NCBI GenBank assembly: GCA_034530875.2
Contig: JAVRCJ020000001.1
Location: forward strand, 256,001-320,000
Direction of reading: 5' to 3'
Length of the DNA: 64,000 nt
From: Nostoc sp. DedSLP01
Lineage (GTDB): Bacteria; Cyanobacteriota; Cyanobacteriia; Cyanobacteriales; Nostocaceae
This document shows positions 1 through 64,000 of this stretch, one piece after another. How positions within the stretch are numbered: position 1 is the first letter of the stretch; the number at the start of each line of letters is the position of its first letter. A model generated the notes under the pieces. That model was given only the letters and a program-made list of their open reading frames with translations. It made no database searches and was not told the DNA's origin. The translations under genes and the position numbers were made by a program.

Positions 1-67
1 ATCTATTAACTGATAATGGTCATGTTCTGTATCAAAAACTAGCTGAGACTCAACGTTAGTGTTTCTC

Positions 68-208
68 TCATCTAATACCAATTTTATATTTGGAGTTTAG
101 ACTAGACAGTAAGAAAAGACCCAGCAGGGCTGAGTTGAAGAAAAACGGGTACATCTCTGCCATTTCTTCGAGGGTTTTTAGTTCTTTTTCAACCCATTTA
201 GTACACAT
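68..208 (-). CDS. small hypothetical protein (46 aa, MCTKWVEKELKTLEEMAEMYPF...), possibly a truncated mobile-element gene
   Basis: Manual translation; GGAG ribosome-binding site 8 nt before ATG. Absent from the ORF track. Function not recognised. Confidence 0.35.
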   Translation of the reverse strand: MCTKWVEKELKTLEEMAEMYPFFFNSALLGLFLLSSLNSKYKIGIR

Positions 209-250
209 TAATAAATCTCCGAAAATTCATCAAAATAGGATTAATATTTA

Positions 251-338
251 TAGTGGCGACTCAAAGGTGAATCGCCTTTGCCGCATGACAGCACCAGGGC
301 GAACGCAACAGCGTGAAGGCCCCTACAAGAGTCCACCA
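251..338 (-). ncRNA. candidate structured RNA (long closing stem plus two inner hairpins)
   Basis: GC-rich island in AT-rich DNA. Minus-strand pairings TGGTGG/CCACTA, ACTC/GAGT, AGGG/CCTT, GCCTT/AAGGC; inner hairpins ACGC-tgtt-GCGT and TGCTG-tcatg-CGGCA. G-U pairs favour the minus strand. Confidence 0.4.
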
Positions 339-487
339 GATAGAAATTAAGATTGCCCATTGAGTTGCAAGAAGTCATTTTAGTCACTATCTAAGTTGTT
401 TTGTTCGTATCGATGACTTCATCATTGTTGAATCATTCTTAATTTCCATTAGGAGACACTGTGATTTGAAATAAAAAATCTAAACCT

Positions 488-730
488 ATGACTCCTGTGG
501 TACAGCAATTCCCAAAAATTTCTGGTTATACCTTGGTTGAGCAGCTGTATCTAGGTTCCAGAAAGGCTGTCTATCGAGGAGTGCAAACTTCGCAGCAATG
601 TCCGGTGGTAATTAAGACACTGCGGCACGAATATCCCAGCTTCAGTGAATTGGTGCAGTTTCGCAATCAGTATGCGATCGCTACCATGAAATTTATCAAA
701 TTATTAGAGCAAACTTCGTTATCTTTTTAA
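488..730 (+). pseudogene. N-terminal fragment of a Ser/Thr kinase (kinase-AAA ATPase-histidine kinase type)
   Basis: GYTLVEQLYLGSRKAVYRG...VVIKTLRHEYPSFSELVQFRNQYAIA is typical of this family's N-lobe; similarity stops at the HIP1 site 674-681. Confidence 0.8.
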
Positions 731-903
731 AAGACATAAATCCCTCGTAAGTCAGAGACGCATTCTGTGGGTTGGTAGATGATTTTTTAATTTTACTCCA
801 CTATTCTAATTAATCAAATTGTGAGATAAATCCCAAAAATTATGGTTTTTATCTTAAACAAGATTATTTCCAACCTATAAACAAAGAATTCCGAAATAAG
901 AAT

Positions 904-1371
904 ATGAACAAATCTAATAAAGCTAACAATAAGTTAATTCAAAATCAAAAAGGTACTGAAACTAATATGGCTTCATCATCTGACGAAACTAAAGATATCC
1001 CTAAAACAATTAATATAGATGGTCAGCGTCCAGTCGATCCAAGTAACATTGACATTAAAGAAACAATTGATATAGATGGGCAACGACCGATTGTGAAAGA
1101 TGAAAATAATTCTGATGAAACAATTGATATAGATGGTCATCGGCCGATCGCTAAGAGCGCTTTTGAAGACTATGACAAGCTAAATGTAGATGGCAAACGT
1201 CCAATTGACCCTAGCGATTTAGAGGTTGGGGCTATTCTTGATATAGATGGTCAACGTCCCATCGCTAAGAGTAATTTTCAAGTTGAAGATACTTTAGAAA
1301 TAGATGGTAACCGCCCAATAGTTTCAAATAACCCTGTTGATTCGCAAATCCCAATGGATTATTTAGAATAA
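904..1371 (+). CDS. acidic tandem-repeat protein (six DGxRP[IV] repeats); start may be ATG 967
   Basis: DGQRPV, DGQRPI, DGHRPI, DGKRPI, DGQRPI, DGNRPI at ~19-aa spacing. Confidence 0.8.
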   Translation: MNKSNKANNKLIQNQKGTETNMASSSDETKDIPKTINIDGQRPVDPSNIDIKETIDIDGQRPIVKDENNSDETIDIDGHRPIAKSAFEDYDKLNVDGKRPIDPSDLEVGAILDIDGQRPIAKSNFQVEDTLEIDGNRPIVSNNPVDSQIPMDYLE

Positions 1372-1381
1372 AACCAGGAAC

Positions 1382-2083
1382 TTAAAAAGAAATTACTTTG
1401 CGATCGCGCAAAAATTTACCATTTATATTGCGTGGAGCATCAGTAGCCAACCAGATTGCAGTATCGGCTCCTTGTTCTGGGGAACGTGGCGCTGATGAAC
1501 CACCCATATCCGTTTTCACCCACCCCGGACAAATAGCATTGACAACGATTCCTTGGGAGTGCAAAGCTTGTGCCAGCATAATTGTCGCCCCATTTAATGC
1601 CAGCTTCGATAGGCAGTAACTTGGAACATCCCAAGACAAGCCTTCTAATGCTCCATAACCGCTAGAAACATTAATAACTCTCGCATCTGGCGATTTTTCC
1701 AATAGGGGTAAAAATGCCTGCACCATCCGAATTGGGCCAAACGTGTTGGCGTTCATTGTAGAATCAAGCAACTCGCGGTCAATGGTGAGAATATTTACAT
1801 CTTTGTCTGGATAGACGCCGGCATTATTAATCAAAACATCCAAGCGATCGCTATTTTGGTGTACGGTTTTAACTGCTGCTGCGATAGAGCGATCGTCACT
1901 GACATCTAATTCGATGGGAGTTACTTTTCCTTGTAGTTTATTTGCCGCTTCTTTGGCGTTATCAAGCGATCGCGAAGTAATAATTACTTCATAGTTTTTT
2001 GTCAGTAGACCTTGGGCGATCGCAAATCCAATCCCTCGGTTACCACCAGTAACTAATGCCCGTTTATTTTGTCTAGATTCCAT
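1382..2083 (-). CDS. short-chain dehydrogenase/reductase (carbonyl reductase-like)
   Basis: TGGNRGIG, NNAG, YxxxK (YCLSK) and CPGWVKTDM motifs. Confidence 0.95.
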   Translation of the reverse strand: MESRQNKRALVTGGNRGIGFAIAQGLLTKNYEVIITSRSLDNAKEAANKLQGKVTPIELDVSDDRSIAAAVKTVHQNSDRLDVLINNAGVYPDKDVNILTIDRELLDSTMNANTFGPIRMVQAFLPLLEKSPDARVINVSSGYGALEGLSWDVPSYCLSKLALNGATIMLAQALHSQGIVVNAICPGWVKTDMGGSSAPRSPEQGADTAIWLATDAPRNINGKFLRDRKVISF

Positions 2084-2303
2084 CTGATTTTTAACCTTTG
2101 GTCAAGGATGCTGCGCTGGAAATTTGAAGATTTATCAACTTTTTCAGAGTTGCTGATAAAGGAAAGTATTTAGTGGGAATTGTCCTCATTATCAGGTTTT
2201 TACATGATTTTTATGATATAAAATATTATCTGAAGGTAGATACTTAGCTCAAATTATATTGAGTTATGAAAACTTCGCTCATTTCAATAGTTAAAACTTG
2301 ATA

Positions 2304-3242
2304 ATGAATATTGAATTTATCCGTTTGAAAAACATTAAAGTACAACAAAATAATATATTAGAAGAAATTTTTCATTTAGCCTCGAATCCTAATTACAATC
2401 CAAGTGAAATAAAACAACTACATCAGACTTTAATTACAAAAGCTACAATAATTGAAAAAATATGTACTCAGCAGCAAGCAAAACCAGCAAATCTAACTCA
2501 TCAATCTCGGAAAATATACTCCTGGATAAAATTTTTGACAGATGAATCTTATCTACAACTCCATCTGCAAAATACTCGCTATTTGCTAGAAACTGCTAAA
2601 CATCTTCTGAGTATACGCCAACAACCACTGCAATTAAAGATTGGAATAACTAATTTATCTGGGCTATATCAGGGTAAAAGGTCTGCCACAGCAGCTAATA
2701 TTATGATTAGTGAAGGTTTTATAAATGCACCAAATGCAGTATTAGAAGCATTAATGGAATCTGCTCTTTTTGGTAAGAGTCTACAGAATACACAACTTAT
2801 TAGGTCATTTGCTAGTACAGAAGAATACAGCAATGTTTTGTTAGAGCTTGATTTAATTGCCGAGGTAGTGGCAGAAAATCCACAAGGCAAATTTTATAAT
2901 CTCGATGAATTATTTGATAAAGTCAATCATGAATATTTTGCTTCCAGTTTAACCAAACCGCGTCTTGCATGGAGTCGAATTAATACGTACCGGAAATTAG
3001 GACATTATGAATCAGCTAGAGATAGGGTAGTAATCAGCTTAACTCTCGATAATGCTAAAGTACCTGGGTTTGTAGTTGAATTTATCTTATATCACGAATT
3101 GTTGCACAAGTACCACGGCACGAAATGGGTTGAAGGAAGAAGAATGGTTCATACTAAAGAGTTCCGTGCCAGCGAAAGTAAGTTTAAATTTTATAGGGAA
3201 GCATCAACATGGTTGACAAAATTAACATCTGTTTGTAATTAA
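2304..3242 (+). CDS. SprT/YgjP-like zinc metallopeptidase domain protein
   Basis: LDELFDKVNHEYF...PRLAWS...LGHY and C-terminal HExxH (YHELLH) followed by H(T)KEF. Confidence 0.8.
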   Translation: MNIEFIRLKNIKVQQNNILEEIFHLASNPNYNPSEIKQLHQTLITKATIIEKICTQQQAKPANLTHQSRKIYSWIKFLTDESYLQLHLQNTRYLLETAKHLLSIRQQPLQLKIGITNLSGLYQGKRSATAANIMISEGFINAPNAVLEALMESALFGKSLQNTQLIRSFASTEEYSNVLLELDLIAEVVAENPQGKFYNLDELFDKVNHEYFASSLTKPRLAWSRINTYRKLGHYESARDRVVISLTLDNAKVPGFVVEFILYHELLHKYHGTKWVEGRRMVHTKEFRASESKFKFYREASTWLTKLTSVCN

Positions 3243-3301
3243 AAACAGTTTATAAGTCGCGATCTGGAAAGCGATCGCAACCAAAATAACAAGCAAATAA
3301 T

Positions 3302-3991
3302 ATGACAGAATTATCTGATGAACTCATACAAATCTGGTTGCAAGATGGACAGCGTATCAGCGAACGCTATAGCGAACTAGTGCTAAAAGAAGGAATTTCA
3401 TCAGCTAAAAGTCTTGGTGAGAGAGAAGCAGAAAGAAATTTTCAATTTTTTGAAAAACTCTTTGAAGGTGTAGTAATAGAGCCAAATGATTCGGTATTGG
3501 ATATCGGTTGTGGTAAAGGAGAACTGCTGGATTATTTAACGTTGCAGTTGCTAGATATCAATAATTTAAACTATTTAGGTATCGATATCGTTCCTGCTTT
3601 TCTATCAGCAGCTAAACAGAGATTTCCTTTAAAAACTTTTGAAAACTATAATTTTATTCATCCCTCATTTGTTCCAGAAAAACAATTTGATATTGTGCTA
3701 GCTTTGGGAGTATTAGTTACCAGAGTCAGAGAATATAACTTATTTTTTGAGTATTTTGTCAGAAAAATGGTCAAGTGCGCCAGAAAGTATGTTGTGTTTA
3801 ACATCATCTCTGAAATTGAAGTTACTTCTGGTAATTATTCACAGCCAAACGCTGTTGGGCACTCTACAGTTTTGAGTGCCGAAATTTTAGAATCAATAAT
3901 TAATAGCCTTGATTGTAAAGACTGGAGAAAACAACATTATAAAATTTTTCCAGATGCAACCGATATGTTTGTATGCATTCAATTACAGTAG
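3302..3991 (+). CDS. class I SAM-dependent methyltransferase
   Basis: VLDIGCGKG motif I, YLGIDIV motif II, FDIVLALG. Confidence 0.9.
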   Translation: MTELSDELIQIWLQDGQRISERYSELVLKEGISSAKSLGEREAERNFQFFEKLFEGVVIEPNDSVLDIGCGKGELLDYLTLQLLDINNLNYLGIDIVPAFLSAAKQRFPLKTFENYNFIHPSFVPEKQFDIVLALGVLVTRVREYNLFFEYFVRKMVKCARKYVVFNIISEIEVTSGNYSQPNAVGHSTVLSAEILESIINSLDCKDWRKQHYKIFPDATDMFVCIQLQ

Positions 3992-4040
3992 GTTGGAATT
4001 AGAGCGAACAACTAACTGGAGATGGTCAAAATTAAGTGCG

Positions 4041-4775
4041 CTATTTAAAACTGATGCTATATGCAGCGCGAACGAAAGCTTGAAAAATTCTTTGATTACC
4101 AGGCTCAACAGTTGAAAGCTCAGGATGCCATTGTACGCCAATTGCCCAAGGATGATCTTCGTGTTCCACAGCTTCAATGACTCCATCATCCAAAGCATGA
4201 CCAACAACCCGCCAACCGGATGGTACTCGATCGACTGCTTGATGATGCCAAGAAACTACTGAGATATGAGAATTCTGCAAACACTCAGCTAAACGGCTTT
4301 TTACATCTATTTTGACGGGATGTTCTGTAGGTAAACGTCTTCCCAGTTCAGGTTCTAGACGGTGTAACGCACAAGTACCGTAAATATCTGGAATGTGAGG
4401 AATTAGAGTACCCCCACAGGTGACCATGAGAATTTGTAAACCCCGACAAATACCCAAAATCGGCAAATGCTCTTCGAGAGCATACTTAGCAAGCTGCAAT
4501 TCAAAAGCATCGCGTTCTTTATCGACACCATAAATAGTCGGATGAGCAAAGCCGTTGTAGCAAACAGGGTCAATATCTCCACCACCGGAAATGATTAAAC
4601 CATCCAAAGGATCTAGAAGTGTGGCAGGCTCATTTTCTCCTGGCGGCAATAATATGGGAATGCCGCCTGCCGCACGGACTGCATCTATATATTCACTTGG
4701 CAAAGAAAATGGCAATGCCGCTTGCCGACCGTAAGTTGTAATGCCAATCAATGCTTTTCGAGATTTTCTAACCAT
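4041..4775 (-). CDS. gamma-glutamyl-gamma-aminobutyrate hydrolase family (peptidase C26, PuuD-like)
   Basis: GGGDIDP, PILGICRGLQ, SWHHQAV and GVQWHPE catalytic motifs. Confidence 0.93.
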   Translation of the reverse strand: MVRKSRKALIGITTYGRQAALPFSLPSEYIDAVRAAGGIPILLPPGENEPATLLDPLDGLIISGGGDIDPVCYNGFAHPTIYGVDKERDAFELQLAKYALEEHLPILGICRGLQILMVTCGGTLIPHIPDIYGTCALHRLEPELGRRLPTEHPVKIDVKSRLAECLQNSHISVVSWHHQAVDRVPSGWRVVGHALDDGVIEAVEHEDHPWAIGVQWHPELSTVEPGNQRIFQAFVRAAYSISFK

Positions 4776-5035
4776 CTTGATACTTTTTACAAACTCGAAC
4801 GATAATTTTTTTGTCTATATTACGACTCCTTCTTCTCAAGTCCACTGTAGCAAAGTCTACCAATTACAGCGATCGCTCAGTTCTTTTAACATCCCTGCTA
4901 GCTTGAAAGAGCAGGGGAAGCACGGGGAGAAAGATACTTTCATTCAAGGCTTGTGAAACTTGTTTCATTGGGACTGCCCCCTGCCTCCTGCCCCCTGCTA
5001 TACAGTAAAATATTAGTAGCAATTGTGAGGTCGCT

Positions 5036-5749
5036 ATGACGGCTGAAAATCGCCTGCTTGCTGCTATGCCTCAAGCTTTATCTGAAAAACTCGCCCCTGA
5101 CCTGAAACGAGTTGTACTGCAAAGAGGCGATCGCCTGCATGACCCAGGTGAAACAATCTATCACCTCTACTTTCCTCTAGATTGCGTTCTTTCAATCACC
5201 ATCGCTATGCGAGATGGCACAACTGCTGAAACGGGGTTGGTTGGCAGGCGCGAAGTGATTGGTATCAACGCTTTTATGGGAGGTAAAGAAACCACGCAAA
5301 CCACGTATATCGTGCAGATTCCGGGTAATGCTATGAAGATCGATGCTCAGATTTTGCGTCAAGAGTTCGATCGCAACAAAGACCTGCGCGACGTGATGCT
5401 GCGCTACACTCAAGCCTTTATTGCCCAAATTTCCCAAACTACTGCCTGCAACAGCCTCCACAAGATAGAACAGCGCTTGGCACGTTGGCTGTTGGAAGTG
5501 CATGACCGAGTTGAGGCGGACAAACTAGACCTGACACAAGATTTGATGGCAGATATGCTGGGGGTGCGTCGTGCCGGGGTGACCCAAACAGCCCAAAAGC
5601 TTCAGGAGAGTGGTTTGATTAATTACCATCGCGGTCACATCCATATCCTGAATCGCCCCGGGTTAGAAGCTTTCGCCTGCGAGTGTTTTCATACGGTCAG
5701 AGATGAATACGATCGCTTGCTGGGAAAAGATTCTATAAGACTACCGTGA
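5036..5749 (+). CDS. Crp/Fnr family transcriptional regulator (copy 1)
   Basis: cNMP-like domain, QRLARWLL helix, HTH LTQDLMADMLGVRRAGVT, C-terminal CECF. Confidence 0.95.
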   Translation: MTAENRLLAAMPQALSEKLAPDLKRVVLQRGDRLHDPGETIYHLYFPLDCVLSITIAMRDGTTAETGLVGRREVIGINAFMGGKETTQTTYIVQIPGNAMKIDAQILRQEFDRNKDLRDVMLRYTQAFIAQISQTTACNSLHKIEQRLARWLLEVHDRVEADKLDLTQDLMADMLGVRRAGVTQTAQKLQESGLINYHRGHIHILNRPGLEAFACECFHTVRDEYDRLLGKDSIRLP

Positions 5750-5779
5750 AGTTACTTTTTCAGGCAAAGCAGGCAAGAA

Positions 5780-6187
5780 ATGAGTCAGAAACCACCGAAA
5801 TTGACAACCATCTTGCTCGTCGAACCAGATGATATTGTGCGTCCGATTCTCAGAGATAACCTCCGCCGTTGGGGATATAACGTAATTGTGGCACTTGATG
5901 CAGCAGACGCGCTCCAACGAACTAGAGCTGGAGGAGAACCCTTTGACCTGATTTTGCTCAATCAATTCGGGCAGACCATCGACGAATTTGTTAATATTGG
6001 GCGTGACATTCGCCAACAAGCAGAACTTTCTAGCCGCATTCCCATTGTGATTATGGCTGAGAGATACGGAGTCGAGTTAGAAGGCCAAAATATCCTCTTA
6101 GGCGAAAGTGAGTATGTGACCTATCTAGAAGATGGGCAGCAGTTAAGAAATCTTCTGCATCAACTCTGCCCAGTTGAAAATAGTTGA
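5780..6187 (+). CDS. stand-alone pseudo-receiver protein (Asp replaced by Asn)
   Basis: ILLVEPDD start; DLILLNQ in place of DLILLD; no conserved KP. Confidence 0.8.
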   Translation: MSQKPPKLTTILLVEPDDIVRPILRDNLRRWGYNVIVALDAADALQRTRAGGEPFDLILLNQFGQTIDEFVNIGRDIRQQAELSSRIPIVIMAERYGVELEGQNILLGESEYVTYLEDGQQLRNLLHQLCPVENS

Positions 6188-6225
6188 TACACTTTTAGCC
6201 CAGAATGTACTTAAGTTCGTTTTTG

Positions 6226-6243
6226 AGTACGAAACTGTACCGA
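6226..6243 (+). promoter_or_regulatory. putative Crp-family operator AGTACGAAACTGTACCGA
   Basis: Near-identical to 12637-12654 and 14694-14711; lies upstream of the receiver gene at 6380. Confidence 0.5.
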
Positions 6244-6379
6244 ACTCTTCTTCTGTAACTACTACTGTATATATTGGGTTGATATTTAAACTCGCTGCTG
6301 CTTTCTTATGTTCTAAAAAAGCATCTATTGTTCGTTTTGTGTCACATTGTCCCTTCTAGCATAATAAATTGCTTCAGAT

Positions 6380-6817
6380 ATGTGTCATCCTGCCTTCCTG
6401 CGGAAAGGTTTACGAATACTGGTAGTGGATAGTAATTGTGATTCTTGTGCGCTACTAGTAGTATTGTTTGCTCAATATGGGATTAACACAACCACAGCAT
6501 TTTGCATCAGTGAAGCTCTTGAAATGATTCAACAAACTCCACCAGACCTGTTGATCGGCGAAATCATACTGCCCGATGGCGATGGATACTCGCTCATTCG
6601 TCAAGTGAAAGCCTTAGAAGCAACTTACGGCCTTGACATTCCAGCAATCGCACTGACTGTATGCGCTAAACAGAGCGATCGCAATCGCGCCCTCGCGGCT
6701 GGATTTTGCAGACACTTAACTAAACCAATAAACATCGACGAGTTAATTACAACAATTGCTTACATTACCGGGGAGGCTCAGCAATCTCAGCAAATGCCCG
6801 TCAATAGCAAGCTTTAA
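6380..6817 (+). CDS. CheY-like single-domain response regulator (Asp replaced by Glu)
   Basis: ILVVD, PDLLIGEI, DGY, AIALT, AGF, KP. Confidence 0.9.
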   Translation: MCHPAFLRKGLRILVVDSNCDSCALLVVLFAQYGINTTTAFCISEALEMIQQTPPDLLIGEIILPDGDGYSLIRQVKALEATYGLDIPAIALTVCAKQSDRNRALAAGFCRHLTKPINIDELITTIAYITGEAQQSQQMPVNSKL

Positions 6818-6877
6818 CCTTTCAAATAAAGCATGTGTTCTATGGAGAGCCATTCTTTTAACCTTTCTGAGGCTTCC

Positions 6878-7576
6878 ATGAACGCTAAAAATCAAATACT
6901 GGCTGCTCTAAGTGCTGATGTGCGCGATCGCCTTACGCCTCATCTGGTTCGTGTCACCTTAGCTCAGGGTGAGATAATTCATAGACCAGGTGATGTGTTG
7001 ATCCATCTTTATTTTCCCATTGACTGTCTATTTTCTATCACCATTACCATGCACGATGGTGCAACAGCAGAGGTGGGGATGGTTGGTAATCGGGAGGTGT
7101 TGGGCATTAATGCTTTTATGGGCAAAAGCGAAATCACCCAAACAGAATACGTCGTTCAAGTTGCAGGTAGCGCGATGAGAATTGATGCCCAGATACTGAG
7201 ACAGGAATTCGATCGCAATGGCGAACTGCACGACCTACTGCTGCGTTATACTCAGGCTTTTTTGGCGCAAGTATCCCAAACTGCGGCTTGTAACTCCCTC
7301 CACACCTTAGAACAACGCCTACCGCGTTGGCTGTTGGAAACACAAGAGCGAATCGGCTCTAATGAGTTAGCACTGACACAAGAGTTTATTTCCATAATGC
7401 TAGGTGTACGGCGGGCAGGAGTGACTCTAACAGCACAGAAACTGCAAGAGCGCAAACTCATCAAATATCGTCGGGGTCACGTCCAAATTGTCAACCAATC
7501 TGGGCTAGAAGCCTCGGCTTGTGAATGTTTCAGAACAATTAAAACTGAATACGATCGCTTGCTGGGGGAAACATAA
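6878..7576 (+). CDS. Crp/Fnr family transcriptional regulator (copy 2; ORF open from 6833)
   Basis: Paralogue of 5036-5749; TAACN, LTQEFISIMLGVRRAGVT, CECF. Confidence 0.95.
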   Translation: MNAKNQILAALSADVRDRLTPHLVRVTLAQGEIIHRPGDVLIHLYFPIDCLFSITITMHDGATAEVGMVGNREVLGINAFMGKSEITQTEYVVQVAGSAMRIDAQILRQEFDRNGELHDLLLRYTQAFLAQVSQTAACNSLHTLEQRLPRWLLETQERIGSNELALTQEFISIMLGVRRAGVTLTAQKLQERKLIKYRRGHVQIVNQSGLEASACECFRTIKTEYDRLLGET

Positions 7577-7627
7577 CGATACAACTTATCGAGTTTTGCT
7601 TATCTATTATTCTCCCTAGCCAAAATT

Positions 7628-8029
7628 ATGAATCAGCTACGCACCACATCACCTTGTATTTTCGTTGTTGAACCCGATGACGATGTTCGGCCTGTGCTGA
7701 AGTATAACCTGCAAACTTGGGGCTATGAAGTAATTATCGCCGTTGATGAAGAGGATGCCATTCAACGCACCCAACGAGGACGCGATCGCTTTGACTTGAT
7801 TTTGTTGAACCAGGATGCGAAATCCATCGATGAAGCGATCGCGTTCGGAGCGCAAATTCGCCAAAGCACCCAACTGGACAGCTTCATACCAATTATTATT
7901 ATGGCCGAGAAGTATGGGGAAGATATGGAAGGGCAAAATATCCAGGTGGGCGACAATGAATATGTGACTTATCTAGAAGATGGGCAACAGTTGAAGAACA
8001 TCCTCTATCGCTTGTGTCCGATGTATTAA
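7628..8029 (+). CDS. stand-alone pseudo-receiver protein (Asp replaced by Asn)
   Basis: Paralogue of 5780-6187; FDLILLNQ and EYVTYLEDGQQL. Confidence 0.8.
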   Translation: MNQLRTTSPCIFVVEPDDDVRPVLKYNLQTWGYEVIIAVDEEDAIQRTQRGRDRFDLILLNQDAKSIDEAIAFGAQIRQSTQLDSFIPIIIMAEKYGEDMEGQNIQVGDNEYVTYLEDGQQLKNILYRLCPMY

Positions 8030-11000
8030 AGTTGGTTTTGTTTGAGTAAATCAGCAATTGCTTTGATTAACACCTCTGGCTCAACAGGTTTGGCAAGGTG
8101 CTGCTGAAAGCCTGCTGCAATTGCCTGCTGATAATTAGCATACCCCCCATAGGCAGTTAAAGCGATCGCCAAAACTTGTCCGCCCTGTTCTGGTGGGAGC
8201 GCTCTGACTTGCTGCATTAGCATATAGCCATCCAGATCTGGCATTCCAATGTCGCTAATTAGCACATCGGGTTGAAATTGGGTGAATAGTTGCAAAGCTT
8301 CGGCTGCGGAAGTGGCTGCGATCGCATTTGCTCCGGATTGTTCCAAGACAAAAGCAATGAACTCTAAGGAATCCGGCTCATTATCTACTACTAAAATTTT
8401 AGTCCCCTGCAAATTAAAAGCACTCTCTAAAGGTTGGCTATCTTGCTGTTGAACAACTTGGGTAGGCATCAGCGGCAATCTCAGGGTAAAAATTGCCCCC
8501 TGTCCTTGACCGGGACTTTCTGCCCACACCGTTCCGCCATGAGCTTCAACAATCTGACGCACGATCGCCAACCCTAAACCCAGTCCTCCAAATTTGCGGG
8601 TAGTTGCACCATCGGCTTGCCGGAAGTAGTCGAATACATAAGGCAAAAAGTTGGGATGAATGCCAATACCTGTGTCGCTCACGGCGATTTGAGCATAGCC
8701 ATCAATTTGCTCTAACCGCACTTCGATCCACCCCCCTTGGGGCGTAAACTTAACCGCATTAGAAATCAGGTTCCAAGCGACTTGCTGTAAACGGGTGGCA
8801 TCTCCCAAAATAGACACAATTTGAGAATCGAGCCTTGTGTTTATTTCAATCGATTTAGCTTGGGCTGCCAACTGTATAGTTTCAATAGCAGCCTGAATGA
8901 TTGTCGCCAGATTGACTTGCTCTACATTGAGACTGAGCTTCCCTTGCAGAATGCTAGAGACATCGAGGAGATCGTCAACCAATCTCGCTTGCAATTTGGC
9001 ATTACGCTCGATTGTTTCCCAAGCTTGGGCGATTTGGGCTGCGTTCAAATTACCTCTTTTAATCAATTGCAGCCAACCTAAAATGGGGTTGAGGGGCGAT
9101 CGCAATTCGTGGGATAGCACTGCCAAAAACTCATCTTTGATGCGGTTTGCTTCCTGCGCTTGGTGGTAGAGTCGGGCGTTAGATAACGCTAATGCTGCCC
9201 GATGTGCTAATTCTTCTGCCACTGCCAGGTCTGCCGGAGTATAGTGGCGATGGGAGTCTGCGGTTAAGCAAATAGTTAAAGCTCCCAGATGACGACCATG
9301 AGCAATCAGAGGTACGGCGATCAGCGATCGTACCTGAAACTCTTCGATAAATTGCAGACAATCAACACAGGCCGCGTTAGTTTCCAGCCATGCCTGGGTG
9401 ATATGAGGCATAAAATTAGCCTTGCCAGTGACAAGCACGTTCGTAAAGGGATGGCTTTCATAATTTGGCGACGGCGCATAACGCTGTAACTGCTCAAACC
9501 AATTGGGTTTTGTTGGATTGCGGTGATGCCAGCCTACTCGTTCGATTTGATAATTGGAATTGAGGATATCAAAGAAACAAAAGTCAGCCAGAAATGGTAC
9601 GGCTAGTCGTGCAATATTAAACAGTGTGGTTTTGTAATCGATCGACCCCGCCAAAACTTTAGTGGCATTTGCCAGAAAATGTTCGCGCTCTTGAGTCTGG
9701 TGTGCTTCGGTTATATCTCGCAGAATCTTGACCAATCCCTGAAGCTTGCCTGCTTCATCGTGCAGTTGCATCATCAAGCCACTGGCAAAGAAACGGCTGC
9801 CATCTTTACGAACGTGCCAGCGTTCATCCTCTGCTCGTCCTTGGTTGAGAACGGTCTGGAGTTCCTGCTCGGCTTGTGCTGCCTCATTATCCTCCGGTGT
9901 AAAGATAATCCGGCCGTGATGACCGATAATTTCTGCTTCTTTGTACCCTAATAACCCTTCGGCTCCAGCATTCCAGCTGGTGATTTGTCCGTTGAGGTCG
10001 AGAGTAAAGATGGCATAATCTTTGGCACTCTCGATAATCAGACGAAAGCGGGATTCACTTTCGTGCAAGGCGGATTCTGCTTGCTGGCGTTTGGCTTTGT
10101 CCAGTTTGCGCTCGGTAATGTCTCGAAAATAAATACTAAAACCAACTTTGCAGGGATAAGCGTGGATCTCTAGCCACATCTTAGAAGTTTCATCAAAGGC
10201 CTCAAAATGTATAGCACCGGATTCTGCCACAATCCGGCGATAAGTTTGCTCTATGACTGTAGCGATCGCCCGGGGTTGCATTTCCTGTTGCGTCTTACCA
10301 ATTATTTCTTCGGGTTGCAGATTCGTTAATCGGGCAGCTTCATGATTGACATAAGTAATTCGCCATTCCGTGTCAACACACACGAAGGCATCTGTAATGC
10401 TTTCAAGAATATCAATGGCTCGTTGCGCAGATTCATCCGAAGCTTGACGGTTCGCTTCAGCTTCACTACGGGCAGCTTGTTCGCGCTGCAAGGCGGCAAG
10501 AGCCGTTTGACGCAGGTGAATACTCTCAAGGGCAGCAGCAGTAAAGTCAGCAAGGCTGGTCACGATCCGCATGTCTTCGGCGTCAAACTGCCGTGCTTCG
10601 TCATGGGAAACAATCCAGATCGTACCCAACGGCTGATTAGCATTCATCAACGGAATAACTAGACCTTCAACGATACGAAATTTTGGTGTTTCCAAGTAGG
10701 TAAAGTACCGTTCGGGATAGGAATAGAGAACGGGAGCTTGGTGGTCTAGACAAGTACCGCAGGGACTAAAGTTTCTCGGCGTTGTCTCTCCCTCACTGCC
10801 TGCTAACGCCCCAGCAAGCGCACTCCAACGAAAGATTTCTTCTCCTTCAGGAGTTACTTCCAGTAAGCTCACACCTGCACTTCCCGCTAAACAAAGCTCT
10901 TGAGCAGCAGCAACCAGAGCTTGCAGCATCATTTGAGGTTGTTCAACCAGTTGCCGAGCCAGCAAATGAAGAGATTCGATTTCAGCCTGTAAATTAGAAG

Positions 11001-11076
11001 TTCTGGGCGATCGCTGAGCTAACGCTGCTGTAATTAAAATATCATCTAAAGTTAGAGAAGGCACTGTCTCAGACAT
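8026..11076 (-). CDS. hybrid sensor histidine kinase (GAF-PAS-PAS-GAF-HisKA-HATPase-REC)
   Basis: SHELRSPL H-box, NAVKFT, GGLGLGL, PAS motifs (ITYVN, WNAGAE), receiver LISDIGMP with intact Asp. Confidence 0.95.
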   Translation of the reverse strand: MSETVPSLTLDDILITAALAQRSPRTSNLQAEIESLHLLARQLVEQPQMMLQALVAAAQELCLAGSAGVSLLEVTPEGEEIFRWSALAGALAGSEGETTPRNFSPCGTCLDHQAPVLYSYPERYFTYLETPKFRIVEGLVIPLMNANQPLGTIWIVSHDEARQFDAEDMRIVTSLADFTAAALESIHLRQTALAALQREQAARSEAEANRQASDESAQRAIDILESITDAFVCVDTEWRITYVNHEAARLTNLQPEEIIGKTQQEMQPRAIATVIEQTYRRIVAESGAIHFEAFDETSKMWLEIHAYPCKVGFSIYFRDITERKLDKAKRQQAESALHESESRFRLIIESAKDYAIFTLDLNGQITSWNAGAEGLLGYKEAEIIGHHGRIIFTPEDNEAAQAEQELQTVLNQGRAEDERWHVRKDGSRFFASGLMMQLHDEAGKLQGLVKILRDITEAHQTQEREHFLANATKVLAGSIDYKTTLFNIARLAVPFLADFCFFDILNSNYQIERVGWHHRNPTKPNWFEQLQRYAPSPNYESHPFTNVLVTGKANFMPHITQAWLETNAACVDCLQFIEEFQVRSLIAVPLIAHGRHLGALTICLTADSHRHYTPADLAVAEELAHRAALALSNARLYHQAQEANRIKDEFLAVLSHELRSPLNPILGWLQLIKRGNLNAAQIAQAWETIERNAKLQARLVDDLLDVSSILQGKLSLNVEQVNLATIIQAAIETIQLAAQAKSIEINTRLDSQIVSILGDATRLQQVAWNLISNAVKFTPQGGWIEVRLEQIDGYAQIAVSDTGIGIHPNFLPYVFDYFRQADGATTRKFGGLGLGLAIVRQIVEAHGGTVWAESPGQGQGAIFTLRLPLMPTQVVQQQDSQPLESAFNLQGTKILVVDNEPDSLEFIAFVLEQSGANAIAATSAAEALQLFTQFQPDVLISDIGMPDLDGYMLMQQVRALPPEQGGQVLAIALTAYGGYANYQQAIAAGFQQHLAKPVEPEVLIKAIADLLKQNQL

Positions 11077-11286
11077 CTAATCCCCCTCTGAAAAATCATG
11101 TTTTATTGAAGGAGGCAGGAGGCAGGAGGCAGAAGGTACAGTATATTCGCACTTGCACCGATTCACCGTTTTAAAATAAACACCTAACTTAGCAGTAAAT
11201 TTACCCTGATACTGATGGAGTTGCTGCCGCAACCCACGCACTAAATTTACCATCTCGACGGATTTTGGTTTTGTCAGGGTCATCAT
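11077..11286 (-). CDS. small hypothetical protein directly upstream of the kinase
   Basis: AGGAG ribosome-binding site before ATG; stop abuts the kinase start; 3' part overlaps a heptamer repeat. Confidence 0.35.
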   Translation of the reverse strand: MMTLTKPKSVEMVNLVRGLRQQLHQYQGKFTAKLGVYFKTVNRCKCEYTVPSASCLLPPSIKHDFSEGD

Positions 11287-11549
11287 TGCTCCTAATTAGG
11301 TGAAATCATAATAGGATAAATGAGAGATGTTTGTTCACCTTCTGAAGAGAGATTAGAACCTTTTCTAAAGATAGTGGGATGGCGTGATGTTTTTGCACGG
11401 ATGAGGTGACGGAGGAACAGCGAACAGTTTGAAAAAAGATGCGGCAATCTGCTTAAAAACTTAGACTGTGGCTAGAACTTAATTGGATAAAAAAGCTCTA
11501 ATTTCAGCGCGGCTGATGTCAGTAAAAGTGTGGTGGATACTTAAAGTTT

Positions 11550-11790
11550 TAGAGGATGTTTGAAAAGTTTTGAGCGAATTATATTCGCTACTACACAAGC
11601 GAAGTCTGCGTAGGCAGACTAACAGAAAATTTGGGTTTTTTAACTCACGTTCGCCCTTGGCGTTCCCGTTCGCGTAGCGTCTCCGTCAGGAGAAGGGTAG
11701 GTGGGTAAAGTCTCGTGTAGCCGCGACTTCTCATCGCCAAGGCTAGTATTAATTTAGACTTGATAACGAGAGACTTTTGAATGCAATCTT
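11550..11790. mobile_element. degenerate MITE-like element with nested short palindromes
   Basis: Left end TAGAGGATGTTTGAAAAGT; degenerate right end ACTTTTGAATGCAATCT; GC-rich internal hairpins. Confidence 0.4.
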
Positions 11791-12636
11791 CATTCAATGC
11801 TGCCATCAACAAAATACGAATAAATGGAAATTTTGCGTTTCCTACTTTTTTGCAGAAGCAAGATATGCAATGCTAACCCATAGCAAATAAAAGACCCGTT
11901 TAAGAGCGATCGCTCTTTTTAAAAGACAGATTACATTATCCCAATTACTACATCTCGATCGGCTATTTCGTAGCTATGCGATCGGAATTTGATAATTTCA
12001 GTTTATACGCGTAAAGCACCGCTAGTAATTTTGTCTTCAAGTGCTGCTTTTAGTGCAGCCACTTCAGCCTTTAATGCATAGGTGCGTTGGCTAGCACCTA
12101 TGGCAGCGATTAGTCTATTACAACTACAACTGCAATCAAGTTGCTAAGCCATCTCTAGAAAGTAGTTTTTATAAAAATTTATGTATTTTGTATTATTTAG
12201 AATAACAAAAAATATAAAGTTAATAAAATGAGCTAAATTGTTGTGAAAAAATTCTGCTGAGATTGATTAAATTAATTTGTTAGTATAAAGTATTTGTTAT
12301 TCTTTTGTAAAGAGTTTAATTAATTTTAAGAAAATTAATTAACAATGTAAAATATTGCTCAATTTATAAATTTTTATTATTTATCGTGATTCAAAAAATT
12401 TAATTTCTCAAAATTAAAATAGTGAATTAGCCTAGAAAATAAACTATTTTCATGAAAATCAAACAGCTAAAACCCGCTTTAATACTGCCTTCTGTTTCCT
12501 AAATTTTGCTTTAGCCCAGCAATAAATATTGATGCCGAAGTACTTAATAAAACCCTCCATATTGCCAAGATATCGACTTTTGAGGTTCATCGATAGCGGG
12601 CTTTGACTAGAGTTTTTTTGAGATGAGAAACCGAAG

Positions 12637-12654
12637 GGTACGAAACCGTACAGA
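12637..12654 (+). promoter_or_regulatory. putative Crp-family operator GGTACGAAACCGTACAGA
   Basis: Perfect GTACG-N4-CGTAC palindrome upstream of crp copy 3. Confidence 0.55.
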
Positions 12655-12918
12655 TTTTTGTCTTGAAATGCGTGTAATTTTGTACCCACTTTGATATTTT
12701 AAACAAGTTTAAAGCACAATGGTACGCTTGAAGGGTCTTAACTGTCTTTTGTCACTTTTAGAAAACGCAATCCATCAAAAGCTTATGGACTTTAGTTTAG
12801 ATTTTTTGCCTACAAATTTTACATTATAGAGCAAAAATAAAGCCTCAAACCTTGATGAAACCGAAGTTTCAGAATTTTGCTTCGATTATTGTTTTTTGAG
12901 AGTGACAACACAGGATTA

Positions 12919-13641
12919 ATGTCTGTATCTAACCAGCCTCATCTGTCAACAAAAAATCAGATACTCGCTTCACTGCCAGCTACTGAGTATCAACGTCTAG
13001 TTCCCCACTTAGAGCCAGTAAATCTTCCAATTAGGCAAGTCCTTTATGCAGCAGGAGAACCGATCACACACGTCTATTTTCTCAGTCACGCAGTAGCTTC
13101 TTTAGTCTGTAATCTAGAAGATGGCTCGACCGTTGAAGCAGGTGTAATCAGTAATGATGGTATGGTGGGTCTTCCTGTAATTTGGGGTGGTAATTCTACA
13201 ACCACAACTGCGTTTATACAGACTGCTGGCAGTGGTATGAAGATGAAGGCAGAGGTACTAATAGAGGAGTTTAATCGGGGCAAAGAGCTTCAACGTTTAC
13301 TGTTGCGTTACACTCAAGCACTGTTTACCCAGGTTACACAAACGGCAGCCTGCAACCGCCTGCATACTATTGAAGAGCGACTCGCCCGTTGGTTGCTAAT
13401 AGTCGGCGACCGTATGCAATCAGATACATTCCCTCTGACTCAAGAATTTATTGCTCAGATGTTAGGCTGTCGCCGTTCTGGTGTCACGGTGGCTGCTGGC
13501 ACACTTAGCCGCGCTGGAATTATTAGCTACAAGCGTGGAAATATTACCATTTTGAATCGTGACGACTTGGAAAATACATCTTGTGAGTGTTATTCCATCA
13601 TTAAAAACGAGTATGCTCGGTTGCTAGGCACACAGAGCTAA
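12919..13641 (+). CDS. Crp/Fnr family transcriptional regulator (copy 3; ORF open from 12877)
   Basis: TAACN, EERLARWLL, LTQEFIAQMLGCRRSGVT, CECY; AGGA before ATG 12919. Confidence 0.95.
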   Translation: MSVSNQPHLSTKNQILASLPATEYQRLVPHLEPVNLPIRQVLYAAGEPITHVYFLSHAVASLVCNLEDGSTVEAGVISNDGMVGLPVIWGGNSTTTTAFIQTAGSGMKMKAEVLIEEFNRGKELQRLLLRYTQALFTQVTQTAACNRLHTIEERLARWLLIVGDRMQSDTFPLTQEFIAQMLGCRRSGVTVAAGTLSRAGIISYKRGNITILNRDDLENTSCECYSIIKNEYARLLGTQS

Positions 13642-13949
13642 CTACGATCTACTGCGGTAAGTACAAAACTAATGTTTCGATCTGCCAGCCGCAACTTTGC
13701 GATCGGCTAGCGCTATAGCAGCTTGTAGATGCAAAGGTGCGATCGCACAATATATAGAATGCGTTAACATTAATGAAGACATCAAGCTAAACGTATTACT
13801 GCTGTATACGCTAATGCTCCTGTTGTAAGTTATTAAACTTGCAACTAAACAAAGTAATTCACCTTTTGACATATTGGGATTAGTCCCTAACTCCTCTCAG
13901 TTGCCATTAGTTGCTGAAGTACCCAAAACAGCACGCTTGGAGGTTTTTT

Positions 13950-14666
13950 ATGTCTGTCTCTAAAGTGCCTCATCCACCAGTAGTAAATAAAATACTCGCT
14001 TCACTATCAGCTACTGAGTATCAACGTCTTATTCCTCACTTAGAGCAAGTAGAGCTTACATTTAAGCAAGTCCTTTACGAAGCAGGCGAACCAATCACAC
14101 ACGTCTATTTTCTCAGTCGCGCAGTCGCTTCTTTAGTCTGTAACCAAGAAGATGGCTCAACTGTTGAATCTGGTATAGTGAGCAATGATGGTATCGTGGG
14201 TCTTCCCGTAATTTGGGGCGGTAACTCTACAACTACAAGCGCGTTTATCCAAGTTCCAGACACTGCTATGAGGATGAGAGCCGAAGTACTAATAGCGGAG
14301 TTCAATCGGGGTGGAGAACTTCAACGTTTGTTGTTGCGTTACACTCAAGCACTGTTCACCCAGGTTACACAAACGGCAGCTTGCAACCGTCTGCATACCA
14401 TTGAAGAGCGACTCGCCCGTTGGCTGCTGCTAATTTCTGACCGTATACAATCAGATACATTCCCTTTGACTCAAGAATTTCTTTCTCACATGCTGGGCTG
14501 TCGCCGTTCTGGTGTTACCGTGGCTGCTGGCACACTTAGCCGCGCTGGAATGATTAGCTATAAGCGTGGAAATATTAACATCCTGAATCGTGACGACTTG
14601 GAAAATACGTCTTGTGAGTGTTATTCCATCATCAAAAGCGAGTATGCTCGGTTGCTGGACATATAG
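13950..14666 (+). CDS. Crp/Fnr family transcriptional regulator (copy 4; tandem duplicate of copy 3)
   Basis: Very high similarity to 12919-13641; GGAGG before ATG 13950. Confidence 0.95.
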   Translation: MSVSKVPHPPVVNKILASLSATEYQRLIPHLEQVELTFKQVLYEAGEPITHVYFLSRAVASLVCNQEDGSTVESGIVSNDGIVGLPVIWGGNSTTTSAFIQVPDTAMRMRAEVLIAEFNRGGELQRLLLRYTQALFTQVTQTAACNRLHTIEERLARWLLLISDRIQSDTFPLTQEFLSHMLGCRRSGVTVAAGTLSRAGMISYKRGNINILNRDDLENTSCECYSIIKSEYARLLDI

Positions 14667-14693
14667 AGCTAGCTATGGTCATTAAAAGCTTAA

Positions 14694-14711
14694 TGTGCGG
14701 AACCGTACAGA
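14694..14711 (+). promoter_or_regulatory. putative Crp-family operator TGTGCGGAACCGTACAGA
   Basis: TGTGC-N6-GTACA, Crp spacing; upstream of the receiver gene at 14895. Confidence 0.55.
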
Positions 14712-14894
14712 CTGCTTATGTGAAGCAAGTGTAAACTAAGACATATATAAATGAGTGTTATTTTAATTTCTTAATCAAAGTGTTTAAAAGCAGATACTCA
14801 ACGCTCTGCTTAATAGAATTTATAATTGTGATTATCAAATAGGATATTTCTATCTTCGTCAAAAATTTTCTCAATTCATAATACAGAAGATACA

Positions 14895-15332
14895 GTGTTT
14901 TTACGGAAAAGTTCGTTTGCTGAATCGCCATCTCTTAATGGTTTGAGAATACTTGTCGTAGATAATAATGATGATTGCTTGTGCATGATTAAGTTGATTT
15001 TTGAAGATTGCCAAGCTGAAATTAAAACTGCAATATCTGTGCAACAAGCGATACAGATAATAGAAGAGTGGAAACCTCATATTTTAATTAGCGAAATCGC
15101 TCTACCTGGTCAAGACGGTTATTCACTAATTCGCTTCATTAGGAATAAAGAAGCGAATTGTGGAGGGTTTATTCCGGCGATCGCTCTTACAAATTATCTA
15201 GATCTGGAATACGTTAACACAGCAATTAATGCAGGTTTTCAAGACGTTATTTATAAACCTTTTGCTCTTCATGAATTAGTTGAAACAGTGGCGAATCTTG
15301 CACAAACAATGTCTTTAAACTCCTTAGTTTGA
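14895..15332 (+). CDS. CheY-like single-domain response regulator (Asp replaced by Glu)
   Basis: ILVVD, PHILISEI, DGYSL, AIALT, KPF; paralogue of 6380-6817. Confidence 0.9.
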   Translation: MFLRKSSFAESPSLNGLRILVVDNNDDCLCMIKLIFEDCQAEIKTAISVQQAIQIIEEWKPHILISEIALPGQDGYSLIRFIRNKEANCGGFIPAIALTNYLDLEYVNTAINAGFQDVIYKPFALHELVETVANLAQTMSLNSLV

Positions 15333-15375
15333 GTATTGAGAGATTGTAAAGTCGTTAGTGCAAGCAGATTTCATT

Positions 15376-15542
15376 TACAGCAGATTGCAAGTAGTGAGGT
15401 ACAACCAGGAGTGATTCATCAAACATAAAGAGTTTCTTTCTAACTCCTTCCTTCTGCCGACGCTCGCGGACACGGCGAATCGCTGCTCTATCCTGCCTCA
15501 AAACCCGTAACTTTGTACCTCATGTAAATGAAAACTGCTGTA
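15376..15542. mobile_element. MITE-like element
   Basis: Imperfect ~28-bp terminal inverted repeats TACAGCAG...TGAGGTACA / TGTACCTCA...CTGCTGTA. Confidence 0.6.
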
Positions 15543-15839
15543 TAAAGATTAGTTTTGGTTGATTTGAGGGTAGTTTATCTAGGAGTCAGTCTTGGGTACA
15601 GTACCCCAAATTTAGTGTGACATAGCACAATGCTGAAGCGATCGCTAGGATATTCTGGGTCAAGTGGCACATAAGCACCACCCAGATAGCAGTAATGTAT
15701 AATTTTTAACCTTCAGTCTTTTAATGTGTAAAGTTGACAAAGCATTGATAAAGCAGATAGGCACAAATATGATGTTATATATGCAAAATTTAAATCTATA
15801 AAAATTACGCTAGTAAATCAGGATTTTTAAGTCAACATT

Positions 15840-16076
15840 ATGGAGCAAAGCCACCGACCAGAGCACTACGACGCACAGCGAGAGTTTGAAGAAGCCCTCG
15901 AGCAACTCGAGGATATCCTACAAGAAAGTCCTGCTGAGGATGAAGATATACCAAAATTGTATACTGAAAGTGCTACTGAAGTTGAACCCGCTGAAGATTT
16001 GACAGATATTGATTTAGCAGCCTTTGAGGACGCTGTTGCTGATATTGAACAATATCTGGAGCAAAAAACAAAATAA
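15840..16076 (+). CDS. small acidic hypothetical protein
   Basis: Clean 78-aa ORF with two amphipathic acidic helices (FEEALEQLEDIL; AFEDAVADIEQYL). Confidence 0.75.
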   Translation: MEQSHRPEHYDAQREFEEALEQLEDILQESPAEDEDIPKLYTESATEVEPAEDLTDIDLAAFEDAVADIEQYLEQKTK

Positions 16077-16170
16077 AAGCTTGTGTATGGGGCATTGGGC
16101 ATTGGGCATTGGTTATTCTTTCTTCCCCTGCCTCCCTTGCTCCCTCTGCTCTCCCTGCTTTCTTATTGCC

Positions 16171-16956
16171 TCATCCCTCTTGACTCATTTGCCGCTGAGC
16201 TTCGTACAACATCAAAGCAGCTGCGATCGCCACATTCAAAGACTCTACTCCAGGGCTTAAGGGAATTTTCACTTGGCAATCTGCCATTGCTGCTAAATCT
16301 GGTGACAAACCAGCACCTTCGTTCCCCAGTAAAATTAAACTCGGTTTTCGCCAGTCTACTTGCCAATAAGTTAATGTGGCGCTAGGTAAGGTTGCTATTA
16401 CCTGCATTCCTGCTTGCTGGCTTTGTTGCACTGTCGCCTTTAAATCTTCGCTTACTGCCGTTGCCAGGCGAAACCATTGTCCGGCTGAAGCACGGAGAAC
16501 TTTAGGATTATCTAAATCTACGCTATCTCCACTCAACCACAAGCCAGACGCCCCAGCCGCCGCCGCAGTGCGAATCATCGTACCCAGGTTACCGGGATCT
16601 TGTACTGTTTCTAAAGCTAGGACTAAACCAGTAAATGGTACTTGAGTTTGGCAATTGCTTCGTTTTGCTGTTGCCACTACACCATCTGGTTGGACTGTGG
16701 TGGCGATCGCATCTAAAATTTCTTTACTGACAATTTCGGCGCGATCGCATTGGCTGCAAGCTTTCTCCCACAATGACAAATGGCTGGCTTGCCAATCTGG
16801 AGTACAACACACTGTCTCTAGCGGGTAATTCACCGCACAAGCTTCTTCTAACAAGTGCGTCCCTTCTAGCAAAAATAAATCCTGCTTGTGTCGCTCCTTG
16901 GTTGAGTGAAGTTTGCGGATTTGCTTGACTAGGGGATTCTGTAAGCTGGTTAACAT
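16171..16956 (-). CDS. TrmH/SpoU family RNA 2'-O-methyltransferase
   Basis: QDPGNLGTMIRTA, GNEGAGL and ESLNVA motifs. Confidence 0.95.
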   Translation of the reverse strand: MLTSLQNPLVKQIRKLHSTKERHKQDLFLLEGTHLLEEACAVNYPLETVCCTPDWQASHLSLWEKACSQCDRAEIVSKEILDAIATTVQPDGVVATAKRSNCQTQVPFTGLVLALETVQDPGNLGTMIRTAAAAGASGLWLSGDSVDLDNPKVLRASAGQWFRLATAVSEDLKATVQQSQQAGMQVIATLPSATLTYWQVDWRKPSLILLGNEGAGLSPDLAAMADCQVKIPLSPGVESLNVAIAAALMLYEAQRQMSQEG

Positions 16957-16963
16957 CAAAAAA

Positions 16964-17030
16964 TTAGGAGTTAAAAGTTAAAAGTTAGGAGTTAAAACAA
17001 ACTCTTAACTCCTAACTTTTAACTCCCAAA
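16964..17030. repeat. inverted heptamer STRR repeats (AGGAGTT/AAAAGTT) forming a hairpin 3' of the tRNA
   Basis: ttaggagttaaaagttaaaagttaggagtt ... aactcttaactcctaacttttaactcc. Confidence 0.7.
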
Positions 17031-17041
17031 CTTAAAAAATA

Positions 17042-17123
17042 TGCGGAACCCGGGACTTGAACCCGGAAGCCTTGCGGCACTAGAACCTGAATCTAGCGCG
17101 TCTGCCAATTCCGCCAGTTCCGC
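17042..17123 (-). tRNA. trnL: tRNA-Leu(CAG)
   Basis: Reverse complement GCGGAACTGGCGGAATTGGCAGACGCGCTAGATTCAGGTTCTAGTGCCGCAAGGCTTCCGGGTTCAAGTCCCGGGTTCCGCA: anticodon CAG, long variable arm, no encoded CCA. Confidence 0.97.
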
Positions 17124-17464
17124 TGGCAATTATCTTTATCCACAATTTCTCATTGTTGCGTATTTTTTTACGTTTGTCAAGTGCAAAAAAGGCAAAATAA
17201 CGAAGGCAGGAGGCAGGAGGCTGTTTTTGTAACGAGGATTTATACCCCATTCCAAAAACTTTTCGCCTAAAAAGGCTGTCTTTCTTCTCTTCTCTACGAG
17301 ATGCTCCGCTTTCCGTTGCGGTACGAAGTCCGGTTTTAGACCCGATTGTTTCGATAATTGGGTATTTATTTTTACTTTTATCTTTTTATAGCAGTTGCCA
17401 GTAAAACTCCGACACAAAGAGACTTTCAAGCTCATTGCCTATTGCCTGTTCGCTGCTATATTTC

Positions 17465-18184
17465 TTAAGGTACTAACCCGGCACGCAAGGCACGAACAGC
17501 GGCCTGTGTACGGTCAGCAACACAGAGTTTGTTGAGAATACCTCGAACGTGAGTTTTGACAGTACCAACTGTAAGATAGAGCCTTTTGGCGATTTCTGCA
17601 TTGTCACAGCCAGCAACAATCAACTCTAAAACATCCATTTCGCGTTGAGTCAAAGGATAAGTGACGATAGTTTTTTCAATATCTGGGTCGATACCTTCAA
17701 TCAACACTCTTTTTGTGGCTGTTCCTCTGTTGCCCTCGGGGAAATCTTGGCGTATTTGCTGTAGTACAAGATCTGCGATCGCGGGATCGATCCACGAACT
17801 CCCTGCGTAGGTTGTTCGCACAGCTTCTATTAGCCTTTCGCTTTCGATATCCTTCATGCAATAAGAATCGGCACCTGCTGCAAATGCTGCTAACACTGCC
17901 TGTTCGCTATTTTGCATTGTTAAAATCAGCAGCTTTGTTGTATAGTCTTCATTCTCTGCCTGATATTGCCTAATTGTCCGCGTTAGCTCGATACCATCCA
18001 TATCAGGCAAACCAATGTCAATAGTAGCAACATCAGGCTTGAGAGTCTTCACAAGCTCGATTCCATCTGCGGCATTGGCTGCTTCACCAACAATGTTTAT
18101 TTCTGGCTGGGTTTGCAAGGCAGCCCGCAAACCAATTCTCGTAAGGTTATGATCTTCGATCACGAGGATCTTGATTTCATCCAT
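17465..18184 (-). CDS. NarL/LuxR family response regulator (OrrA-like)
   Basis: IEDH...DIGLPDMDG receiver; LTQREMDVL...TVKTHV LuxR HTH. Confidence 0.93.
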   Translation of the reverse strand: MDEIKILVIEDHNLTRIGLRAALQTQPEINIVGEAANAADGIELVKTLKPDVATIDIGLPDMDGIELTRTIRQYQAENEDYTTKLLILTMQNSEQAVLAAFAAGADSYCMKDIESERLIEAVRTTYAGSSWIDPAIADLVLQQIRQDFPEGNRGTATKRVLIEGIDPDIEKTIVTYPLTQREMDVLELIVAGCDNAEIAKRLYLTVGTVKTHVRGILNKLCVADRTQAAVRALRAGLVP

Positions 18185-18767
18185 AGTTGTTTAAGTTTAC
18201 TGTTATCTATCTAAAGTACACATTAAAATAATCCTGTCGTCACATTCAGGATTTTATACAAAAAGCAATATCCTTGCTATTGTTACCCGAACGGCATCTA
18301 TCATTAGGCATAAATAATCTTATCTTGTGAGTTTTTGCATAAGCAAGAGTTGGTATCCGAACAATATAATTGAATGAAAAATATTTTTATACATTCTTGT
18401 CAAAATCGATGTTTTATTGAGTAAAACTGATTCTCAAAATCTGGAACAAGCACCCTTGCTGGCTAATCAATCAGTTACCTTGAGTGTAGTTAGGATAATT
18501 TCCACAAAACGAACTAAAGTACTCCACCCTAATAATTGACTCACAGCTATGGATCGTCAACTTGCTAATATAGTTATCAACAAGAAATATTTGACAATAA
18601 TTGATACACAACTAGCCTATAAATTGAGTATAAATACTGAATATGCATATCCTGAATTCAGGAAACTTTAAACGAAAATGTGAAATTTTAATAATCTCAA
18701 CGCTGTTGAAGTAAGCTATTACTAGATTTGCGAGGGATAGCCAAGCACGTCTTTTTTTGATTTAGCC

Positions 18768-19895
18768 ATGTCTCTAAGTAAAACTGTTAAAAAAGATAAA
18801 ATTCTCGTTGTCGATGACATTTATGACAATTTACTCGTCTTAGAAGCAGTCCTACAAGATAAGGACTATGAAATTACTTTGGTGGAAGATAGCAAAATTG
18901 CTCTAAATATGGTCGAGCAATCGCCACCAGACTTAATTCTCTTAGACGTAATGATGCCAGGGATAGATGGGTATGAATTCACTCGACGCATCCGGCAAAA
19001 TCAAGCGTTGCCATTTATCCCAATTTTGCTGATCACGGCTCATTATGAGTCCAGCGTTGTGAAAGGACTTGATGTTGGTGCGGATGACTTTATTCGCAAA
19101 CCATTCGATCCAGACGAACTACACGCACGAGTGCGATCGCTCCTGCGCCTCAAGCATAGCATCGACGAACGAGATCAAATGGCTAACTTGCGGGCAGATT
19201 TTGTCTCGCGTTTTACTCACGATTTACGCATACCGCTAGTAGCCTCCAACCGGGTTTTAAAATTATTGCTCGAAGGCAGGTTTTGCGAAGTTTCACCGCA
19301 GTTGCAAGAAATAATTAATACCATGATTGGCAGTAACCAAGACCTGCTAGAAATGGTAAATACTTTGTTAGAAGTTTATCGGCATGAAGCTGGCTGTAAA
19401 ATCTTAAAAATTTCCCCTTGTAACATTCAGGAATTAGTTAGTGAAGTTACCCAAGAATTAACTCCCTTAGCTGAAGAAAAAGGATTAGTTGTAAACATTG
19501 ATAAAGGTGAAGCTGCAACCACAGTAATGGGCGATCGCATAGAACTGCGGCGAGTTTTGACCAACATCATCGGCAATGCCATCAAATTTACAGACAAAGG
19601 TTCTGTAAATATTCATTGCAATCTGAATTTGCCAGATATCACTATTAGTATCCAAGATACAGGGCCGGGAATTTCTAAACAAGACCAAGCAATATTATTC
19701 GAGCGATTTCGCCAAGGCAAACACCAGCGTTCTGGTAGCGGTTTAGGACTATATCTATCTCGCTGCATTATCGAAGCACATCAAGGCACAATTGATGTTA
19801 TATCTGAGCCAGGGCAAGGTAGTACATTTACCATACGTCTACCTGTGGCTGAGGAAAGCGGCATTGAGGCAGCAACAAGCGAGATAAATGCTTAA
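18768..19895 (+). CDS. hybrid histidine kinase (REC-HisKA-HATPase)
   Basis: LLDVMMP receiver, THDLRIPL, NAIKFT, DTGPG, GSGLGL. Confidence 0.95.
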   Translation: MSLSKTVKKDKILVVDDIYDNLLVLEAVLQDKDYEITLVEDSKIALNMVEQSPPDLILLDVMMPGIDGYEFTRRIRQNQALPFIPILLITAHYESSVVKGLDVGADDFIRKPFDPDELHARVRSLLRLKHSIDERDQMANLRADFVSRFTHDLRIPLVASNRVLKLLLEGRFCEVSPQLQEIINTMIGSNQDLLEMVNTLLEVYRHEAGCKILKISPCNIQELVSEVTQELTPLAEEKGLVVNIDKGEAATTVMGDRIELRRVLTNIIGNAIKFTDKGSVNIHCNLNLPDITISIQDTGPGISKQDQAILFERFRQGKHQRSGSGLGLYLSRCIIEAHQGTIDVISEPGQGSTFTIRLPVAEESGIEAATSEINA

Positions 19896-19980
19896 CTTGC
19901 GATGTGTCTTAAAATCTCTTAACAAATCCTGCCAGAGGATGATTAAGATAAAGGTATTTGACTGATGGGTGTCGATACTC

Positions 19981-20958
19981 ATGGTGCAAGACCAGATTTT
20001 GCTGAATGATTGGCATGTAATAGGGCGATCGCAAGACCTCCAACCTGGAACAGTTCTGCATAAGCGCTTATTAGGCTCAGACCTAGTACTCTGGCATAAT
20101 GGCGAGAAAGTCTTAGCTTGGCGAGACCTTTGCCCCCATCGTGGCGCTCGTCTTTCTCTGGGATATGTCAATAAAGATACCCTTGTTTGTCCTTATCACG
20201 GTCTAGCTTTTAACAGCGAGGGGAAATGCGCCCTAGTTCCAGCCAATCCAGACCAATTGCCTCCCGCACAAGCTTGCGTTAAAACTTACCAAATTCAAGA
20301 GCGTTACGATTTGCTGTGGGTTTGTTTGGGGACACCAAAACAAGACATCCCTCCGTTTTCCGAGTGGGACAATCCAGTGTATCGCAAGATTTTCTGCGGC
20401 CCCTACCACTATCACTCCAGCCCTCTGCGGGCGCTAGAAAATTTTATCGATCCGGCACATTTCCCAATTGTGCATTCGGGATTATTTGCCCACGCCAGTC
20501 GTCCCGAGTTGACGCACTATGAATTAGAGTCTTTTGCAGATGGGATTAGTTTCAAATGTGGTTTGTGGGAACTAGATTTTAATTCGGGCAATCCTCAACA
20601 AGCACCACTGATTTTTAATACTTACGATTACCGCATCTTCCGGCCGCTAGTGGCATACTTTAAACTCGGGCCTGGAGAGCATCGTTTAAATGTCTTTTAT
20701 ACAATCACGCCAATCGATGAAGAAGAGTGCGTGGCGCAATATTGGTTAATGGTAAACGGCGCCCGTGAAGTTCCAGTGGAACTCTATCTAGATATTCAAA
20801 ATAAAGTTGCTAGTCAAGATATTGCCATTGTCGAGTCCCAGCAACCCCGACGCTTACCTTTAGATTTGCAAGCAGAAGTACATTTAAATAGCGATCGCTA
20901 TTCAATAGCATACCGGAAGTGGCTCAAGCAACAGGGTGTTACTTTCGGCACTATTTAG
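19981..20958 (+). CDS. Rieske non-heme iron oxygenase alpha subunit (VanA-like)
   Basis: CPHRG...CPYHG Rieske ligands; ENFIDPAHFPIVH; QDIAIVESQ. Confidence 0.93.
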   Translation: MVQDQILLNDWHVIGRSQDLQPGTVLHKRLLGSDLVLWHNGEKVLAWRDLCPHRGARLSLGYVNKDTLVCPYHGLAFNSEGKCALVPANPDQLPPAQACVKTYQIQERYDLLWVCLGTPKQDIPPFSEWDNPVYRKIFCGPYHYHSSPLRALENFIDPAHFPIVHSGLFAHASRPELTHYELESFADGISFKCGLWELDFNSGNPQQAPLIFNTYDYRIFRPLVAYFKLGPGEHRLNVFYTITPIDEEECVAQYWLMVNGAREVPVELYLDIQNKVASQDIAIVESQQPRRLPLDLQAEVHLNSDRYSIAYRKWLKQQGVTFGTI

Positions 20959-21114
20959 AAGATACGTAACTTCAGGTTGCTACTGTTCCGTATTCCCCCT
21001 TTATTGAATATTTAAGGACTTTTAGCTGATTAGACCTCTGCACTTCAAGAGGGCATTGAGCCGAGATCGGCGTTAACTCAGTTACCGACATAAAGACTAA
21101 GAGGTGAAGCAATC

Positions 21115-21798
21115 ATGTTCATTTTCAAGATTTTGACTGCACTCATTTGGAATATTGTCATCTTCGGTGGTTTACTATTCTTACCAGCAGGGACGTTAAA
21201 TTGGTGGCGTGCCTGGGTGTTTCTTGGTGTTGTGGTTGTTGGGACTGTGGCGACGATGATTGGTGTCTTCCGAGAGGATGAGGATTTATTAAAGGAACGC
21301 TTCAAACCACCCATTCAAGAGTCACAACCCCTTGCTGACAAAATTCTTGCCAACTTACTAATCGCAACATTCCTGGGTTTAATTGCCTTCATTCCCTTAG
21401 ATGTGTTCCGATTTCATCTGTTGGCTCAACCAAACGCCATTGCTTCGGCACTGGGATTGGTAGTGTATGTCATTGGTTGGTGGATTATTTCTCTGTCCTT
21501 TAAGGTAAATACCTTTGCGGCAACTGCGGTCAAATATCAGCCAGACCGACAACAGACAGTTATTGATACGGGAGTTTACAGCGTTGTGCGGCATCCCATG
21601 TATGCAGGTGCGGTTTTGGTGATGGTTGGTATGTCGCTGTGGTTAGAATCCTACGCGGCGGCGCTACTCGCGATCGTTCCCATGACAATCCTGGTTGTAC
21701 GGATTCAATTTGAGGAACAATTTTTGCGGCAAGAACTCAAGGGCTACGAAACCTACACCCAAAGAATTAGGTATAAGTTATTGCCATACATTTGGTAA
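21115..21798 (+). CDS. isoprenylcysteine carboxyl methyltransferase family membrane protein
   Basis: Multiple transmembrane segments; TGVYSVVRHPMY; EEQFL...GY. Confidence 0.9.
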   Translation: MFIFKILTALIWNIVIFGGLLFLPAGTLNWWRAWVFLGVVVVGTVATMIGVFREDEDLLKERFKPPIQESQPLADKILANLLIATFLGLIAFIPLDVFRFHLLAQPNAIASALGLVVYVIGWWIISLSFKVNTFAATAVKYQPDRQQTVIDTGVYSVVRHPMYAGAVLVMVGMSLWLESYAAALLAIVPMTILVVRIQFEEQFLRQELKGYETYTQRIRYKLLPYIW

Positions 21799-21967
21799 AT
21801 ACTCAATGCTGGAATCTTGATTGTTTTCTTAACTTGCAAAAAAGATTAGCTTTACTGAATTGTTTAAAACCGGAGTAAACAAACTGAAAATTATAGATAT
21901 ACCAATGGACAGGACTGTTAGGACGTATACCCAGGAGGTAAAAGAGAAATTAAATACAGTCGATGCC

Positions 21968-22001
21968 AAAACCCTAGAGAAAAAAGTCTCTAGGGTTTTT
22001 T
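21968..22001. terminator. bidirectional intrinsic terminator
   Basis: AAAACCCTAGAGA-loop-TCTCTAGGGTTTTTT between convergent genes. Confidence 0.7.
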
Positions 22002-22028
22002 GCAGTCAGCGATCGCTTAAGATATCAC

Positions 22029-24410
22029 TTAATAAGGCCACTTCCAGTCGCGAATTTGTGGCATATCGTCGCCATACTTCTCAATGTATTGCTTATGTTC
22101 GATCAGTTTATCTCGCATTTGCTGTTTGACATAAGCTGCTTTAGAACCGAGTTTGGGAACGCGATCGATAACATCAATAACTAGATGGAAGCGATCGAGA
22201 TCGTTGAGAACAACCATATCAAAAGGCGTGGTGGTGGTTCCTTCTTCTTTGTAACCGCGCACGTGCAAATTCTGGTGATTGGTGTGGCGGTAAGTTAAGC
22301 GATGAATCAGCCACGGATAGCCATGAAAGGCAAAAATAATCGGTTTATCTGCGGTGAAAAGTGTATCAAAGTCTTTTTCGCTCAAACCGTGGGGATGTTC
22401 GCTTTTTGGCTGTAGTGTCATCAAATCGACTACGTTGATTACCCGCACTTTTAAATCAGGGAAGTTTTGGCGCAAGATATCTACAGCCGCCAAGGTTTCT
22501 AAGGTGGGAATATCGCCAGCACAAGCCAGTACTACATCTGGTTCGCCGCCTTGGTCGTTGCTTGCCCAATCCCAAATGCCGATACCTTTGGTGCAGTGCT
22601 TGATAGCAGAATCGATGTCGAGGTATTGCAATGCTGGTTGTTTTCCGGCAACGATGACGTTGACATAGTTGCGGCTTCTCAAACAATGGTTGGTTACTGA
22701 TAGCAGAGTGTTGGCATCGGGTGGCAAATACACGCGAACAATTTCTGCTTTCTTGTTAACTACGTGGTCAATAAAACCGGGGTCTTGGTGTGAGAAACCA
22801 TTGTGGTCTTGCCGCCAGACGTGGGAGGAAAGTAGGTAATTGAGGGAAGCAATTGGTCTGCGCCAAAGAATGTGTCTGGTAGTTTTCAACCATTTGGCGT
22901 GTTGGTTGAACATGGAATCAACGATGTGGATGAAGGCTTCATAACAAGAGAAAAAGCCGTGGCGACCTGTGAGGAGGTAGCCTTCTAACCATCCTTGACA
23001 ATTAGTTTCGCTGAGAATTTCCATCACCCGGCCGTCGGGGGAGAGATGGTCATCTTCTGGGAGGGTCTGGGCTACCCAAGTCCGGTTTGTGACTTCAAGT
23101 ACAGCATCCAAACGATTAGATACTGTTTCGTCGGGGCCGAAAATGCGGAAATTGCGTTTGTCTTCGTTAAGTTTTACGATATCCCGCAGGAATCTACCAG
23201 TAACTTTGGTCGCTTCAGCTACTACTGTACCTGGTTCTGGAGTATCTACAGCATAGTCCCGAAAATCGGGCATTTTCAAGTCATGGAGCAGGATACCGCC
23301 GTTGGCATGGGGATTGTCACCCATGCGCCGCTGCCCTTTCGGGGCTAATTCTGCTAGTTCGTCAATCAACTTACCATTGGTGTCGAAGAGTTCTTCTGGT
23401 TTGTAACTCTTCATCCAATCTTCTAGTAGTTTCAGGTGTTCTGGCTGTTTGGATATGTTACCAAAGGGAACCTGATGCGATCGCCAATAATCTTCGGTTT
23501 TTTTGCCATCCACTTCCTCTGGCCCCGTCCAACCTTTGGGGGTGCGCATCACAATCATCGGCCACTGGGGACGTTCCGTAAAACCATGTATGCGGGCTTC
23601 TCTTTGGATACTTTGAATTTCGGCAATAACTGTATCTAGAGTTGCTGCCATCTGTTGGTGTACATCTGCGGGATCGTGACCTTGGACAAAGTATGGCTTG
23701 TAGCCGTAGCCTACAAATAAACTTTCCAACTCTCCCTGACTAATCCGCGATAATACTGTGGGATTGGCAATTTTATATCCATTCAAATGCAAAATCGGCA
23801 GTACCGCACCATCACGCGCCGGGTTGAGAAATTTGTTGGAGTGCCAGCTAGTTGCTAAAGCACCAGTTTCCGCTTCGCCGTCACCTACAACCGCAGCAAC
23901 AATTAAGTCTGGGTTATCAAAGGCAGCACCAAAAGCATGGACGAGGGCATAACCCAGTTCGCCGCCTTCGTGGATAGAACCCGGAGTTTCCGGGGCTACG
24001 TGGCTGGGAATACCACCAGGGAAAGAGAATTGTTTGAAGAGTCTCTGCATTCCCTCAGCATCTTGGGAGATGTTATGGTAATACTCGCTGTAAGTACCTT
24101 CGAGATAAGTATTGGCTACCAGTCCGGGGCCCCCATGACCAGGCCCGGCAATGTAAATTGTATTGAGGTCATATTTGTTGATAACCCGATTCAGGTGAAC
24201 GTAGATAAAGTTCAACCCCGGTGTTGTTCCCCAGTGACCCAAAAGCCTGGGTTTAACGTGTTCTATTTTTAGCGGTTCTCTCAGTAGCGGATTGTCGAGT
24301 AGATATATTTGCCCAACTGAAAGATAGTTCGCTGCACGCCAGTAGGCATTAATCTTGCGTAATTCTTCATCTGTTAAAGGCTTTGTTTGTGGAGTAGTTG
24401 CTAATGTCAT
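22029..24410 (-). CDS. xfp: xylulose-5-phosphate/fructose-6-phosphate phosphoketolase
   Basis: [38 protein letters not shown]. Confidence 0.97.
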
Positions 24411-25033
24411 TCCGACACTCCATTACAAAAGGATTTTGACTAGTTCATTAGTATGCAATTTAACTTGTCTGAGGTATGAAGGCCATCTTACCCATGACAA
24501 ATATTTCCAGAAGCGAGCTGCTAAAGCTAGCCTTAGTCAGTACATGATACCTTTATTCACATGTAGAATAAGTGTAAATAACTATCGAATATCGCCACTA
24601 GTAAGCTAGCAAGACTAATTTAAAATTGCTGATTTTTTAATATTAATTTTCAAATTTGTTTTATTTGTAGGAAAAGTAAAAAATTCTATTTTAAAGAATT
24701 AAATAATTATATTCTAATAATTTTTAACATATTTCTTTTGATGGATGCTTATGTAATCCTATTCTTCATGAAATTGAAACAATTAGGGTATACGATTCCA
24801 ATTTGATTTATTTAGCCAGTACACATTTACCCTGAAATATTACCCACTTGGAAAATCTGCTCAGCAGTTAAATTTAATTTAACCTCTTCATAATCTCCCA
24901 CAGGTTGAGCCATTTTAACAATATTCCGTTGTGTAATTCATAGCGTTCATTGTCTGGTTTCCACTGGACAAATTCTGCAAAAGTTACTATTTTTCGTAAA
25001 GCTTGAGCCAGTTTTCAACGCCCAAAATTTTAA

Positions 25034-25588
25034 CTAATTATTAATTTCCAATAAACCATCTGGCGGTGTAATTTCAATGCGGCGTGTTTGCAAGTCTACC
25101 ACTGGTGCGATCGCTTCTACAAAAGGAATCAAAACAGTCTTTTGTTTTTTGTCAGCAGCATCAGATTTACGCAACTTTACTTCTAATAAATCATTGCCTG
25201 CGGGGATCACATCTATCACCGTACCTACGAGTTCGCCAGATGCTTGCATGAAGACTTCCAAGCCAATCAAATCGAGGACATGATATTCATTTTCACCTAA
25301 TTGGGGGCGATCGCTAGCTGGCACCATTAACTTACAATCGCGCAATTCCTCTGCCTGATTGCGATTTACCACACCAGCTAATTTGATGACATATAAATTT
25401 TTGCCATTAAGATAACGTCCTGCCAATAATTCTATCGGTTGCGGTTCTGTCTCTCCAGGGCGCAACAACCAACGTTTTCCTGGCACTTCAAATCGTTCCG
25501 GAAAGTCCGAGTCAGGATAAACTCGTAACTCTCCAGACAATCCTTGAGGTGCAACAATCTTACCAATTTCTAGCCAGTCATTAGTCAT
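25034..25588 (-). CDS. rimM: ribosome maturation factor RimM
   Basis: [34 protein letters not shown]. Confidence 0.96.
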
Positions 25589-25872
25589 TAGTCATTAGTC
25601 ATTAATCATTAGTCATTGGTCATTGGTGATTGGGCAAGCGGGGAGTGTGGGAGGTGTGGGAGGTGTGGGAGGTGTGGGAGGTGTGGGAGGTGTGGGAGGT
25701 GTGGGAGGTGTGGGAGGAGAGGGAGGTGTGGGAGGTGTGGGAGGTGTGGGAAGATGGGGAAGAAATCTTTCCCCCCTCTCCCCCCACACTCCCCACACTT
25801 CCCCATCTCCTCATCTCCCCCCACACTCCCCACAGTCCCCATCTCCCTACCTCCCCACTCCCCACTCCCCAC
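25578..25872. repeat. composite STRR tract: TCATTAG heptamers, GTGTGGGAG nonamers and inverted CTCCCCA(CA) units
   Basis: Tandem units directly visible between avtA and rimM. Confidence 0.9.
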
Positions 25873-25879
25873 TTCCTCA

Positions 25880-27163
25880 TTACACACTCACAGCTGCACG
25901 CTGATAAGCTTGTTCGGCTACTTTGGCTAAACGTTGCATACCAGTGACAATTTCTTCATCGCTACCGGTGAGGCTGATACGGAAGCATTGGTGTTTGTGC
26001 GCCCATTCTTCGTGCAAACCGGGGAAGAAGGTGCTGCCAGGGACAATAATTACACCTACTTGTTTGAGTTCTTGGTAAAATTCCCAGTCAGTTATGGGTA
26101 GATTTTCTAACCACAACCAAGCAAAAATGGCTCCTTCACCGCGATGGAGGAACCAAGGTAAATTCTTGGGCATCGCTTGTTCTAAGCTACTTTCTAAAAC
26201 TGCAAACTTGTTTTGGTAGAAGGGACGAATCACAGTCTGAGAAATTTCTACTAAGGCACCAGAATTGATTGCTAAGGCTGCGATCGCTTGGCCGTAACGT
26301 GAAGAATGTAGACTCGCGTTTGCCTGGAAACACTCTAGCACTTCAATCCACTTTTCGTCCCCAATGGCAATACCAATTCTTTCTCCTGGTAATCCTGCTT
26401 TGGATAAACTCATACAGTGCAGAATATTATCGCCAAACACCGGGGTCATTTCGGTAAAGTTCAATGACGGAAAGGGAGGTGCATAAGCCGAGTCAATTAG
26501 CACGGGCAAATTGTAAGGCGAGGCTAGGGCAGCAATCTTTTTCACTTCCTCGTCAGTGAGAACGTTACCAGTGGGGTTACAGGGGCGAGAGAAGATGACG
26601 CAACCAGTGTTTTCGCTAATCGTTAGTTGGCTGAAGTCTGGGCGATATTTAAATCTATGGGCTGGTGCATCGATATCGAGGGTAGGTTTGTAGGCGACTA
26701 AGGCTTTTGGTTCCAAACAGATACCGCCATAACCGGTGTAGTCGGGGCTGAGGGGCAAAACAATTTGTTTTAACTCGCCAGTGCTGGTGTAGCCGCCAAA
26801 TACGTTAGCAGCGTAGAAATAGAGGGTTTGACTGCCGGGGGTGATAAAAATATTGCGATCGCCTAATTTTAAACCGTAGCGTTTATTAAAGTCGTTGGCG
26901 ATCGCTTCAATTAACGGTGCATAGCCCTGGCTTGAACCATAGCGGCAAACTACCTCACCATATTCCGAACTAGCCAAAAGCTGTGCAGTGCAATCCCGCC
27001 ACAACTGTTCTACCTCTGGTAAAATCAACGGGTTCCCAGCACTCAAATTAATAAACTGCTGCCCTGAACCGGCTCGTAATGTTTCGATAATATCCTTCAT
27101 GATTGCTCGGACGCCAGTCAGGTTGGACATTTGGGCGCCAATTTTTGTTAGGGCAGGGTTCAT
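25880..27163 (-). CDS. avtA: valine-pyruvate aminotransferase
   Basis: NLSAGNP, SRPCNPTG, IDSAY, SLSKAGLPGERIG. Confidence 0.93.
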   Translation of the reverse strand: MNPALTKIGAQMSNLTGVRAIMKDIIETLRAGSGQQFINLSAGNPLILPEVEQLWRDCTAQLLASSEYGEVVCRYGSSQGYAPLIEAIANDFNKRYGLKLGDRNIFITPGSQTLYFYAANVFGGYTSTGELKQIVLPLSPDYTGYGGICLEPKALVAYKPTLDIDAPAHRFKYRPDFSQLTISENTGCVIFSRPCNPTGNVLTDEEVKKIAALASPYNLPVLIDSAYAPPFPSLNFTEMTPVFGDNILHCMSLSKAGLPGERIGIAIGDEKWIEVLECFQANASLHSSRYGQAIAALAINSGALVEISQTVIRPFYQNKFAVLESSLEQAMPKNLPWFLHRGEGAIFAWLWLENLPITDWEFYQELKQVGVIIVPGSTFFPGLHEEWAHKHQCFRISLTGSDEEIVTGMQRLAKVAEQAYQRAAVSV

Positions 27164-27436
27164 AGGCTTCGATAAAATTTATTAATTGAGGGTGGACAAA
27201 TTACTTGGGATTTGCTGCTGACATCCAGTTTACATCGTTGCCAAAACAACTTTTTCCACCTTTAACCAATCTAGCTAGAGAATGATATTTTTACAAAGTA
27301 ATATTCCAAGGGACTGGTGACTGGGACCTGGTGACTGGGTATTGAATATTTTGAGAATTGGGAATTCAATTAAGAAAACTCTTCCCTAGTCCCCAATCCC
27401 CAATCGCCAATCCCCAGTCCCTCATCCCCGATATAA

Positions 27437-28585
<1,149 letters not shown>

Positions 28586-28739
28586 TTCGTAATTCGTAAT
28601 TAAAAAGGGTTTGTAGCTAGTAGTCTTGTTTCAGATAGGGTTTAAATTTCTATCTGAAACATAATTATGAATTTTAAGCGATCGCTTTTATCCAAGTGAG
28701 CTGACACAGATGATTTACTGGAATAATGGCGAGAACAAG

Positions 28740-28870
28740 AGAGACGCGATAAATCGCCGTCTCTACAAGGCGTTAATTTTGATCGAAAAACCCGATGCAA
28801 ACCGAATTGCACGCGTTCGAGAAACGTGCCACAAAAAGACCATATTGTAGAGACACGATTCATCGCGTCT
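28740..28870. repeat. inverted pair of GTAG-type REP-like palindromes (28740-28766, 28847-28870)
   Basis: AGAGACGCGATAAATCGCCGTCTCTAC and GTAGAGACACGATTCATCGCGTCT. Confidence 0.75.
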
Positions 28871-28990
28871 AATTTCGATCGCTGCGATGAATTAATTTGT
28901 GATGTAGAAATAATTCCGAGTTTTTCGGGTTGGCAATTACATAAATGCAAAGACATACTTGCATCAGTTTTTGCATCAATCAAAATAATT

Positions 28991-29351
28991 ATGAATAATG
29001 ATGCTCCTCCACCACAAAACAGCAACCCTAAATACAAAGGTAAATATCGAATTGATTCAACACGTTTGCCAGCATGGAATTATGCTAGTGATGGTGGATA
29101 TTTCGTTACTATTTGCACGGATAGAAAGAAATACTTTTTTGGTGAGGTTGTACAGGGTGAAATGCAGCTATCAGCAATTGGAGAAATTGCTTATAAATTG
29201 TGGTATGAGATTCCTAAGAATTTTTCTAATTGTCAGATAGATTCGTTTTGCGTCATGCCTAATCATATTCATGGGATTGTGATTATTAATCAAACACAAC
29301 AGGGAAATGCGATGAATGGGACACAAGAGGAAGACGCGATGAATCGCGTCT
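28991..29351 (+). pseudogene. truncated REP-associated tyrosine transposase (RAYT / Y1 HUH family)
   Basis: RLPAWNY...GYFVTICT and VMPNHIHGI (HUH). C-terminal catalytic-Tyr half absent; similarity ends at an internal REP 29332-29351. Confidence 0.85.
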
Positions 29352-29381
29352 TGTATTTGTGGGTGTTTTGCGCGTCTAGTA

Positions 29382-30938
29382 CTATTGACGGGTATAACGA
29401 TGTTTCACCCCAATCGGAAAATATTCAAAATCCCCCATTGGCGCTAATTTAACCTGTGGTGTTTGATATTCTACGGGAACATAATTAGCAAACTCGCTAT
29501 TGAGGCGTAGCAGTTGTGAAAGAATTGAAGATGCGATCGCTTCTCTTTTATCTTCACTACCCTCTACACCTGGTGCTAATTCCACAACTACAGATAAAAA
29601 TCGGTTTTTGTCTGCATCTTCCTTCACCTGCAATACAAATTTCCCGGTTACCCATTCTTGAATTACTGGTTGTTCTAATCCCACCGTCACATTTTCTGGA
29701 TAAATATTCGCGCCAAAATACGAAACTGTAAAGTTAGAACGCCCAAAAACATAAACGAAAGGTAATGAGTGAATACCTCTAGGGGAATGGGGAGTGGGGA
29801 GTGGGGAATGGGGAGTAGGGAGTGCTGAATTCGGACTCTCATTGTGTAACTCTGCAACAGGATCGAATCCCCATTTGGCTAAAAATTCCAGCATGGCGTC
29901 ATAACTAATTATGCCGCCAGTATCCAAGATGTCATAACGCACCAAAGGAATGCCGTTATCTCCTGAAAACAGCAATGCGCCGTCTTGAACTTCAAAAAAG
30001 CGACTGCAAGGATCGTACTGCACTAACGTCGGTAAACGCGATTCACCGAATAAAGTTCTAGCTGCGTCCGGGTTTTCTGCCAAAAAACGACGAATGCAAA
30101 TACTTAAGGGCGTTTCGTTGCCTAAAACTCCTGCATCCGCAGTACCGTAAAGTGATGCAAAATCATAGCAGAGATTTTCCGAACCAACTCTTTTACCAAC
30201 CAAACTCCGCCATTCTTCGCTAAATACTTCTCCCGCCATCACAAATTTAATCTGATATTTTTGCCACTCCACACCACGAGAAATTCCAGTATCAATGACA
30301 TCTTTCAAAAATGGCGGGTATCCCAAAAGTACCACTTGCTCGAAAGCAGAGCCTAATTCTTGTACAACTCGCAATATTTCTTCTTTGTTGTTACCTGGAG
30401 TAATTACAGTCAGGGGATAACCTTTACTCGCAAGATAGCGACAGCAATTGGTGGTGAACATTCCACCTACCCAAGTCCCTAAAGTAAAACAAATTACAGC
30501 TAAAGTTCGTTTGTTATCTGTATAAAAACTATCATGAAAAATCTGTTCAAAGCGTGTGGCGATTTGGAGTTCATCTGTAAAAAAACGCGGCCAAAATGTC
30601 GGTTTACCAGTAGAACCTGAGGAAGCAGCTATCATGTCACACCCTTCCAATTGTCCGTTGCGACACAACTCAGGTAAAGGATAACGCAGTATATAATTTT
30701 CTTTGGCGATCGCTGGCAGTTTTTGAAAGTCCTCTAAGGTTTGGATACTTGCAGGATTAATTTCTCTTTCGGCTAAAAAATCCTTGTACGCTGGTACATT
30801 CGCCGCCACATCATGAAATAAAGTCAAAGCTGCTGAAGTATGAGTGTTGAGATGGCGTTGCAGTTGAGTTTCTAGAGGTGTAGAAATAAAATCTTCAAAT
30901 GCTTTAATTGCTCGCTGGCTTTGTGAATTGCAGTTCAT
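29382..30938 (-). CDS. phenylacetate-CoA ligase family (PaaK-like) adenylate-forming enzyme
   Basis: SSGSTGKPT, YGTAD, PLVRYDILD, GRSN...GANIYPE. Confidence 0.9.
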   Translation of the reverse strand: MNCNSQSQRAIKAFEDFISTPLETQLQRHLNTHTSAALTLFHDVAANVPAYKDFLAEREINPASIQTLEDFQKLPAIAKENYILRYPLPELCRNGQLEGCDMIAASSGSTGKPTFWPRFFTDELQIATRFEQIFHDSFYTDNKRTLAVICFTLGTWVGGMFTTNCCRYLASKGYPLTVITPGNNKEEILRVVQELGSAFEQVVLLGYPPFLKDVIDTGISRGVEWQKYQIKFVMAGEVFSEEWRSLVGKRVGSENLCYDFASLYGTADAGVLGNETPLSICIRRFLAENPDAARTLFGESRLPTLVQYDPCSRFFEVQDGALLFSGDNGIPLVRYDILDTGGIISYDAMLEFLAKWGFDPVAELHNESPNSALPTPHSPLPTPHSPRGIHSLPFVYVFGRSNFTVSYFGANIYPENVTVGLEQPVIQEWVTGKFVLQVKEDADKNRFLSVVVELAPGVEGSEDKREAIASSILSQLLRLNSEFANYVPVEYQTPQVKLAPMGDFEYFPIGVKHRYTRQ

Positions 30939-31056
30939 GATGCTTTTATGTAATCCTCTGCTGGAAGAGTACCATATCAGCTAGGCTAGATCTACGCCAA
31001 TTACTAATGCGAGAAATCATTTTGTTATTAATAGAGTTAAAGCTTTAGCTAACGCA

Positions 31057-31944
31057 ATGAAAACAATTAGTTTACTTTTTAGCGAAGAACGCAACCAACT
31101 CCAGACAGATATTGACAACGCCAGCAGCATCGATGAGGTAATAAAACTGGTTCAAAATCAACTCGATGGTCTGGAAAAAAATTATATTAGCGAATTAAAT
31201 CTCATTCAAATACGTCTAGCTTCCTTCTTTTTGGATATGCTACGACAGTCAATTGCTACTCTTGCTGCAACTAGCTTTGTTCAAATCGCTCCCACTGAGC
31301 AAAAGCAAATTATTAATTCAGCGACACCATTTTACCTTAGCAGATTAGTCCTGAAAATACTTAAGGCTGTGATTTATCTGGGCATTTTCAGTTCATTATT
31401 CTCTTTAACCAAAACTACATCAAGTGGCTGGATGCCTATATTGCTGACGAGTCTGCTTTTAGGACTAGAAGTTGTACTGCAACTTGATAAAAGTAAATTA
31501 ACTTCTGTTGAATCCTTAGAAATACGCCAACCTATTTTAAAAGTTGATAGCAAAGTTTTTTTAGATAATCTTGCCGATGCTTTTAACACTATCGACCTGG
31601 CAATTGCTAGATTTGCAGAAGGAAACAAAATAGAAAGCAATGACACCATAGAAGAACTACCAGAATTATTGATTTTTTTACAGAGGCTTCTAGGTGCATC
31701 ATTTCTGAATAAACCCCAAATGACAAACGAACTAGTAAAACTGTTACCGCAGATTTTAATGTCCCAAGGAATTCGCTTTTCAATTTACCAACCGCAAGCA
31801 CAAGATAGTCACCGCGAGTATTTTGACTTTGAGCCAAGTATCGACCCATCTACCAAAGATTATGTCACTATTACACCTGCTTTGTTAAAAGGCGATCGCT
31901 TACTCAGTCGCGGCCGGGTAATTGAACCAGCTTATTCTCATTAG
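31057..31944 (+). CDS. membrane protein with GrpE-like C-terminus
   Basis: Two hydrophobic helices; C-terminal ITPALLKGDRLLSRGRV resembles the GrpE beta-domain; precedes an Hsp70-like gene. Confidence 0.6.
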   Translation: MKTISLLFSEERNQLQTDIDNASSIDEVIKLVQNQLDGLEKNYISELNLIQIRLASFFLDMLRQSIATLAATSFVQIAPTEQKQIINSATPFYLSRLVLKILKAVIYLGIFSSLFSLTKTTSSGWMPILLTSLLLGLEVVLQLDKSKLTSVESLEIRQPILKVDSKVFLDNLADAFNTIDLAIARFAEGNKIESNDTIEELPELLIFLQRLLGASFLNKPQMTNELVKLLPQILMSQGIRFSIYQPQAQDSHREYFDFEPSIDPSTKDYVTITPALLKGDRLLSRGRVIEPAYSH

Positions 31945-32039
31945 AAGGCAGGAGGCAGAAGGGAAAAGCCAGTTGCGATCGGGGTTTTGAACTTTTGGAT
32001 TTTACATTTAATTATGCCTACTACTTAGACAATAAAAGT

Positions 32040-33962
32040 ATGGAAATTTTAGAAACAATCGGTTTTGATTTGGGGCACGGCGAGACAGCTGTAGCTAAAG
32101 CGATAGTCCAAAGCATTGAACCTCCGCAAATGCTTGAGATTAATAATAAGAAAAATCAAATTACAGCCCTTGGTTGGCATCCTCAACTTGGTTATCTTGT
32201 TGGAGAACAAGCATTAATTCAAGCTGGGGTTAGTCAGTTGATAATCTCTTTCAAGCAAAAACCAAATAACGATCCAAATTACAGAAAAACAATTTGTACT
32301 TTTCTCGCTACCTATTATCACCAACTCAAAGAAACTAGACAAATTGAAGGCGAAGAAAATAGCTATTTTTATGTTGGTTGTCCTTCAGGATGGTCAACTA
32401 GCGATCGCGAAGCATACCAAAAACTACTTCAAGAAGCTGGCATTCCTCTACTTAACGTTGTACCTGAATCGCGGGCTGCTTTTATGCAAGCTAAGGAAGC
32501 AGGGAAACTAGAGTATGAAAAACTACGTTCTTCAGTACTAATTGTTGATATTGGCTCATCTACCACAGATTTTACTTTGGTGAAAACTTTATCGGAAGTG
32601 CCGATAGATTTTGGCAGTAATGCATTAGGAGCATCTTTAATTGACAAGGCTATTTTTGAGCGTACTCTCGCCAATCATGAAGAATCAAACTTACTCAAAA
32701 AAGTATTTGTAGAATATCCCCATCACCAAGCCCGCTGCGAACTTGCCTGCCGCAAAGCCAAAGAAGATTACTTTTCTAACGAACAGTTATACAGCGATCC
32801 TCAATCTTTTGCTCGTGGTTTCGAGTCGATTAACGAACAAATTTACTTTATTCCCCAAATCAATAAATTAATTATTGAGGAAATTTTAAATCAACCTTTA
32901 GTTGAACTAGGGCAAAAAAGTTGGCTCGATTCGTTTCGTAACTCTGTAAGCGAAGCGAAACAACAATTAGAACAACTGACTATCGTACCGAAATTAGTGC
33001 TGATGACTGGCGGTGCATCCCGAATGAAATTTACCCAAGTTATTTGCGAGGAAATTTTTAGCGAACCGGAAACTTTACTTCGCCCCGATCCCGAACCAGA
33101 ACGGTGCATTGCCTTGGGATTAGCGCGAGTCGGGCGATGGGATTTGCGTGCTAGTGCTTTCAAACAAGAAGTAAATAAACTTTTGGATTCACAAAAGCTC
33201 AAACAGCTGATTGAGAAACATATTCCAGAGTTAATTAAATTATTAATTGAGCCACTAGCAGATGGTTTGTTAGAAAACGCAGTTAGGCCAGGAGTAAAGG
33301 ACTGGCAAAAAAACCAAATTCGCACCTTAGCAGATTTGGAAGCATCCATGAAAACCCGTGCTGAAAATTGGTTGCAAAGCGATCGCTCTCAACAAATAAT
33401 TAACAAACAATGCATCAGTTGGTTTAACAATAAAATTCAACCTGACTTAGCCGCCGAAACCGATCCTATATGCCGCAAATTTCAAATACCGAGAAGCAGT
33501 TTAAGATTTGAGGAGAGTATAGAGCCAACTTTTGTTAACCCAGAATTACGAATTGGAGATGCTATTCTTGCCGACACGGTAGCGTTGATTGTTAATGTAT
33601 TAATTGGTGGCGGTACTATAGCCAGTATCATCACTTTAATATTAACTGGACACTTAACTTGGCCAATTGCATTAGTATACGGAGCTTCAGTAATTGCAGC
33701 AGGAATGGAGCTAAATCGCAAGACTGTGCAAGAAGCAATCAAGACAAATTTGGATATTCCAAGTTGGATTCGTTCTAATTTTTTGAACGATAGAAAAATT
33801 GATGATATGTGTCAGCAAATTAAGCCTGAGTTAGAGAACGTTCTTCAAGAACAACTAACAGCCAATCAACAAGCCTTTGACGAACTAATTGCAAAAGTTG
33901 AGCAAGGACTTCAAAAAGCTCTTACTGCCAAAGTTCAAGAAGCAATAATCCTCATCCAGTAA
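32040..33962 (+). CDS. atypical Hsp70-family ATPase with C-terminal hydrophobic hairpin
   Basis: IGFDLGHGET, VPESRAA, VDIGSSTTD, LMTGGASRM, IALGLA; no recognisable DnaK substrate-binding domain. Confidence 0.85.
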   Translation: MEILETIGFDLGHGETAVAKAIVQSIEPPQMLEINNKKNQITALGWHPQLGYLVGEQALIQAGVSQLIISFKQKPNNDPNYRKTICTFLATYYHQLKETRQIEGEENSYFYVGCPSGWSTSDREAYQKLLQEAGIPLLNVVPESRAAFMQAKEAGKLEYEKLRSSVLIVDIGSSTTDFTLVKTLSEVPIDFGSNALGASLIDKAIFERTLANHEESNLLKKVFVEYPHHQARCELACRKAKEDYFSNEQLYSDPQSFARGFESINEQIYFIPQINKLIIEEILNQPLVELGQKSWLDSFRNSVSEAKQQLEQLTIVPKLVLMTGGASRMKFTQVICEEIFSEPETLLRPDPEPERCIALGLARVGRWDLRASAFKQEVNKLLDSQKLKQLIEKHIPELIKLLIEPLADGLLENAVRPGVKDWQKNQIRTLADLEASMKTRAENWLQSDRSQQIINKQCISWFNNKIQPDLAAETDPICRKFQIPRSSLRFEESIEPTFVNPELRIGDAILADTVALIVNVLIGGGTIASIITLILTGHLTWPIALVYGASVIAAGMELNRKTVQEAIKTNLDIPSWIRSNFLNDRKIDDMCQQIKPELENVLQEQLTANQQAFDELIAKVEQGLQKALTAKVQEAIILIQ

Positions 33963-34010
33963 ACTAAAGATTTTTGGGCATATTTTATTTGCTATATTTG
34001 GTGTCAATTT

Positions 34011-34136
34011 AACGTGATTTCGACGGCGATCGCGGAAGCAAAAAGCTTGTTATGAAAGGAATAAGAGCAATTGACCCTAAAGACTTGCCTGCACTACCTA
34101 CCTCCTGCGCTGTTTTAGCTCCGTCGAACTCACGTT
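34011..34136. mobile_element. MITE-like element
   Basis: 16-bp terminal inverted repeats AACGTGATTTCGACGG / CCGTCGAACTCACGTT (1 mismatch). Confidence 0.7.
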
Positions 34137-35131
34137 ACTATGACTTCGCCTCTGCCATTAGTCGCTCTATTGCTGACAATGGTTGCTCGGCGGGAATATG
34201 GCTTATGAGGTCAGCAAGATTACTCGATAAATCCGAGCGATCGCTAAACACAAAATCCCTGTTTTCTTGGGCTGTCAAATCAACCGGGGAACCAAACAAC
34301 TGCTGACACAAGTCCCAACCGTCATTTACTTCTCAACTGTGGCGAAATCTTCGAGGTGTGCGACCAGTTGATTATGCTTTACCGTGATGCTGTCTCAAAA
34401 CCGACGACTCAAACCTTCATTCTTTCGTCAACTGACAAAAGTTTTCGATCTACTGACTTTGACTCGCAAAATATAAAGCATATACAAAGCTCAGTGCTTA
34501 TGTATAGATTTATTAGCAAGTAATATAAAGAATATGCAAAGATATCTGTCTAAATCTACAAATCTAAGTAAATACTCTAGATTGATTTAGTATGATGTTA
34601 TCTGAAGATATTTCCTATTTGTAAGCTAAATACCCAAGGGCGTTGGCGAAGCCCGCCGAAGGCATCGCCTACAAAAAAGGCATAGAGATTATTTCTCCTA
34701 TTCTTGTCAAGTGTTCCCTATTTTCAAACTAGTACGACTTAAGCATTCGCCCAACCAATTTATCAAATTTTGGTTTGGGACATTCGAGCTTGGCTTTTCA
34801 ACCGTTCTTCAGTAATGTTAAGGCTAAATGCTTAATAATACTATTGAAGAAAGATACTTAAAACAAGCCTGAAACTAGTTGTTTTTGTGAATCTACATCC
34901 TCATAAATGTATACGGCGCTTAAGACGTAGATAGCCCTCAATAGTTGGATAAATACACTACTTGCAAGCAACTTAAAAGGAGATTTTTCCTCAAAAATTT
35001 CTAATATTCCAACGTGATATAAGGTATGCCGAAATATGATGCTTTCGGCGAAATTTTGTGCGCTCAAATAGCACTCACAGCAAATTGAGAACTTCATTTA
35101 CCGTAAAAATCGATTCAGGTAGGAAAAAGTG

Positions 35132-38100
35132 ATGTCAAATATCATTGGAAGCAACGCAAACGATACCCTAAATGGTAGTAGTGACGCCGACACAATTAAT
35201 GGCAAAGCTGGGAATGATGTCATTGATGCTCAGGGAGGCGACGACACCTTAACAGGTGGGGGTGGCAAGGATACGTTTGTTTACAACAGATACTTTGTCG
35301 ATAATAGTGACGGCACTGATATTATTACTGATTTCAATGGTGTGGGTAAAGGAACAAACCCAACAGCACCAGTCATTGCTGAAGTTGATACCATACAATT
35401 TATTGGGGAAGGGTTGACTGCGCGAAATCTGCTGCTGACGCAGAATGCTAGCAATTTAGAAATCAGTTTTGATGGAGCAAATGAAGTCAAAGTTATCTTG
35501 CAAAACTTCAAACTAGAAGATTTGGATAACTTGAAAGCTTCTGGTAGTATCCCAGCTATTGGCAATATTATCTTTAATGGGCAAACTACCATTACCGATA
35601 GCTTTAATGTTCTAGATGCCAACTCTACCGATACGAGCATCGGCATTGCCAACACGGTTACCTTCTTTAATGACTTAGACAACAACATTACAGGTTTAGA
35701 TAACTCAGATGATGTCATTAATGGTCAGGGAGGTAATGACAAAATCGATGGTTTAAGTGGCAACGACCTGCTGCGTGGTGGTGCGGGGAATGATACTCTC
35801 ATTGGCGGTCTGGGAAATGATACCCTCGTTGAGGTCACTGGCAATAACTCTCTTGTTGGTGGTGCTGGTGACGATAGCTTAAAAGTTGACTATTCAACAG
35901 GCGATAACACCCTCAACGGTGGTGCTGGTAACGATAGATTAAACGCTCAGGCTTCACAAGGTAATAACTTACTTTTTGGCGAGGATGGGAATGATACTCT
36001 TGACGCCTCTTACCTAAGTAGTGACTACGGATACGGCTATACTCCAACCTTAGGCAATAACACCCTCTACGGTGGCGCTGGTGACGATACTTTACTTGCT
36101 CTGACTCCCAAAGGCAATAGATTCCTTTCTGGGGACGATGGCAACGATCGCCTCTCAGTCTCTGGGTTTGATGCTTATAGATCTTACTATAGTTTTAGCT
36201 CCTCAGGTAATAATACCCTCAACGGTGGTGCTGGTAACGATACATTGCTTGCTGAGTATTCAACAGGCAATAACCTACTTTCTGGTGGCGATGGCAATGA
36301 TTTTCTAGACATCTCTGGCTATGTCATCGGAACCAGTGCTGGAGATTTTTACGATCCCACTTCAGGTAATAACACCCTCAACGGTGGGGCTGGTAACGAT
36401 ACGTTGCTTGCTGACTATTCAACAGGCAATAACTTACTCTCTGGTGGCGATGGCAATGATTCCTTTTATCTAAATACTTTACTTGGTGATACTTTAGCAA
36501 TTCAAACAGTAGATGGAGGAAAGGATGACGATTTGTTGTCTGTCGATGGCAGCATTGCTAACCAAGCAATCACTTCGACATACAATGCCACTGCTAATAC
36601 TGGAGTAATTAAAACGGGCAAGTATCAAGTTAACTACAAAAATATCGAACGATTAAATATCTTAGGTACACAGTACAATGACAACATTTTGGGGAGCAAT
36701 GGCAACGATACACTCTCCCCAGGCAATGGTGGCAAAGACACCATAGATGGGGGTAAGGGTGACGATGTAGTGTTCGTTGATTACCGAAACGCTACAAAAA
36801 AAATCACAACAACATTTAATGCCACCACTAATACTGGCTCAATTACGGCAGGCACTTATCAGGTTACCTACAAGAATATCGAACGATTAAACATTTTAGG
36901 TACAGCCTACGATGACAAGATTGTGGGCAACAATGGCAATGATACGCTTTCTACAGGCAGTGGCGGCAAAGACACAATAGATGGCGGTCAAGGTGACGAT
37001 GTGCTGTCAGTCGATTACTACAGTAATACGACAGGTATTACAACGACATACAATGCCACTACTAACACTGGAGCAATTACAGCAGGCAATAATCGGGTTA
37101 GTTACAAGAATATCGAACGATTAAATATCTTTGGTACAGCTTTCGATGACAAAATTTTAGGGAACAATGGCAACGATACGCTCTTTGGGGGCTATGACGG
37201 TAATGATACGATTATTGGCGGTGCAGGTAATGATGTTCTAAAAGGTGGGAAGGGTAACGACACCTTAACTGGTGGTTCCGGCAATGATAAATTTGTTTAC
37301 GACTTGTTAGAGAGCGGCTATGAAATCGGTACTGATATAATCACAGATTTTGATGCCTCCTTAGACACTTTGCAATTTATAGATAACAGTAGCTTCCCTC
37401 TATTTACTGCTCAAAATCTGCAATTAAATCAAAATGGTAACAATTTAGAAATCACCTTTGAAGATTTATCTAATAATAATACTGGCAAAGTCATTCTCCA
37501 AAATTTCCAGTTAGAAAACCTTGATGGTGAGAATATCCTGTTTACTGGGCAAACCGGCATCAGCGAGAGTATTGATGTGTTTGATGCTAATTCCACTCAA
37601 ACTAGCCTGTTGAACAAAAACGCTGTTACCTTCCTTAATGACCTCAACAACAACATTACGGGTTTTGACAACTCCAATGATGTGGTGAATGGTCAGGGGG
37701 GTGACGATATCATCAACGGCTTAAGTGGTAACGATCTTTTGAGAGGTAATGCCGGAAATGATACTCTCATTGGCGATACCGGAAATGATACTCTCATTGG
37801 CGGTGCCGGAAATAATAGCCTTGAAGGTGGTACTGGTGACGATATATTGAGCGCTAGGGGTTCAACAGGCAATAATACTCTCAATGGAGGTGCAGGTAAC
37901 GATACATTAGATGGTGTGGCTTCAACAGGCAATAACCTGCTCGTTGGCGGCGATGGCAATGATTATCTTGACATCTCTGGCCGCTACTACACCGACGACT
38001 ATAGCTCCCCCTCCGACTCTCGCACTTTAGGCAATAATACCCTCAATGGAGGTATAGGTGACGATAGGCTAAGTGCTAGCGGTTCAAAAGGCAATAATCT

Positions 38101-39064
38101 GCTCTCTGGTGGCAATGGCAATGATTATCTTGACATCTCTGGCCGCTACTCCAACGACTATGGCTTCATCTCCGACTCTCGCACTTTAGGCAATAACACC
38201 CTCAATGGAGGTGTAGGTGACGATACATTGAAAGCTAGCGGTTCAAAAGGTAATAACCTGCTTATTGGGGGCGATGGCAATGATTATCTTGATATCTCTG
38301 GCGACTACAGCTACTACGCCTCCTATGACTACTCCGACTCTCGCCCCTCTGGTAATAATACCCTCAATGGAGGTGCTGGTAACGATAACTTGAGCGTTAG
38401 CAGTTCAAGAGGCGATAATTTCCTCTCTGGGGGCGATGGCAATGATTCCTTCGATGTAATCACTAATTTCGTAGATACTGACTTACCTGATTTAGTGATT
38501 CAAACAGTAGATGGAGGTAATGGTGATGATTCGTTGTTGACTATTTACAACGTTGCTTCTAAGGGAATTACTTCGACATTCAATGCTACTACTAACACTG
38601 GCTCAATTACAGTGGGTAAGTATCAGATTAACTACAATAATATCGAACAATTAAATATCTCAGGTACGGACAATAATGACTCGATTGTTGGGAGCAATGG
38701 CAATGATACCCTTAATGGTGTAAACGGTAATGATAGCCTTTTTGGAGGAGCTGGCACTGATACTTTTGGTTTCTATAATTACAATGTGGGTGTTGACACT
38801 ATTTATGACTTCAACGCTACTAATGAACTAATCCAGGTATATGGTTTTAGTTTTGGTGGCGGCTTATCAACAGGCTCACTTCAGGCGAGTCAGTTCACCA
38901 TTGGAACATCTGCAACCACAAGTAGTCAGCGATTTATTTATAACTCGACTACAGGTGCATTGTTCTTTGACCAAGATGGCAGTGCGGGTGCGTTTACTCA
39001 AGTACAATTTGCACAACTAGCTACTGGTTTATCACTAACCAACAACAATTTTGTGGTTGTTTAA
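35132..39064 (+). CDS. RTX (hemolysin-type calcium-binding repeat) secreted/surface protein
   Basis: Dozens of GGxGxDxL nonapeptides; DIITDF motifs; C-terminal FIYN..TGALFFDQDG...QFAQL; no Sec signal. Confidence 0.93.
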   Translation: MSNIIGSNANDTLNGSSDADTINGKAGNDVIDAQGGDDTLTGGGGKDTFVYNRYFVDNSDGTDIITDFNGVGKGTNPTAPVIAEVDTIQFIGEGLTARNLLLTQNASNLEISFDGANEVKVILQNFKLEDLDNLKASGSIPAIGNIIFNGQTTITDSFNVLDANSTDTSIGIANTVTFFNDLDNNITGLDNSDDVINGQGGNDKIDGLSGNDLLRGGAGNDTLIGGLGNDTLVEVTGNNSLVGGAGDDSLKVDYSTGDNTLNGGAGNDRLNAQASQGNNLLFGEDGNDTLDASYLSSDYGYGYTPTLGNNTLYGGAGDDTLLALTPKGNRFLSGDDGNDRLSVSGFDAYRSYYSFSSSGNNTLNGGAGNDTLLAEYSTGNNLLSGGDGNDFLDISGYVIGTSAGDFYDPTSGNNTLNGGAGNDTLLADYSTGNNLLSGGDGNDSFYLNTLLGDTLAIQTVDGGKDDDLLSVDGSIANQAITSTYNATANTGVIKTGKYQVNYKNIERLNILGTQYNDNILGSNGNDTLSPGNGGKDTIDGGKGDDVVFVDYRNATKKITTTFNATTNTGSITAGTYQVTYKNIERLNILGTAYDDKIVGNNGNDTLSTGSGGKDTIDGGQGDDVLSVDYYSNTTGITTTYNATTNTGAITAGNNRVSYKNIERLNIFGTAFDDKILGNNGNDTLFGGYDGNDTIIGGAGNDVLKGGKGNDTLTGGSGNDKFVYDLLESGYEIGTDIITDFDASLDTLQFIDNSSFPLFTAQNLQLNQNGNNLEITFEDLSNNNTGKVILQNFQLENLDGENILFTGQTGISESIDVFDANSTQTSLLNKNAVTFLNDLNNNITGFDNSNDVVNGQGGDDIINGLSGNDLLRGNAGNDTLIGDTGNDTLIGGAGNNSLEGGTGDDILSARGSTGNNTLNGGAGNDTLDGVASTGNNLLVGGDGNDYLDISGRYYTDDYSSPSDSRTLGNNTLNGGIGDDRLSASGSKGNNLLSGGNGNDYLDISGRYSNDYGFISDSRTLGNNTLNGGVGDDTLKASGSKGNNLLIGGDGNDYLDISGDYSYYASYDYSDSRPSGNNTLNGGAGNDNLSVSSSRGDNFLSGGDGNDSFDVITNFVDTDLPDLVIQTVDGGNGDDSLLTIYNVASKGITSTFNATTNTGSITVGKYQINYNNIEQLNISGTDNNDSIVGSNGNDTLNGVNGNDSLFGGAGTDTFGFYNYNVGVDTIYDFNATNELIQVYGFSFGGGLSTGSLQASQFTIGTSATTSSQRFIYNSTTGALFFDQDGSAGAFTQVQFAQLATGLSLTNNNFVVV

Positions 39065-39418
39065 AGTTAATTAGCACTCTATTCTAATCTCAGCAGACAG
39101 AGTAACTAATATTGTGAATGTGAAGTACTATTTTAGACACTTCACACTCACTTCCAAAAATCAATTCTCAGATGCTTCCTTGCTGCGCTGTAGGCATGTG
39201 TGCGAACAAAAATATATAGCGATCGCATTTGATTCATAGAAATTACTTGCGTAGTACGTGTTCGCGTTGGCGTTGGCGTTGGCGAAGCCTCTCGTAGAGA
39301 AGCCTCTCGCACAGAAGCGCAGCACAAACACGATCGGCTCTTAACACAGAACAGAAGACAAGGCACAAGAGGTGTGCCTTGTTTTCCAAAAACCAAATAG
39401 AAATCCTGTACTGTTTTA

Positions 39419-39575
39419 TTATTCCTTGAGTATATATTTCTGTGGTACATCTGCTGTTCTCAGATTTAACAAAGTTCTGTCTTGCTCACGGCTCAGGAAT
39501 ACTCTTAAACGAGCGCCCATATCTATTAGTTACCTCGGCAGATTTATTCTCCGTATTTACTTATTTTCACAGAGT
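39419..39575 (-). mobile_element. IS630-like left-end remnant with transposase N-terminus (ATG 39520)
   Basis: Manual translation MGARLRVFLSREQDRTLLNLRTADVPQK, recalled as the N-terminus of cyanobacterial IS630-type HTH proteins, followed by an early stop. Confidence 0.65.
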
Positions 39576-39651
39576 TCGGTTTTTTCGTGCCTACCTATTT
39601 ACTTTATTTCATCCTAATAGCAAAGAAGATAACTGATAACTCTTTTTACGT

Positions 39652-40809
39652 TCAACATTCTCTGATTCCTGCTAATTGATGAATCTGTTGAGTGTACCAG
39701 ATAATTTCAAGCATTCCCTCATCCATGTGCGTATTTGGTGTTAGCTGTGGTTGTAGATTAATCTTTTCAGTTCGACCGGTCAAAAGTTGTATTGGAAAAT
39801 CTGGTACAACTGCCAAAGGTCTTGCTAAACCAATCACATCCACACTGCCTTCAGAAATTGCTTGTACCATAGCATTAACTGAGCGAAAGCCCCCAGTCAA
39901 CATAATTGGAATAGAAACAATTGAGCGCACTCGGCGAACATATTCTAAAAAATAAGCTTCTCGTTGCCTTGTAGTTTCTTTTTGAGGAATTTGTACCTGA
40001 CCCATCATTGCTAATTTTTCGTAAGTCCCACCAGATATTTCGATTAAATCAACACCAACTTGTTCTAAAGCTTGGACAACATTCATAGATTCTTCTTCAG
40101 TAAACCCACCTCGTTGAAAATCAGCAGAATTTAGTTTGACACTAATCGGGAAGTCCTTCCCAAGACAGTTACGTATTCCTTGATATACTTCTAACAAGAA
40201 ATGCATACGCTTTTCTGGTGTTCCTCCCCAGCAATCGGTACGTAAATTAGAAAGAGGAGATAAAAACTGATTAATCAAATAGCCATGAGCTGCATGAATT
40301 TGTATGCCAGTAAAACCAACTTTTTTGGCAACTGTTGCTGTATAAATGTGACGCTCAATTAATTGTTCAATCTCGGCTGAAGTCAATGCTCTAGGGTCAG
40401 CGAAGTCTTGAGCGGGTAGTTGTAGTGGAACTGAAGATGGTGCGACTGGTTGAGATGATAAATAGCTTGGAGATTGTCGTCCCGGATGGTTAATCTGCAT
40501 CCAGACATGACCTGCTTTTGTCTTGCTTGCAGTTGCCCATTGTTCTAGTAGTGATAAATGTTGTTCATCCTCAATTACAATGTCATTTGGTAAAACCAGT
40601 GCCATTCGATCGATCATTACATTGCCTGTAATCAATAATCCTGCTCCTCCTAATGCCCATCTTTTATATAAGCGAATTATTTCTGGTGTTGGAGCATTAT
40701 TAATATCACCTAATTGCTCATTCATGGCAGCTTTAGCTATACGATTTGGTAATTGCGCTCCACAGGCTAGTTTTAATGGTTGGTTGAGAATTGCAACTTT
40801 GTTTTCCAT
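39652..40809 (-). CDS. NADH:flavin oxidoreductase (Old Yellow Enzyme family)
   Basis: NRIAKAAM, QINHPGRQ, HAAHGYLINQFLSP, EISGGTYE. Confidence 0.93.
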   Translation of the reverse strand: MENKVAILNQPLKLACGAQLPNRIAKAAMNEQLGDINNAPTPEIIRLYKRWALGGAGLLITGNVMIDRMALVLPNDIVIEDEQHLSLLEQWATASKTKAGHVWMQINHPGRQSPSYLSSQPVAPSSVPLQLPAQDFADPRALTSAEIEQLIERHIYTATVAKKVGFTGIQIHAAHGYLINQFLSPLSNLRTDCWGGTPEKRMHFLLEVYQGIRNCLGKDFPISVKLNSADFQRGGFTEEESMNVVQALEQVGVDLIEISGGTYEKLAMMGQVQIPQKETTRQREAYFLEYVRRVRSIVSIPIMLTGGFRSVNAMVQAISEGSVDVIGLARPLAVVPDFPIQLLTGRTEKINLQPQLTPNTHMDEGMLEIIWYTQQIHQLAGIREC

Positions 40810-41047
40810 AGCTAGAACTTAGATAAATTTCCAACAGCATTTGGATCTGACGATAGAGTTTATTCTCACATGGCGACTGGTAGTGCTGAAATCTTGACCC
40901 TTAAGAAAAAAAAATCCTCACAAGCTTACCTTGATGTGTCCTAGTTTTGGATGGTTTACTTCTTATATTACTTCTGTCCTCCTCTGCTACCCCTCATGAT
41001 TGGATATTTTTTATTTGGAAGTCCCTAAGCGGATTCGAGGGAGTGTG

Positions 41048-42436
41048 TCAAAACTTTGAAAACAGTAGATTTAATCCCTCAGTCATGGTGGGATGGGTCA
41101 AAATGCTATCACGCAAAACAGTGTAAGGCATCTGAGCCTGCATAACCATTTGCACTGTTGAGATCGCTTCACCTGCTTCATGACAGAATAAGGAACATCC
41201 AAGAATATGACCTGTTTCGGTCTCCACGATCGCTTTCATCACTCCATCAGTTTGACCCAATGTTCTGGCTCTGGGAATAGCTGATACATCCAGTTTTGCT
41301 ACTCGAATAGCATAGCCTTGTTGCCTTGCTTCAGTTTCGGTCAAACCTATATGAGCCAGTTCTGGATCGATGAATAGACAAGATGGAATTAATCGACCTC
41401 GCGTGCTGCGGTTACCGCCATCAATCAAATTTGCTTTGACAATGCGGTAGTCGTCGAGTGAAGCATGGGTAAATTGCGCTCCGCCATTAATGTCACCTAA
41501 TGCCCAGATATTCGGTACGTTGGTTTCTAAGCGATCGCTAACTGGAATAAATCCGCGCTCATCGGTTGCTACACCCGCAGCAGCTAAATTGAGAGTATCA
41601 GTAGTAGGCGCACGACCGACAGCAACAAGCAAATGTGAGCTTTGAAGCTTGATTTCCCCATCGGCAACCTGAATTTGCAGTTGAGTTAAATTGTCAACGC
41701 GATCGACTCGCAAAACTTTCGCATTCAGCAGAAATTCAATACCATCCCGTTCTAGGAGAGATTGAACGGCGATCGCCATATCTGGATCTTGTTGCGATAA
41801 AATTTGCTCGCTTTGTCCAATTACGGTGACGCGCGAGCCAAAGCGCCGGAACATCTGGGCAAATTCCAACCCAATGTAACCGCTACCAAGAACAATCAGG
41901 TGTTCAGGCAACTGTTCTAACTCCATGATGGATTCACTGGTGAGAAAACCAGTTTCTTGGAGTCCAGGTATAGCTGGAATGAGCGGTCGCGTACCTGTAT
42001 TAATGAAAAATCTTTCAGCAGCCAGAAAACGAGTAGTACCTTCAGCAGTTGTTACTTCAATAGTTTTGGGAGCTACAAAGTTTGCACTACCAATAATCAA
42101 CTCGTGACCTAAAGCGGTTTCTAAGTTGTGCAAATTCATCTGCCGCATAGATTGCACAACTGAGCGTTTACGCTGAATAACTGCGGCTAAATCAACAATG
42201 GGTGCATTGTTGTTAACTCCATAAGCAGCACTAGTGCGAACTACATTTGCCACCTTGGCACTGGCAACCATCGTTTTAGTGGGAATGCAAGCAACGTTAA
42301 TACAGGTGCCACCAATCATGGTTAAACTGCGTTCTACCAAAGCTGTTTTCCTTCCGGCTGTAACTAATGCGGGTGCTAAGGTTTTGCCAGCTTTGCCGCC
42401 ACCGATAATAATATCGTCGTCGTAATCAGCGTTCAT
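41048..42436 (-). CDS. pyridine nucleotide-disulfide oxidoreductase (RclA/MerA-like, no C-terminal Cys pair)
   Basis: GGGKAG, GGTCINVACIPTK, GSGYIGLEFA, THPTMTE. Confidence 0.9.
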   Translation of the reverse strand: MNADYDDDIIIGGGKAGKTLAPALVTAGRKTALVERSLTMIGGTCINVACIPTKTMVASAKVANVVRTSAAYGVNNNAPIVDLAAVIQRKRSVVQSMRQMNLHNLETALGHELIIGSANFVAPKTIEVTTAEGTTRFLAAERFFINTGTRPLIPAIPGLQETGFLTSESIMELEQLPEHLIVLGSGYIGLEFAQMFRRFGSRVTVIGQSEQILSQQDPDMAIAVQSLLERDGIEFLLNAKVLRVDRVDNLTQLQIQVADGEIKLQSSHLLVAVGRAPTTDTLNLAAAGVATDERGFIPVSDRLETNVPNIWALGDINGGAQFTHASLDDYRIVKANLIDGGNRSTRGRLIPSCLFIDPELAHIGLTETEARQQGYAIRVAKLDVSAIPRARTLGQTDGVMKAIVETETGHILGCSLFCHEAGEAISTVQMVMQAQMPYTVLRDSILTHPTMTEGLNLLFSKF

Positions 42437-42531
42437 TGACCTTTCCTCTTTAGTTTGGCTTTAGGGCTACAGCTTTGTTTGTGGATCAAACGGTATTGGC
42501 AATACACCCAAAATCGATCGATGCTTAATGT

Positions 42532-43533
42532 CTAATGCTTTAAGACAATTCGATAACGAGCTTTTCCTGCTTGTAGATGAGCGATCGCTTCATTTACTTG
42601 GCTAAAATCAAAAGTCTCTGTCACAGGTTCAATGCCATGACGCGCAGCAAAGTCGATCATTTTTGCTATTGTTACTGGGCTACCGGTAGGGCTACCCGAT
42701 AGAGATTTTTGCCCAAAAAGTAAGGGAAACACACTCAGTTGAATTGGATTCGGTACGGCTCCTACAAAATGTAACCGTCCTTTGGGACGCAGTGCATTAA
42801 TGTATGTTGCCCAGTCTAAATCTGCATTTACTGTTGAGAGAATCAAATCAAACGAGTTGGTAACAGACTCAATCGCTTTGGGATCGCGAGAGTTAACAAA
42901 ATGATTAGCTCCTAACTCACGGGCTTCAGATTCTTTATTTGGATTGCTTGAAAATGCCGTGACATCACATCCCCAAGCTTTTAAAAACCGCAGTGCCAGA
43001 TGTCCAAGCCCACCGATACCAATTACACCAACTCTATCGGTTGGCTTGACATCGAATTGAACAATCGGGTTGAACACAGTAACACCTCCACAGAACAGCG
43101 GCCCTACCTTAGCAGGATCGACTGCTTCTGGCAGAGGAATCACCCATTCTTCATGGGCGCGTACCTTGTCAGCGAATCCGCCATATCGACCAACGATCGT
43201 TTGCTCTAGAGTTAGGCATAAGTTGTGATCGCCCGACATACAATATTCGCAGTGCATACAAGAATGGGAAGACCAACCCAATCCAACACGCTGACCGACT
43301 TTGAGAGTGGTCACGCGATCGCCAACTGCTGCGATCGTTCCCACAACTTCATGACCAGGCACAAAGGGATACTCGCTGAAACCCCAGTCATTTTTGAGCA
43401 TACTCAGGTCGCTATGGCACAGTCCGCAATATTCAACATTAATTTCTACTTCTTGGTCTTTCAGCACACCTGGATCGTATTCAAATGGTTCTAGTGCTGC
43501 ACCTACTGTTTTAGCTGCATAAGCGTGAATCAT
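42532..43533 (-). CDS. NADPH-dependent zinc alcohol dehydrogenase / aldehyde reductase (Ahr/CAD-like)
   Basis: CGLCHSD, GHEVVG, CMHCEYC, GIGGLGH, ARYRIVL. Confidence 0.93.
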   Translation of the reverse strand: MIHAYAAKTVGAALEPFEYDPGVLKDQEVEINVEYCGLCHSDLSMLKNDWGFSEYPFVPGHEVVGTIAAVGDRVTTLKVGQRVGLGWSSHSCMHCEYCMSGDHNLCLTLEQTIVGRYGGFADKVRAHEEWVIPLPEAVDPAKVGPLFCGGVTVFNPIVQFDVKPTDRVGVIGIGGLGHLALRFLKAWGCDVTAFSSNPNKESEARELGANHFVNSRDPKAIESVTNSFDLILSTVNADLDWATYINALRPKGRLHFVGAVPNPIQLSVFPLLFGQKSLSGSPTGSPVTIAKMIDFAARHGIEPVTETFDFSQVNEAIAHLQAGKARYRIVLKH

Positions 43534-43556
43534 GTTTAATTTTTCCTGTTTAAATA

Positions 43557-44123
43557 TCAATTGTTGAAAGAACTAATCTGTATCACTGTTAGTCCCGCAA
43601 CCTGTTTTGCTAGTTGAATAGCGATCGACCCAACACCACCTGCACCGCCAATAATGAGAAGGCGTTTGTTGTGGTTAGTCTCTGGTGCTTGAGCAGAGAT
43701 AGCCATCCGGTCAAACAAGGCTTCCCAGGCTGTAATGGTGGTCAGTGGTAGTGCCGCCGCCTGTTCAAATGCAAGGCTCTTAGGCTTACGCCCGACAATT
43801 CTTTCATCGACGGCGTGAAGCTCACTGTTGCTTCCAGGACGGGTGATACTGCCTGCGTAATACACCTCATCTCCTGGTTGAAACAGGGTAACTTTCTCTC
43901 CCACCTGTTCCACTACTCCCGCCGCATCCCATCCTAAAATCTGGGGTGCAGATTGTTCTGCTTTAATTGATGAACGAACTTTGTAATCGGCTGGATTGAC
44001 GGATACTGCTCGCACGCGTACCAGTAAATCTCTTGCTCCTAGAGTGGGCGGTTCAATATCAATTTCCGTAAAGCATTCCGGTGTTTGGGTGGAGCGAGTA
44101 GGATCGACTGCGATCGCTTTCAT
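43557..44123 (-). pseudogene. C-terminally truncated zinc-binding alcohol dehydrogenase family / quinone oxidoreductase
   Basis: SVNPADYK, GWDAAG, PLTTITAWEAL, GGAGGVGS, then a stop at 188 aa; family members are normally well over 300 aa. Confidence 0.85.
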
Positions 44124-44238
44124 GATTTCTCCTGTTAGCTATTTGTAGAACGATCGTTATTCTTGGGTTGTTCCTCGATAAAACTGTCGATACATCAAGA
44201 ACCTCACAAGCGATGCCTGCGGCGGTAAACTACGCATC

Positions 44239-45231
44239 CTATTGCAGATATTTCTTTAATTCTGCTGCTGCTTGGACAAAAAGCGAACGGGTTGCTGGCA
44301 GCTCGGCTAAACCATTCAACAGTCCGAAGTCATGAATCATACCGTTGTAACGCACGGTTGTCACTACTACTCCAGCTTCATCTAGCTTGCGTCCATACGC
44401 CTCGCCTTCATCCCGTAAGATATCACTTTCAGCAACCTGAATTAATGCTGGCGGCAATCCTTTGAGTTGCTCAACTGTTGCCTGTAAGGGAGAAGCATAG
44501 ATATCTTTGCGTTTTTCTGGGTCGGCGATGTACAGGTCATACATCCATTTCATCAGTGGTGTGGTCAGAAAACGCTTCTCGCCAAATTGATGGTAGGATT
44601 CTGTTTCAAAATTCGCATCTACAATGGGCCACATCAGGATTTGCAGCTTGATGTGCGGGCCTCCTTTCGCTTTCGCCATCAACGTGGTGACGGCTGTCAT
44701 ATTTCCACCAACACTATTACCGACAACTGCCAGATTTTTGCCATCAACACCAATTTCCTCTCCATGCTCGGCAACCCATTTGGTCGCGGCGTAGATTTCA
44801 TCGACCGCTTGAGGATACTGAGCATCTGGTGTGCGAGTGTAGTTGACAAAGACAGCCACAAACCCTGAAAGCACCACCAAATCGCGAACCATACGTTTAT
44901 GCGTTGGGTAATCGCCCAGCACCCAACCGCCGCCATGAATAAAGATGAAAACAGGTAGTATATCTTTGACCCCTTCCGGTCGCACAATATTGAGCGTAAT
45001 CGTATAACCGTCAGCGGTAATTGTCTTCTCAGATTCTTCAATGCCTGAAAGGTCTACCAGAACAGAACCTTGAGCATCCACGAGGACTTGACGCGCTTCT
45101 AGTGGAGGTAATGTTTCCAAAGGCACGCCACCTGAATTTAGCACGTTCAAAAATGCCTTTGTTTCCCTGGAAAGACGCGGATCGTCTGCAACTTCCAAAA
45201 TTGTTGTTTGTGAGTTTACTTGATTAATCAT
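44239..45231 (-). CDS. alpha/beta hydrolase (HSL-family esterase)
   Basis: HGGGW, GNSVG, DILRDEG, HDF. Confidence 0.95.
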   Translation of the reverse strand: MINQVNSQTTILEVADDPRLSRETKAFLNVLNSGGVPLETLPPLEARQVLVDAQGSVLVDLSGIEESEKTITADGYTITLNIVRPEGVKDILPVFIFIHGGGWVLGDYPTHKRMVRDLVVLSGFVAVFVNYTRTPDAQYPQAVDEIYAATKWVAEHGEEIGVDGKNLAVVGNSVGGNMTAVTTLMAKAKGGPHIKLQILMWPIVDANFETESYHQFGEKRFLTTPLMKWMYDLYIADPEKRKDIYASPLQATVEQLKGLPPALIQVAESDILRDEGEAYGRKLDEAGVVVTTVRYNGMIHDFGLLNGLAELPATRSLFVQAAAELKKYLQ

Positions 45232-45309
45232 GACATTCTCCTTTTGTCAATGAATTATTAACAATCTTTTGAAACGGCACTAAGTGTTTAGTAAAGGTGT
45301 TTGTTTAAA

Positions 45310-45801
45310 CTAAGCAGCAGGTGGAGGAATAATTTCAATTCCGTATTTGGGTGCAGTAATAAGAATTTTTTCTAAATCGGCAGCACTTAATGATGGTGCA
45401 GGGGATACCTGAGTATTTGTTGCTTTACCAACTTCGGCAATAAATTTTTCAAATCCTGCTGGTGTTACCCAAACTAGCAATTTTGCAGGAGTAGAACCAG
45501 TGTTGGTAAATCGATGTAACTGACCTTTAGGCGAGTGCAAAAATGTTCCAGCCGTGGCAACAACTATCTGTTCATCAAGCTGAAATTCTAGCTCTCCCTC
45601 TTGAATGTAAAACGATTCATTTTCTCGACTGTGTTTATGAGGAGGCGTACCACCGCCTTGAGGTGCAACCACTACCTCGCATAGTGCATAGGCTTCGCCT
45701 GTATCTTCACCCACTGCCTTAAATGTGTATAAATCGCGGTCAAACCAGTAAGAACTGCCTTGACCTGGTTGTTGTATCAATCCTTGAGAATCTATCGTCA
45801 T
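45310..45801 (-). CDS. cupin domain protein (quercetin 2,3-dioxygenase-like)
   Basis: PPHKHSRENESFY...G and PKGQLHRF cupin motifs. Confidence 0.9.
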   Translation of the reverse strand: MTIDSQGLIQQPGQGSSYWFDRDLYTFKAVGEDTGEAYALCEVVVAPQGGGTPPHKHSRENESFYIQEGELEFQLDEQIVVATAGTFLHSPKGQLHRFTNTGSTPAKLLVWVTPAGFEKFIAEVGKATNTQVSPAPSLSAADLEKILITAPKYGIEIIPPPAA

Positions 45802-46017
45802 GGGAACTCTCTTTTTAGTTAACATCAATTGAAAACTCAGCAGATATTCCTGGTGTGATGCAGTTTTTGTTATTAACTATACTTGAGATCGTTTTTGAGT
45901 AATTATGATAATTTTTATGAATATAACGAGCTAATTGGTTTTTAACAGGTTTAATTAATGCCGATCTGTGCTGCCGTCAATTGGGCTTTGTTGCAGCGAT
46001 CGCTATAACGAATCCCA

Positions 46018-46479
46018 TTAATAAACAAAGCTGGGGCAGCTATTACTCCACTCTGGGTTCCACTGGCGATGTCTGCATTGATGCGCTCTATATGTACTCC
46101 TCTGGATAAATCTTGCAAAACCCAATATATTAGCGATATTGATGGCTAATGGTAGGAAGCTGGATAAGAGCGTGGGAAATAAATTCGGTTGTTGCATCCA
46201 TCTATGGATAGATTCGCCACCAAAATCTTCCAAAAAAATCACAAGTGTACGCTGATAAGCTTGCTGAGCGTATGCCTGGATTACTCCTTCCAGGTCAAGG
46301 GAACGGGTAATTTGATATTCTTGCCTGTAGCGAATAATTTCTTGGGGTGAGGGATAATCTTGCTTCAGCAGTTTGAGGGCGATCGCTCGACCGTCTCGTA
46401 TTCTAATGCCCCGGTATACCTGCGACGTAGCACTTTCAGAAATTTGGGTCTGGATAGAAACCTCTGGCAGCACAATCAT
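46018..46479 (-). pseudogene. N-terminal fragment of a Ser/Thr kinase (kinase-AAA ATPase type)
   Basis: VYRGIR...ALKLLKQDYPS...YRQEY...LEDFGGES; ends before the HxD catalytic loop. Confidence 0.85.
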
Positions 46480-46779
46480 CAACAGTCTTCCAAAAGAGGA
46501 AAACAATGCCCCATACACAAATTCAGAGATCGGCTTAACGTCTGTATAGAGACGTAGAATCCCTGTTCATCCACAGCATTCTAGCAGAAACAGTAGGTTT
46601 ACCCAAATCATCGCTTAATGTGAGAGATCGCATTGCTCCAGGTTCACTCAATTTGGCATTTGAGCAATTTAACTGAAAAGACGGATAGTGCTGTCAATCG
46701 TATCCCTGAGTTCAAGATTCGCAAGCAGGGTGGTTTCATACAAAGAAAGAAAAAACTTTAAATTAATTAAAAGTTGTTA

Positions 46780-46793
46780 GTATATAAATATAC
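46780..46793. promoter_or_regulatory. possible NtcA box GTA-N8-TAC
   Basis: GTATATAAATATAC about 140 bp upstream of the kinase; no canonical -10 at 22 nt. Confidence 0.3.
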
Positions 46794-46932
46794 AAATACT
46801 TTTCCTCTATTTAATTGGCATTCCTGATGAGAGGCACACCCTACCTTTAAGGTTTGGTAAGATATCCGAAAATAAGAGTACGCACGTTGTAGTCATTAAA
46901 TAAAATCTTAATAGAATTTACCCTTGGGCATC

Positions 46933-48627
46933 ATGCAGGTCTATTGCAGCAAACAACACACAAACGATAATGGCAACCGCTTTTGTACCCTTTGCGGCGA
47001 ACCATTACCTCTTGCTGTGGGACAGGTTATAAATAATCGCTATCAAATCATACGTCAACTAGGACAGGGCGGCTTTGGACGCACCTATTTGGCGGAGGAT
47101 AAGAAATCCCATCAAACCTGCGTGTTGAAAGAATTTGCACCCCAAGTACAAGAAAAACAAGATTTACAAAAAGCTAGAGAGTTATTTGAGCGAGAAGCCA
47201 ATGTCCTCAAAAAACTCCACCATTCCCAAATTCCGCGTTTTCACAGTTCGCTACAAGTGAAAATAGGCACGAAAGATTTTTTCTTTTTAGTCCAAGATTA
47301 TGTAGATGGCGAGAATTTTGACCAATTATTAGAACAGCGTCGCAGTCAGGGAAAAACCTTTACTGAAGAGGAAGTAATTACCCTACTGCAACAGATTTTA
47401 CCTGTAGTATCGTACATTCACTCGCGGGATGTAGTTCACCGCGATATCTCTCCTGATAATTTAATTTGGCGGCGTTCTGATAATCTCCCAGTTTTGATTG
47501 ATTTTGGTGGCGTTAAACAATTGCCGGCTTCTCAAGGTTTTTGGCGGACTCAGTTAGTTGAGAATAATACTTTACTCGGTAAAAAAGGTTATGCTCCAGA
47601 GGAACAATTGCGGCAAGGTCAAGTATTTTTTAGTAGTGATTTATACTCTTTGGCTGTAACCGTATTGGTATTGCTGACGGGGCAAGAACCGCAAAAATTA
47701 TACGACAGCTATCAAGGACTTTGGTATTGGGGCAAGCAAATTCAGGTGAGTCCTAAACTTGAGTCTGTGTTAAAAAAGATGCTGGCTTATAAACCGAGCG
47801 ATCGCTACCAACGAGCCGAGCAGATCCTCAAAGATTTACCATCGCCAAATGCAACCAAACCCGCGCCTAATTATGTTACCAAGATTAAGACGATGGTAGT
47901 TGCTCCCGGAAAACAACGCGCCAGTGCTATTATCAGTAAATTCCAAAATAGAACCCAAGCCATTGCTAAACCCGCATCTTTCCCCGTTTGGATTCGTCCT
48001 TTTGTGATGAGCCTTGGCGGTACAGCTTTAGTTGTTTTAACTGGCGCAGGTGCTTGGGCAGTAGTAAATGCAGTCATTCGCAGCGTATCATCAATTACGA
48101 TTCCATCTATTTCCTTACCGCAAATTCCCCAGTTTCCCAATCCTAGCAATCAACCAGTCAGCAAGGGAGGTACAAATCGCAACCTCCAAGAAATTATCAA
48201 TCGCCGCCAACAGTTACAAATTCCCGAAGTATTTTTTACCCGGTTTGTAGACGAGTTATTTTATACAAAAAATTCCCAATTAAAGGGACGTAGCTTGACA
48301 TCAAAACCCGAAGATGCACGTTTACGAGATGAGTGGTACGGTATCGCTGACGATTTGTTGAAGAAATTAGAACAAGCTAACATCAGTACAGCAGCGCGTC
48401 GCAAACTCGGAAGTTACACTGCACAAGATTACGAAAGATGGAGACGACAAACGCAAGCCGGAGAATTCGGAGACTATACAATCGATCGCTTGAACAAAGA
48501 AACAAATGAAAAATTCGATCGCTTGTTTCCCGGCCAAGACCGTGCGAAACTCGATCAACAAACTTTCGGTCAAATTTGGTATGCGATCGCTGCCGATCGA
48601 ATAGATAAAGTAAAATCTGGCAAGTAA
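46933..48627 (+). CDS. membrane Ser/Thr protein kinase with N-terminal zinc ribbon
   Basis: C..H...FCTLCG, LGQGGFG, HRDISPDN, DFG, YAPEE, transmembrane helix. Confidence 0.95.
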   Translation: MQVYCSKQHTNDNGNRFCTLCGEPLPLAVGQVINNRYQIIRQLGQGGFGRTYLAEDKKSHQTCVLKEFAPQVQEKQDLQKARELFEREANVLKKLHHSQIPRFHSSLQVKIGTKDFFFLVQDYVDGENFDQLLEQRRSQGKTFTEEEVITLLQQILPVVSYIHSRDVVHRDISPDNLIWRRSDNLPVLIDFGGVKQLPASQGFWRTQLVENNTLLGKKGYAPEEQLRQGQVFFSSDLYSLAVTVLVLLTGQEPQKLYDSYQGLWYWGKQIQVSPKLESVLKKMLAYKPSDRYQRAEQILKDLPSPNATKPAPNYVTKIKTMVVAPGKQRASAIISKFQNRTQAIAKPASFPVWIRPFVMSLGGTALVVLTGAGAWAVVNAVIRSVSSITIPSISLPQIPQFPNPSNQPVSKGGTNRNLQEIINRRQQLQIPEVFFTRFVDELFYTKNSQLKGRSLTSKPEDARLRDEWYGIADDLLKKLEQANISTAARRKLGSYTAQDYERWRRQTQAGEFGDYTIDRLNKETNEKFDRLFPGQDRAKLDQQTFGQIWYAIAADRIDKVKSGK

Positions 48628-48748
48628 TGGGAGATGGGGAAGTGTGGGGAGTGTGGGGAGTGTGGGGGGAAAGAGAATTTATGCCTCCCTATCTTCCCAC
48701 ACCTCCCACACCTCCCACACCTTCCCATCCCCAATGCCCTATATCTAA

Positions 48749-50914
48749 ATGACTAAACTATATTGTTCTCAGGGACATGAAAATTCCCCAGGTAGTCGCT
48801 TTTGTCTCCAGTGTGGTGAGAAGTTGGATACGCCCATGAATTATGGTATACAAGCAGGAGTAACTTTAGGCGATCGCTATGCGATCCTGCGTCAACTCGG
48901 TCAAGGTGGCTTTGGACGCACTTATTTAGCTGAAGATATTAACCGTTTCCGCGAACTTTGTGTTTTAAAGGAATTTTCTCCCCAAGTTCAAACCGCTTAC
49001 GTTGTCGAAAAAGCTCAAGAACTTTTTGAAAGAGAAGCGAGTGTTCTCTATCAACTACAACATCCCCAAATTCCCCGCTTCCGCGAACTGCTTCGCATTA
49101 ACTTACAGGGCAGAGAATATCTGTTTTTAGTGCAAGATTATGTAGAAGGCGAAACTTATAACTCTTTGCTAAATGACAGGAAAAGGCAAGGTTTGCGCTT
49201 TACAGAAGCTGAAGTGCGCCAATTATTGCAGCAAATTTTGCCAGTGTTGGAGTACATCCACTCACTAGGCGTAATTCATCGAGATATTTCTCCAGATAAC
49301 TTAATACACCGTAAGGTTGACCAACTACCAGTATTAATTGATTTTGGTGGTGTCAAACAAGTAGTAGCAACAGTAGCTTCCCAATATTATCAACCCGGTG
49401 CTATTGGATCTTCGCCATCACCAACCCTATTGGGTAAAATCGGATTCGCTCCCCCAGAACAGATGCAAACTGGCTTGGTATCTCCCCACAGCGATTTGTA
49501 TGCTTTGGCAGCGACAATGTTGGTTTTACTGACAGGCAAGCTACCCCAAGAATTAATTGATACTTATAATCTCACCTGGCAATGGCGGCGAGAAATCAGC
49601 CTGAGTCCGCTTTTAGGACAAGTATTAGATAAAATGCTATCTGCCAGACCAGGCGATCGCTATCAATCAGCCCGTCAAGTCCTCCAAGCCCTCAGTTCTC
49701 CTCCAGTCAGCTATCCGGCTACTCAATATCCCACTCCCACCCCACCAGAACCCACATCCGCCACCATCGCCGTCTCCCCTCCACCCCCCTCATCTCCCCA
49801 TCTCCCCATCTCCCCATCTCCTTCATCTCCTCAATGGACGCCAACCAAAACCTTATTAGCGGCACTGGCAGCAATTGGTACAGCTGGATTAATTTTCTGG
49901 GCAGTCAATAGCAACCGCAAGCCAGAGGGAGTTGAACCGAACCCTACACCCAGCCCAACCGCAACCAGCAGCCAGCCAGTCGATCCCTTAGCCCAATACT
50001 CCCCAGAAGAACGCCAGCGCAAACAAAGATTAAGCGATCGCCGCCAACAGTTGGGTATTGACGAGGGGTTCTATGTAAACTTGGTAAATCAATTTTTTTG
50101 GGACAAAAATCCCAGTTTACGGGGACGTACTCTCAGCAACGGTGTGGAAGATGAGAGTTTGCGGGCACAATGGGATGGAACAGCTTCAGAATTGCTAGAA
50201 AAGCTGGCAACACTGAGTTCAGCTTCCCGCCGACAATTGGGAACTTATACGAGCGCCGAACGCGATCGCTGGAAAGTGGAAGTCAACCGTGTTAATGTTG
50301 GTAGCCGTTCTTTGTACGATTTGGGAGATGCAGCTTTCTTCAGAGTATTCCCAGAGCAACGTGGTAAAAAGTTTGACAAACAACCCATTGCACAAGTTTG
50401 GTATGGATTTGTGAGTGATAAACTCAGTGCCATCCAAGCAGGTAGCGCCTTTGAGAAACTTACCTTCGACCCCGGTGCGACTAGTAAAACAGCCAGCGGT
50501 AGCTTAGAACCTGGCGATGGTAAAGTTTTGATTGCGGAACTTGCCAAAGAACAATCTATGGAATTGAACCTCAAAGCAAATTCCCAAGTTTTGTTATCAG
50601 TTTATTCACCCTCTGGCAAAATCAAATTTTTAGAAGATTCTACCCAGCGGACTTTAGCAAAAAAATTACCAGAAAACGGTTTTTACGAATTTGTTGTCGT
50701 TTCCACAGCATCGAAACCAGTAGATTATCAACTCAGCATCACAGCCGAAACTCCCGCCGTATCCCCAACTCCGACACCGACACCTACAGAAACAGAAACA
50801 CCAACTCCGACACCGACGCCTACAGAAACAGAAACACCAACTCCGACACCAACGCCTACAGAAACTTCTACACCAGAACCTACACCGACGCCTACAGCTG
50901 AGGCTACGCCATAA
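48749..50914 (+). CDS. membrane Ser/Thr protein kinase with zinc ribbon, extracellular domain and PT-repeat tail
   Basis: CSQGH...FCLQCG, LGQGGFG, HRDISPDN, DFG, FAPPE, transmembrane helix, PTPTPTETET repeats. Confidence 0.95.
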   Translation: MTKLYCSQGHENSPGSRFCLQCGEKLDTPMNYGIQAGVTLGDRYAILRQLGQGGFGRTYLAEDINRFRELCVLKEFSPQVQTAYVVEKAQELFEREASVLYQLQHPQIPRFRELLRINLQGREYLFLVQDYVEGETYNSLLNDRKRQGLRFTEAEVRQLLQQILPVLEYIHSLGVIHRDISPDNLIHRKVDQLPVLIDFGGVKQVVATVASQYYQPGAIGSSPSPTLLGKIGFAPPEQMQTGLVSPHSDLYALAATMLVLLTGKLPQELIDTYNLTWQWRREISLSPLLGQVLDKMLSARPGDRYQSARQVLQALSSPPVSYPATQYPTPTPPEPTSATIAVSPPPPSSPHLPISPSPSSPQWTPTKTLLAALAAIGTAGLIFWAVNSNRKPEGVEPNPTPSPTATSSQPVDPLAQYSPEERQRKQRLSDRRQQLGIDEGFYVNLVNQFFWDKNPSLRGRTLSNGVEDESLRAQWDGTASELLEKLATLSSASRRQLGTYTSAERDRWKVEVNRVNVGSRSLYDLGDAAFFRVFPEQRGKKFDKQPIAQVWYGFVSDKLSAIQAGSAFEKLTFDPGATSKTASGSLEPGDGKVLIAELAKEQSMELNLKANSQVLLSVYSPSGKIKFLEDSTQRTLAKKLPENGFYEFVVVSTASKPVDYQLSITAETPAVSPTPTPTPTETETPTPTPTPTETETPTPTPTPTETSTPEPTPTPTAEATP

Positions 50915-50944
50915 AATAATTAAGATCTGAGATGAAAAAGGGTT

Positions 50945-51033
50945 ATACCAATTCAAAATTCAAAATTCAAAAATCCATATTTGATAAGGGTTTCTGGATT
51001 TGGATCTGTTTCAAAATTTTAGTGAATTGGTAT
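50945..51033. mobile_element. MITE-like element
   Basis: Terminal inverted repeats ATACCAATTCA / TGAATTGGTAT with internal TTCAAAA heptamers. Confidence 0.55.
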
Positions 51034-51176
51034 TAGGCGATCGGTAATTCCTGAGAGTTCTTCCTGGATTGCGATTAGTTGTTGAGTATCATCGTCCATA
51101 CTGACCTACCACAACGACAATTGCCCTGGCGAGACCCACGACGCTCATCTGAACGTGATGGCTTGCGATCCTCAAT

Positions 51177-51596
51177 CTAATTTGAATCAATAACTTGCTT
51201 TCTGGTAGACTTAATCTGTCCTCGCTTAGTTTTACTGTCAAGGCGTCTCTTTTGAGAGTTGCGAGTTGGTTTGGTAGGTTTGCGTTTTCTCTTCAGTACG
51301 ACTGCGCTTTTAATAAGTTCTTGCAATCGTTGCAAAGCCTCCTCTCGGTTTTGCTCTTGAGTGCGGTGTTCTTGAGCCTTGATGACAATGACTCCCTCCT
51401 GGGTAATGCGTCGGTCGTTGAGCTTCAAAAGCTGTTCTTTATAGAAAGCGGGTAGTGATGAACCCTCAATGTCAAAGCGCAAATGAATGGCTGTAGCAAC
51501 TTTATTGACGTTTTGACCCCCTGCGCCTTGGGAGCGAATCGCGCTAATTTCGAGTTCGCTATCGGGGATGATGATTTTGTGAGAAATTTGCAGCAT
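51177..51596 (-). CDS. arfB: alternative ribosome rescue peptidyl-tRNA hydrolase
   Basis: GAGGQNVNKV, RTQEQNREEA, basic tail RKPTKPT...RRL..K. Confidence 0.96.
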   Translation of the reverse strand: MLQISHKIIIPDSELEISAIRSQGAGGQNVNKVATAIHLRFDIEGSSLPAFYKEQLLKLNDRRITQEGVIVIKAQEHRTQEQNREEALQRLQELIKSAVVLKRKRKPTKPTRNSQKRRLDSKTKRGQIKSTRKQVIDSN

Positions 51597-51830
51597 AACT
51601 TACTTATAGCGTTATTTGCTACGCGATCGCACCAACATATTGTTAGTCCCTTGTGTGTTGAGTAACGACAAGATTATCCAAATTGGCTAACAAAAATTCC
51701 AAATCCTTGTTTGTTTCTTGCAACAATTCGGTAAGTGGTTTTTCACCAACTTTTATGTCTTCTAATTGAAACATTTGTTGGTTAAGTAGATAAAACACTT
51801 CGTATTAATAATCAAATATACAAACAGGTC

Positions 51831-51953
51831 TATAGGAATCATATTTGATTTGGTGAAAAAACTCCCTACAGATCGAAAAGCTAGATTCCCTACTCCCCAT
51901 TCCCTACTCCCTACCTACGCAAAAAATTTCAAGAATCAAACCGGATTCCTATA
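51831..51953. mobile_element. MITE-like element
   Basis: Terminal inverted repeats TATAGGAATCATATTTGATT / AATCAAACCGGATTCCTATA; internal CCCTACT heptamers. Confidence 0.65.
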
Positions 51954-52023
51954 TTATTTCTAACGGTACAAGACAAATAACTAAAAATGGTGCAATTTAA
52001 AAATAGTGTAAATATCAAAAACT

Positions 52024-52428
52024 ATGGACGCTGCCAAACGCCTTGCTACTCTAAATCGCATCCGCAAACTTAGCCGTTTGATGGATACATCAATACGTAT
52101 ACCTTTGATAGGTTTTCATATTGGAATAGATCCAATTATCGGTTTAGTTCCAGGTGCTGGTGATTTAATCAGTACAGCGTTTTCGGCTTACATCATATTT
52201 TTAGCTACTCGCTTTGGCATCCCACGCCAAGATTTAGCCAAAATGATTTTTAATGTTGGTTTGGAAACAGTCGTGGGTACTGTGCCTTTTGTCGGTGATT
52301 TGTTTGACGCTTTCTACAAGTCTAACATTCGCAATTTAGCAATTTTAGAACAACATTTGACAGTGGTTGAACCAGAACTTAAAGAAGTGTCCGATCGACT
52401 TTACTCTCGTAAGTTCACCGAAGTTTAA
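52024..52428 (+). CDS. DUF4112 family membrane protein
   Basis: LMD..IRIP...IGIDPIIGLVPGAGD; VPFVGDLFD..YKSN.RN. Confidence 0.9.
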   Translation: MDAAKRLATLNRIRKLSRLMDTSIRIPLIGFHIGIDPIIGLVPGAGDLISTAFSAYIIFLATRFGIPRQDLAKMIFNVGLETVVGTVPFVGDLFDAFYKSNIRNLAILEQHLTVVEPELKEVSDRLYSRKFTEV

Positions 52429-52510
52429 GTAAGAAAGTCAGTAAACCAAAAAGTTTTGAAAGTTAACGAAACAATCGGGCTTTAGGCGATGTTTTTCAGC
52501 TTTTCCTGCT

Positions 52511-55500
52511 TCACCAAGGATTGCCAATCATTGTAAATCCAGCCCAATAATAAGGATGCATCAGCGATTCATCAGCTTTACCAACACTTTCAGCAGGCAA
52601 AGGCAAGTTACCAACTGCCCCCAAACCTTGAATTTGACCATCCTTGACGAAAATCTGCCCTTTGGCCATAGCTACTTGAGCTTCTCGCAAAGCTTCTGCT
52701 TTAATTGGTGCTGTTTTTAAATTTTCATAAAATTTTGTCATCAATGCTGCTGTACCAGAATCATTAACCGACCAAAGACTAGCAACGCTAGTTTTCACAC
52801 CTGCCAGCACTGCTAAACCCGCAAATCCAAGTTCTGACTCTTGATCGCCTAAAGCTGTCCTACAAGCACTCAGCACCATCATCTCTACTTGGGGATCGTT
52901 TAACCGCAACTGCCGTAACTGGTTCAAACGTAACTTGTCTTCCCACAGTTGAATATAGGAATTACTCAAGCCGCCAGTGACAAAATCGGCATGGGTTGCC
53001 ATGTGAATAATGCCAAAAGGTTGTTGGCGACGGATACTTTTAAGATTTTCTACAGTGGCTTGCTTGTCCAACAATAATTTACCTTGCCAGAGTCTAGATA
53101 CTAATGTTGATATCTCCACGGGAACTGCTGGTAAAGGATCTTGTCCTTGAGTACTCTGAGAAACCCCCAGTGCTAAAATTTGGGATTTTTTAATGTCTGT
53201 ATATAGGGTGTTGGTCAAGCTGAGACTTGGCATCAAGCCTATACTGTATTTTTCTACTAGAAATTGTTTACCATCGTGAAGTGCTGCCATTGGAGTAGAA
53301 CGCAAACCAATGTCTGGTAAAAAGACTAAATTGTTGATTCCTCTGGCTTGTAAATCTGCCTCCAGTGGCTCAATTATCCAGCGATAAAGTTGTTGAGCCG
53401 AACGCAAATAAGCAGTCCGCCGGCGATTTTGCGGACTAACAATCTGGTCGCGAAATTCTTGAGCTACTTGTAATATTTTCGCTCTTGTGGTTTCTCCAAT
53501 GCGCTTACGAATGGGGTCACCTTTTCCAGTAACTACTACTATTTCCAGCTGGTCGCTATCCTGTTGTGTGAGCGTATTCAACTGTTTAGTTTTCTCCGGT
53601 ATAATCTCCACAGGAACAAAACTGATGTAAATAAATGCAGGTTTTACACCAGTAGCCTCCTCAATTTTGCGAGCAATTTGTTTGGCATCATCTAGTGTTT
53701 TAATTTTGGGAGTTGGTATGCCTAAATGCTCGCCAAAATCCTCTGTGAAGCTATCTTCCGGAGTAGGATCGTTATTAATTATGGAGTAACTAATTTTAGG
53801 AACTTCAGGAGCAGGGTTACTTGGTTGATTTGGAATGCACTGAAATGAGCAGGGGGAAGAATTAAGCTCATCAGGAGTTTTAGGCTTATTAGGAGTGCCA
53901 GGGTCAGTGGGAGTGCCAGGGTCAGTGGGAGTGCCAGGGTCAGTGGGAGTGCCAGGGTCAGTGGGAGTGCCAGGGTCGGTGGGAGTTCCAGGGTCGGTGG
54001 GAGTGCCAGGGTCGGTGGGAGTGCCAGGGTCGGTGGGAGTGCCAGGGTCGGTGGGAGTGCCAGGGTCGGTGGGAGTTCCAGGGTCAGTGGGAGTTCCAGG
54101 GTCAGTGGGAGTGCCAGGGTCAGAGGGAAGATCGGGCACTTTGACGTTGATTGCTACCTGTACGGGTTCTGAAGATGAAACTACATCGCTAGCTTTGACA
54201 GTGAATGCATTTATTAGACCTGTGCCATCGGTGGGCGGTGTATATTCTAGTATTTCACCTACAGTTAATTCGTCTCCGGGAGCTAAAACTGTATCGCCTC
54301 GTTTCAAAGTTCCTGCTTGGACGGCATCAAGAAAAACAGTGGTGTTATCTAAATTGACATCGCTAGAGGTAGCAGTAAATTTGAAGCTGACGGTTTGATT
54401 GACTTCGGCATCGGATGAGAGGAGCGTGTTTGTTGTCAGTGTAGGCGGGGTGTTTACGGATGTAATGGTGATGCCGGCTGGGGTGCCAGGAGCATCGCCA
54501 CCATTGGGTAAAACTGGAAAGTTATTTAAAGGAGCGATCGCAGTTGCCCCTGTAGTAATTGACTCTGCTATACCATTGACACTGGCATCACCGATGATAA
54601 AATCTACATTGTTTGGGCCGCCATCATGTCGAATGCTAATAGTACCCCCTGCTAGAGGTTGAACCACAGGCACTCCATCATTCAGAAAAAATCCACCAGT
54701 TGCAATAGTTTCACCCTCACCGTTTCCTAATCCTTGAATTAGGCCGTTAGTTAAGACTTGCACGTTGCCACCTTGAACGCTGTTACCGTCAAAATCGTCA
54801 ACTACGGCTTGAGTGCTGATGGTGGTAAAACGAATATTGCTGCCAGCAGTATTGGTAGTCTGTAAAGTTACGTTACCAGCTGTAACATTTGCAGTTCCAT
54901 CTACTCCAGTAGCGTTCGCAAAAGTATTAATGGCGTCATTCACGGTAATATCATCTGTGGCAGTTAAGGTGACCGCGCCGGCTTGGCCGATAAAATCGCC
55001 ACCTCCTTCCTTGGTTACATACGAGTTAATTGCGCCTGTGGTGATGCTGCCGCTTGTGGTTGTTGCTACTACATCGCCAGCCGTACCTGAATTACTAGCA
55101 CCTTGTGAAAACGAATCAATTGTACCTGTACTGATGTTGCCTGCCGCACTTAAGCTTACTACTCCCGCTGTATTATTAGTCAGAAACCCTTCAGTATTGC
55201 TAGTATCAAGATTATTTAGACTAATGCTAGCACTGGTACTTTGGACTGTAATATTACCTGCCGAGTAACCAAGACCAGTGGTGATAATATTACCAGCAAT
55301 GATATCGCCAACCGCAGACAAGTTGACATTACCACTATTGCCAGAAGCATCATTAATTGTATTGAGATTCCCCAGCGATAAACTAGCTCCAGAAATGTTT
55401 ATTGCCCCTCCCTTGGTTTCAATTGTGTTGGTAAGGTCAACAAAGTTTACAGAACCGTTTTGCGATGTGAGGGTGAAGCTACCGCCACTACCCAAGTTTA

Positions 55501-58024
55501 ATGTAGCAACACCATCGGTTGTTACTAGGGGTGTGGCTCCGATGATGTCATTGATGGTAATATCGCCTGTGGCTTGTAAATTGATATTTGCACCGGAGAG
55601 TGCGATCGCACCCCATGAAACTGTATTCGCCCCAATATCTGCATCGCCAAAAGCAATATTGCCAGCTGTGCCATCAAAAGTCCCTACTCCGCCATCGATA
55701 ATAGTCAAGGTGCTGGGGTCTAGCAATAAAGTCCCGAAGCTACCATTGGCGGCTGAAGTGTCTACCACACCGTTGAAGGTGAAGGCATTTTTGCCGGAGA
55801 CTTCTACAAAACCACCATTGCCAGCATTTGCTCCTCCACGAGCCGAAATGTTACCAAAAAATTGGGTTGTGTTGTCACCCCAAACTATTACCCGTCCGCC
55901 ATTTCCATTTAATTTACTATCGGCATTAATTACGGAGTTGGAGTTAACATAAGTCTGCTGTGCATTGGGCAAAGTCCCCTTACCCTGGTAATCGCCTCCA
56001 ATTAACACGGTACCAGCGTTATTGGTTCCAGAGGCGTTAATATTGACATCGATCGCCCCTACTTTTGTACCTAAAGCAGCTACCGTCCCGCCTGTTTGAC
56101 TTGATAAATTTACTGTCCCAGAAACAATAGTTGTACCTGGAGTTGCCGGGATTTTGACGTTAGAGCCTGTTAGTTGTACCGTTCCATCGGCATTAGCTGT
56201 TAATCCAGTGTTAGTGTTACCAACTGTAAGCAATTCTGGTAAAGATGCAATGGGAATTGTCCAGCTATTGGGTTGGTTGCTACTAGAGGCGAGGGGCTGA
56301 ATTTCCAGACTCAGCAAATTTCCTGGCTGACTCAGGCGCACCCAATTTTGACCCGGTACGGATGTGACGGTAATCTGTCCTCCTGGTGCGGAAATTTGGC
56401 CAGTGTTTACCACCGTACCGCCCAATAAATTCAAATTTTGCCCAGTACCGACTGCCAAATTTCCCGCATTGACAATTGCTCCTGGTTGGCTGGTACTAAA
56501 GGCAAAACCATTGGGGTTTCCCACTAAATTAATGTAGTCATTAACACCTATTGCATTAAACCAACTGCTACCAAAGCCGATTCCTTCCGCTGTTGTCGCC
56601 GTAAAAGCACCGGGTACATTTAAGCTGGCGTTTGCTCCAAAAATAAACCCGGCTGGATTCATCAAGAACAGATTCGGGCTACCACCAGTTACTTGAATTA
56701 AGCCGTTGATGATTGAAGGATCGCCGCCTGTTATTCGACCCAGGATATTTTGTAGCGTGGGATTGGCTTGAAAGTTGGCGATTTGTTCTGGTGAAAGTCC
56801 AAATTGTTGAAAGCTGTGGAAGAGGTTAGCACCATTACCAGAAGTTGTACCGCCGGTGATATCAATTTGGTTGCCGTTGGGAGTTACGATTGTGTTTGTA
56901 CCATCAGCAGCAGGAATAATTTGCTGTGCTTGGGCTAATCTGGGACTGATGGCACTCAATAGTGGCGCAATAATTAGTGCTGAAGCGGCAATACTAGACA
57001 GTAAATATTTTTTCCAAGAAAGCAGAGATTCTGTCAAGAGGTTTGGAGAACAAAGATTTTCGGCGTTGCTGATTGGTGGGATAGTTTTTATCTCACGCAG
57101 AGGCGCAGAGGAGGACACTTCTGTGGGCGGGTTCCCCGACTTGAGGAAAGTGTCCGTCGCGCAGAGAGTAAGAGTTTGAGAAATCAGATTTTTAATTTTC
57201 ATCCCTTTATTCAGCAACGCCAGATTTTCTTTACTAACCTTGCATTGCAGTTTCTCTACCTCTGTTTTGCGCCGCAGGATAAAGCGACCTGTGGGAAATT
57301 CTACATCGATTTGTAATTTATTCGCTAATCCGCGTCGCCAAAGTGCTTGGGCGATCGCCTTTTTTGACCAGAGAATTTGTTCTGTTTTCCTAGCAACAGA
57401 GGTGTTTTGCGAATGATTTCGGTAGAAGTAGAGGGGCTTTTTAACTCGCCGCACTTGGGTAACTTCGGAAAGTCTCAAACACAAATCGTAATCATAAGCA
57501 GTGATATTAAAAGACTCGTTGACTCCTCCCACTCGGTCGTAAACGCAACGGCGCATGAGGCGGAAGTGAAAAGTCATGAAGTTGACTAAAAGACTTTCTC
57601 TTGAGTAGGGAATCTCACAGCGATGACCGTAACCGAGAACTTTGCCATCTGCATCGATGTTTAGGTAGTCAGTGTAAACGAGTCCCGTTTCTGGATAGCG
57701 ATTAAGGACTGCGGCGGTTTCGGCCAGGGCGGTAGGTGCGAGGAGATCGTCGTTGTCAAGTATACCGATGTAACTACCACTAGTTTGGTTAATCGCTGCC
57801 TTACAAGCCGCAGCAGTTCCTTGATGCCGTGCTTGGATTACCCGCACTCGTGCATCTTTTTGAGCATATTGTTTTGCTATGGTGGCTGAACCATCTGTAG
57901 ATCCATCGTCCCAAATTAGTAGCTCCAAATCTTGCCATGTCTGCGCTAAGACACTGGCGATCGCTTGTTCAAGGTAAGCTTCCCGATTGTAATTGACGAT
58001 GACAATGGAAATCAGTGGTGGCAT
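52511..58024 (-). CDS. fusion protein: GT2 glycosyltransferase - internal signal-like helix - TPS/filamentous haemagglutinin passenger - PTDPGT repeats - CHAT peptidase
   Basis: GT2 (YNRE.YL, DDGSTD, LDNDD); haemagglutination-activity domain ([14 protein letters not shown]); [12 protein letters not shown] dyad (HMATHA, LSACRT) and HPYYWAGF. Confidence 0.9.
53895..54121 (-). repeat. 13 x 18-bp tandem repeat encoding (PT)DPGT
   Basis: GT(G/T)CCAGGGTC(A/G)GTGGGA units at 18-bp spacing. Confidence 0.95.
57062..57221. mobile_element. 160-bp MITE inserted in frame in the fusion gene
   Basis: Terminal inverted repeats GGCGTTGCTGA / TCAGCAACGCC; perfect 8-bp target-site duplication AGATTTTC (57054-57061, 57222-57229). 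Confidence 0.9.
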
Positions 58025-58357
58025 CGAAGTAATCCAAGTTTTCTACCTGTTACCAGGATATAATGCTAAGGGCTTTCACTTAGGTAATCATTGCTGTTTA
58101 TTATTTTTTAGTTACAAATTTTCTTAAATTGAAAGAGCAAAAATATGATATTCAAATACCTATAGTATGAGAGTGACTGGGGACTGGGGATTGGGGACTG
58201 GGGTATGGGGTACTGTTAGAAACCCGACGTATAAATGCAAGAACCGTATAAATTGCCCTAATAATCTGGCCGGCTAAGTACCTTGAGTATTAAGCGAATC
58301 TTTCCTAATTCTCAGTCCCCAATCACCAGCCCCGAGAACCCTAAAAAGCACAAAGCA

Positions 58358-60202
58358 ATGATCGAAGGAACAGAAACTCGTGTCACGAAAGCAAGGACTC
58401 AGCCAAGAAGTGTCTATCTATCTCATCAGTTAGACGCTTGGCAAAGTCTGGCAAATAGGAAATGGAATCAGCACAGTTTCAGTTTCAAGTGTGGCTTGTT
58501 AATTCTGCCTGCACTCTGGATTGTAACTGCCGATGCACTGAAAGCTACAGCTAATAACTTTATACCAAACTCAAATCGAGATAGCAGTTACCCAGAGTTA
58601 CAAATCGTACAGGAAACACCTTCAGCTGCTAGCGAACCGAATCAACCACAACCAAACCCCGAATCATCCCCACCGCAACCAGAAACACCACAACGCATTC
58701 GAGTCCGCAAAATCCAAGTTATAGATAGCACGGTTTTTAGTGAAAATGACTTGAATGCAGTTGTCAAGCCGTTTGAAGAACGAGACTTGACTTTAGAAGA
58801 AATCAGACAAGCCGCAGATGCAGTTACCCAGCTTTATTTAAATAAAGGCTACCTCAATTCCAGAGCCGTTCCAGACACTCAACAACTTAGCACCGCTGAT
58901 GGAATTGTCGTCATTCGTGTAATTGAAGGCAGTTTAGCAGACATAGAGATTGAAGGAACGCGGCGATTAAACCAATCTTATATTCGCAGTCGCATCGAAT
59001 TAGGTGCTGGTACTCCTCTGAATATTGGTAAGTTGGAAGACCAACTAAGGCTATTGCGACTCGATCCCCTGTTGGCAAATGTCGAAGCACGTCTGCGTCC
59101 TACAGGTAAAGTTGGGCAAAGTGTTTTAGTTGTGAGAGTTGAAGAGGCAAATCCTTTAACTGGTAGCTTGGGTGTGGATAATTATTCGCCTCCCGCTATT
59201 GGTGCAGAAAGATTGGGTGTTGAATTGGGCTATCGCAACTTAACTGGAATGGGAGATGAGTTAGCAGGATCTTATTTTCACACCTTGAATGGTGGTTCCG
59301 ATTTTTTTAATTTTAGGTATCAGATTCCAGTTAATGCTATGGATGGCAGGGTGCAGATTAGAGCTGCATTTAGTCGTAACGAAATCACTCAAAAACCCTT
59401 CGATGCGTTCGACATTCAAGCAAATCAGGATCTTTATGAAATCAATTATCGCCAACCATTGATCCGATCGCCGAGAGAAGAATTTGCCTTATCTTTAGGA
59501 TTTACCTATCAAAACGGTCAAACTTTTATCTTCAATAACATTGCCCAGCCTTTTGGTATCGGGCCAGATGCTAATGGAGTCAGCCGTACCAGCGTCATTA
59601 AGTTTGCTCAAGATTATGTTAAGCGCGAACCCCAAGGTGCTTGGTTTTTGCGATCGCAATTTAATTTTGGCATTGATGTCTTTGATGCCACAATCAACAA
59701 TGACCCCATACCGGATGGTCGCTTTTTCAGTTGGCTAGGTCAAATACAACGCGCACAGCGACTCAGCAACGACCAATTATTAATTATCCAAGCAGAGTTA
59801 CAGCTAACACCAGATAGCCTTTTACCTTCCCAGCAATTCGTGATTGGTGGCGGACAATCTGTGAGAGGATATCGCCAGAATGCCCGTTCGGGAGATAATG
59901 GATTTCGGTTCGGGATTGAAGATAGAATCACAATGCAGCGCAATGAATCTGGTTTATCCACCGTTCAACTAGCACCATTTGTTGATATGGGAGCTGTCTG
60001 GAATAAGTCAAATAATCCCAATCAGCTACCAAACCAAACTTTTCTGATTGGCGCAGGCTTAGGATTATTGTGGAATGAAGCCTTTGGCATTGATAATTTA
60101 AATTTACGACTCGATTATGGTTTTCCATTTATCGATCTGAGCGATCGCGGTAATAACGCTCAAGATGATGGCTTTTATTTTAGCGTCCGGTATCAGCCGT
60201 AA
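58358..60202 (+). CDS. ShlB/FhaC/HecB family two-partner secretion transporter (TpsB); ORF open from 58283
   Basis: POTRA motif TQLYLNKGYLNSRA; barrel motif GG.SVRGY; C-terminal FYFSVRY. Confidence 0.93.
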   Translation: MIEGTETRVTKARTQPRSVYLSHQLDAWQSLANRKWNQHSFSFKCGLLILPALWIVTADALKATANNFIPNSNRDSSYPELQIVQETPSAASEPNQPQPNPESSPPQPETPQRIRVRKIQVIDSTVFSENDLNAVVKPFEERDLTLEEIRQAADAVTQLYLNKGYLNSRAVPDTQQLSTADGIVVIRVIEGSLADIEIEGTRRLNQSYIRSRIELGAGTPLNIGKLEDQLRLLRLDPLLANVEARLRPTGKVGQSVLVVRVEEANPLTGSLGVDNYSPPAIGAERLGVELGYRNLTGMGDELAGSYFHTLNGGSDFFNFRYQIPVNAMDGRVQIRAAFSRNEITQKPFDAFDIQANQDLYEINYRQPLIRSPREEFALSLGFTYQNGQTFIFNNIAQPFGIGPDANGVSRTSVIKFAQDYVKREPQGAWFLRSQFNFGIDVFDATINNDPIPDGRFFSWLGQIQRAQRLSNDQLLIIQAELQLTPDSLLPSQQFVIGGGQSVRGYRQNARSGDNGFRFGIEDRITMQRNESGLSTVQLAPFVDMGAVWNKSNNPNQLPNQTFLIGAGLGLLWNEAFGIDNLNLRLDYGFPFIDLSDRGNNAQDDGFYFSVRYQP

Positions 60203-60238
60203 TGCAGTTGTGGAAGGTATAGTAGCATCCTCTATTTC

Positions 60239-60349
60239 GGCGTTGGTGATTGAAAATATGAATTGAATTCACGCAGAGGCGCAGAGTCGCAGAGAGTAAG
60301 AGTTGAGAAGAGTTGATTTTTGAATTTCGTATTCAAATTCAGCAACGCC
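60239..60349. mobile_element. 111-bp MITE, same family as 57062-57221
   Basis: GGCGTTGGTGA / TCAGCAACGCC ends; shared CACGCAGAGGCGCAGAG...GCAGAGAGTAAGAGTT core. Confidence 0.8.
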
Positions 60350-60353
60350 CTAT

Positions 60354-61931
60354 TTTCTAATCTTTAATAGGGATTTTGGTGAATTGCAATATTGTGGCAA
60401 TAATTGGGAATCTGCCTGTAGGAAATTTTCAATAAACTTATTACAAAAATCGTTCTTTGCGTTCTCTTCTCTGCGCCTCTGCGCCTCTGCGTGAGATAAA
60501 AAAATATTTATGCAAGAGGTCTAATTCCTAATAGGAATTTTGGAGAATTGCAATAGGAGATCTCTCTCTCTACAGTCTCCCCACTGGGCTGTTTCAATCC
60601 CTAATAGGGATTTTGGAGAATTGCAATGTGAAGTGGTTTTGATTTGTAAAAACGACCAACTTATGTTTCAATCCCTAATAGGGATTTTGGAGAATTGCAA
60701 TATTAGTCGGTTGGAGAGGCTAACGCCTCAGTGGTATGTTTCAATCCCTAATAGGGATTTTGGAGAATTGCAATATAAAATCAGAAAGTACTTCTAATTT
60801 CAAGCTTCAGTTTCAATCCCTAATAGGGATTTTGGAGAATTGCAATTCTATTGCCGCAGGCATGGGAATGCACCTACACGGGCTAAGTTTCAATCCCTAA
60901 TAGGGATTTTGGAGAATTGCAATGCTGATTTGCCCAAGAGAGCGCCGTTGAATCACAAGTTTCAATCCCTAATAGGGATTTTGGAGAATTGCAATCCTTA
61001 TTACGTTATCTGAGTATTTAGTAAAAGAGGTTTCAATCCCTAATAGGGATTTTGGAGAATTGCAATTAAGCATTGCCAATGGCGTTTGCGGGCATTTGGT
61101 GCGTTTCAATCCCTAATAGGGATTTTGGAGAATTGCAATGCTAGGAAAGAATTGGAATATTGCCTGCAATATTGGTTTCAATCCCTAATAGGGATTTTGG
61201 AGAATTGCAATAAATGTGCTTTTGCCTGTAGTAAAGATGAGACTAGTTTCAATCCCTAATAGGGATTTTGGAGAATTGCAATCTTTTCTAGCTCAAAGGC
61301 AAGAAGTAAGGCGAGAGTTTCAATCCCTAATAGGGATTTTGGAGAATTGCAATGTGCTGTAGCGCAAGATTGTAGCTCGTGTTTCGGTTTCAATCCCTAA
61401 TAGGGATTTTGGAGAATTGCAATTTGATTTGCATCTTCACAGTACTGGGAATAAACCAGCTTTTGTTTCAATCCCTAATAGGGATTTTGGAGAATTGCAA
61501 TCAAGGTAGATAATGGTGTACTGAGCGATTATATGTTTCAATCCCTAATAGGGATTTTGGAGAATTGCAATGTAGCTATTAGCTATTAACTGGTAGCTGT
61601 TAAGCGGTTTCAATCCCTAATAGGGATTTTGGAGAATTGCAATATGTAGACTTATTAATCTCAGGTTCACCTTGCCAAGTTTCAATCCCTAATAGGGATT
61701 TTGGAGAATTGCAATGCTTTTTTATCTGCGGGGATGATTTCGTCCCCCCTGTTTCAATCCCTAATAGGGATTTTGGAGAATTGCAATGCCAATGATGTAG
61801 GCAATCCAATACCCGTCAATGGGTTTCAATCCCTAATAGGGATTTTGGAGAATTGCAATGAAAGAATTAGAATTGATGATGCGTTTCAATTTTTGTTTCA
61901 ATCCCTAATAGGGATTTTGGAGAATTGCAAT
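60354..61931 (-). CRISPR. CRISPR array, type I-D-like repeat; 19 intact repeats (60591-61931) + 2 degenerate, 20 spacers
   Basis: 37-bp repeat GTTTCAATCCCTAATAGGGATTTTGGAGAATTGCAAT. On the minus strand it ends ATTGAAAC; degenerate copies on the left imply the leader is on the right. Confidence 0.98.
60433..60523. mobile_element. MITE-like insertion splitting a CRISPR repeat
   Basis: TTTTCAAT | insert ending TGCAAGAGGTCTA | ATTCCTAATAGGAATTTTGGAGAATTGCAAT; internal CTCTGCGC repeats. Confidence 0.7.
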
Positions 61932-62160
61932 GGCTTGCGGCTGGAAGCTTTGCCTTATTTGGTTTTCGAGGTTCGGTTGCGCGGATGGGCAAATCATAAC
62001 ACAACGGTTTGTAATTTGGCTAGATATAAATCGCTGAAAGGCAGTCTCCATAAGGTGCGCGGATGGTTCACAAGTGGGAGTATTCTCAAACGCTTACATA
62101 TAGGGCGATACAGCCATTTTTGTACTTACCCTCTCACCAACACCTACCCATCCGCGCTTC
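61932..62160 (-). promoter_or_regulatory. CRISPR leader
   Basis: Adjacent to the last intact repeat; GCGCGGATGG at 61979 and 62057, inverted at 62148-62157. Confidence 0.75.
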
Positions 62161-62377
62161 TAGTCACAGTATTCACATTAATGCTTGCAGCTAGATTGTT
62201 TCCATCACCGTTAGGGAAAATTGTAGGTTATTCAAAGTTTCCGCTATGCGATCGCATTGCCGATGCTGTTGTCTGTTGGGTAAAATGTCGTTAAATAAGT
62301 AGATGACGACATCTCCTTGAAACAATCTCACAGTCAAGATTATAAGTCAAGACCATTTGATGTTTTCGGTCTACTGA

Positions 62378-62944
62378 TTATTTTTTATATAAAGCGCGAT
62401 ATTCCCAAGGATTGACAAATTTAGTATCCCTCCAAACCCCAAGCTTTTGTTCTTTGGCTTGTGCTTCGGCTTGTTGAACTAAGTCTTTACTAGGACATTT
62501 ATTTAAATAGGGACGATATACTTTTGCTAAACCTTCTTGCAATAATACCTGTTGTATAAAAGTACCATTTTTTAAACGAACTTCTGCAACTTTACGCCCA
62601 TAACGATCGCTATCAGTAATATTCAAAGTCACGCGATCGCCTCCTTGCTGTACGAGTTGTTCTACGCGTTCTTGAGCTTTGACACCCCAACTAAATTGAT
62701 TGCGATCGCTACTACTTTTACTCTGCTTTTCTTTATTAGTATGAGCTATTTCTGGCGCATCTACACAAGCAAACCGCACGGTAACATTTTTACCATTAGT
62801 ATCTTTTACTACTAAAGTATCGCCATCACTGACTCGTTCAACCACATCTCCAGAGTTACCAATAAAGCGATCGCAACCCATCAAACCCAAAATTATGATA
62901 GTTGCACAAAGCGAAAATCCTAGTAGTTTAATTAATTTTTCCAT
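62378..62944 (-). CDS. thermonuclease (SNase-like) lipoprotein
   Basis: LMGC lipobox, DGDT, VRFACVDAPE, DRYGR, A...KLGVW, PWEYR. Confidence 0.93.
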   Translation of the reverse strand: MEKLIKLLGFSLCATIIILGLMGCDRFIGNSGDVVERVSDGDTLVVKDTNGKNVTVRFACVDAPEIAHTNKEKQSKSSSDRNQFSWGVKAQERVEQLVQQGGDRVTLNITDSDRYGRKVAEVRLKNGTFIQQVLLQEGLAKVYRPYLNKCPSKDLVQQAEAQAKEQKLGVWRDTKFVNPWEYRALYKK

Positions 62945-63001
62945 TCAAATTTACCAAATTACCTTTGATGCATAATATGGCGAAATTAAACAATATTTTT
63001 G

Positions 63002-63553
63002 TTAACTTTTAACATGCTGCCGGAGAGATTGCAAACATATCTGAATTTTTGTATCTATTAATTGATTATCAACAGGCAATCTCTCGCCAGTCACCCAAGC
63101 TTCTTGGGGTTGAAACTGATATATTCTCCGGGGTGAATCATTTAAATAATCATCAACTGTGCGATTGTGTTTTCTCTGGGCACGATTTAGAAGTAGCTTG
63201 AGTATCTTTTCTGTATCCTCTGGCTTTAATTCTGATGCAGTTCCAGAAAAATATAAACCCTCTGCCGTACCTTCAGAACGATGTGAATTAAAAATAGCGA
63301 TCGCTACTTTCCCATCATTGCTATATAAATTCTGCGAATGCTTGGATTCAATAGCCGAACTCCAATAAATATTACACCGATCGTCATACGCAAAAAATAG
63401 AGGTGATACCCAAGGATAACCATCAAAAGAACAAGTAGACACAGTGCAATAAATATTACTTTCTAAAAGCCGAAATGCTTTCGCAATCACCTCCGGATTT
63501 TGAAAATCAATTGTATTAACCCATCGATTCCTAACACTTGCAGATTCCAACAT
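63002..63553 (-). CDS. pyridoxamine 5'-phosphate oxidase-like FMN-binding protein
   Basis: TVST...DGYPWVSPLF, S.HSQNL...VAIAI. Confidence 0.85.
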   Translation of the reverse strand: MLESASVRNRWVNTIDFQNPEVIAKAFRLLESNIYCTVSTCSFDGYPWVSPLFFAYDDRCNIYWSSAIESKHSQNLYSNDGKVAIAIFNSHRSEGTAEGLYFSGTASELKPEDTEKILKLLLNRAQRKHNRTVDDYLNDSPRRIYQFQPQEAWVTGERLPVDNQLIDTKIQICLQSLRQHVKS

Positions 63554-63689
63554 AATATCTTCTCAATATGCAATCCCAGCAATATTATTTACCTAGCAAA
63601 TTAAATCGCAAAAAACTCTGCGTTTCTTTGCGTGACTTGGCGTTTAAAAATATTATCATTGTTAGGCAAGCATGGATTGCTACGACCAA

Positions 63690-64000
63690 TTAAAGTTGAT
63701 TTCGCGCCTTCAATTGCAGATATCGCTCAACCAACTCATCAGCAATTTGATTTGCTGGTGCATCTAATACTAATACACCTTTTTGCTTGAGTTGAGCAAA
63801 TGCCACTTGTCGCTGTGCTAATAAATCTAATGCCACTGCACGCACATAAGCACCTGCAACATTTTCACTAAAAGTATTTGCCAGCTTATCGACTTGCGGA
63901 TCTCGCAAAGTTACGCAAAATGGCAAATAACGGGGTGCAAGTTTAGAAAGCGCAGCCAACAATTCCATAGAAGCCGTGACATCAACTAAGTCAGTAATTA
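63690..64000 (-). CDS. C-terminus of DUF58 family protein (partial, starts beyond the window)
   Basis: ITDLVDVTAS.EL...CVTLRDP...GVLVLDA...YLQLKAR. Confidence 0.8.
   Translation of the reverse strand, partial: ITDLVDVTASMELLAALSKLAPRYLPFCVTLRDPQVDKLANTFSENVAGAYVRAVALDLLAQRQVAFAQLKQKGVLVLDAPANQIADELVERYLQLKARNQL

Follow-up and report, generated by a model that had tools for sequence, protein, structure and literature searches.

In the HMW1A/B/C system of Haemophilus influenzae (PMC5422565), the glycosyltransferase HMW1C is a separate, cytoplasmic protein that places hexoses on asparagine residues. The extended signal peptides of FhaB and of autotransporters carry an N-terminal extension that delays export. 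Bradyrhizobium FbcH is encoded by one gene, and its product is cut at an internal signal to give cytochromes b and c1. To our knowledge, few bacterial polyproteins are processed by signal peptidase.

Here we compare with these systems a locus of Nostoc sp. DedSLP01 that lies within a stretch of 64,000 nucleotides (the window). It shares with HMW1 a TPS domain, a TpsB partner and a locus-tied cytoplasmic glycosyltransferase. Here, however, the enzyme is of type GT2 and opens the precursor chain, with the signal behind it; tpsB is arranged divergently, and a CHAT domain closes the passenger. Unlike in FhaB and the autotransporters, the extension is a folded enzyme of 250 residues, and FbcH differs in that both of its products are membrane proteins belonging to a single complex. 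A type Vb passenger led by a modifying enzyme would alter the rule that TpsA proteins begin with a signal; our literature searches found no paper on a GT2-signal-TPS-CHAT fusion. The locus has the following features:

52511..58024, minus strand: precursor gene, 1837 aa, in the order GT2, linker, internal signal, TPS, passenger, Pro/Thr linker, CHAT
57266..58024, minus strand: GT2 domain (aa 1-253), GT-A fold, matching residues 430-682 of K4 chondroitin polymerase
57058..57232, no strand assigned: dispersed repeat of ~175 bp with short inverted ends, a strain-specific in-frame insertion in the linker
56927..57013, minus strand: internal Sec-type signal (aa 338-366), with KK, a hydrophobic core (341-359) and an AQA cleavage motif
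56318..56905, minus strand: TPS secretion domain (aa 374-569), PF05860, E 9e-41
54122..56317, minus strand: Asn/Thr/Ser/Gly-rich passenger (aa 570-1301), presumed beta-helix
53888..54121, minus strand: 13 DPGTPT-type repeats (aa 1302-1379), which vary among strains
53837..53851, minus strand: C-x3-C pair (aa 1392-1396) ahead of CHAT, likely a disulfide
52520..53404, minus strand: CHAT caspase-like domain (aa 1541-1835) with H1678 and C1721, PF12770, E 1e-74
58025..58357, no strand assigned: region between the two divergent genes, containing short tandem repeats rich in G
58283..60202, plus strand: tpsB (POTRA and ShlB barrel; matches to POTRA_2/POTRA and ShlB), likely start ATG 58358

The reading frame at 52511-58024 (minus strand) runs through 1837 codons with no internal stop and has Pfam matches to GT2, TPS and CHAT, which confirms the uninterrupted fusion claimed in the earlier note; its Nostoc punctiforme orthologue is Npun_R1218 (B2IXC0). 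Could the read-through be an artefact of assembly or of repeat insertion? The linker does include a mobile repeat, from which residues ~265-323 derive and which has stops in both of its other frames; it has at most 31 overlapping matches in the genome, one of them a full copy that is 89.5% alike. Contigs from four sequencing runs, three of which may be the source of the present DNA, showed no indels over the locus and only one fixed difference at the repeat (57134, synonymous by our reading of the frame), and all break at 57120-57191, so that none bridges the repeat. It is on relatives, rather than on these contigs, that the open frame rests. PF00535 and PF05860 occur together in 120 of the 120 best homologues, and 28 of 36 congeners have the fusion, without the repeat insertion, with the split form in none. 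The relatives thus refute an artefact, the probability of which we regard as negligible.

Fused proteins of this kind form 33 clusters at 50% identity, and the earlier note's expectation of similar fusions in other Nostocales proved too modest, since they are widespread far beyond that order. The junction between GT2 and signal was open in all 31 of the junctions parsed (the pattern missed 8 of 39 loci), despite several differing insertions, and all 20 sampled long frames were fusions. No TPS gene was found within 4 kb of any of 55 loci at which the GT2 is free. Sequence comparison thus indicates that the GT2-signal-passenger fusion is old and retained.

The 85-residue linker between GT2 and signal in this strain is mostly the repeat insertion; elsewhere GT2 usually adjoins the signal. 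Instead of the cleavable N-terminal Sec signal of type Vb exoproteins, the precursor has its signal at residues 338-366, after the folded GT2. Such a segment within the frame had been seen in the earlier note and is borne out: residues 341-359 are the most hydrophobic 19-mer of the whole precursor (KD 2.17) and are followed by LAQA|QQI. Of 129 fusions, 126 have a hydrophobic segment there, and AxA-Q is kept in 126 as well. Npun_R1218 has no SignalP call and is listed as "secreted: No" (PMC11890772); because predictors label it non-secreted, the protein has been overlooked in exoproteome studies.

As in type Vb systems, the TPS domain opens the mature exoprotein; it scores above the TIGR01901 cut-off, and its best PDB match is 2odl (E 2.5e-6), which we take to be the HMW1 secretion domain. 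Pfam gave no match to the passenger (aa 601-1298) other than a non-significant cadherin-like one near residues 1185-1239. The presumption that it is a beta-helix is drawn from TPS homology only, because a single-sequence structure prediction (aa 1-600) had a pLDDT of 37, under 50. The 13 Pro/Thr repeats noted earlier are present here (DPGTP x13 at 1302-1379), but relatives do not keep the PGTPTD array in this exact form: four or more PGTPTD-type motifs occur in just 2 of the 129 fused proteins, which are largely close Nostoc kin, and a Pro-rich linker in 101. The C-x3-C pair, likely to form a disulfide, precedes CHAT in 113 of these 129 proteins and in none of 34 unfused ones. In CHAT the His and Cys are intact, as had been reported: H1678 and C1721, which we take to be the catalytic pair, are each kept in 119 of 121 homologues and invariant in all 44 rows of a wider alignment, and the His is followed by Ala in 120 and by Gly in 7 of the 129 fused proteins. 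CHAT had no match in the PDB by sequence or by profile. By domain and His/Cys it is a putative caspase-like peptidase, for which proteolysis is predicted.

TPS with CHAT but without GT2 is common: at least one such gene (some of them truncated) is present at 34 of 40 other loci, and within this genome a CHAT gene is close to 7 of the 14 other TPS genes. Therefore the special feature of the precursor is the GT2-signal cassette only. The unfused cyanobacterial TpsA-CHAT proteins, and pairs of tpsA with TPR-CHAT, share its TPS subfamily, the composition of its passenger and the motifs of its CHAT domain, but the TpsA-CHAT proteins have an ordinary N-terminal signal peptide and no GT2 of the same clade in the stretches examined.

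The GT2 domain has a Glycos_transf_2 match (aa 6-164, E 6e-30) and the motifs D90-x-D92-D93, FHFR (152-155), DYD (178-180) and R202/H204. Its active site is intact, and a dN/dS of 0.17 points to purifying selection. A profile search gave chondroitin synthase at E 2.5e-76, the second-best match being at 5e-33, and an initial guess of an RfbC/flagellin-type GT2 was dropped given this match. Superposition on the second domain (A2) of Escherichia coli K4 chondroitin polymerase (PDB 2z86/2z87) gave Z 31.5, rmsd 1.8, 247 aligned residues and 32% identity; the GT-A fold, DxD and pocket are alike across the whole domain, DSD 519-521 corresponding to D90-x-D92 and D469 to D40. At the positions of P439 and N496 of the polymerase the GT2 has V and H. 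Unlike the polymerase, it is a single domain whose chain lacks a partner HexNAc transferase and is joined to a signal and an exoprotein; an A2-type reaction, with UDP-GlcA as donor and HexNAc as acceptor, is here putative. No glycosyltransferase model of NCBIfam came close to its cut-off on the precursor, and an ESM Atlas search with GT2 returned just generic GT2 clusters, below 0.9.

That the passenger may be glycosylated in cis by its own GT2, as the earlier note suggested, is still a conjecture. Chondroitin-polymerase A2 transfers sugar onto sugar (sources differ on which domain has which activity, the legend of one paper assigning the two in reverse), and by this resemblance GT2 would more likely extend a primer glycan than initiate protein glycosylation. 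HMW1C belongs to family GT41, and the enzyme here is instead of the GT2/GT-A type. It is unlikely, by analogy with A2, that GT2 alone makes the precursor self-glycosylating, and for self-glycosylation we put the chance a little below even. Passengers with and without GT2 showed no difference in enrichment of sequons or Ser/Thr: 9 fused and 26 unfused clusters were alike in sequon density and composition (p > 0.37 in every comparison; a mixed cluster of 125 was omitted), and the sequon O/E of the query is 0.84. Five of the eight detectable helix peptides of Npun_R1218 have been identified unmodified, two of them Ser/Thr-rich with N-x-S/T; two other sequon peptides were unseen, and most of the passenger is invisible to trypsin. 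Helix detection (5/8) was no lower than that of CHAT (10/18) in the medium file.

That file (Data Set S1 of PMC12188702) is the N. punctiforme proteome of cell-free medium, in which Npun_R1218 has 16 peptides, all after the signal. By our matching of these by eye to a digest of 38 peptides (the file's iBAQ count), they comprise none of 12 detectable for GT2, 5 of 8 for TPS and helix, and 10 of 18 for the CHAT side, with one further peptide from a missed cleavage (hypergeometric p=5e-4 for the absence of GT2; the digest has nothing of detectable size between residues 254 and 530). The same file holds RbcL, PGK, EF-Tu, AtpA and soluble glycosyltransferases, and not SecY (PMC12188702). Since the cells leaked and TpsB is present too, presence in the medium falls short of proof of secretion. 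The exclusively post-signal peptides, obtained although cytoplasmic proteins had leaked, speak in favor of the earlier proposal that GT2 stays inside after cleavage, and they fit one precursor cut into two proteins. Npun_R1218 is the strongest haemagglutinin-type row in the N. punctiforme proteomes, at 12.3-12.5 in cell extracts and 12.6-13.3 in medium (monoculture), as against 4.3-9.9 and 8.4-12.6 for five other haemagglutinin rows, the scales of the files being different. TpsB is detected alongside it. A search for a cell-fraction proteome with peptide lists found none, and the accessible text of the EXCRETE supplements (PMC11424642) has no row for the gene.

The sequence shows that the GT2 part lacks a separate stop codon and is hence always synthesized in one chain with signal and passenger. 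From this we propose the following. GT2 would fold in the cytoplasm, the internal signal would engage Sec, and signal peptidase would cut after AQA; the TPS-passenger-CHAT part would then leave the cell, as the orthologue peptides support, presumably through the divergent TpsB, and GT2 would remain, probably on the inner membrane, held by the cut signal. We regard these steps jointly as highly probable. GT2 would be catalytically active as a UDP-sugar transferase that resembles chondroitin-polymerase A2 and depends on a metal, adding a sugar, most likely uronic acid, before export to a primer sugar on a few passenger sites (the Pro/Thr linker or long Asn/Thr stretches), the primer having been placed by another enzyme, for example a GT41. 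The product would be a cell-surface protein of sessile vegetative filaments, with CHAT trimming or releasing it or a neighbor. Given the earlier steps, the chance that the passenger is the target of GT2 is about even, and for the whole account, in which one precursor gives two proteins and GT2 modifies the passenger, slightly less than that.

The same precursor could instead supply GT2 with a membrane anchor for work at the inner membrane on a glycan that is either lipid-linked or part of the sheath or EPS, coupling matrix synthesis to a surface protein. We consider this unlikely. In its favor, the closest relative of solved structure is a domain of a polysaccharide polymerase, the identified passenger peptides are unmodified and a compositional signature is absent, free relatives occur in multi-glycosyltransferase proteins and one adjoins an exosortase/Wza/Wzc cluster. 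Passengers have also been exchanged behind GT2 (5 changes on the TPS tree, AU p=0.037, versus 2 on the GT2 tree), and therefore no particular one would be required. Against it, no conserved polysaccharide export or polymerase gene lies beside the fused loci, and free GT2 relatives lack an anchor and hence need none. GT2 also has ties to GT41 and to large exoproteins: the same GT2 is fused to GT41 and TPR (L171, L175) or to sulfotransferases, and a large N/T/S/G/D-rich protein flanks 18 of 55 free-GT2 loci versus 2 of the remaining 24 GT2 genes in the genome (Fisher p=0.025, among kin that are not independent). Counting against the passenger as target, 37 of the 55 have no large exoprotein nearby. 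The two GT41 genes of this genome lie elsewhere than the precursor locus. The cassette is moreover reused, in one family, with a second exported cargo, a short GYGYG-motif peptide.

The other two readings concern the signal. If the passenger arose mostly from an internal start before the basic residues, with the long form minor, a textbook signal peptide would result and the medium peptides would be equally consistent; TTG indeed stands at the Leu243 column in 21 of 31 junctions and at the Leu250 column in 20. These shares (0.68 and 0.65) are, however, below the median Leu-codon conservation of 0.74 (39 columns); at column 250, which sits in the last strand of the fold, Leu is universal (121 of 121) and Met does not occur; both TTGs are missing in this genome and some others; and a Shine-Dalgarno-like site is absent there, as is a GT2 stop, so that we judge this start improbable. 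It is distinctly improbable, too, that the signal is an uncleaved anchor, with GT2 inside, the passenger periplasmic or on the surface, and the medium fragments arising from later proteolysis, perhaps by CHAT. The near-equal levels in cells and medium and the peptide-free interval up to residue 530 would suit it, but AxA-Q is conserved, and a passenger held at the surface accounts equally for the cell signal.

Returning to a precursor that is cut into two proteins with GT2 modifying its cargo, we tentatively suggest a cassette of enzyme plus internal signal that is portable between proteins. Its GT2, similar to a glucuronyltransferase, would be the leader of the protein that it modifies, would be removed by signal peptidase during export of the cargo, and would extend GT41-set primers (sulfotransferase-capped in some lineages) into acidic, glycosaminoglycan-like glycans; the cassette would have carried several TpsA-CHAT passengers and the GYGYG-motif peptide. 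The trees do not require multiple origins of the fusion, as a single one is compatible with them.

The divergent TpsB gene of the earlier note is confirmed: the frame at 58283-60202 (plus strand) carries POTRA_2/POTRA and ShlB, a linked Omp85-type partner. Its start is probably ATG 58358, giving 614 residues by comparison with 604-628 in the nearest congeners. A scan of 58025..58357 gave 15 promoter-like matches versus 13.2 by chance, and a terminator scan was also at chance level. A divergent tpsB occurs at 15 of 22 fused loci and is absent from the stretch examined at 7.

Finally, N. punctiforme, which has the gene (Npun_R1218/F1219), is a tractable strain, and public mass-spectrometry data exist, so that processing, in-cis glycosylation and the role of an extracellular caspase-like protease can be tested directly there. 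Expression declines when filaments become motile: the Npun_R1218 transcript falls from 127 to 21-32 upon hormogonium induction.

The fusion of a GT2 glycosyltransferase domain, an internal signal, a TPS domain and a CHAT domain is real and departs from two-partner secretion as known so far. The gene at 52511-58024 (-) is a single frame without a stop, and its 1837-amino-acid product (the precursor) and its divergent neighbor tpsB were assigned the following features by domain search.

Precursor amino acids 6-164: GT2
Precursor amino acids 374-569: TPS
Precursor amino acids 1541-1835: CHAT
58283-60202 (+), divergent from the precursor gene: POTRA and ShlB domains (tpsB)

Hydrophobicity peaks at amino acids 341-359, with KK before and LAQA/QQI after, and the motif DPGTP occurs 13 times. 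An earlier note had thus described the anatomy correctly (domains, internal signal, 13 Pro/Thr repeats and divergent tpsB), and we amend it only in detail: the passenger is a presumed β-helix, the Pro/Thr repeat array is strain-specific, and the linker is mostly a dispersed repeat. The bulk of the 85 amino acids between GT2 and the signal is an in-frame insertion of this repeat of ~175 bp (57058-57232), which matches the genome at as many as 31 overlapping sites and carries stops in both other frames. Copies or parts of the same family (60235-60358 and 60466-60509) flank a CRISPR leader, and the GT2-signal junction of other strains has accepted several different in-frame insertions. Directly downstream of tpsB is a CRISPR array (60591-61931, 19 CRISPR-DR5 repeats), which looks orphan here because the sole cas1 gene of the genome is on another contig. 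Two tandem Ser/Thr kinase genes (46924-50914, the second with a Pro/Thr/Glu tail) and, at 51177-51596 and 52024-52428, an RF-1-domain (ArfB-like) gene and a DUF4112 gene showed no conservation at related loci.

The earlier note had supposed that similar fusions might exist in other Nostocales, and they proved to be widespread among cyanobacteria. Both PF00535 and PF05860 were present in all of the best 120 homologues (1010-3215 amino acids), among whose named sources are Nostoc, Anabaena, Calothrix, Scytonema, Pleurocapsa and Leptolyngbyaceae. Because a search of homologues of that length is blind to split forms, we also examined genomes: of 36 congeners, 28 had an open frame that contained the GT2 match together with the TPS match, none had the two split, and eight lacked an orthologue with the precursor as query. 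Relatives of the precursor GT2 (the clade) occurred in 91 of 401 genomes of the order, with 113 matches, 54 of them within frames of at least 1000 amino acids; the 35 of these inspected comprised 31 GT2-signal-TPS fusions and four multi-domain glycosyltransferases. Among the best 150 representatives at 50%, a clade domain scored at least 250 bits in 63, of which 33 had TPS. No TPS gene lay within 4 kb of a clade member lacking TPS (a free member) at any of 55 loci. The signal of most Nostoc begins with no gap after the final GT2 strand, first with its basic residues (RFILRRKK) and then with its hydrophobic core. Of 129 fusions, 126 had a hydrophobic signal, and AxA-Q was likewise present in 126. 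Values of dN/dS were 0.17 for GT2 and 0.09 for TPS. Label changes numbered two on the tree of fused GT2 domains and five on that of their TPS domains, and monophyly of the fused TPS domains was weakly rejected (AU p=0.037, 10 of 71 rows omitted); hence, from these trees, a single cassette of GT2 plus signal has probably had its passengers swapped. TpsA-CHAT proteins with an ordinary signal and no GT2 are common. Variants include fusions with a second, internal TPS domain (P0187, P0104 and P0002), a protein with two clade GT2 domains in tandem (P0051), and two loci (L094:2-5286 and L159:3856-8733) whose gene is in two frames between helix and CHAT, GT2, signal and TPS staying fused.

The N. punctiforme PCC 73102 orthologue, Npun_R1218 (B2IXC0; 77% identity in GT2, 82% in CHAT), adjoins Npun_F1219. 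In PMC12188702, filtered hormogonium medium yielded 16 B2IXC0 peptides; our digest gave 38 peptides of 7-30 amino acids, the number in the iBAQ column of that source, and matching by eye assigned to the medium 0 of 12 from GT2, five of eight from TPS/helix and 10 of 18 from the CHAT side. The lack of GT2 peptides has p=5e-4, assuming equal detectability of all peptides. The same medium file contains RbcL, PGK, EF-Tu, AtpA and soluble glycosyltransferases and has no SecY, so that, soluble cytoplasmic proteins having leaked, presence in the medium is no proof of secretion. Despite this leak, the passenger is found there without its GT2, which fits the earlier proposal that GT2 is left behind and the passenger cut off at the internal signal. 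In PMC11890772, R1218 leads the haemagglutinin rows of cells (12.3-12.8, the rest 4.3-9.9) as well as those of medium, and a prediction labels it non-secreted. Upon hormogonium induction the level of its transcript, initially 127, drops to 21-32, with a smaller drop without sigJ or sigC, and that of tpsB stays at 66-84 (PMC6495340). We infer a role for the precursor in sessile filaments.

We consider it very likely that a single precursor would be exported by Sec via the internal signal and then cleaved, GT2 staying behind and passenger plus CHAT leaving, presumably through TpsB. FbcH is a precedent for one precursor cut at an internal signal. A cut there, after which GT2 is either retained in the membrane or broken down, is the best account of the GT2-less peptides in the medium, and a signal that stays uncleaved as an anchor is quite improbable. 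Translation of the passenger from an internal start would equally yield such peptides, but the candidate TTG codons are conserved no more than other Leu codons, every one of 121 proteins has Leu in the column concerned, and the TTG codons are absent from the Nostoc sp. DedSLP01 genome; we therefore regard it as improbable.

Sequence, profile and fold agree that, among solved structures, GT2 is closest to the C-terminal domain of E. coli K4 chondroitin polymerase, which is probably a UDP-GlcA transferase. The sequence match has E 1e-38 and the profile match 2.5e-76 (next-best 5e-33), and the model (pLDDT 94) aligns 247 residues to polymerase 430-682 (Z 31.5, rmsd 1.8 Å). PMC7826918 describes this domain as the UDP-GlcA transferase, with a DSD motif, whereas a legend in PMC13411425 reverses the domain activities; under either assignment the domain attaches sugar onto sugar. 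Invariant across 121 homologues are D90, D92, D93, F154, R155, Y179, R202 and H204. Free members are fused to other glycosyltransferases, sulfotransferases, TPR and DUF4915, and at L171 and L175 to GT41; both GT41 genes of the Nostoc sp. DedSLP01 genome lie away from the precursor locus. Of 55 free loci, 18 adjoin a large protein of RTX/Calx-beta, CARDB, cadherin, FG-GAP or RHS type, as compared with two of 24 other GT2 genes in one genome (Nostoc sp. DedSLP01), kin not being independent; 37 have no large exoprotein nearby, which counts against glycosylation of the passenger in cis.

That GT2 would lengthen a primer glycan on the passenger is a tentative proposal, to which we give somewhat less than an even chance; a membrane or matrix glycan as its target is less probable. 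Blanket glycosylation like that of HMW1 is unlikely, because five helix peptides of B2IXC0, two containing sequons, were identified glycan-free in the PMC12188702 medium data, helix detection there was no worse than that of CHAT, and fused and unfused passengers showed no difference in N-x-S/T density or in Ser, Thr and Asn content (nine versus 26 clusters, one mixed cluster omitted). Glycans could sit on a few sites, or on the long stretches and the Pro/Thr linker, both invisible to trypsin. Compared with HMW1A/B/C (PMC5422565), the system would work likewise but differs in two defining features: its signal is not N-terminal, and its enzyme lies outside the HMW1C family. The component domains are already listed in databases. 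A literature search, with subscription journals and bioRxiv supplements outside its range, found no paper on the GT2-signal-TPS fusion or gene; the available portions of PMC3482391, PMC10811720, PMC10936207, PMC13389171 and PMC9746966 contain no description of it, and that of PMC11424642 has no row for Npun_R1218.

The precursor CHAT retains its His and Cys, and that it acts in self-release is a guess. Seven other TPS genes of the Nostoc sp. DedSLP01 genome (contigs C16, C21, C34, C40, C53, C61 and C62) lie near TPR-CHAT genes, and since a signal-like segment stands at the start of the products of the latter, export of CHAT proteases is a broader theme among cyanobacteria.

In seven proteins a clade GT2 and a signal precede a short tail that is not TPS and bears a GYGYG-type motif, and the cassette therefore carries a second cargo.

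GT2-signal-GYGYG-tail genes and protein
L061:1185-2378
L062:7891-9084
L064:8048-9250
L143:7526-8659
L145:7498-8670
L147:3563-4909
P0189

The tails (100-170 amino acids) conserve E-x-I/V-G-x-GYG...GYGY, and the genes lie downstream of large multi-glycosyltransferase genes; the products are possibly exported glycopeptides made together with their own enzyme. DUF4915 (TIGR03032)-TPR-GT2-GT41 fusions stand beside FG-GAP/Calx-beta exoproteins (L171:5786-9901, L175:5085-9791, L173:1364-4495 and, in Nostoc sp. DedSLP01, C23:59171-62227); a literature search found no paper naming DUF4915. RHS and vanadium-haloperoxidase-like genes are recurrent neighbors of clade GT2 genes and of GT2-sulfotransferase fusions (L058, L059, L060, L142, L149, L150, L152, L155, L156, L160 and L163). 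Finally, a YcaO cluster has a free clade GT2 (L057:7384-8130) immediately after its peptidase-C39 ABC exporter and HlyD; this GT2 may glycosylate a ribosomal peptide.
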